Source: Actinomycetota bacterium (GTDB lineage: Bacteria > Actinomycetota > Actinomycetes > Nanopelagicales > Nanopelagicaceae). Taken from it: 39,001 bases of DNA. Within the stretch, counting starts at the first letter, position 1, and the number at the start of each line of letters is the position of its first letter. Below, piece after piece: positions 1-39,001 of the stretch. Location: NCBI GenBank assembly GCA_041192285.1, contig JBEENC010000001.1, forward strand, positions 1 to 39,001, written 5' to 3'. The position numbers and the translations under genes are program-made. The notes beneath the pieces are model-generated. The model made no database searches, was not told the origin of the DNA, and saw nothing but the letters and a program-made list of their open reading frames with translations.

Positions 1-32
1 AAGACACTCTTGATGGCTTTATCAACTGGCAT
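1..32 (-). CDS. carB: Carbamoyl-phosphate synthase large subunit, 5' end only (runs off the window)
   Basis: Reverse complement of 1-32 reads ATG CCA GTT GAT AAA GCC ATC AAG AGT GTC TT (MPVDKAIKSV[L]), similar to the CarB N-terminus MPKRxDIKSVL. The ATG overlaps the carA stop (TAATG). Confidence 0.8.
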   Translation of the reverse strand, partial: MPVDKAIKSV

Positions 33-1159
33 TAATGAGTTCTCGCAGCCACTGGATACTTTTGCATTAATTCTATAAATCGATCAAAAAGATAATCTGC
101 ATCGTGAGGTCCTGCAGCGGCTTCAGGGTGATATTGAACGCTAAATGCTCCGCGCTCTAAAAGTTGTAAGCCTTCTACTACTCCATCATTGAGGCAAACA
201 TGAGTAACTTCGCCAGTTCCAAATACCGTTGAGAAAACACCTTCAGTTGGAGCCCGCAATGCAAATCCATGATTATGGGCAGTAATTTCAACTTTTTTTG
301 TGTTCTTATCAATTACAGGTTGATTAATTCCGCGATGGCCGAATTGAAGTTTATACGTTTCAAAACCCAACGCTTGGCCTAAAATCTGATGACCAAAACA
401 AATACCAAAAATAGGAATCTCGGCTAACAACAACTCACGTACTAAATCAATCACTGATGACATGGTTGCTGGATCTCCTGGTCCATTAGACAAGAAAACC
501 CCATCTGGATTAATTGATGAAATATGGGCAAAGGTTGCGTTATAGGGCATCACGTAAGTTTCTACGCCACGCGCGGCAAGTGCCCTCGGTGTTGCACCTT
601 TGATGCCTAAATCGATGGCTGCAACAGTAAATTTCTTATGGCCAATAGCAGGAACCACATACGTTTGCTGGGTTGAAACATCTTCGCTCAAATATGACCC
701 AGACATCAGTGGTTGCTTACGAACTTCAATAACCATCTCTTCACGAGAAAGATTCTGACCGGAAAAAATCCCTACGCGCATTGCACCCCGATCACGCAAG
801 TGCCGCGTTAGCGCACGCGTATCGACCCCAGAAATACCGACAATCTTTTGAGAAATCAGTTGCTCTTCTAAAGAATTCTCACTTCGCCAATTACTAGTAA
901 CTGGCGAAGGATTTCGCACTACAAGACCTGCTACCCAAATTTTCTTTGATTCATTATCTTCCGTATTCATCCCTGTGTTGCCAATATGCGGAGCAGTCAT
1001 AACGACAACTTGTTTGTGATAAGACGGGTCTGTCAGTGTTTCTTGGTAACCAGTCATGCCAGTTTGAAAAACAGCTTCGCCAAAGGTAATACCTTCAAAT
1101 GCCCAGGATGAACCTTCAAAAACGCGTCCATCATCTAGTACCAAAAAGGATTTGCTCAT
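32..1159 (-). CDS. carA: Carbamoyl-phosphate synthase small subunit
   Basis: GEAVFQTGMTGYQETLTDPSY, LSNGPGDP, catalytic GICFGHQ and QYHPEA motifs; pyr operon context. Confidence 0.97.
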   Translation of the reverse strand: MSKSFLVLDDGRVFEGSSWAFEGITFGEAVFQTGMTGYQETLTDPSYHKQVVVMTAPHIGNTGMNTEDNESKKIWVAGLVVRNPSPVTSNWRSENSLEEQLISQKIVGISGVDTRALTRHLRDRGAMRVGIFSGQNLSREEMVIEVRKQPLMSGSYLSEDVSTQQTYVVPAIGHKKFTVAAIDLGIKGATPRALAARGVETYVMPYNATFAHISSINPDGVFLSNGPGDPATMSSVIDLVRELLLAEIPIFGICFGHQILGQALGFETYKLQFGHRGINQPVIDKNTKKVEITAHNHGFALRAPTEGVFSTVFGTGEVTHVCLNDGVVEGLQLLERGAFSVQYHPEAAAGPHDADYLFDRFIELMQKYPVAARTH

Positions 1160-2457
1160 GAATTTTTCTCTGTGAGCAATTGTGCCTGTAAAAGAGTTGG
1201 AACTCCTCTATAGAAAGTTTCAGTGATCACGCCAGGCAATTCCATTCCATGAAAAGGAGTGTTTCGACTACGTGAGGCTACTAAGTCCCGGTCGACTCTC
1301 CAACTAGCCCGCGGGTCAATCACGGTGAGATTTGCCATCTGACCCACAAGAAAATCGGTACCTTGTCCGGTATATCCCCCGATACGTGCTGGAGTGCGTG
1401 AAATTCGTTCTGCCACTCCATTCCAATCTAACAATCCTGTCTCAACCATTGTCAGAGTAATTATTGAAAGTGCGGTTTCTAGCCCTAACATTCCGAATGC
1501 AGCTAGTTGCCATTCACACTCTTTATTTTCGGCAGGATGCGGGGCGTGATCCGTTGCGACAATATCAATCACACCTTCTGCTAAAGCCTCTCGCAATGCA
1601 TGTACGTCCTTTTCCGTACGTAGCGGTGGATTTACTTTAAATACCGGGTCATAAGAAGTTGCCATGTCATCGGTCAGCAAAAGATGATGTGGAGTTACTT
1701 CTGCCGTGACATTTATACCGCGAGCTTTGGCCCATCGGATAATCTCAACACCGCCAGCTGTAGTAACGTGACAGATATGCAAACGTGATTGCACGTGATC
1801 TGCCAGTAATACATCACGAGCAATGATTGCCTCCTCAGCAACAGCTGGCCAACCTTTCAAACCCAGGACAGATGAAACAATTCCTTCATTCATTTGTGCA
1901 TCAATGGTTAAATCAGGATCTTGTGCATGTTGAGCAATTACTCCATTGAATTTCTTCACATATTCCAGCGCTCGGCGCATAACTTGAGGATTGGAGACGC
2001 AATGCCCATCATCGCTAAAAATACGCACTTGAGCGGCGCTATCTGCCATTGCACCGATCTCTGAAAGCTCGTTGCCATCTAGATTCTTAGTAACCGCCCC
2101 AATTGGATACACATCACATAACCCTGCTTCAATTCCTAAACGAAGAACCTGTTCAACAACACCTGCCGTATCTGCCACTGGTGATGTATTTGGCATTGCA
2201 GAAAGTGCTGTAAAACCCCCTTTAGCACCAGCACGCGATGCAGATAGAACTGTTTCTGAATCTTCCTTCCCTGGTTCGCGCAAATGTGTGTGCAGATCTA
2301 CTAAGCCGGGCAAAATAATTTTGCCGGTTGCATCGACGAGAACTGCTTTGCTGTCAGTTGGGTTTTTAAATCCTGCGATTTTTCCATCTGAGATGAAAAT
2401 ATCCTTTACAGAACCATCACTTAACTTTGCCCCTGTTATAAAATAATTTTTACTCAT
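1156..2457 (-). CDS. pyrC: Dihydroorotase
   Basis: [21 protein letters not shown] and ATDHAPH metal-binding motifs. Confidence 0.96.
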
Positions 2458-3404
2458 GCGAGTGCTCCTGATTCGATTCCTTCTCCAGTTAAGAGCGTAT
2501 AAAGGATTGCCATCCGAACACTTACTCCATTGCTCACTTGTTCGACGATTACTGATCGAGCACTATCTGCAACATCTGCAGTGATTTCTAATCCACGATT
2601 CATTGGACCTGGATGCATGATGATTGAATCCTTCTTCATTCTTTTCACCCTGTCAGAGTTCAATCCAAAGTATCTTGAATACTCACGAGCATTTGGGAAA
2701 TAGAGTTCATTCATTCGCTCACTCTGTACGCGAAGCATCATGATGGCATCCGTATTAGGAATTAATTCATCAAAATCATAGGACACATGCGCATCCCAAC
2801 TTTCAATCCCGACCGGCAATAAAGTTGGTGGAGCAACAACACTTACAGTTGCTCCTAGTTTGGAAAGTAATAAAACATTCGAGCGTGCTACTCGTGAATG
2901 TAATATGTCTCCAACTATCGCAACGTGTAAACCTTGCAAATTCTTGGCACCTTGCATTAAGTGTTTACGCAATGTGTAGGCATCTAATAGTGCCTGACTT
3001 GGATGCTCGTGTGTACCGTCCCCAGCATTTATGACAGTTCCCGACATCCATTTTGATGTAGCTAACCTGTGTGCAGCCCCTGACGCCTGGTGGCGAATAA
3101 TAACTGCATCAGCGCCCATTGCCTGCAGCGTTTGGGCTGTATCTTTCAAAGATTCACCTTTGCTGACGCTAGAACCCTTAGCGCTGAAGTTAATAACATC
3201 TGCAGATAAACGCTTGGCTGCTGCTTCAAAAGAAATTCTGGTACGAGTGGAATCCTCTGCAAATAAGTTAACGATCGTTCTACCGCGAAGAGTTGGCAAT
3301 TTTTTCATGGGAGCGTCAGAAACACGAGCAAGTTCGGCTGCTGTATCTAGAATGGCAATTGCTTCAGATTCACTGAGATCATTTATTGATAGTAAATGTT
3401 TCAT
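2454..3404 (-). CDS. pyrB: Aspartate carbamoyltransferase catalytic subunit
   Basis: [30 protein letters not shown] and HPGPMNRG motifs. Confidence 0.97.
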
Positions 3405-3937
3405 AAATTATCCGCACTTTCGATGAGAACTTCATCAACCCCATCAATTTCAGTTAAATGTACTTTGACCGACTGGTCTAAAGAAGTCGGTAGATTCTTG
3501 CCAACATAATCAGCTCTAATTGGAAGTTCACGGTGTCCGCGATCGACAAGGACAGCGAGCTGAACAGTGCGAGGACGACCAATTTCACCGAGCGCGTCAA
3601 GGGCTGCGCGAATAGTTCTTCCCGAGAAGAAAACATCATCAATTAGCACTACATCTTTGCCCTCAATTCCGGTTGGAGGAATTTTTGTAGGCATGAGAGC
3701 TCGTGGAGGACGCAGCCGAAGGTCATCGCGGTGCAAAGTAATATCTAGAGTGCCAACTGGCACTGCCTTAGATTCAATATTTTGAATTATCGCGCCAATG
3801 CGGTGAGCTAAATGTGCACCGCGTGTTGGTATCCCCAGCAAAACGAGATTGTTAGATCCACCATTGCGTTCAAGGATTTCATGGGAAATGCGAGTTAAGG
3901 CTCTGGCAATATCTGCCGGCGGCAGGGCAACACTCAT
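3401..3937 (-). CDS. pyrR: Pyrimidine operon regulator / uracil phosphoribosyltransferase PyrR
   Basis: [29 protein letters not shown] and [17 protein letters not shown]. Start moved to ATG 3937, which follows an AAGGAG Shine-Dalgarno. Confidence 0.95.
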
Positions 3938-3944
3938 ATAAATC

Positions 3945-3979
3945 TCCTTCCCCACCTCGCAGGATGGGTCGTTAAAGGA
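3945..3979 (-). promoter_or_regulatory. PyrR-binding RNA stem-loop overlapping the pyrR ribosome-binding site
   Basis: Minus strand reads UCCUUUAACGACCCAUCCUGCGAGGUGGGGAAGGA: UCCUU/AAGGA lower stem, CUUUAA segment and UCC-UGCGA-GG upper loop, matching the PyrR binding-loop consensus (UCCNGNGAGG). Confidence 0.85.
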
Positions 3980-3988
3980 TGCTGGCGA

Positions 3989-3997
3989 AGAATAGCA
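3989..3997 (-). promoter_or_regulatory. Putative extended -10 promoter (TGcTATTCT) of the pyr operon
   Basis: TGn plus TANNNT hexamer about 10 nt upstream of the PyrR loop. Confidence 0.6.
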
Positions 3998-4049
3998 CCA
4001 AAAAACGCTCTCCTGTGGACAAACAAAGATCGGCGTTTCATTCTTGTTC

Positions 4050-4055
4050 TAGATT
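4050..4055 (+). promoter_or_regulatory. Putative -10 (TAGATT) of a (near-)leaderless bldD-like transcript
   Basis: TANNNT hexamer 8 nt before ATG 4064; no Shine-Dalgarno visible. Confidence 0.5.
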
Positions 4056-4063
4056 GCGTACTT

Positions 4064-4567
4064 ATGAGCACACATGAAAATACCAGCGTGGGCGCAGAAT
4101 TACTAGGTCATGCACTGAGAGAAGTGCGTCGTGCGAGAAAATGGACTTTGGCAGATTTTGAAAAAGCTAGTCATGGTCGCATCAAAGCCGTAGTTCTTGG
4201 TTCATACGAACGGGGTTCACGTTCGGTTTCGGTTGATAAATTGCAAGCAATAGCAGAGATTTATGCAGTTCCGGTTGGCGCATTTTTCAATCAAAGTTCT
4301 GTAGAGAATTCATCCACAGAAATACCAAACATAGTTATTGACTTGAGACGGCTTCGAGAAGAACTGACTCTTCGTACGAACAAAGAACTTAACCTTTTAG
4401 ATCAATTTTGTTCAGGCATAATCATTTTTCGCAAAGATTGGAATGGCGAAATACTCTCGCTGCGAAAAAATGATGTGACTTTCTTAGCGATTATGAACGA
4501 AACTAGCGCCGAAAATCTTCTGAACATATTGGCCAGTAAAAAAGTTCTATTTAACTTTAAAGATTAA
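4064..4567 (+). CDS. bldD: BldD-family XRE helix-turn-helix regulator with C-terminal c-di-GMP-binding domain
   Basis: KAVVLGSYERGSRSVSV..L..IAEIYAVPV resembles BldD KAVVVGSYERGDRAVTV..L..LADFYGVPV. C-terminus has IVIDLRRL and RKD-WNGEILSL-RKND. It lies between pyrR and nusB, as in Streptomyces. Confidence 0.85.
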   Translation: MSTHENTSVGAELLGHALREVRRARKWTLADFEKASHGRIKAVVLGSYERGSRSVSVDKLQAIAEIYAVPVGAFFNQSSVENSSTEIPNIVIDLRRLREELTLRTNKELNLLDQFCSGIIIFRKDWNGEILSLRKNDVTFLAIMNETSAENLLNILASKKVLFNFKD

Positions 4568-4979
4568 GATCCCCACGAATGGAAGAGATGCGACCCAGTA
4601 CACCGTGGATATAGCCAGATGACTCCTCAGAGGAGAGCTCCGTTGCCATTGCTAGCGCTTCATCAATAGCAACAGCGTCAGGTACATCTTCTTGCCACAA
4701 AATTTCATAGATTCCAATGCGCAGTATATTTCTATCTACTGCAGGAAGGCGATCCATATCCCAACCTTGCGCATATGTAGAAATTAGCTCATCAATCTTG
4801 CGCTTATGAGTATCGACACCGGATATAAGAATTTTTGTGTAATCGCGGATGGGACGAGCATCTGGACCCTCTTCTACAACATCACGAAGTGCCAATAAAT
4901 CTGTCGATTCTTTTCCACGAATATCAGATTCGTAGAGAAGATCTAAAGATTGCTTACGGGCTTTACTTCGTGCTGACAC
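4557..4979 (-). CDS. nusB: Transcription antitermination factor NusB
   Basis: ARSKARK, WDMDRLPAVDRNILR and AIDEA...GYIHGVLG; directly downstream of efp. Confidence 0.95.
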   Translation of the reverse strand: MSARSKARKQSLDLLYESDIRGKESTDLLALRDVVEEGPDARPIRDYTKILISGVDTHKRKIDELISTYAQGWDMDRLPAVDRNILRIGIYEILWQEDVPDAVAIDEALAMATELSSEESSGYIHGVLGRISSIRGDLNL

Positions 4980-4981
4980 TG

Positions 4982-5539
4982 TTAAGCGCGACCTTGGTAT
5001 GAACCATCTCTGGTGTCAACTAGAACCTTCTCGTCTTGCTTAATGAAAAGTGGTACCTGAATCTCTATACCTGTTTCAACTGTAGCTGGCTTAGTTCCAC
5101 CCGATGAGCGATCGCCTTGAATACCTGGTTCGGTATACGTAATCGTAAGTTCAACTGAAGCTGGCAATTCGATATATAAAGGATTTCCTTCATGAACTGC
5201 AACTATTGCACCAGTGTTTTCCAACATGTAGTTAGCTGCGTCGCCAACGGTCTGAGCAGAAATATTTGTCTGATCAAATGTCTTGTTATCCATGAAAACA
5301 AAGTCTTCACCATCTTTGTAGAGGAAGTTCATTTCACGCTTTTCTAGTACAGCAACTTCAATTTTTACACCAGCGTTGAAAGTTTTATCAACAACTTTTC
5401 CTGTAAGAACCGACTTCAACTTGGTGCGCACGAATGCCGGACCTTTACCCGGCTTCACATGCTGAAATTCAACTACATTCCATAGTTGACCGTCGATGTC
5501 GAGTGTCATTCCATTCTTAAGATCATTTGTTGTTGCCAC
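4982..5539 (-). CDS. efp: Elongation factor P (actinobacterial PGKGP type)
   Basis: [26 protein letters not shown] and KPATVETG...VPLFI. Probable start is GTG 5539 ([10 protein letters not shown]). Confidence 0.96.
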
Positions 5540-5610
5540 TTGTATAACCACGCTTTTCTTATATCAGGCCAATGTGGCCAGGCTATCGATTCCCGATAGT
5601 CAAGGGTGTA

Positions 5611-5616
5611 AGGATA
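5611..5616 (-). promoter_or_regulatory. Putative -10 (TATCCT) for efp-nusB
   Basis: TANNNT hexamer preceded by GGG, about 70 nt upstream of the efp start. Confidence 0.45.
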
Positions 5617-5659
5617 CCCGCTAAAGAGCTAATGAAATAATTAGCAAAACTAACGCTGG

Positions 5660-6088
5660 CTACAAGAGTGCTTTAAGTGCGCTCATCGCCAATGCATATG
5701 AGTTTGGGCCGAATCCACCAATTGTTCCATTGGCAACTCCTGAAATCACTGATGTATGTCGAAATTCTTCACGCGCTAATGGATTTGATAGATGAACTTC
5801 GATCAGCGGAGATTTCACCAATTCTGCTGCATCCCGGATCGCATATGAATAGTGCGTAAACGCTGCGGGATTAATGATGACCGGATAAGAATTATCAGCA
5901 GCTTCGTGCAACCAAGAGATTATCTGCGCTTCATCATCGCTTTGACGCACATCGGCAGTAAAGCCATGAGCCAAAGCTGAAGATTCGATTAAATTAACTA
6001 ATTGCGGATAACTCAAATCTCCATAAACGGATGAGTCGCGAATATCTAGACGCGAAAGATTAGGTCCGTTGATTACGAGTACTTTCAT
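5660..6088 (-). CDS. aroQ: Type II 3-dehydroquinate dehydratase
   Basis: NGPNL..L..R...VYG, INPAAFTHYSYAIRDA and EVHLSNPLAREEFRHTS. Confidence 0.95.
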   Translation of the reverse strand: MKVLVINGPNLSRLDIRDSSVYGDLSYPQLVNLIESSALAHGFTADVRQSDDEAQIISWLHEAADNSYPVIINPAAFTHYSYAIRDAAELVKSPLIEVHLSNPLAREEFRHTSVISGVANGTIGGFGPNSYALAMSALKALL

Positions 6089-7137
6089 CTGGCTATTTTC
6101 TCATAAGCATCAGCAACTTGATCAGTACTTAGACCTTCAATTCTCTGTGTCTTACCCACTTCTGAAATGCCGACAAATCGGAGAGTATTTCCGCGCGATT
6201 TTTTGTCAATACTCATAAGTGCCTGCAGTTGAGGTAATGCGGCGCGATAATAAGTCGTTGGTAACCCAACCTTTTCTAAAAGAGAAATATGCTGTTGGAC
6301 GATATTCTGATCTAGCCCACAATGCATCTGTGAAAGATGGGCAGCAAATACCAACCCAATTGAGACTGCTTCACCATGGCGCAATGCGTACTTGCTATGA
6401 CGCTCAACAGCGTGTCCAAGGGTGTGACCGTAATTCAATACCTCTCGCCCAAAACTCTCTTTGAAATCTGAACTGACAACACCTGATTTCACGGCAATAG
6501 ATTTTTCGATTAATTGATTGAGCACTTCAAAATTATTGCGATCACGTTCTAAGTCAAAATTCTGCATTAAATCAAGAATCGACTGATCTCCAATAAATCC
6601 ACTCTTTATTACTTCGGCTAATCCAGCTGCAATGTCTCGATTTGAAAGAGTGTTAAGCCATTTCGAATCAATGATTACTTTACGTGGAGAATGAAATGCC
6701 CCGATTAAATTCTTGCCGTATTCGCTATTAATTCCTGTTTTGCCTCCTACGGATGCATCAACCATTCCAGCCAGCGTTGTCGGTATCGCAATCCAATCAA
6801 TTCCTCTTAGCCACGTTGCACTAAGAAATCCTGCAGCATCTGTAACTGTCCCGCCACCAATAGCAACAACGAGGTCTGAACGCGTAAATCCGGCCGCTCC
6901 CATCCAATCCCACATGTGTGCAAGTGTTTGGGCAGATTTAGCTGCTTCGCCATCAGGTAGTGGAAAATAATGCATCTCATTGTCAACAGATAGTTTGGGA
7001 ATGTGTTCTTTTTGAGATTTTGAATAAAAAATGGCTACACGATCATATTTTGAAATGCTGGACGTGAGCTCTGCTAGCCAACCGTTGCCGATCACAACAT
7101 CATATTGATGTTCGGAATTAACAGTGATTGTGCTCAT
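6085..7137 (-). CDS. aroB: 3-dehydroquinate synthase
   Basis: GGGTVTDAAGF, PTTLAGMVDASVGGKTGIN, LNYGHTLGHAVE and HGEAV. Confidence 0.96.
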   Translation of the reverse strand: MSTITVNSEHQYDVVIGNGWLAELTSSISKYDRVAIFYSKSQKEHIPKLSVDNEMHYFPLPDGEAAKSAQTLAHMWDWMGAAGFTRSDLVVAIGGGTVTDAAGFLSATWLRGIDWIAIPTTLAGMVDASVGGKTGINSEYGKNLIGAFHSPRKVIIDSKWLNTLSNRDIAAGLAEVIKSGFIGDQSILDLMQNFDLERDRNNFEVLNQLIEKSIAVKSGVVSSDFKESFGREVLNYGHTLGHAVERHSKYALRHGEAVSIGLVFAAHLSQMHCGLDQNIVQQHISLLEKVGLPTTYYRAALPQLQALMSIDKKSRGNTLRFVGISEVGKTQRIEGLSTDQVADAYEKIAR

Positions 7138-7640
7138 ACGAGAAGTGTAACAATCGCAGTGGCAGCCTCGTTTGGGGTTAATTTATCTGTAAGAAGCTGA
7201 TGATGCGCTAAAGATTCATAAATTGGTCTACGAACATTCATTAGTTCTTGCCATTGTGCTCGAGGATTGCCCAGAAGTAGTGGTCTGTCACGATTGAATC
7301 CAACGCGTGGTGCTGCGCCAGCAAGTGTGACATCTAGAAAAACAACTGGTGAGCCGCTTGCTTTGATTGCTTCTTGTGCGACCGATGATAACGGGGCACC
7401 TCCACCTAAACTTAAAACACCTGGGTGATCATTTAATTGCTGAAGGAGAATTTGTTCTTCAATTTGCCGAAAGTAAGGTTCGCCCTTATCTACAAAAATT
7501 TCGCCAATGCTCTGCTTTTCTTGCTCAGAAATTACTGTATCCGTATCAACAAATTTTTCGCTCAATAACCTAGCCAGAGATTTTCCGACGCTTGATTTTC
7601 CGGCTCCTGGTGGGCCGATCAAAATTACGCGTGGAGGCAT
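7134..7640 (-). CDS. aroK: Shikimate kinase
   Basis: Walker A GPPGAGKSSVG, DTD, GEPYFR, SLGGG and RPLL. Confidence 0.95.
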   Translation of the reverse strand: MPPRVILIGPPGAGKSSVGKSLARLLSEKFVDTDTVISEQEKQSIGEIFVDKGEPYFRQIEEQILLQQLNDHPGVLSLGGGAPLSSVAQEAIKASGSPVVFLDVTLAGAAPRVGFNRDRPLLLGNPRAQWQELMNVRRPIYESLAHHQLLTDKLTPNEAATAIVTLLV

Positions 7641-7642
7641 CT

Positions 7643-8824
7643 TTATTTAAAACGTAGATTTTCCATATAGGACAAATAATTTCGACGAGTTTCAGAAACA
7701 CTATCTCCCCCGAATTTTTCGAGTACAGCCTCAGCCAGAACGAGTGCTGCCATAGCTTCGGCGACAACTCCTGATGCCGGTACAGCGCATACATCTGATC
7801 TTTGGTTAATTGCCTTTGCTGCTTCTCCAGTGGCTATATCAATAGTATCTAACGCTTTAGGTACTGTAGAAATTGGTTTCATTGCAATACTAATTCGCAA
7901 TATTTCACCGTTAGTCATTCCACCTTCTGTACCACCGGCGCGATCAGTTCTGCGCACAATCTTTCCTGAAGTATTTTTTTCAATTTCATCATGCGCCGAA
8001 GAACCTCTACGTGTTGCTGTGAGGAATCCATCTCCAATTTCAACGCCCTTAATCGCTTGAATCCCCATCATGGCGCCGGCTAAGCGCGAATCTAAACGAC
8101 GATCCCAATGCACGTGCGAACCTAATCCAGGCGGAACATCAAAGACTAAAACTTCGCAGACTCCCCCGAGTGTGTCCCCATCTGAGTGCGCTTTTTCTAT
8201 TTCATTAATTATGAGTGCACTTGTTTTTGCGTCGGCACATCTAACTGGGTCTGCATCAATTTTTTCTTGATCATTCTTTCCGGGCAATGGTGCATCCTCT
8301 GCAACACGAACGACACCAATTGAAATCACATGGCTAAACAATGTTATGCCTACGCTTTGTTCTAGGAATGCACGTGCAATTGCACCTAAAGCGACACGTG
8401 CTGCGGTTTCTCGCGCGCTAGCACGCTCCAAAATCGGACGCGCATCTGTGAAATCGTATTTTTGCATGCCCACCATGTCAGCATGGCCTGGACGAGGTCT
8501 CGTCAGTGGAGCATTGCGAGCAAGACCCTCTAATTCAGAATCATCAATCGGATCGGCAGACATCACTTTTTCCCACTTAGGCCATTCAGAGTTACCAACT
8601 TCTATTGCAATTGGTCCGCCTTGAGAAATTCCTAAACGAATTCCACCTTTAATAGTAATTTTATCTGCTTCGAAATTTTGCCTGGCTCCACGTCCAACGC
8701 CAAGTCTGCGTCGTGCTAAGTCTTTATCAATATCTTTGGTAGTAATTTTTATATGCGCAGGAAGCCCTTCGATAATAGCCGTCAGGGCTGGGCCATGTGA
8801 TTCACCTGCAGTTAGCCAACGCAT
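7643..8824 (-). CDS. aroC: Chorismate synthase
   Basis: [11 protein letters not shown] (start set to ATG 8824), [29 protein letters not shown] and RSDVCAVP. Confidence 0.96.
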
Positions 8825-8979
8825 TGTCCTATTGTGGCAGAAGAAGAGCGATCGGGGCGTACAAATAAAGGCCACTCGCAACAAATATGAAGAAAATTTT
8901 CAATAAGCCAATATCCGAATTAATCTCACGGGTCGGACCCAATATCGACGTTACGCCTGGAATTAACTTTTAGGATAAC

Positions 8980-9783
8980 TTATATAGACTTTAATTCTCG
9001 CTTTAAAAAGGTAGAGATCTCTTGTCTATCAATATCGATTCCCGTGAATAATCTAATCTGCTCAATTCCTTGCGCAATCAATAGATCTAATCCACTAATT
9101 ACGGGAGAACCAGAATTTGTCCAAGCCGAAGCGAATTGAGTAGGCCATGGATTGTAAATGACATCAAAAAAAGTTCCATTGGGCTTATGGGATAGCTCGT
9201 GTGCGAATGAATCCAAGACTGCCTTAGGCGTCGTATTTATAACTAAATCGGATTCGTAAAAACTGTTACTAAATTGCCACGGCAAAAACTTCATGCCAGA
9301 AACATTCACAGATGATTGCATGGATTGTCCACGTTCAGTATTTCTATGAAGAACCGATATTGATGTCTTCGCATCATCAAAGGCGGCAGCGGCAGCGCGC
9401 GCCGTGGCACCTGATCCCACAATAAGTACCGTTTTAGGTTTGCTCGAATTCTCTTGGTTCCAGGCGTTTTGAAAACCAAGAACATCAGTTGAATGCAAAC
9501 TCCATGAATTACCCTGTCTAATTAAAGTGTTTCCCGATTGAATTCTTTTTGCTAACGGATTAATTATTTCAGCAACTGACAGCGCCTCTTCTTTAAGGGG
9601 CATAGTGAGTGAAAATCCTGTCCAGCCATTAGCTTTATCCTTTAAGAAATCGCGAAGCGAACCTGCAGGAACATCAAAAGACCCATAGTTGCCAGAAATA
9701 TTAAGGTGTTTATATGCGCTCATGTGAAGTCGAGGAGATAGTGAGTGAGAAATTGGAGAACCCAAAACAGCAGCATTGATCAC
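8980..9783 (-). CDS. aroE: Shikimate dehydrogenase
   Basis: VLGSPISHSLSPRLH, SLTMPLK, GSGATARA, INTTP, DVIYNPWPT and GLDLLIAQG. GTG 9783 overlaps the mltG stop (GTGA). Confidence 0.93.
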   Translation of the reverse strand: MINAAVLGSPISHSLSPRLHMSAYKHLNISGNYGSFDVPAGSLRDFLKDKANGWTGFSLTMPLKEEALSVAEIINPLAKRIQSGNTLIRQGNSWSLHSTDVLGFQNAWNQENSSKPKTVLIVGSGATARAAAAAFDDAKTSISVLHRNTERGQSMQSSVNVSGMKFLPWQFSNSFYESDLVINTTPKAVLDSFAHELSHKPNGTFFDVIYNPWPTQFASAWTNSGSPVISGLDLLIAQGIEQIRLFTGIDIDRQEISTFLKRELKSI

Positions 9784-10802
9784 TTGAATGCTCCCGCCTT
9801 TCGATTCTTTGTATACAACGCTTTCCATTGATTGAACTCGGTTATATCTGCTGTGAATCTAGTATCACCGGGACTAACTGTAACGAAATACAACCAGTTG
9901 CCGACGGCTGGATTAATTGCAGCCTTAATTGCATCTAATCCGGGGTTTCCGATGGGCCCAGGGGGTAATCCGTACTTTCGATAAGTGTTAAATGGGGATT
10001 TTAGTAGAGTTGATTTCGTACTAAGAAAGATATCTCCACGAATCTTCTGTGCATAATGAATTGTTGAATCCATTTGCAGTGGCATTCCTATTTTCAACCT
10101 ATTTTTGATCACTGCTGACACTTTGGTGAAGTCTTGCAAACCGCCTTCGGCTTGAATGATTGATGCAACAACAATTATTTCTTGCGGCGTTAAATTAGGA
10201 CTATCAGCAAGTCCTAAACTTGCTACCTGTTGTTCGAATCGTTTAATCATCGATTCAAGAGCTTGTTTAGCAGAGATCTCCTTTGTGAAACTGTATTGAG
10301 CTGGAAATAGAACTCCCTCTAGAGAAGTAAATCCTTTAGGCAATTTAACTTCCTTCGCAGCCTTTAAAACATCTACTTGCGCAAAACCGTTTTCTTCTAA
10401 CTCTTTAAAAATTTCTGTATTCCAACCACCCTCAAAGACTTTGATTAAGTTCGGCATTCTGGTCGAATCCAACAATTGCTCTAAGGCCTGCCTCGCCGAG
10501 ATTCTTGAGTTAAGTTGATGAATACCTGGTGCGATCCTTGTTGATCTGGCATCAGAAACTGCCAGCTTAAAAAAACTCTGTGAAGATTCAATTATGCCAA
10601 GGTTAAAAAGTTCTGTTGCAATTTGTGAACCAGTTGAGCCCTCTGCAATTGATACATCTACCAATGCTTCAGATGCCGTGATTGAACGATCGGAGAAATC
10701 ACTAGTCGAGGCACCTGATAATCGATATTCATGAACTAGAAGAGTTATCACTGCCACGGCGAAAAATGCAGCCACAACTCTTAATAGTTCACTCTTTTTC
10801 AT
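9780..10802 (-). CDS. mltG: Endolytic transglycosylase MltG (YceG family)
   Basis: N-terminal TM helix, LEGVLFPAQY, ASIIQAE (catalytic Glu), LQMDST and SPFNTY...GLPPGPIGNPG. Confidence 0.93.
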   Translation of the reverse strand: MKKSELLRVVAAFFAVAVITLLVHEYRLSGASTSDFSDRSITASEALVDVSIAEGSTGSQIATELFNLGIIESSQSFFKLAVSDARSTRIAPGIHQLNSRISARQALEQLLDSTRMPNLIKVFEGGWNTEIFKELEENGFAQVDVLKAAKEVKLPKGFTSLEGVLFPAQYSFTKEISAKQALESMIKRFEQQVASLGLADSPNLTPQEIIVVASIIQAEGGLQDFTKVSAVIKNRLKIGMPLQMDSTIHYAQKIRGDIFLSTKSTLLKSPFNTYRKYGLPPGPIGNPGLDAIKAAINPAVGNWLYFVTVSPGDTRFTADITEFNQWKALYTKNRKAGAFK

Positions 10803-11230
10803 TGAGATTGATTCCTTTTTTCAATCGCTATTGCTTGTTCTAGAATTGCCACTGCTGCCACTTGATCTATAGCAAACTTGCTTTCGCGCGAATTCATACC
10901 TGAATCTTTAAGTTGTCTAGCAGCACTTACCGTTGAAAGTCTTTCATCAATCATCGAGCAAGCGATGGTGGTTCGGGTGGCAACTTCTTCCTTGAAATCT
11001 TCAGCTTTTTGCATTGAAATACTGGATTCACCGGAAAGATGTCTTGGCGATCCAACGTAAATATGGATTGGTTCATACTCAGCAACAAGTGCGATTATTT
11101 GCTCCCACAGATCCGCATCTTTGCTCTTCAAAGTTGTTACAGGAGTTGCAAGAATTGCATCTGGATCACAGACGGCAACGCCTATGCGCACGTCACCATA
11201 ATCAAAGGCCATGCGTCGCCCTCGAAGCAT
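10799..11230 (-). CDS. ruvX: YqgF/RuvX-family nuclease (pre-16S rRNA maturation)
   Basis: AFDYGDVRIGVAVCD, IDERLSTVSA and IDQVAAVAILE. Start set to ATG 11230, just after the alaS stop. Confidence 0.92.
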   Translation of the reverse strand: MLRGRRMAFDYGDVRIGVAVCDPDAILATPVTTLKSKDADLWEQIIALVAEYEPIHIYVGSPRHLSGESSISMQKAEDFKEEVATRTTIACSMIDERLSTVSAARQLKDSGMNSRESKFAIDQVAAVAILEQAIAIEKRNQSQ

Positions 11231-11231
11231 C

Positions 11232-13907
11232 TTATTTTCCAGAAATAGCGTGTTCGATAGTTGCCAGAGCTTTATTAATTTTTGAAACATCAACGCCGCC
11301 GCCTTGAGCAAAATCATCTTTGCCGCCACCGCCACCGCCTAAAACTGCCGAACCAATTTTTACCAAAGCTCCTGCTTTTATTCCGGCTGCTCGCGCTTGA
11401 TCGCTTGTGGCAACTACCAAAATAGGTTTTGAATCCGTAACGCTGATTAGGACGACCACACTGTTTGGTGTCTTGCTACGTAAATCTAAGGCAATAGTCC
11501 GTAGATTCTCACTATTTATTCCATCGGAGATCTGAGCCGAAATTAAAGCGAGAGAACCAATATCTTTCTTACTCTTTAACAACTCTGAACTCTTTGCCAA
11601 AGCAGCATCTGTTCGCAAGGTAGCTAATTCCTTCTCGATATCTTTCATTTTCGAAATTAGATCTGATACGCGCTCTGGTAACTCTTCAGTCCGTGCACCC
11701 TTGATGATCTCTGTCAGAGAACTAAGCAATACATGTTCGCGAGCTAAGAATTTGTATGCATCGACACCAACTAGAGCTTCTACGCGTCTTACTCCAGCGC
11801 CAATAGATGATTCGCTTAGTAATTTAATTAATCCAAGTTGACCAGAACGGGCAACGTGCGTTCCACCACATAATTCTCTGGCCCAATCTCCTACGCTCAC
11901 AACGCGCACTTGATCCCCATATTTTTCACCGAAAAGAGCCATCGCTCCCAGTCTCTTGGCATCGGCTTGGCTCATTACTTCTGCGCTTACTTCAAGATTA
12001 TCTAGGAGCAGAGTGTTTACTCGTGACTCAACATCATTGAGTACGGAATCTGGAACTGCACCCGTAGCAGGAAAATCAAAACGAAAACGTCCTGGTGAGT
12101 TTTCAGAACCTGCCTGTGTTGCAGTTTCGCCGAGAATTTCTCTAAATGCTTTGTGAACCATATGCGTTGCTGTGTGCGCGCGCGAAATAGCACTGCGTCG
12201 TTCAATATCAATCTGCGCTAATACTTGCGTTCCTGCTTCAATGGCACCGCTACGAACGCGTCCGCGGTGCACACTTATTCCAGGAACAGGAGTTTGCACA
12301 TCATCGATTTCGATGACTGCTCCATTTGCCATAGTAAGTAGTCCACCATCTGCTAACTGGCCACCACCTTCTGCGTAAAAGGGCGTCCGATCTAAAATTA
12401 CTTCGATTTCATCGCCAGATTTAGCCGATTGCACTGCAACACCATCGTTTACTAAAGCTTTAATAACAGCTTCGCTCTCTACATGCGTGTATCCAATGAA
12501 AGAAGTAAGACCATGTGAATCCGCAATTGAGCGATAGACACTGACATCTGTGTGGCCACTTTTCTTTGCTTTAGAGTCGGCTTTCGCGCGATCTCGTTGC
12601 TCTTTCATTAAGCGGCGGAACCCATCTTCATCAACTTCAAGTCCTTCTTCGCGAGCCATTTCAAGAGTGAGATCAAATGGGAAACCATAGGTGTCGTGCA
12701 ACTTAAATGCAGCATCACCAGATAGTTTTTTACCTTTGCTCTTTTTAATCGATGCACTTTCAACTTCAAAAATACTTGTTCCACTCTTTAAGGTTTGTAA
12801 GAAGGTATCTTCCTCAGCCTGGGTTACAGCCAAAATTCGGTCACTCTCTGTCTTAAGTTCTGGATACTGCGGTGACATGGCCCCTATTGCAGCCTTTGTT
12901 AATTCATTCATGATCAAATCATCTGAACCCAGCAATCGCATATTACGAATCGTGCGTCGCATCATTCGGCGCAATACATACCCGCGACCTTCATTGCCAG
13001 GAGTAACACCATCGCCAATAAGCATCGCTGAAGTTCGAGCGTGGTCTGCAACTACGCGCAGTGCAATATCTGATTTCTCATTTTTCCCATATTTAACGCC
13101 AGTGAGTTCGGATGCTCGATTAAGAATTTGCGCAGTTGTATCAATTTCATAGATATTTTCAACGCCTTGTAAGAGCGCAGCCATACGCTCTAGACCAAGA
13201 CCTGTATCAATACTCTTTGCAGGAAGTTCACCTAAAATAGGAAAATCGTTTTTACCAGAACCAGCACCACGTTCATTTTGCATGAAAACTAAATTCCATA
13301 CTTCCATATACCGATTCTCATCAGCAATCGGTCCACCTTCGCTGCCGTACTCAGGACCACGGTCGTAATAAATTTCAGAACATGGACCGCACGGTCCGGG
13401 AACTCCCATTGACCAGAAGTTATCGTCCATTCCTCTGCGCTGAATGCGATCTAGCGGCATCCCAATTTTTTTATTCCAAATTTGTACGGCCTCGTCATCA
13501 TCGTGAAAAACAGTGACCCATAACTTAGATTCGGCAAAACCGTAACCACCCTCAGAAATTGGACGAGTCAGCAAATCCCATGCCAGGGCAATTGCACCCT
13601 CTTTGAAATAATCGCCAAAAGAAAAATTGCCACACATTTGGAAAAAAGATGCGTGACGAGTTGTTTTTCCTACTTCATCAATATCTAGAGTTCGAACGCA
13701 TTTTTGAACGGATGTTGCTCTCTTATAGGGCGGAGTTACTTCTCCAAGAAAAAAGGGTTTGAAAGGAACCATTCCAGCATTTACTAACAATAAATTTGGA
13801 TCATCTGCAATCAATGAAGCTGAAGGAACGACCGTGTGAAGTAAACCTTCGCGGTTATCTGATTCGAAGAAGCGCAGCCAGCGCGAACGGATTTCGGCGG
13901 ATTCCAC
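11232..13907 (-). CDS. alaS: Alanine--tRNA ligase
   Basis: [25 protein letters not shown], editing HTATHMVH and ELCGGTH, C-terminal GGGGGGK..AQGGG. Confidence 0.98.
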
Positions 13908-13916
13908 GTGGGCAGA

Positions 13917-14288
13917 TCACTCAGCCTTCTTCTTCTTCTTTTTCTTAGTACGGACTTTGCCCATTTGCGCAGCCGATACAAGAGCTCCAGCAACTTTTAA
14001 CGCTGGACCACTCTTATCTAGAAAATCAGATGTTGCGCTCGTAATTTTCTCGGAAATATCTTCCACATTTTTTGTCATGCGATTAAAACTTTGCAGTGGT
14101 CCATTTACAAGGGTGACAGTTGTGTGAACTTCCTCAATCAACGGGGTTGCCTCATCAGTAACAGCCTTGAGAGAAGTTTTGGCTTCATCAATAAAACGTC
14201 CCACGCGGATGACTGCATAGCTCACCGCAATTGCGATAACAAGAAGGGATGACGCCGCAATGATTGTTGCAATTCCACCTGGGCCCAT
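13917..14288 (-). CDS. DUF948/YoxC-like membrane-anchored coiled-coil protein
   Basis: N-terminal TM (GGIATIIAASSLLVIAIAV), helical body and basic tail; strong AAGGAGG SD; usual actinobacterial position upstream of alaS. Confidence 0.75.
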   Translation of the reverse strand: MGPGGIATIIAASSLLVIAIAVSYAVIRVGRFIDEAKTSLKAVTDEATPLIEEVHTTVTLVNGPLQSFNRMTKNVEDISEKITSATSDFLDKSGPALKVAGALVSAAQMGKVRTKKKKKKKAE

Positions 14289-14345
14289 GACTTCCTCCTT
14301 GATTTACGAACCTACTTACGAATAAGCCCAGCCTACCCGATTGCC

Positions 14346-16091
14346 TTACTTGGCTCCCTCTTTTGGTGCCCCATCAATTCCACTCTCTTTTCGTTGCGCA
14401 GGAGTAATCGGAGTTGGCGCTCCAGTAAGTGGATCTGCGCCACTGGCTGTTTTTGGAAAAGCGATTACTTCACGAATGGAATCTGAATGAGAAAGCAGTG
14501 CGCACAATCTATCTAATCCCAGAGCAATTCCACCGTGTGGAGGTGGACCATAATTAAAAGCTTCCAGCAAAAAGCCAAATTTACTTACGGCTTCTTCATC
14601 GCTTAATCCAATAACTGTAAACACATCTTTCTGCATTTCACGATCATGTATGCGAATCGAACCGCCACCTAGTTCAGTTCCGTTAAGGACGATGTCATAG
14701 GCATATGCCAATGCACTCGCTGGATCCTTAGCGAATGTCTTAGCAAACTCTGGCTTAGGACCTGTAAATGGATGGTGCACGGCAGTCCAACCACCGCCAT
14801 CAGTTGGTTCAAACATTGGTGCATCCACAATCCAAACAAATTCCCACCGCGTTGCATCGATAAGATTGCAGCGCTTACCAATTTCAAGACGCACTGCTCC
14901 GAGTAAATTCAGTGATGCGGTGCGCTCTCCGGCGGCAAAGAAAATTGCATCTCCCGGCTTAGCGCCAACGTGTGCTGCAATGCCGGATTGTTCGGATTGA
15001 CTTAAATTCTTAGCAACTGGTCCCCCAAGAGATCCATCTGCTGCAACCAAAATATATGCAAGTCCTTTAGCGCCACGTGCTTTTGCCCAGTCTTGCCATG
15101 CATCTAATTCACGACGAGGAGAATCTGCACCCCCTGGCATTAATGCAGCTCCAACATAAGGAGCTTGAAAAACTCTAAAAGTAGTGTCAGCAAAATAACT
15201 AGTGCAGTCAACAAGTTCTAGATCAAAGCGTAAATCTGGTTTATCTGATCCGTATCGAGCCATTGCATCGAGATACGTCATACGAGGAATTGGCAAAGAG
15301 ATCTGGTAGCCAAGAACTTCTTGCCATACCTTCACTAAAATCTTTTCAGCTACTGCCAAAATGTCTTCTTGGTCAATGAAAGACATCTCAATATCTAGTT
15401 GAGTAAATTCTGGTTGGCGATCTGCTCTAAAATCCTCATCGCGGAAACAACGCGCTATTTGGTAATACTTTTCCATTCCGGCAACCATCAACAATTGCTT
15501 AAACAACTGTGGAGATTGAGGCAACGCATACCAACTGCCGGGTTGCAGGCGAACTGGAACTAAGAAATCGCGTGCACCTTCGGGAGTAGAACGAGTGAGA
15601 TACGGAGTTTCGATTTCAAGGAAGGTTTCTTCTTCCATCACTCTACGAATAGTCGACGTAACTTTTGAACGTAAACGCAAATTCGCGGCGGGACCTTCGC
15701 GTCTTAAATCTAAATAACGATACTTCAACCGAACTTCTTCTGAAATTTCTACATCATCACCGCTATCAACAGGAAATGGTAAGGCTGATGCTTCACTTAA
15801 AATTGTTACATCATCGCCCATCACTTCGATGGCACCAGTTGGAAGAGCAGAATTTTCATTTCCTGAAGGTCTGGCAATAACTTCACCAGTGATTTTTAAA
15901 CACCATTCAGCGCGCAGTGCACCTGCAATTTTTTCATCGCGAATAACTACCTGTACCCAACCAGTTGCATCCCGGAAATCAATAAATGCCACACCGCCAT
16001 GATCGCGACGCCTGGCAACCCAGCCAGCAAGAGTCACACTCTGGCCAACATGGGATGCTCGAAGCGTTCCAGCTCCATGTGTGCGCAACAT
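14346..16091 (-). CDS. aspS: Aspartate--tRNA ligase, probably non-discriminating (Asp/Asn)
   Basis: [40 protein letters not shown] and [12 protein letters not shown]. Confidence 0.97.
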
Positions 16092-16117
16092 TTAACTGCC
16101 TCTTTTTCTAAAGTTAA

Positions 16118-17389
16118 TTATTTACCAGAAACACTTCGAAGATGATTCTGTAAGGAGGTAAGAGTAACCGAAGATGTCTTGCCCGTGCTCATCTGCTTAA
16201 GCTCCACAGTTCCAGTTGAAATTTCGCTATCACCAAGGACTAGTACGTACTCGGCATTACTTTTATCGGCCGCTTTCATTGACCCTTTGAGGGCACGACC
16301 ACCGAAAGAAATTTCGACTCTAAATCCTGCATTTCTCAATTCTTGGGCAACGGTTAATGCCGTACTTTTACTTTCATCTCCCAGAGGAATGATAAATAAA
16401 TCTGAAGTGAACTCTTGATCAAATGAAATACCTTCAGCATCTGCAGCAAGCACACAGCGATCAATACCTAAACCAAAGCCAATACCGGAGAGTTCTTGAC
16501 CACCCAATTGCTCCATAAGCCCGTCATAGCGACCGCCACCGCCAATGCCAGATTGAGCGCCGAGTAATTCATGTACAAATTCAAAAGTTGTTCCGGTGTA
16601 GTAATCCAAACCACGAACCATGCGTGGATTAATAATGTAGTCAACCTTGAGTGCTTTCAGATGCTTCTGAACTTCTTCAAAATCCTTCAGAGAATCTGGC
16701 GATAAGAAATCGAGTAACAAAGGTGCATCCGCCATCTGATCCTTTATCTCATCGCGTTTATCATCAAATAAACGAAGTGGATTGATGCTTGCTCGGGCAC
16801 GAGTGGCTTCATCTAACTTCAATTTTTCGATAAATTTGAGTAATTCGACTCTATGTTTTGCACGTGAGGCAGAATCTCCTAGAGATGTAATTTCTAAGCG
16901 ATATTTTTTTAATCCGATAGCTTTAAATCCAGCATCTGCAATTGCGATAACTTCTGCATCTAATGCAGCATCTTGGATACCAATTGCTTCGATGCCTACT
17001 TGGTAAAATTGACGATACCTGCCTGCTTGTGGACGTTCTGCGCGAAAGAATGGACCACTGTAATAAAGTTTCACCGGAAGTTGGCCGCGGTCTAGACCAT
17101 GTTCGATAACAGCGCGCATTACGCCGGCTGTTCCCTCTGGACGTAAAGTTATTGAACGCCCACCACGATCTTCAAAGGTGTACATCTCTTTTGAGACGAC
17201 ATCAGTTGATTCGCCAACTCCACGAGTAAATAACTCTGTATCTTCAAAAACTGGTAATTCGATTAATTCATACCCTGCACTCTTCGCCGGCTCAAGTAAA
17301 GCGTGACGAACTGATTCAAATTTTCTAGATTGTGGTGGTGCATATTCGCTGACACCTTTAGGTGCTTGAATTTGATTTGCTTTACTCAT
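16118..17389 (-). CDS. hisS: Histidine--tRNA ligase
   Basis: [28 protein letters not shown] and GGGGRYDGL. Confidence 0.97.
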
Positions 17390-18057
17390 CGCCTACCTGA
17401 TTTCTTCGCAGCATCGATCAGATATGGATTAGTTTTTCTTTCGTGAGCAATAGTTGTATCTGGTCCGTGTCCTGGTAGAACTCGAAGGTGATCTGCAAGC
17501 GTCAATACTTTATTAACGAGCGTTTCTTGCATGTCGCTAGCCGAACCAGAAGGTAGGTCAGTACGGCCAATTGCGCCGGCAAACAACACGTCTCCGCTAA
17601 TCAGAACTTCATCATTGACGGTAAACATTAAGGAACCTCGAGTGTGTCCCGGGGAATGGATTGCTCGAAACTTCATTCCTAGCATTTCGAGTTCAGCTCC
17701 ATGTCGTAATTCTCTTACATCACTAGGTTCAACAAAGTTCATTGCGCTTAATGTCGCTAGAAATTCAGCACCATGAGCGCGTTCTGGATGCAAAAGTAGC
17801 GCTCGATCTTCACTGTGGATGTAGGTGGGAATGCCATAAGCATCAGCAACAGGCACTATCGAAAATGTGTGATCTAGGTGTCCGTGAGTGATGATTGTGG
17901 CAACGGCTTTTAGTTTGTGTTCATTTAAAACCATAGACACTGTGTCGGAAACATCAGGCATCCCTGGATCAACGATGACGCATTCACCCCCTGGGGCATC
18001 GGCAATGATCCAACAATTTGTGGCGAACATTGGGGCCGCAAAGGAGGTTACGAACAC
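17386..18057 (-). CDS. MBL-fold metallo-hydrolase (glyoxalase II / YcbL-like)
   Basis: [30 protein letters not shown] and PGHG; upstream of hisS as in other Actinobacteria. Confidence 0.9.
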
Positions 18058-18253
18058 GGGGATTTCCCTTCGGCTACGCCTATTTATGGAGCGAGTTAGG
18101 CGGGAAATTTCGCCGCGCTCATAGGTACAGGGTACCTTTTACCTTCACTAAGCCGCCTGACCAACTCGACCGAAGGATCTGTGACATCAGATTCAAAGTT
18201 TATGAGGTCCAATAGCGAAGATCGAAATCGATTAACGCGCTGAAGGGAAGACC

Positions 18254-19561
18254 ATGTCCGACGTAACTCCAACTCCTCTTTCAATTCCATCATCTGCAGC
18301 CTCTGCACTCATTGGTGATCCTGCAAAATTTGGTTATGTAGCACCAGATGGAACGGTCTTCGTTAAAACTTCAGCAGGTGATACAGCCGTTGGTTCATAT
18401 CCCGGAAAAAGTGAGGAAGAAGCACTAGCTTATTTTGTTAGGAAATTTGAAGCAGTCGCATCAGAAATCGCACTCCTCGCAGCACGCATTACAAGTGGTG
18501 CAATGGTTCCATCCGATGCGATGGCCTCTGTTAAAAAATTACGCGATCAAGTCAAAGAAGTTAATGCCGTGGGCGATCTCGAAGCCCTTGCAAACTCTGT
18601 TGAACAACTTGAACCACTCATCGAAGGCCACCGTGGTGCTTATGAAGCGAAGAAGGCTGCAGCTGAAGCAGAAAAAAGCGCAAAGCGCGCTCAGGTTTTA
18701 GTTGAAAAGGAAAAGATTGTCGTCGAAGCTGAATCACTTGCATTATCTGAAAGCTGGAAAACCACAGGTGATCGACTCAAAGAATTGCTTACTGAGTGGA
18801 AATCAGCGCCGCGTCTGGATAAGAAAACTGATGCAGATTTGTGGAAGCGATTTTCGGCTTCTCGCAACAAATTCGACAAGCGACGCAGAACTCACTTTGC
18901 TAACTTAGAAGCAACGACTTCTGTTGTCACCGATGCTAAAAAGAACTTAGTTTCGCAAGCCGAACAACTGGCTACATCCACTGAATGGGTACCAACTGCT
19001 AAGGCTTTTAAATCTCTCATGGATCAATGGAAGGCCGCCGGTCGTGGCAAGCCATCTGATGATGCAAAACTATGGGCTCGCTTTAAAAAATCTCAGGACC
19101 AATTCTTCCAAGCAAAAAACGCTGACCTAGAAAAGCGCGAAGTAACAATGGGCAGTAACTTGGCAAAACGTGAAGAACTTATTGTTCAAATCGAAGCGCT
19201 GCTTCCTTTGACTGATGTGAAGGCTGCTAAGAATAAGTTTAGAGAACTTGCACGCGCGTGGGAGAAAATCGGAATGACTAAACGCGATAAGCGATCAGCA
19301 CTAGATGCCCGCGTCAGTGCCGTAGAAGAAGCGATCAAATCAGCCGAAGCTGAAATTTGGCGCAAAACAGATCCTGCCGCCAAAGCACGCGCTGCAGAAG
19401 TTGTGGCTCAACTTCAAGGCGCAATCGATAATTACGAGAAGATTGCATCCAAGGCAACAAGTGCTGGAAATGCTAAAAAGGCGACTGAGGCGTTGGAATC
19501 TGCTGCTGCAAGACGTATCTGGCTAGAAGAAGCACAGAAATCTCTGGCTGAATTTAATTAA
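18254..19561 (+). CDS. DUF349-domain helical repeat protein
   Basis: FGYVAPDGTVFV..., ALAYFVRKF, three repeats of the type K..L..EW...G...D..LW.RF; GAAGGGAAG SD; convergent with rel. Confidence 0.85.
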   Translation: MSDVTPTPLSIPSSAASALIGDPAKFGYVAPDGTVFVKTSAGDTAVGSYPGKSEEEALAYFVRKFEAVASEIALLAARITSGAMVPSDAMASVKKLRDQVKEVNAVGDLEALANSVEQLEPLIEGHRGAYEAKKAAAEAEKSAKRAQVLVEKEKIVVEAESLALSESWKTTGDRLKELLTEWKSAPRLDKKTDADLWKRFSASRNKFDKRRRTHFANLEATTSVVTDAKKNLVSQAEQLATSTEWVPTAKAFKSLMDQWKAAGRGKPSDDAKLWARFKKSQDQFFQAKNADLEKREVTMGSNLAKREELIVQIEALLPLTDVKAAKNKFRELARAWEKIGMTKRDKRSALDARVSAVEEAIKSAEAEIWRKTDPAAKARAAEVVAQLQGAIDNYEKIASKATSAGNAKKATEALESAAARRIWLEEAQKSLAEFN

Positions 19562-21720
19562 TTATTGGTTGTTCGATAAACGTCGTACACGCCCTCAATT
19601 GATCTAACTGCACTTAAAACCGCATCCAAATGCGTGGCATCAGCCATTTCAAATGTAAAGCGAGAGATTGCAACGCGATCTTTGGTGGTACTTACTGCTG
19701 CGCTAAGAATATTAACTTGCTGTTCAGATAATGTACGAGTCACATCGGCTAGTAAACGTGCTCTATCGAGTGCTTCAACTTGAATATTGACCAAGAATAA
19801 ACTTGAGGCACCTTCTAGCCACTTCACACCCACGATGCGGTCACTCTGATGTGTGCGCAAATCATCAGCATTTACACAATCAGATCGATGAACTGATACT
19901 CCACTTCCACGAGTAATAAATCCCATGATTGGGTCCCCTGGAACTGGCGTACAACAACGAGCAAGCTTTACTAGAACATCATCAATTCCTTCGACCTTAA
20001 TTGCACTACTAGAGCGTTTAGCAACTGGTGCTCCCCCGGGAATAAAATCCATAGTGGGTTCAGGGTGAGAATCTTCAACACCCATGAACTGAACTAACTT
20101 GTCAATGATCGCAGCCGATGAAACATGACCATCACCCACTGCTGAATACAACGCTGAGATGTCCGGGTATCTCAACTCATGTGCGAGTTCAAGTAGCGCA
20201 TGGCCTGCAAAGATTTTTTGTAAAGGCAATCCTGCTTTGCGCATTTGACGAGCAATTGATTCACGCCCTGCTTCTATCGCTTCTTCACGTCGCTCTTTGC
20301 TAAACCAGGCCTTGATCTTTGACCGAGCACGGGGACTCTTAACAAAGTTAAGCCAATCACGAGAAGGCGCAGCTGACTCACTTTTATTGGTAACAATTTC
20401 AACAACATCACCATTATTCAAGCGAGTATCAAGTGGAATTAATCGTCCATTTACCTTTGCGCCCGCACATCTATTGCCAACATCTGTATGCACTGAATAT
20501 GCAAAATCAACAGGCGTCGAACCGCCTGGAAGAGCCACAACGCTTCCTTTGGGTGTAAAAACGAAAACTTCAGGAGTACCAAGATCGAATCTGAGCGCTT
20601 CTAAGAACTCTGAAGGATCTTCAGTTTCTTTCTGCCATTCATGTAATTGTCGCAACCAAAGCATTTGCGGAGAAGAGGAATTCGTATCAGTGCCATGCTT
20701 ATATTTCCAGTGAGCCGCGATTCCAAATTCAGCGCGTGAATGCATCTCAAAGGTGCGAATCTGAATCTCAATTGCTTTGCCATCAGGTCCAATAACAGTG
20801 GTGTGAAGTGATTGATATAAATTAAATTTTGGCATTGCAATGTAATCTTTGAATCTGCCTGGAACCGGTGACCATCGGGCGTGAATAGAACCAAGTACTG
20901 CGTAGCAATCCTTTACATCATTTACCAAAACTCTAATTCCAACTAAATCGTAAATATCATTAAAATCACGACCGCGAACAACCATCTTCTGATAGACGCT
21001 GAAGAAGTGCTTTTTACGACCCGTGACACTTGCTTCAATGGAGTCCTTTGCCAGATCCACTTCAACATCTTTAATAACTTCGGCAGTCAGAGCATCGCGA
21101 GAAGGACTTCGCTCTGCAACCAACCGTGAAATTTCTTCAAACTTCTTCGGTTCAAGAACTGCAAATGAGAGATCTTCTAACTCCCATTTAATTGCGTTCA
21201 TGCCAAGTCGATGAGCAAGAGGTGCATAGATATCTAATGTCTCTCGGGCCTTGCGTTCGGCGCTCTGTAGATCTACATATTTCCATGTGCGAGCATTATG
21301 TAATCGATCCGCCAGTTTAATAACGAGTACCCGAATATCACGCGACATCGCAACAACCATCTTGCGCACGGTCTCTGCTTCAGCAGTGGGTCCGTAACTT
21401 AATTTATCTAATTTTGTCACGCCATCGACTAATGATGAAATTTCATCGCCAAAATCACCCTTTAATTGAGTTAATGAATAGGGCGTATCTTCAACCGTGT
21501 CATGCAATAACGCAGCGATAATAGTTGCGTCATTTAAGCCAAGTTCGGCAAGAATTGAGGCAACGGCAACAGGATGAGTAATGTATTCATCACCTGATTT
21601 ACGAAGTTGTCCTAAGTGGGCTTTCTTTGCAACTTCATAGGCTTTTTCAACCTTTGCAACATCAGAGTTTGGATCATGCTCCTGTAAGGAGTTGATCAAG
21701 GGTTGTAAGAGTGTGTCCAT
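19558..21720 (-). CDS. relA: Bifunctional (p)ppGpp synthetase/hydrolase Rel
   Basis: Intact HD hydrolase (YITHP...LLHDTVED), IKLADRLHN, GRFKDY, YQSLHT, EIQIRT, TGS (PVDFAY) and ACT domains. Confidence 0.97.
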   Translation of the reverse strand: MDTLLQPLINSLQEHDPNSDVAKVEKAYEVAKKAHLGQLRKSGDEYITHPVAVASILAELGLNDATIIAALLHDTVEDTPYSLTQLKGDFGDEISSLVDGVTKLDKLSYGPTAEAETVRKMVVAMSRDIRVLVIKLADRLHNARTWKYVDLQSAERKARETLDIYAPLAHRLGMNAIKWELEDLSFAVLEPKKFEEISRLVAERSPSRDALTAEVIKDVEVDLAKDSIEASVTGRKKHFFSVYQKMVVRGRDFNDIYDLVGIRVLVNDVKDCYAVLGSIHARWSPVPGRFKDYIAMPKFNLYQSLHTTVIGPDGKAIEIQIRTFEMHSRAEFGIAAHWKYKHGTDTNSSSPQMLWLRQLHEWQKETEDPSEFLEALRFDLGTPEVFVFTPKGSVVALPGGSTPVDFAYSVHTDVGNRCAGAKVNGRLIPLDTRLNNGDVVEIVTNKSESAAPSRDWLNFVKSPRARSKIKAWFSKERREEAIEAGRESIARQMRKAGLPLQKIFAGHALLELAHELRYPDISALYSAVGDGHVSSAAIIDKLVQFMGVEDSHPEPTMDFIPGGAPVAKRSSSAIKVEGIDDVLVKLARCCTPVPGDPIMGFITRGSGVSVHRSDCVNADDLRTHQSDRIVGVKWLEGASSLFLVNIQVEALDRARLLADVTRTLSEQQVNILSAAVSTTKDRVAISRFTFEMADATHLDAVLSAVRSIEGVYDVYRTTNN

Positions 21721-21737
21721 CTGGGACGCAAATAAAG

Positions 21738-22796
21738 TTACTTGCGACCTTTACGTTTTGGTTGATTACGAGGACCACGTTTCTCACCGCTGTTATCTAT
21801 TGCAACAGCACCAGTTGTTGCCATCGCTGGTGATCCACCACGAGCGTTAACGCGTTTTGCTAGCGCCCGCATCGCAGGTTCACGCTCACGCATTGCAGCG
21901 AGCAAAGGCGTTGCAATAAAGATTGAAGAATATGCTCCGGTAGCTAGACCGATAAATAGCGCTAAAGAGAGATCTTTAAGTGTTCCCGCTCCTAATAATC
22001 CTGCGCCGACAAAAAGAATTGAACCAACGGGTAGCAATGCAACGATGGTTGTATTAATTGAGCGCACAACTGTTTGGTTGACAGCTAAGTTTGCTGCTTG
22101 TGAATATGTCATCTTGGATGTGGAAGTAATTGATCGAGTAATTTCGCGGACTCTGTCAAAAACGACAACTGTGTCATAGAGCGAATAGCCCAAAATAGTT
22201 AAGAACCCAATCACCGTCGCTGGCGTAACATCAAAGCCGACAAGTGCGTAGATTCCAACTGTGATGAACACATCGTGCACAACTGCAATGATTGCCGCTA
22301 TTGCCATTTTTGGTTCAAAAGCCATGGCTAAATAAAGAATCACAACGATTAAAAAGCCAACCAGGCCGTATAGAGCCTTACGAGTAATTTCTTTACCCCA
22401 TGAAGGTCCAATGATTTGTGTGTCAATCGAATCAACACTGACGCCAAATGCTGATGCTAATGAGTCCTCAACAGCATTAGATTCTTGCGTTGAAAGTGAA
22501 CCTGTTTGTACACGAATTTTGTCACTTCCAACTTGCTGAATAATTTTTTCCCCGGTGATTCCTGCACTTGCTAGCGCTGATTCTGCCTGAGCAATCGAAG
22601 AGCCAACCTTTGTTACCGTGTATGAAGATCCGCCTTTGAATTCAATACCTAGATGCAATCCCTGTAATGCAAGTGCTGCAATGGAGGCAATAATCAAAAG
22701 GCCAGAGAGTGCATACCAGCGGCGGCGCTTTCCAATGTAATCAACTGAGGTTTCACCCGAGTGCAATCGAGCGCCTAATCCTGAAAACTTAGACAT
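21738..22796 (-). CDS. secF: Protein translocase subunit SecF
   Basis: GIEFKGG, IGPSWG, TILGYSLYDTVVVFDRVRE and RSINT. Confidence 0.96.
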   Translation of the reverse strand: MSKFSGLGARLHSGETSVDYIGKRRRWYALSGLLIIASIAALALQGLHLGIEFKGGSSYTVTKVGSSIAQAESALASAGITGEKIIQQVGSDKIRVQTGSLSTQESNAVEDSLASAFGVSVDSIDTQIIGPSWGKEITRKALYGLVGFLIVVILYLAMAFEPKMAIAAIIAVVHDVFITVGIYALVGFDVTPATVIGFLTILGYSLYDTVVVFDRVREITRSITSTSKMTYSQAANLAVNQTVVRSINTTIVALLPVGSILFVGAGLLGAGTLKDLSLALFIGLATGAYSSIFIATPLLAAMREREPAMRALAKRVNARGGSPAMATTGAVAIDNSGEKRGPRNQPKRKGRK

Positions 22797-22799
22797 AAC

Positions 22800-24323
22800 T
22801 TACGCCTCCTTTGTTGCATGAGATACATTGCCGATACTTTTTGCCGATACACCAGATAGAGCATGACCGGAACTAAAGAATTTCAACCTAGCCAAAAACA
22901 TTGTCAATGGTTTAGTGAAGGCAAATACGACGATTAAATCGACAAGTGTTGTGAGCCCCAACGTAAATGCGAAACCACGTACGCCACCCACAGCGAATAG
23001 GTATAGGAGAACAGCGGAAATAATTGAAACGAAGTCAGCAACTACGATGGTCCTGCGTGCTTTAGTCCAACCAGTTTCAACCGCCGAACGCAGAGATCGA
23101 CCATCACGAATCTCATCTCGTATACGTTCGAAGTAGACGATAAAGGAGTCAGCTGTAATACCGATCGCAACAATGGCACCTGCGATACCAGCTAAAGTAA
23201 GTGTGAATCCAATCCACTTACCGAGAAGCAGGAAGAGAAGGTAAACAAGGGCGCTCGCAACCAAGAGGGAACCTATAGAAACAAAACCTAAACCGCGATA
23301 GTACAAAACTGAATATACGAAAATAAGTATGAAACCCAAAAGACCAGCCAATAAACCTGCATCTAATTGATCGGCGCCCAAAGTCGGAGAAACTTGCTGA
23401 ACTTCTCCGCGGTCAAATGCCAGTGGCAACGCACCGTACTTAAGAACGTTGGCAAGATCTTGTGCTTCTAATTGGGTAAAGGAACCAGTAATTTGAGCAT
23501 TTCCAGAGGGAATTGCTTCATTAATACGTGGAGCCGAAACAACTAATCCGTCCAAAACAATAGCTACCTGGTTCTGCGGAGATGGCAAAGATGTTACTCG
23601 CCCAGTGATATCACCAAAAGCTTTTGTACCTTCATCATTGAAAACTAGTGAGACATACCAAGCATTACCACCTTGCTGATCAATTCCGGCTGTTGCTTTA
23701 GAAACCTGACGTCCAAGTACTTCTGCTTTATCAAGAATGTACTTTGCGCCGCCATTTCTATCGCAGGCAATAATTGCGCTCTCTGCATTATCGCTACCAG
23801 TACCCTGGAGATTTTCTGGTTTAGTGCAATCAAGGGCTGCAAATTGTGCGTTTAACTCTGGCGTGACAGCGGCCGCAGGAGTTGCTGCTGGATCTGTAGG
23901 AGCCGCAGATGCAGCACCTGGCGCTGTTGCTAGTACTTGTCTAAATCGCAATTCTGCAGTTTGCCCAACTAATTCGACAACACGCCGTCCAGTATCTCCT
24001 GGAATTGAAATAATAATTTGACGATTTGTTCCGCTACCTTGCGCGGCAACTTCACTTTCGGCAACACCTAATGAGTTAACACGTTGGCGAATAATTGAAA
24101 CAGCTTGATCGATTGCCTCTGTGGTGACTTTGCCATTTTCACCTGGAGCAATGCGCGGTTGCAACGTAACACTTGTTCCTCCGCGAAGGTCTAAACCAAG
24201 TCGTACTGCTTTTGCACCAGTAATAAGAACTGTTGCGAGCAAGGCAAGCATGACGAGGGCAAGGACTACCAAGGTGCGCCCTGGACGGGCAGCAGTTTTT
24301 ACGGGTTTATTCGATGTAGACAT
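22800..24323 (-). CDS. secD: Protein translocase subunit SecD
   Basis: LGLDLRGG, RVNSLGVAE, AIVLDG.VVSAP, LKYGALP and GITADSFIVYFERIRDE. Confidence 0.96.
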   Translation of the reverse strand: MSTSNKPVKTAARPGRTLVVLALVMLALLATVLITGAKAVRLGLDLRGGTSVTLQPRIAPGENGKVTTEAIDQAVSIIRQRVNSLGVAESEVAAQGSGTNRQIIISIPGDTGRRVVELVGQTAELRFRQVLATAPGAASAAPTDPAATPAAAVTPELNAQFAALDCTKPENLQGTGSDNAESAIIACDRNGGAKYILDKAEVLGRQVSKATAGIDQQGGNAWYVSLVFNDEGTKAFGDITGRVTSLPSPQNQVAIVLDGLVVSAPRINEAIPSGNAQITGSFTQLEAQDLANVLKYGALPLAFDRGEVQQVSPTLGADQLDAGLLAGLLGFILIFVYSVLYYRGLGFVSIGSLLVASALVYLLFLLLGKWIGFTLTLAGIAGAIVAIGITADSFIVYFERIRDEIRDGRSLRSAVETGWTKARRTIVVADFVSIISAVLLYLFAVGGVRGFAFTLGLTTLVDLIVVFAFTKPLTMFLARLKFFSSGHALSGVSAKSIGNVSHATKEA

Positions 24324-24334
24324 AAGTGCAGAGT

Positions 24335-25387
24335 CTAGGCGTGAATATCTGGTGTGTCGAAAAGGCCCGGAGTTGCCGATAAATCAGCAGGCGGAGTGCG
24401 CCCAATATGGGTCCAACCCAATGGCGTTGCAACTCTTCCGCGAGATGTGCGGGCCATAAATCCATTGCGGACTAAGAAAGGTTCTGCGACAGATTCAACA
24501 GTTTCACTCTCTTCACCAACTGCAATGGCAAGAGTAGATAGACCAACAGGTCCGCCATTGAATCGTTCGATGAGGGCAGTGAGAACAGCTCGATCTAATC
24601 GATCTAGACCTTTTTCATCTACTTCATACATTTCTAGAGCGGCCATTGCGTGATCATGCGAAAGTACATTTCCACCTTGTACCTGAGCAAAATCTCGCAC
24701 ACGACGAAGTAATCTATTGGAAATTCTTGGGGTACCACGAGAGCGCCCTGCTATTTCATCAACTGCCTTTGCATCAATAGTTAAGCCAAGCAATTTTGCA
24801 CTTCGAGTAATTACTGTTGCTAAATCTTTTTCATCATAGAAATCAAGGTGGGCAGTAAAGCCAAATCGATCACGCAACGGACTAGGCAGCAATCCTGCAC
24901 GAGTTGTTGCACCTACTAGTGTAAATCGTGGGAGTTGCAGCCGAATAGCAGTTGCTCCCGGACCCTTTCCGACAACAACATCTACACGAAAATCTTCCAT
25001 AGCAAGGTAGAGCAACTCTTCGGCTGGACGAGGCAACCTATGTATTTCATCGAGAAAGAGGATTTCACCTTCAACTAAAGAAGAAAGAATGGCTGCTAAA
25101 TCTCCTGCGTGCGTGATTGCCGGTCCACTTGTAACGCGAATAGGAGTATTCATTTCACTCGCCAAAATAAGTGCAAGTGTTGTTTTACCTAATCCTGGTG
25201 GACCTGATAACAAAATATGATCAGCCGCGCTTTCGCGTTTTCTGGCAGCGCTGAGCAATACATCTATTTGCTGGCGCACTCTGTCTTGACCAATAAAATC
25301 TTGTAGAGTCTTTGGGCGTAGCGCATTTTCTGCGACACCATCATCGCTTCGAAGCGCCGGAGTTACCAGGCGATCATCGGGGGTCAT
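24335..25387 (-). CDS. ruvB: Holliday junction branch migration helicase RuvB
   Basis: [40 protein letters not shown] and RGTPRI. Confidence 0.98.
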
Positions 25388-25983
25388 TTTTTACCACTTT
25401 GTAGTGCACGTTTAAGTAATTCGCCTAACTCCATCTTTGCAATTTCTTCCTGGGGTATATCGGATAAAACAGAGTTAATAGCATCATCGGAATCTTTGGC
25501 TGAAAATCCTAAAGATACAAGAGCACTTGTCAATTGTTCGCGCCATACAGGTTGATGAGATCTCGTATATGAACCCTGCCCGAAATCGCTGATCTTTGAT
25601 TTGAGTTCCAGGATTAAACGCTGGGCTCCTTTTTTGCCTATTCCAGGAACTTTTTCAATCGCAGAAATATTTTCAGTGTTGACTGCGTGTGCTAATTCTG
25701 AAGGAGTCAGTGCACCTAAAATTGAGAGCGCAACTTTTGGACCAATACCTGAAACGGTTTGGACTAATTCAAATAGAACTCGAGAGGGTTCATCGCTAAA
25801 ACCAAAGAGAGTAAGCGAATCTTCTCGCACAACAAGGGAAGTGAATAAGTTTGCATGGGCACCAATTGTCAATGAATTGCTGGTGTGAGCATTTATTAAA
25901 ACATTCATGCCTACTCCCCCTACTTCAATAATTGCTCTATCGGAAGTAAGTGATTTCACCGTTCCGCTTAGCGTTGCAATCAT
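25384..25983 (-). CDS. ruvA: Holliday junction binding protein RuvA
   Basis: [19 protein letters not shown] and [11 protein letters not shown] HhH motifs. Confidence 0.96.
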
Positions 25984-26513
25984 CGAAGGGCTGCCAATCT
26001 CTTTTTCTCCGCAGCTAACGCCGTTTTAATTTTTGAATCAGCAGAACCACGCCAAATATGACAGATGGCGAGTGCGAGTGCATCAGCGCTATCTGCTGGC
26101 TTAGGAATTTCTTGTAAATTCAACAGACGCTTGACCATTTCTGATACTTGAGCTTTATTAGCTCGACCAGAACCTGTTACTGCCGCTTTTACTTCACTCG
26201 GTGTATGTAAAAACACTGGAATAGCGTTTTGTGCCGCAACTAATAATGCGATTCCGGCAGCTTGCGCTGTGCCCATAACAGTGCGCACATTGTGCTGAGA
26301 GAAAACTCTTTCCACAGCAATAACATCAGGAGAATACTTTTCAACCCATTGCGTAATCTGTGAGTGCAATTCAAGTAAACGATGATCAAGATCTAAATCT
26401 GTAGCGGTCATGATGACGCCAACTCCGTCTAATGTCAGAACAGATCCTGGAGTTCCAGAGACGATGCCGACGCCACATCTAGTCAGACCTGGGTCGATTC
26501 CAAGAACTCGCAT
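25980..26513 (-). CDS. ruvC: Crossover junction endodeoxyribonuclease RuvC
   Basis: [28 protein letters not shown] and [12 protein letters not shown]. Confidence 0.97.
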
Positions 26514-26519
26514 GGCGCA

Positions 26520-26525
26520 AGCCTA
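26520..26525 (-). promoter_or_regulatory. -10 (TAGGCT) of a leaderless ruvCAB transcript
   Basis: TAGGCT-tgcgcc-ATG (6-nt spacer), no SD. Confidence 0.6.
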
Positions 26526-26543
26526 AGAGGTGGGGCGAAAAAT

Positions 26544-27296
26544 TTAAGCCAGGCTCGCCATTACTTCATCTGATACATCAGCGTTACTGAAGACATTTTG
26601 CACATCATCTAGCTCTTCGATCGCATCGATAAGTTCGAATACTTTCGTCGCTGACTCGGCATCCAAATCAATTGTCATGGATGGAATGAAAGAAGAATCC
26701 GCAGATTCGTAATCTATTCCCGCATTTTGAAGTGCTGTGCGCGCTGTGACTAAATCACTTGCCTCGCAAACTATTTCAAATGCATCGCCATTATCGTTAA
26801 CTTCTTCGGCGCCTGCTTCTAGAACTGCTTCTAGAATAGATTCTTCAGTTGTTCCTGATGCTTTATTGACAACGATTAAACCTTTGCGATGGAACAAATA
26901 TGAAACTGAACCAGGATCGGCCATAGAGCCACCATTGCGTGTGACAGCAACACGAACTTCAGATGCCGCGCGATTTCTGTTATCTGACAGACATTCGATC
27001 ATGATTGCGACACCATGTGGTCCGTAACCTTCATACATAATTGTTTGCCAATCAGCGCCACCAGATTCAAGGCCAGCACCGCGCTTGATTGCACGATCAA
27101 TATTGTCTGCAGGCATTGAATTCTTCTTCGCCTTTGCAACAGCGTCAAAGAGTGTTGGGTTGCCATCCATATCTGGACCACCGTTGCGCGAAGCAACTTC
27201 GATTGCTTTAATCAACTTCGCGAAATTCTTAGCACGACGACCATCAATGACAGCTTTTTTGTGCTTTGTAGTTGCCCACTTGGAATGGCCGGACAT
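26544..27296 (-). CDS. yebC: YebC/PmpR-family protein
   Basis: [27 protein letters not shown] and DDVQNVFSN. Confidence 0.96.
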
Positions 27297-27358
27297 TTAA
27301 CACCTCACCTGAAAGATTGTTTATTCCTGACTTACTTTATCGTAATCTCAACGAATCT

Positions 27359-27964
27359 CTATGAGCAAACTTTTTCGAGGAAGTACCTATGGACGCTGTA
27401 ATCATCGGTAATTTCAGGATGAAAAGCAGTGGCTAACAAATGCCCTTGACGCACTGCTATCACATGAGATGCCCCGTCTGAGCCTTCTAAACTAGCTAAA
27501 ACTTCAACGTTCTTGCCAACTTTTTCAACCCACGGTGCCCTAATAAATATTGCACGTATCGGAGAGTTTGAAATTGCAGGAGCTGAGATATCACTTTCAA
27601 AAGAATCTACTTGTCGCCCGAAAGCGTTGCGGCGAACAGTTATATCTATTCCACCGAAAGTTTCTTGACCATCTTGTGCGGCTACTATGTGATCTGCCAA
27701 CATAATCATTCCGGCACAGGAGCCGTACGTTGGCATGCCTGAAGCAATACGCTTTTTTATTGGTTCAAAGATTTCAAAAGATTTTGCAAGGGAAACAATT
27801 GTGGTTGATTCTCCACCCGGAATTATGAGTGCATCAACTTTTTCTAACTCTGCAGGAGTGCGAACCTCAAATCCTGAGACATCACACCTGGCCAAGGCGC
27901 TTAAGTGTTCGCGGAAATCACCCTGTAAAGCCAGAACACCGACCTGCAAGTTTTTTACTACCAA
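27359..27964 (-). CDS. pdxT: Pyridoxal 5'-phosphate synthase glutaminase subunit
   Basis: [39 protein letters not shown] and FHPE. Confidence 0.96.
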
Positions 27965-28845
27965 CCGCGTTCAGAGAGGCGATGTGGCGCTGGAAGATCT
28001 GCAACGTTGATTCCGACCATGGCTTCACCAAGTCCGCGTGAGGCATCTCCAACAACTTTAGGATCCTTGTAAAACGTAGTTGCCTTCACGCATGCTGATG
28101 CGCGCTTTTTTGGATCTCCAGATTTGAAGATACCTGAACCGATGAATACTCCATCAGCACCCATCTGCATCATCAGGGCCGCGTCCGCTGGAGTCGCAAT
28201 GCCACCTGCTGTAAATAGAACGACTGGAAGTTTTCCATTTGCAGCAACCTCTTTAACTAAATCAAATGGTGCCTGCATCTCTTTTGCAGCGACATAGAGT
28301 TCATCTTCACGCATGGAAGTGAGGCGGCGAATTTCTCCACCAATTTGGCGCATGTGAGTCATCGCATTTGAAACATCACCGGTTCCGGCTTCGCCTTTAG
28401 AACGGATCATTGCTGCACCCTCATTGATACGACGAAGTGCTTCACCTAAATTTGTAGCACCGCAAACAAAAGGAATAGTGAAATCCCACTTGTTAATGTG
28501 ATTGGCGTAATCAGTCGGAGTGAGAACTTCAGATTCATCAATGTAATCAACACCCAAGCTTTGAAGAATTTGTGCTTCAACAAAGTGTCCTATGCGAACT
28601 TTAGCCATTACAGGAATTGACACTGCGGCTTGAATTGCAGCAATCATGTCAGGATCTGACATGCGTGCAACGCCACCTTGTGCACGGATATCGGCCGGAA
28701 CTCTTTCAAGTGCCATAACAGCGACAGCGCCAGCATCTTCGGCAATTTTTGCTTGCTCAACATTGACAACGTCCATGATGACGCCGCCTTTAAGCATTTC
28801 TGCCATACCGCGTTTAACGCGTGATGTTCCGCTTTCCTGTGCCAT
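27958..28845 (-). CDS. pdxS: Pyridoxal 5'-phosphate synthase lyase subunit
   Basis: [34 protein letters not shown] and [11 protein letters not shown]. Confidence 0.98.
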
Positions 28846-28876
28846 TACAACTCCCTGTATGAATAGGGTGCTAATA

Positions 28877-29905
28877 CTACTTTGAAGTTGGAGTTGGCGC
28901 GCTCACAGGTTTGCGCGTGAAATCTGGCTCTTTGTCAGTAAGGGCAACCCACACTTGTCCTGGTGCGAACTTTATTTCTGCCCCAGTTGCATCTGTCCAT
29001 GTTGTTGGCGATAGAACATCTGGGCGATTCCACGTTGCTTGGATCACAGTTCCATCGCGCAGTACGTAACCCTTTCCGGTTCCTACCGTTTGAGAGAACG
29101 GAGTATTTCCACCGAACTTATCTCCGTACTCAGAAGGCGTAATAGAAACTAATTGGATAACTAATGTGGTTGGACCTAAGTTTTTTCCTAGATCAGAAAC
29201 GTCAGGTAACGAATTAACACTTAAAAACCAGCGGCTACTGGCGCTATCCCAGCGGGCAGAATATTTCTGTGCCGGCCAATGCATCGTAACATCGATAATT
29301 TCAAAACCCTGATTCTCCAATTTATCTGAGAAATTCCAACCGATATTTTTTGCCGAGTCAATAATCGTAGCCTTGCTCACTTCATTAGCCATGAGAGCTT
29401 GTGCATTAAGGAACATGGCATACGGTTGAATTCGATTTGGATCTGTTAAATAAAAGATTGGACCTCGTCGCATCGCACCGACGTCTGAAAGATTTGCAGC
29501 AGCAATCACTGGGAGCAATTTCTTTTGCGCACCGCTAAATGCAAATCCAACCCGACCATATTGGGCGAGCAGGTCAATATCGCTAATACGCGCACTGCGA
29601 ACCGGACCGATACGTGGTGGAATTTTTGATGAAAAAACTGCAGCCAATCTTGTTAGACCTCCTTCTACTTGCTCGATATAAACAACATCTGCGAACTCCA
29701 AACCAACCTGAGGACGAGCATTTGCTGTGTCATCTATCTTCACAACAAGTACCGGACCATTCTCGCCCTCTCGGCCGCTGAGCACATTGGTTTGAATTGG
29801 ATCTGAAGTCACTTGAGTGAGGTTCTGTGAAATAGATGTGCATCCTGCAGTACTTAAAACTGCCACGTAAGCAACAAAAATAAGAACTCTTTTTTTAGAG
29901 AACAT
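28877..29905 (-). CDS. DUF3048-family lipoprotein
   Basis: VKIDD...ARPQ.GL..ADVV....VEGG.TR and GPVRSAR. From ATG 29905 the protein has a basic, hydrophobic signal ending in a lipobox-like TAG|C. Confidence 0.82.
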
Positions 29906-30398
29906 CAGATTCAAACTCATAAGTAATTGGTAGCGGCGCCGTGCCGGCCAAGCGAAACAAGCGGACAATCACTTTGCTGCGCACTAAATGGGTTCTAGCT
30001 ACAGCATCAACGTGTAAGACAATTGCAATTCTAACTTTGTCCGTTAACTCAGATAACTCACGGAGCAAAACGATCTCTGCAGGACGTTGACTGCTCTGGC
30101 CATCAGCTAGCAAAAGACCCAATGCGCCAGATAATCCACTCTCGGCCGCGGATCTATTTTCAATGCGCGCCTCACGGGCTTGGTAGGCAGCTGCGGTTAG
30201 GAGCATCGCTGATGCAGGATCGGCAATCTCACTACGAGTGATTTCAAGTGCAATTGCCGCTCGACGTTGTAAAAGTCCATCTAAATTGGCCCAACTGGTT
30301 TCCACTCGATGATGCAATCGATCTAAACGAGTTGCCAAAAAAGTTAAGTACCAAATGAATACCAGGAGGAAAATCCCGACGATCACAAAGGTCTTCAC
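29895..30398 (-). CDS. Conserved actinobacterial LemA-like membrane protein
   Basis: N-terminal TM, RLDRLHHRV, ESGLSGAL and VRLFRLAGTAPLP..FE; usual neighbour downstream of pimA. Confidence 0.75.
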   Translation of the reverse strand: MKTFVIVGIFLLVFIWYLTFLATRLDRLHHRVETSWANLDGLLQRRAAIALEITRSEIADPASAMLLTAAAYQAREARIENRSAAESGLSGALGLLLADGQSSQRPAEIVLLRELSELTDKVRIAIVLHVDAVARTHLVRSKVIVRLFRLAGTAPLPITYEFESDVL

Positions 30399-31586
30399 TT
30401 ATGCATCCCCTCGTTGATCGCGTCCAATAAATCTACTCCATGCTCGGTTTTCTGATGCGAGGCGAACTTTTTCACCACTTACCAGTGACATTTCATAGAT
30501 TGAAAAAATTTGATCCGCTACAACTTTCCAATCAAATTGTTGTGCGTGTGTTTTGCCTACCTTGCCTAGTGCGATTCTACGCTCATCATCTCGCAATAAA
30601 TCAATTACCTGTTTAGCGAGATCAGTAGAACTTTCAGATTCAAATAACTCGCCGCACTCTCCATGATTTAAGAGTGAATCAAATGCTGGGATGTTACTTG
30701 CGACAACTGTGGCACCTCCAGCAAGAGCTTCTGCCAAAATAATTCCGAATGACTCTCCCCCGGTATTTGGTGCGACATAGAGTGATATTGAAGCGAGAAA
30801 ATTTGTTTTATCTTGTTCGGAAATCTTTCCAAGAAAAGTAAATCGAGAACGCAACTGGGGATCAATAGATTCGATGACATCTTTGGTATCGCCTGGTCCT
30901 GCGACAAAGACTCGAACATCAGGTGCGAATCTAGAAATAATTGGCAGAGCATCTACTAAAACTGAGAGCCCCTTACGAGGTTCTTCAAAGCGCCCGATAA
31001 ATCCCAATGTATTGCCCTGCCACTGCGCCTGCGCAACACCATCTCTGTATCGATCCACGTAAATTCCATTAGGAATAACAACAGCATCTGTTTCAAGGTG
31101 TTCGGTCAGCGTTGCACGAGCTGCTTCGCTGACAGCAATACGTGCAGATAGTTTTTCGATAACTGGTTCCAGAATCGGACCAATTGCAAAAATTGCTTTC
31201 TGTCTCTTTGCCGCCGCATGAAATGTCCCGACCATTGGACCCTCCGCAGCCCAGCATGCCAATAATGAAATAGAAGGAATTGCTGGCTCGTGTAAATGCA
31301 AAATATCGAAATCACCTTGTGCAATCCATTGGCGAACGCGCGCAAAAGCAATTGGCCCAAATAGAACACGTGCTACAGCCCCGTTGTATGGAATTGCTAT
31401 TGGTTTGCCGGCACTTGTTACATAACTTGCAATTGTGGTTTCATCAATGACAGGTGCTAAAACTGAAATGTCATGGCCTGCAGCAATTAAGTACTCAGCC
31501 AAATCGCGCACATGATTTTGTACACCACCTGGTGTATCCCAACCATATGGGCAGACAATTCCGATCTTGAGTGAACGAGTAAGCAT
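30399..31586 (-). CDS. pimA: Phosphatidylinositol alpha-mannosyltransferase (GT4)
   Basis: IGIVCPY.W..PGGVQ, PYNGAVAR, HLHEP, EPRKG and GGESFGIIL.EA; pgsA-patA-pimA order. Confidence 0.92.
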   Translation of the reverse strand: MLTRSLKIGIVCPYGWDTPGGVQNHVRDLAEYLIAAGHDISVLAPVIDETTIASYVTSAGKPIAIPYNGAVARVLFGPIAFARVRQWIAQGDFDILHLHEPAIPSISLLACWAAEGPMVGTFHAAAKRQKAIFAIGPILEPVIEKLSARIAVSEAARATLTEHLETDAVVIPNGIYVDRYRDGVAQAQWQGNTLGFIGRFEEPRKGLSVLVDALPIISRFAPDVRVFVAGPGDTKDVIESIDPQLRSRFTFLGKISEQDKTNFLASISLYVAPNTGGESFGIILAEALAGGATVVASNIPAFDSLLNHGECGELFESESSTDLAKQVIDLLRDDERRIALGKVGKTHAQQFDWKVVADQIFSIYEMSLVSGEKVRLASENRAWSRFIGRDQRGDA

Positions 31587-32470
31587 TAGATTCGCTCCTT
31601 GAAATCTTCATCAATCCAAATTCTTTGAAGCATGTGCCAGTCCTGTGGATATTGACTAATGCCGTGGGCAAAATTATCTGCAGATTTTTGAACTATAGCT
31701 GAAACCTTTTCTTCTTGAGTTCCATTGCCCGGAACTTTAATTTCATCGAAAGTGATATGAATTCCACGTTCTGTGTAATTAACAAAAGCTGTCACAAGAA
31801 TCGCGCTCGTCTTCACTGCTAACACTGCAGGACCTGCTGGCATGCGAGCAGGGTGTCCGAAGAAATTAACATCAATTCCAGATTTAGATAGATCACGGTC
31901 TGCGACAAGGGCTACAAGGTGTCCTTCTCTTAACCTTTGCGCCAACGTGGCAATAGATCTGGAATCTAATGCAAGAACTTCCATACCCATGGCTTGTCTA
32001 TATCGAAGAAATTCAAGAAATAATCGCTCTGGCTTAAGTCGCTCGGCAACTGTTACGAGATGTATTCCTTTGAGGCAAAAATATGCACCGGCATGATCCC
32101 AATTGCCAGCGTGAGGCAAAGAGACGATTACTCCACGACCACTTGCGATTGCATCTAGCAGCAAATTTTCTCTCGTCACAGTTACTGTGGAATTTATACG
32201 TTCCTTATCCCAATTTGGAAATCTAAACGTGTCACACCAATATCTCATGTAGGAAGCCATGGCGTCCTCAAGAAGTGCCTGCATCTGCGATTCCGTGGCC
32301 TCTGGTTTTACTCGTGCCAAATTACTTCGCAAACGCGCAACGCTCTTTGGATTGCGCTTTACCAAAAAACGTGCGCCTCGATTAAAGAGTGAATAGGCAG
32401 ATGCTTCAGGTAGGGCGCGAAATATTTTCCAGGCAAAGATATATGCCCATCCAATGAGACTTTCTTTCAT
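31586..32470 (-). CDS. patA: Phosphatidylinositol mannoside acyltransferase (PatA)
   Basis: LPHAGNWD (HxxxxD), AERLKPE, LVADRDLS, PAGPA and PQDWHMLQ. Confidence 0.9.
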   Translation of the reverse strand: MKESLIGWAYIFAWKIFRALPEASAYSLFNRGARFLVKRNPKSVARLRSNLARVKPEATESQMQALLEDAMASYMRYWCDTFRFPNWDKERINSTVTVTRENLLLDAIASGRGVIVSLPHAGNWDHAGAYFCLKGIHLVTVAERLKPERLFLEFLRYRQAMGMEVLALDSRSIATLAQRLREGHLVALVADRDLSKSGIDVNFFGHPARMPAGPAVLAVKTSAILVTAFVNYTERGIHITFDEIKVPGNGTQEEKVSAIVQKSADNFAHGISQYPQDWHMLQRIWIDEDFKERI

Positions 32471-32471
32471 A

Positions 32472-33065
32472 TTAAATCGCGCGTTTTACAATTATTAATC
32501 GTTGAAATGTTGTTATTACGCCCAGTATTGCTAGCGCCCAAGCACTAATCGAAAGTGCGTAAGGCGCGCCTAGGCCATGAAATCCTGTTCCAAACAAAAC
32601 GATAATCGCTCGTTCTGTGCGCTCGGCAATGCCGCCACTGCATGCGATATTCATGCTCTCAGCCTTTGCTCGGATGTATGGAATAAGCATTCCCGTAACC
32701 AGGCATACTAAATAAATTATTGAAAGATGATCATCTTCTTGGATTAAATAAATTGCTATACCGCAAAGAACTGCTGAATCAGAAATTCTGTCAACTGTTG
32801 AATCTAAAAATCCACCCCACTTGCTTGCGCCTTGAGAACTAATTCGAGCCATCGCTCCATCAAAAAGATCGCTGAGCATGAAAAAACTAATTACCAGCGT
32901 TCCAACAAAAAACTCTCCTTGAGAGAAGAAATAGAACGCACTAAGCACAACGCAGATTGCTCCAATTGCAGTGACTGCATTCGGTGTTAATCCGATTCGT
33001 AGGAAGAATCGAGCCACCGGAGAAATTATTCGCGTGACCGCAGGTTTAAAAACTTCGCTAATCAT
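32472..33065 (-). CDS. pgsA: CDP-alcohol phosphatidyltransferase (phosphatidylinositol phosphate synthase)
   Basis: TPNAVT and D.FDGAMAR...WGGFLDSTVDRISD signature, YIRAKAE, AERTER. Start set to ATG 33065. Confidence 0.92.
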   Translation of the reverse strand: MISEVFKPAVTRIISPVARFFLRIGLTPNAVTAIGAICVVLSAFYFFSQGEFFVGTLVISFFMLSDLFDGAMARISSQGASKWGGFLDSTVDRISDSAVLCGIAIYLIQEDDHLSIIYLVCLVTGMLIPYIRAKAESMNIACSGGIAERTERAIIVLFGTGFHGLGAPYALSISAWALAILGVITTFQRLIIVKRAI

Positions 33066-33072
33066 TGGGTAC

Positions 33073-33082
33073 ATCGTAGGCT
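33073..33082. promoter_or_regulatory. Overlapping bidirectional -10 elements (minus TACGAT, plus TAGGCT)
   Basis: Minus: TACGAT (33078-33073), 7 nt, ATG 33065. Plus: TAGGCT (33077-33082), 6 nt, ATG 33089. The hexamers share the central TA. Confidence 0.65.
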
Positions 33083-33088
33083 GAGGCC

Positions 33089-33673
33089 ATGCCATCTCAT
33101 AGTCCGCAACCACGCATCAGCGTCTACGGACATCCAAGCGCACAGCCAGAATCTGTGGCCGACCTCTTTGGTGCTACCTACAACACTGATGCCGGCGGTT
33201 CTGAAGAGGTGGCGATATTTGTCATCAATCCAAACACCGGTGTCGATGAAAAAACCATATCTAATTGGACCGCTCTTGATGAGTTCCAAACCCCTCGACT
33301 CATTGTTGTGACGAATATAGAAAGTGGTGAAGCAGATTTCGATGACGCCGTGTTACTTGCTAACCGACTCTTTGATCAGGTTGTTACTCCTTACTTGGTA
33401 TTACATGATGATTCCGGTGCACCCTGCGCTCTGATTAGTTTAGAAACGCAGGAAATTACTGATTACACAAGTAATCCTTCCACAGTAATTCCTAGCGAGC
33501 CCGAACATAAAACTTTAGTCAGTGAATTTGTTGATGAATATAAATCACATATGGCAGTCATGGGTGAAGGATCTTTTGCGGCTGGGTTACTTTTTCCTGC
33601 AATTCCGCTGTGGATAGAAAAAAATATTGGCGTCGATATTGTTAAGCAGTATCTAGCAGAAATTAATCGTTAA
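33089..33673 (+). CDS. Miniaturised EF-G2-derived protein (degenerate G domain plus G' insert only)
   Basis: Segments align by eye to the translational-GTPase G domain (AIFVINPNTGVDEKT..W, PRLIVVTNIE...ADFD, PYLVL...ALISL...TDY, FPAI....KNIGVD). It occupies the divergent pgsA/HIT position of EF-G2 in Streptomyces. Confidence 0.7.
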   Translation: MPSHSPQPRISVYGHPSAQPESVADLFGATYNTDAGGSEEVAIFVINPNTGVDEKTISNWTALDEFQTPRLIVVTNIESGEADFDDAVLLANRLFDQVVTPYLVLHDDSGAPCALISLETQEITDYTSNPSTVIPSEPEHKTLVSEFVDEYKSHMAVMGEGSFAAGLLFPAIPLWIEKNIGVDIVKQYLAEINR

Positions 33674-34196
33674 CCCAACCTGCTGATAAGTCACTACGTG
33701 TTTGAGCCAGTAATTGCGGCAATACTTTAGTTTGACCAATAATTGGCATGAAGTTGGCATCTCCGCCCCAACGAGGAACAACGTGTTGGTGAATGTGTTC
33801 TGCAACTCCGGCGCCCGATAACGCCCCTTGATTCATTCCAAGATTAAATCCGACAGCATTGGAAACCTTGCGCAAAGTCTTCATCGCTTGCGCACTTAAG
33901 AATGAAATTTCATTTCGTTCTTCCTCCCTTAAATCAGTTAGATCAGCAACGTGCCGATAAGCGCAAATAAGAACGTGGCCTGCGTTATATGGATATAAAT
34001 TCATCACTACGTAAGCAGTTTTACCCCGATGAACAATTAATCCTTCTTCATCCGTCAGTGATGGGATTGTGCAAAAAGGACATGCGACGCTATTTCCTTC
34101 AAGTGGTCTGTTTTCGCCCTTCAAATAATCCATTCGGTGCGGAGCCCACAATCGCGACCATGCATCAGGAATTCCTGCTCCACCTTCTAGATGCAT
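33663..34196 (-). CDS. HIT-family protein (Ap4A phosphorylase-like, Rv2613c type)
   Basis: RLWAPHRM, CPFC, NLYPYNAGH, GFNLGMNQG..GAG...HIHQHVVPRW; downstream of thrS. Confidence 0.9.
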   Translation of the reverse strand: MHLEGGAGIPDAWSRLWAPHRMDYLKGENRPLEGNSVACPFCTIPSLTDEEGLIVHRGKTAYVVMNLYPYNAGHVLICAYRHVADLTDLREEERNEISFLSAQAMKTLRKVSNAVGFNLGMNQGALSGAGVAEHIHQHVVPRWGGDANFMPIIGQTKVLPQLLAQTRSDLSAGWVND

Positions 34197-34200
34197 GGAA

Positions 34201-36189
34201 TTAAACCTGAATTCGCTTTGCTACCGCGTCTTTAATCTCTTTGATTGCATCGGTAATCGGAATTCCATTTTTCTGTTCACCATTTCTGTATCTAAATGAA
34301 ACAGCGCCAGCCTTTTGATCTTCTTCTCCAGCAATAACCATAAATGGAACCTTTTGCATTTGTGCGTTACGAACTTTTTTCTGCATGCGATCATCGGATG
34401 CATCAAGTTCGGCCCGAATACCTGCCTTTTTCATCTGCGCCATAACATCGGCTAAGTAATCAGCGAATGCATCGGCCACAGGAATACCAACTGCCTGAAG
34501 CGGTGCGAGCCATGGTGGAAATGCGCCAGAGTAATGCTCTGTTAAAACACCAAAGAAACGTTCAATAGAACCAAAGAGTGCGCGGTGAATCATTACCGGA
34601 CGCTGACGTGTTCCATCAGCTGCTGAATATTCAAGTTCGAATCGTTGTGGCAATTGGAAATCAACTTGGATGGTCGACATCTGCCATGTTCGACCAATTG
34701 CATCCTTTGCTTGCACAGAGATCTTTGGTCCATAAAAAGCTGCGCCACCTTCATCTAGAACAAGTTCTAATTTTTGTGCTTGTGCAGCTTTTCGAAGCGC
34801 TTCTGTTGCCTCTACCCAATCCTTATCTTCTCCCACAGATTTTTCTGGGTTGCGAGTAGATAGTTCGAGATAAAAATCATTAAGACCATAATCGCGCAAC
34901 AAATTAAGTACGAAAGTTAATAATGAATCGAGCTCGGCAGGCATCTGCTCTTTTGTGCAATAGATGTGCGCATCATCTTGTGTGAAACCGCGGGCACGAG
35001 TGAGTCCATGCATCACACCAGATTTTTCATAGCGATAGACAGTTCCAAATTCAAATAAACGAAGGGGTAATTCGCGATAAGAACGTCCTCGAGCACGGAA
35101 AATCAAATTATGAAATGGACAGTTCATAGGCTTCATGTAGTACTGCTGTCCAGTCTTTTTAATCGTTCCATCAGGATGATGTTCTTCATCCAAAATCATT
35201 GGTGGATACATTCCTTCTGAATACCAATCCAAGTGACCAGATGTTTCAAAGAGTGCGGCCTTTGTCAGATGCGGTGAATAAACGAATTCGTAACCTTCTT
35301 CTTCATGGCGCATACGCGAATAATCTTCCATCGCACGGCGCACAATGCCGCCCTTAGGGTGAAATACGGCTAGACCCGAACCAATTTCTTCTGGGAATGA
35401 AAAAAGGTCTAACTCAGTTCCTAGTCGACGGTGATCACGTTTTTCTGCCTCTGCTAATAACTCAAGGTGAGCATTTAATTCATCCTGTGTAGGCCACGCT
35501 GTTCCGTAAATTCTTTGCAGCATCGGATTTTTTTCAGAACCTCGCCAATATGCTGCCGCACTTCTCATTAATTTAAATGCAGGAATATGTTTCGTAGATG
35601 GCAGATGTGGACCTCGACATAAATCACTCCACAGCGCTTGTCCATCTCGACCTAAGTTGTCATAAATAGTTAGTTCGGCGCCGCCAACTTCAACACTTGC
35701 TTCATCACCGGCGCCAGATTTCAGAGCAATGAGTTCGCACTTATAAGGCTCGTGAGCTAGTTCCTTGAGAGCATCTTTTTCGGTTATCACGCGACGCTTA
35801 AACCTCTGACCATCTTTAATAATCTTGCGCATCGCAGATTCGATTTTTTCGAAATCATCTGGATTAAATGGGCGCTCTGGATCAAAGTCATAATAAAAAC
35901 CATCTGTGATTGGTGGTCCAATTCCTAATCTTGTTCCTGCAAAAGCACTCTGAACTGCCTGAGCCATCACGTGAGCAGTTGAGTGACGCAGTACTGCCAG
36001 TCCATCTGGTGAAGAAATTGATACAGAATCGATAACATCTCCGGAAGCAATGTCGCTCCAGAGATCTTTGAGTTCGCCATTTATTTTGCACACAACAACA
36101 TCTTTGCGCTCGGCAAAAATATGAGTTGGTTTTTGATCTGCCGAAACGCTGACGGCAGCGCCATCAACGGTGATTGAGATCTCGGACAT
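34201..36189 (-). CDS. thrS: Threonine--tRNA ligase
   Basis: [49 protein letters not shown] and [11 protein letters not shown]. Confidence 0.98.
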
Positions 36190-36193
36190 ACCC

Positions 36194-36961
36194 CTAGCCT
36201 ACCGAAGTCCGTACGGCCATTTCTCGGATTTGTTGCGCAAATAATTGACTAACTTCTAAATCTGGCATCACTCGACCATCAATGCTTGCAACAGGTGCTG
36301 CAATTTTTAAACTCGAAATCACGATGGCTGCCTGGACATGCGAGAGATCGTTAGTGTCTATTTTTCGCACCTTTACCGGCAAATTTTCAACAATTAACGC
36401 ACGCATTACCCCAGGTAATACTCCCTGAACAATTGGCGGAGTAATCCACATTCCATCGGTGTAAAAAATCAGATTTGAAACGGCTGCTTCACAGACTTCA
36501 TGATTACTATTAATTACAATTGCTTCATCACAGCCCTGTTGCTTTGCCACATTCAATATTTCTAGTCGCGATGTATAGGGAAAAGTCTTTGCAGGCACAC
36601 CTTTAATATCTATGCGCACTGAATACGTGCAGAGCTTTAAATTATGAGTTAACTCTTCATACCGGTCATGCGTTGCAATAAATGTGCCATCTTCTTTAAA
36701 GAGTAATCGCAAGCGACCTATTGGATGTTTCACATCTGCCAACAATTGATCAATTGCAGTGCGCACTCGATCTTCACCCGGTATCTCAACGCCCACACGC
36801 GTACCGGCATCGAGTGCCCGCCTCATATGACGGTTGAGTGCATACGGAAGTGAACCAACCGTTTTAATAGTTTCAAATACACCAAATCCATCGGGCCAAT
36901 TATCTGCAGCCAGTTCAACTCCACTGGAATCTACAACACTGTCATTGAGCCAGATCTTCAT
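36194..36961 (-). CDS. Class IV PLP aminotransferase / aminodeoxychorismate lyase-like (PabC-like)
   Basis: [13 protein letters not shown], putative Schiff-base Lys in AKTFPY, EAAVSNL and LPGVMR; coupled to a chorismate-binding gene. Confidence 0.8.
36196..36201 (-). promoter_or_regulatory. -10 (TAGGCT) of leaderless thrS, embedded in the upstream gene's last codons
   Basis: TAGGCT-aggggt-ATG 36189 (6-nt spacer). Confidence 0.55.
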
Positions 36962-37953
36962 GAAATTTCACCAGATGCAATTTTAATGAGCCGCTCTGCC
37001 TTCAACTGCGTTTCTTCCCATTCAGATGCAGCATCACTGGCCCATGTTATTCCGGCGCCAGTACCAAATTTCAAAGTTTCTGCTTCTTTCCAAAAAGTTC
37101 TGATTGCAACAGCTAAATCACACGCGTCGCCGTGAATCCAACCAATTGCACCACAGTAAATTCCACGCTCCTTCTCATGCTGCGCAATTATTTTCACAGC
37201 AGATGATTTAGGCGCACCGCTGACAGATCCCGGAGCGAGCAAAGGTTCGATTATTTCACTCCACGATAGATTCTCTTTAAGTTCTCCTGTTACATCAGAG
37301 ACTAAGTGATCAATTCCGGGATGGTGTTCTATCCCCAACAAACGAGGCACATCAATTGATCCATCTTTACAAATCTGACCCAAATCATTCCTAATTAAAT
37401 CTACGATCATGACATTTTCAGCATTGTCTTTACTTCCAAATTCGGCGCCCCCTGTTGGACGCGTGCCCTTGATCGGAGATGACGTAACGGTGTTGCCTCG
37501 TCGCTTGAGAAAGAGTTCAGGGGAAGCCGATGCAATTTCGACTCCCGGAATTCGCAGGTAGCTGGCGTACGGTGCTGGATTGTTCTTCAAAATCGAGGCA
37601 AATAGCCCGGCGAGTGAAAAATCTTTTTTAATTGGCGCACTGAGCATGCGACAGGCATTTACCTGATAAACCCAGCCATTGGAAATATCTTCTTGGATTG
37701 CTTGGACATAAGAAATATATGCCTCGCGATCCATCGATGATTCAAATTGCGAAGAAACAAACTCTGATTGCGCATATGGAAATTTGGATTCAACAACGTG
37801 TGCAAAGTTGGCACACGTCCAATGACCTTCAAAGGAAATAGAAACAGCCCAAAAACCTTCATTGGTTATTTCTTGGGGATCATGCGTTACTCGCTGCAAA
37901 CCCGTTGCATAACGATTGCCCATCCAAAAGATCGGCTCAACCCCTGCGTTCAT
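36958..37953 (-). CDS. Chorismate-binding enzyme, aminodeoxychorismate synthase component I-like (PabB-like), short N-terminus
   Basis: YQVN, SASPELFL, SPIKGT, AENVMIVDLIRNDL, PGSVSGAPK, YCGAIG and GAGIT. Confidence 0.85.
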   Translation of the reverse strand: MNAGVEPIFWMGNRYATGLQRVTHDPQEITNEGFWAVSISFEGHWTCANFAHVVESKFPYAQSEFVSSQFESSMDREAYISYVQAIQEDISNGWVYQVNACRMLSAPIKKDFSLAGLFASILKNNPAPYASYLRIPGVEIASASPELFLKRRGNTVTSSPIKGTRPTGGAEFGSKDNAENVMIVDLIRNDLGQICKDGSIDVPRLLGIEHHPGIDHLVSDVTGELKENLSWSEIIEPLLAPGSVSGAPKSSAVKIIAQHEKERGIYCGAIGWIHGDACDLAVAIRTFWKEAETLKFGTGAGITWASDAASEWEETQLKAERLIKIASGEIS

Positions 37954-37959
37954 GCGGAC

Positions 37960-37965
37960 AACTTA
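37960..37965 (-). promoter_or_regulatory. -10 (TAAGTT) of the leaderless pabB-like transcript
   Basis: TAAGTT-gtccgc-ATG 37953 (6-nt spacer). Confidence 0.55.
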
Positions 37966-38025
37966 GTCGCTGCCACCTCACTTTGGCTCTTGCGCACTCA
38001 TGCGATAGATTTTGCCCTGCAATAC

Positions 38026-38098
38026 GCGGACGTAGCGCAGTTGGTAGCGCGGAACCTTGCCAAGGTTCAGGTCGCCGGTTCGAACCCGGTCGTCCGCT
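38026..38098 (+). tRNA. tRNA-Gly(GCC), CCA not encoded
   Basis: GCGGACG/CGTCCGC acceptor stem, GAACC-TTGCCAA-GGTTC anticodon arm, GTTCGAAC T-loop; TAGATT -10 at 38006-38011. Confidence 0.96.
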
Positions 38099-38161
38099 CT
38101 GATTCACCGTCACTTACATATCTTTACTCATGTAATAGATAAAAAGTGGCGGTCTTTCTAT

Positions 38162-38235
38162 GGTGGAATGGCCGAGAGGCGAGGCAAGGGACTGCAAATC
38201 CCTCTACACGGGTTCAAATCCCGTTTCCACCTCCA
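38162..38235 (+). tRNA. tRNA-Cys(GCA), CCA encoded
   Basis: GGTGGAA/TTCCACC acceptor stem, U discriminator, AGGGA-CTGCAAA-TCCCT anticodon arm, GGTTCAAATCC. Confidence 0.96.
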
Positions 38236-38294
38236 TTTTTGAGTTAAGAAATAAACCTGTGTCCTTTCACCTCCAAAACTGAAAGAATCTAACA

Positions 38295-38642
38295 ATGAGT
38301 GCACATGATCAATCACAACGACCATGGGGTCACTATGAAATCTTGCAAGAAAGTGCAATTCATAAAACTAAATGTATTTATGTGCAACCTGGAAAACGCC
38401 TGTCATATCAGCGCCATCAAAAGCGCGCCGAACATTGGTTCATCGTCCAAGGAAGCGCCGAAGTAACACTTGATGGAAAAGTTTCACAACTTTCATCAGG
38501 TGACACAATCTCGATTGGTATTGGTCAACTGCACCGAATCGCAAACATCGGAGACAATGAAGTTATCTTCATCGAAGTTCAAACCGGCACATACTTTGGC
38601 GAAGATGATATTGAGCGTATCGAGGACGATTTCGGTCGCTAA
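38295..38642 (+). CDS. Stand-alone type II phosphomannose-isomerase C-terminal cupin domain protein
   Basis: RPWG.Y, VQPGKRLSYQRH..RAEHW, HRIAN and IEVQTGTYFGEDDIERIEDDFGR, matching the ManC/AlgA C-terminal cupin. Confidence 0.88.
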   Translation: MSAHDQSQRPWGHYEILQESAIHKTKCIYVQPGKRLSYQRHQKRAEHWFIVQGSAEVTLDGKVSQLSSGDTISIGIGQLHRIANIGDNEVIFIEVQTGTYFGEDDIERIEDDFGR

Positions 38643-38671
38643 ATTTGCTGTTGTATAGTTCTGCTACCTCA

Positions 38672-38743
38672 GGACGATTGGCTCAGCGGTAGAGCACCAC
38701 ATTGACATTGTGGGGGTCACTGGTTCGATCCCAGTATCGTCCA
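38672..38743 (+). tRNA. tRNA-Val(GAC), CCA not encoded
   Basis: GGACGAT/ATCGTCC acceptor stem, CCACA-TTGACAT-TGTGG anticodon arm, GGTTCGATCC; TATAGT -10 at 38654-38659. Confidence 0.96.
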
Positions 38744-38800
38744 CGTTTTCGAACGAATCGCGGCCTTTCAATTCCCATTTATGTTTGCTACTCTCGGAGT

Positions 38801-38947
38801 ATGACAATTAGACCAGCGTATTGGCTTGAATGTGGACATGCATGGAACACCGATTTAACTAAGCCAAATGAGAATTGGGTTGGCAAGTCAGCACTTTGCC
38901 CAGTTTGCAAGGTTGAGAGCCCGGTAAAGGAAAAGGTTTCTAACTAA
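38801..38947 (+). CDS. 48-aa Cys/His zinc-ribbon-like microprotein
   Basis: MTIRPAYWLECGHAWNTDLTKPNENWVGKSALCPVCKVESPVKEKVSN, with CGH and CPVC knuckles; TACTCT -10 six nt before the ATG. Confidence 0.6.
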   Translation: MTIRPAYWLECGHAWNTDLTKPNENWVGKSALCPVCKVESPVKEKVSN

Positions 38948-39001
38948 GTAATAGATTGAAGTTAGAAAGAAATAAATACCGCGTTACAGTGCCGACTTCT
39001 T

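Follow-up and report, generated by a model that had tools for sequence, protein, structure and literature searches.

The window, meaning the whole 39,001-nt stretch of DNA that was analysed, carries an unbroken 194-aa ORF (here called mini EF-G2) between a divergent pgsA-like gene and a convergent HIT-family gene (Table 1), as the original prediction had read this locus. The 3′ ends of mini EF-G2 and the HIT gene overlap by 11 nt, and the conserved start spacing indicates that pgsA most likely begins at the ATG at 33065 and not at the GTG at 33113. Across 82 short-form loci (a set that leaves out four truncated or broken loci), pgsA is divergent in 82/82 and HIT convergent in 79/82. In genus g38 (L096, L097) HIT is absent, and the short EF-G2 gene converges straight onto thrS. 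Elsewhere in the window, a 167-aa membrane-type ORF with no clear Pfam match lies 3′ of a pimA-like gene (29895–30398, –); a preprint mentions a LemA-like protein at that operon position (after pimA) in mycobacteria. Genes for tRNA-Gly (38026–38099), tRNA-Cys (38162–38235) and tRNA-Val (38672–38744) are all located on the + strand, with a 115-aa ORF (38295–38642) between the latter two.

Table 1. Features of the mini EF-G2 locus (positions in the window).
Feature	Position	Strand	Basis
mini EF-G2 gene (194 aa), domain I lacking the GTP motifs, the switches, the helical hairpin of G′ and domains II–V	33089..33673	+	
P-loop remnant, residues 14–21, GKT lost	33128..33151	+	alignment with full-length EF-G2
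Most conserved segment, residues 83–112: helix D (D83/F84/D85/D86, R93), then G′ hairpin (H106/D108)	33335..33424	+	
Long G′ helix, residues 137–161, acidic stripe E139/E146/E150; followed by the 24-residue deletion	33497..33571	+	
TANNNT –10-like hexamer TAGGCT, 6 nt 5′ of the mini EF-G2 ATG, predicted leaderless promoter	33077..33082	+	sequence pattern
TANNNT –10-like hexamer TACGAT, 7 nt 5′ of the pgsA ATG	33073..33078	–	sequence pattern
pgsA-like CDP-alcohol phosphatidyltransferase, divergent neighbour	32472..33065	–	Pfam PF01066, E 7.5e-15
HIT-family gene, convergent neighbour	33663..34196	–	Pfam PF01230

Between the two divergent genes, the two TANNNT hexamers lie on opposite strands and share 2 nt, 6 nt from the start codon of mini EF-G2 and 7 nt from that of pgsA. 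Of 84 short-form loci, 76 have this overlapping 10-mer pattern, and in 68 the two start codons both fall in range; the exact 10-mer is unique in the 831-kb genome. Neither hexamer was listed by a sigma-70 scan, because that scan requires a –35 box. The rule behind them is mycobacterial, TANNNT-only and leaderless promoters being described as common in mycobacteria (PMC3898074), and both hexamers are sequence patterns. The –10 and leaderless ATG originally assigned to the gene thus stand as a prediction (TAGGCT, overlapping the pgsA-side hexamer), and mini EF-G2 and pgsA would both be leaderless and co-transcribed from the overlapping –10 pair. The full-length (g31) and g29 forms described below have the pgsA-side hexamer alone. 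Furthermore, the six loci of one Planktophila-like subclade (L019, L021–L025) keep the overlapping pair with no start 6–8 nt beyond it, and carry a second TANNNT hexamer 7 nt before a later GTG. Two RNA runs held 6–8% of the sequence words. In one of these (X1), pgsA and most of mini EF-G2 were covered by a 4.8-kb contig that belongs to a relative (about 88% alike), and the other (X2) yielded none; the X1 contig is not evidence of expression, since such contigs lack strand and start and may derive from DNA.

Homology searches and structure comparison confirmed that the 194-aa ORF is domain I of EF-G2 by descent. The NCBIfam EF-G2 model NF009377 matched residues 40–147 (E 7.1e-15; 54.5 bits versus a family cut-off of 890), Pfam GTP_EFTU matched sub-threshold (E 0.016), and the best sequence match in the PDB was M. 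smegmatis EF-G2 (9k0z, E 5.5e-10). An AlphaFold model built from 127 sequences (pLDDT 91.5) aligned in Foldseek with EF-G chains (TMq about 0.62–0.81), and VIA-align placed 191 of its 194 residues, G′ included, on EF-G residues 4–283 (Z 19.1, rmsd 3.0), a fold shared with domain I of canonical EF-G (EF-G1). The profile and structural similarity to translational GTPases on which the original prediction had staked its domain I assignment is therefore present. Actinobacterial EF-G2 (NF009377; PDB 9K0Z/9K10; EFG II, PMC3150367) provides the best match in both family and structure, and is the direct ancestor. From the ESM Atlas came only Actinomycetota clusters without annotation and look-alikes of GTP_EFTU.

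Alignment with full-length EF-G2 and E. coli EF-G upheld the motif matches first drawn by eye. Strand 1 is retained with a GH remnant of the P-loop from which GKT is gone, the stretch from switch I to switch II is about 57 residues shorter than in full-length EF-G2, the G4 motif TKLD has become TNIE, and the G5 region is colinear. The G′ subdomain, initially taken to be retained, is so for its sheet and first long helix (as is helix D), but it is not whole, a 24-residue helical hairpin having been deleted. The stop codon follows immediately after domain I, leaving domains II–V absent from the gene, as had been noted at the outset, and a tblastn search using three full-length proteins gave no further EF-G2 piece (domains II–V) from the 61%-complete genome. 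A split EF-G2 gene is ruled out for the assembled part, since this search gave no second piece. Because domains II–V are gone, mini EF-G2 is without the tRNA-mimic arm and most ribosome contacts. It resembles actinobacterial EF-G2 in its helix-D/G′ residues and in its pgsA-side locus (shared with other Actinomycetes), but unlike EF-G2 (about 720 aa) it lacks G1, G3, G4, G5, the switches, the G′ helical hairpin and domains II–V. In terms of EF-G2/EFG II membership, it thus has the homology and the G-domain fold (with a partly deleted G′), and has neither the five-domain architecture nor the family score; the G1, G3 and G4 motifs are missing from the short forms as well.

The loss of GKT and the degeneracy of NKxD were likewise borne out by motif counts in 82 short and 23 full-length forms. 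G1 was intact in 0/82 short forms versus 23/23 full-length forms, G3 was present in 0/82 versus 23/23, and the G4 pattern in 1/82 versus 22/23. G1 and G3 are in fact absent in all 105 eroded sequences that we compiled. Combining a G-domain fold with the absence of nucleotide-binding motifs while being under selection (see below), mini EF-G2 fits the class of pseudo-GTPases, and it is predicted to bind no GTP. Pseudo-GTPases such as CENP-M and the pG1/pG2 domains of p190RhoGAP keep the G-domain fold as a nucleotide-free interaction module; these are eukaryotic and Ras-like, whereas mini EF-G2 is a stand-alone bacterial protein derived from a translational GTPase. A sensor of guanine nucleotides or ppGpp with a rebuilt pocket seems very improbable, even though Planktophila-like forms partly retain G14, H15 and S17 from the P-loop: the P-loop Lys/Thr and G3 are gone in 82/82 short forms, the G4 Lys/Arg is found in just 6/82, and the remnant itself varies across genera and falls in the region of highest dN/dS (0.21).

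Mini EF-G2 proved real and conserved, and wider in distribution than first described. A total of 1837/2007 candidate proteins of similar length matched it; Candidatus Planktophila, Nanopelagicus and Nanopelagicaceae are among the named members, most of which are annotated as hypothetical and a few as EF-G. Matches were present in 357/368 genomes of the order (its own genome and further ones with a completeness of 80% or more), covering 17/17 genera. Five of the 11 match-less genomes were checked and also lacked pgsA and HIT, so that these misses are likely assembly gaps. Among 80 genomes picked from 14 other genera of the family, two (g31) carried a full-length gene (frames of 746–749 aa) and six (g29) an intermediate (frames of 354–363 aa, about 322 aa coding), the remainder being short, so that the length intermediates looked for at this locus do exist. 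The 82 short-form loci encode 185–219 aa. In a FastTree tree of five neighbour proteins from 42 loci, the short forms grouped together to the exclusion of g31 and g29 (support 1.00), indicating one origin; the branching of g29 versus g31 received support of 0.16 and 0.78 in FastTree trees. What had appeared to be a remnant peculiar to one genome is instead a family-wide gene.

The placement of EF-G2 on the pgsA side, which the original prediction ascribed to Streptomyces, was recovered in families other than that of the window, where full-length EF-G2 lies beside pgsA in 10/11 loci, supporting an ancestral position. Judging from synteny and from the neighbour-gene tree, in which the full-length g31 is a close outgroup, mini EF-G2 is a descendant of this pgsA-linked EF-G2. 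Across the class, 103 of the 110 matches found beyond the family are in frames of at least 700 aa; the remaining seven comprise five frames truncated at contig ends, a frameshifted one and one without domain IV. Unpublished genomes (G042, G050, G059, G411, G417 and G533) feed this and a few other tallies alone and are the sole basis of no claim.

Codon models yielded an omega of 0.07–0.10 for mini EF-G2 in five clades of 6–9 loci, in comparison with 0.05–0.11 for pgsA, 0.05–0.07 for the acyltransferase and 0.02–0.04 for HIT and thrS. For the copy in the window and its two closest relatives, omega was 0.074 and 0.131, and close pairs in general gave a dN/dS of 0.05–0.18. By region (five regions, 14 hand-picked close pairs), dN/dS was lowest at residues 83–127 (0.061) and highest at residues 1–38 (0.21). 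The unfiltered pairwise median of 0.41 was set aside, since it is driven by saturated distant pairs and pgsA by the same measure gives 0.29. The frameshifts, variable lengths and dN/dS near 1 named beforehand as marks of decay are thus not what the family displays. That mini EF-G2 would be a slowly decaying pseudogene, or DNA retained purely as promoter or spacer between operons, is hardly credible and already largely refuted. This reading could draw on the 0.41 median, on outright gene loss in several lineages, on the reduced synonymous change in the first 38 codons and on three broken copies (one frameshifted, in a genome that is 41% complete, and two interrupted by stops, of which one lies close to the 3′ end), but it is at odds with the low omega and close-pair values and with the narrow length range across the sampled genera. 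Moreover, loss is easy elsewhere, yet none is seen in this family.

A profile search of 1.84 billion proteins revealed many relatives of 220–600 aa without the later domains, although some of these may be fragments and the query was biased to domain I. Besides the short form, three complete eroded forms were found at the same pgsA locus (I+V-like, I+II and I only). The g29 form consists of domain I without P-loop and a weakly domain-V-like tail (hhalign against domain V, E 0.009, probability 4.6%; no Pfam EFG_C match). In family f58, genus g145 has frames of 330–364 aa in 8/8 genomes, with one member matching EF-G domains I+II in fold (TMq about 0.7), the domain II assignment of the tail being weak by profile (E 0.1) and supported by fold; genus g192 has domain I only, with G′ whole, in 2/5 genomes. 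A second neighbour-gene tree joined f58 to a full-length lineage (0.996), apart from the family of the window, which implies that at least two erosions were independent. On these separate branches the eroded forms all retain domain I and drop domain IV, the domain that translocation is reported to require (PMC3150367).

Several further forms were noted along the way. Genus g29 (L048–L053) has an extra ORF of ~197 aa that lies upstream of the EF-G2 remnant, on its pgsA side and in its orientation (e.g. L049:2828-3418 +), and of which the product is hydrophobic with a short charged tail. Domain-I-only remnants of about 225–250 aa, with G′ whole and a degenerate P-loop, occur in f58 (L208:618-1517 – and L209:553-2028 +) and also in the unplaced proteins P0271, P0212 and P0177, and I+II remnants occur at the same locus in L135, L136, L185, L186 and L202–L207 (f58 g145 and two named-record contigs). 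EF-G2 forms of 500–580 aa without domain IV, but with III and V, are represented by L145 (G408), P0173, P0197, P0176 and others.

The loss of the gene bears on the proposal that mini EF-G2 might act in the cytoplasm on phosphatidylinositol/PIM synthesis (PgsA, PatA, PimA), as a partner or regulator with a shared predicted promoter. The invariably divergent pgsA, the overlapping –10 pair and the persistence of other lineages' eroded forms at the same locus would all fit such a role. However, 10/10 pgsA loci from lineages without an EF-G2 gene keep pgsA together with the acyltransferase or the thrS-HIT linkage, with thrS-(HIT)-pgsA running as one same-strand series, indicating that loss is easy and that the lipid genes do not need mini EF-G2. 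In addition, the second –10-like hexamer in six loci of one subclade implies that the shared promoter is not obligatory, and the adjacency, being ancestral, may be inertia. This part of the original prediction is weakened accordingly, and we consider it unlikely. In the passages covered, a mycobacterial interaction-prediction preprint does not mention EF-G.

All 105 eroded sequences keep D83 and R/K93, and nearly all keep acids at positions 85, 86, 108, 137 and 139. Position 65 has changed from Ala to Asp/Glu in all four eroded groups, being acidic in 101/105 eroded versus 1/23 full-length sequences. The best-kept residues (D85, D/E86, D125, D137 and R93) are not common to four canonical EF-G1 sequences, and this favours a role specific to EF-G2 over a common stalk contact. 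Mini EF-G2 further differs from EF-G1, which persists separately in relatives, in lacking the catalytic and nucleotide residues, in its reversed charge at position 86 and in the loss of the E224/E228 equivalents within its clade. Around G4, Arg81 (23/23 full-length forms) is acidic in 65/82 short forms, and the G4 Lys and the Arg five residues on become non-basic or acidic, which argues against rRNA contact. The median net charge is –20, and the same region of full-length forms carries –0.09 to –0.125 charge per residue; by this comparison the acidity of mini EF-G2 is ancestral and not new.

Our preferred reading, to which we give a probability of roughly one in three, is that mini EF-G2 acts as a nucleotide-independent binding module, probably at the bL12 stalk, because the known partner of the retained face of domain I is the C-terminal domain of bL12 (bL12-CTD). 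Acids are nearly invariant at E146 (80/82 short forms) and E150 (82/82), and are found at position 153 (the E224 equivalent) in 59/82 and at position 157 in 38/82; by helical spacing, E146, E150 and position 153 would lie on one helix face. Helix D of EF-Tu is reportedly in contact with the stalk protein L7/L12. For EF-G, the bL12-CTD is described as binding G′ at E224/E228 (PMC5887453), and an acidic G′ patch that contacts L7/L12 is reported to be conserved in EFG II (PMC3150367). For M. smegmatis EF-G2, ribosome-dependent GTPase activity is reported to be low and binding to 70S and 50S to occur with domain I displaced from the sarcin-ricin loop (10.64898/2026.05.25.727771), and the protein has been tied to stress (10.64898/2026.05.25.727771; 10.1101/2022.08.30.505801). 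An EF-G2 ancestor that was nearly GTPase-dead yet ribosome-binding would agree with a stalk-binding remnant, as would the retention in 357/368 genomes and an omega close to that of pgsA.

Several observations nevertheless speak against the stalk. The protein in the window has S153/V157 in place of E. coli E224/E228, and over the set that it forms with its closest homologs 77/79 have Ser/Ala at the E224 equivalent and 76/79 Val/Ile at the E228 equivalent, while position 153 is Gln in the six I+V-like forms. The 24-residue deletion moreover takes away the helices directly behind the E224/E228 patch, the conservation is EF-G2-specific and not EF-G-general, the acidity is inherited from full-length forms, and the acids may be purely structural. 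As for bL12 itself, no gene was found in the 61%-complete assembly of the window's own genome. Among bL12 C-terminal domains, 25/30 have a one-residue insertion that g29, g30, g31 and an outgroup lack, an imperfect match to the short form.

The same residues could alternatively serve an EF-G2-specific partner, or a small ligand or metal, other than the stalk, via D83-D86, R93, H106, D108, E139 and H140, as a second job of full-length actinobacterial EF-G2. We regard this possibility as tentative. These residues are common to full-length EF-G2 and all four eroded groups and mostly absent from EF-G1, position 65 became acidic upon erosion, and the dN/dS minimum lies at residues 83–127; on the other hand, H106 is not retained in two eroded groups, and capping and turn roles account for part of the pattern. 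Indeed, D83-x-x-D86 and DxG may be plain helix-cap and turn motifs. Distinctly unlikely, finally, is a small acidic holdase that isolates the chaperone activity of G domains from translational GTPases. Such a role would need neither GTP motifs nor domains III–V, and the G domains of EF-G and EF4 are reported to show chaperone activity in refolding assays (PMC3505967), but the activity described there involves no specific residues, whereas polar positions of mini EF-G2 are near-invariant, and canonical EF-G, EF-Tu and IF2-sized GTPases persist in 5/5 genomes checked.

Returning to binding at the bL12 stalk, erosion would leave the nucleotide-independent outer face of domain I, the acidic residues replacing basic ones around G4 would cause loss of rRNA docking, and the surviving outer face may meet the bL12-CTD and thereby affect translation. 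In its fullest form, this would be a stand-alone pseudo-GTPase that caps the bL12 stalk as a cheap, GTP-independent brake on translation-factor recruitment, carved repeatedly from EF-G2 in streamlined freshwater actinobacteria, a scenario that is possible but doubtful.

In the openly available literature that was searched, we found no paper joining pseudoGTPase, elongation factor and bacteria, nor any on a truncated EF-G2 of the acI group; the terms elongation factor, EF-G and fusA do not occur in the main text of PMC12817590. The role of EFG II/EF-G2 has been called unknown (PMC4342817). Mini EF-G2 is near-universal in an order described as the most abundant freshwater bacterioplankton (PMC12817590), and yet it is mostly annotated as hypothetical in databases. 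Evolution has in this respect performed a repeated deletion analysis, in which genomes of 1.1–2 Mb drop the GTP site and the tRNA-mimic arm and keep domain I. This localises the unassigned function of EF-G2 to a well-predicted 21-kDa protein with few residues to mutate and, if mini EF-G2 does cap the stalk, would reveal a hidden job of actinobacterial EF-G2.
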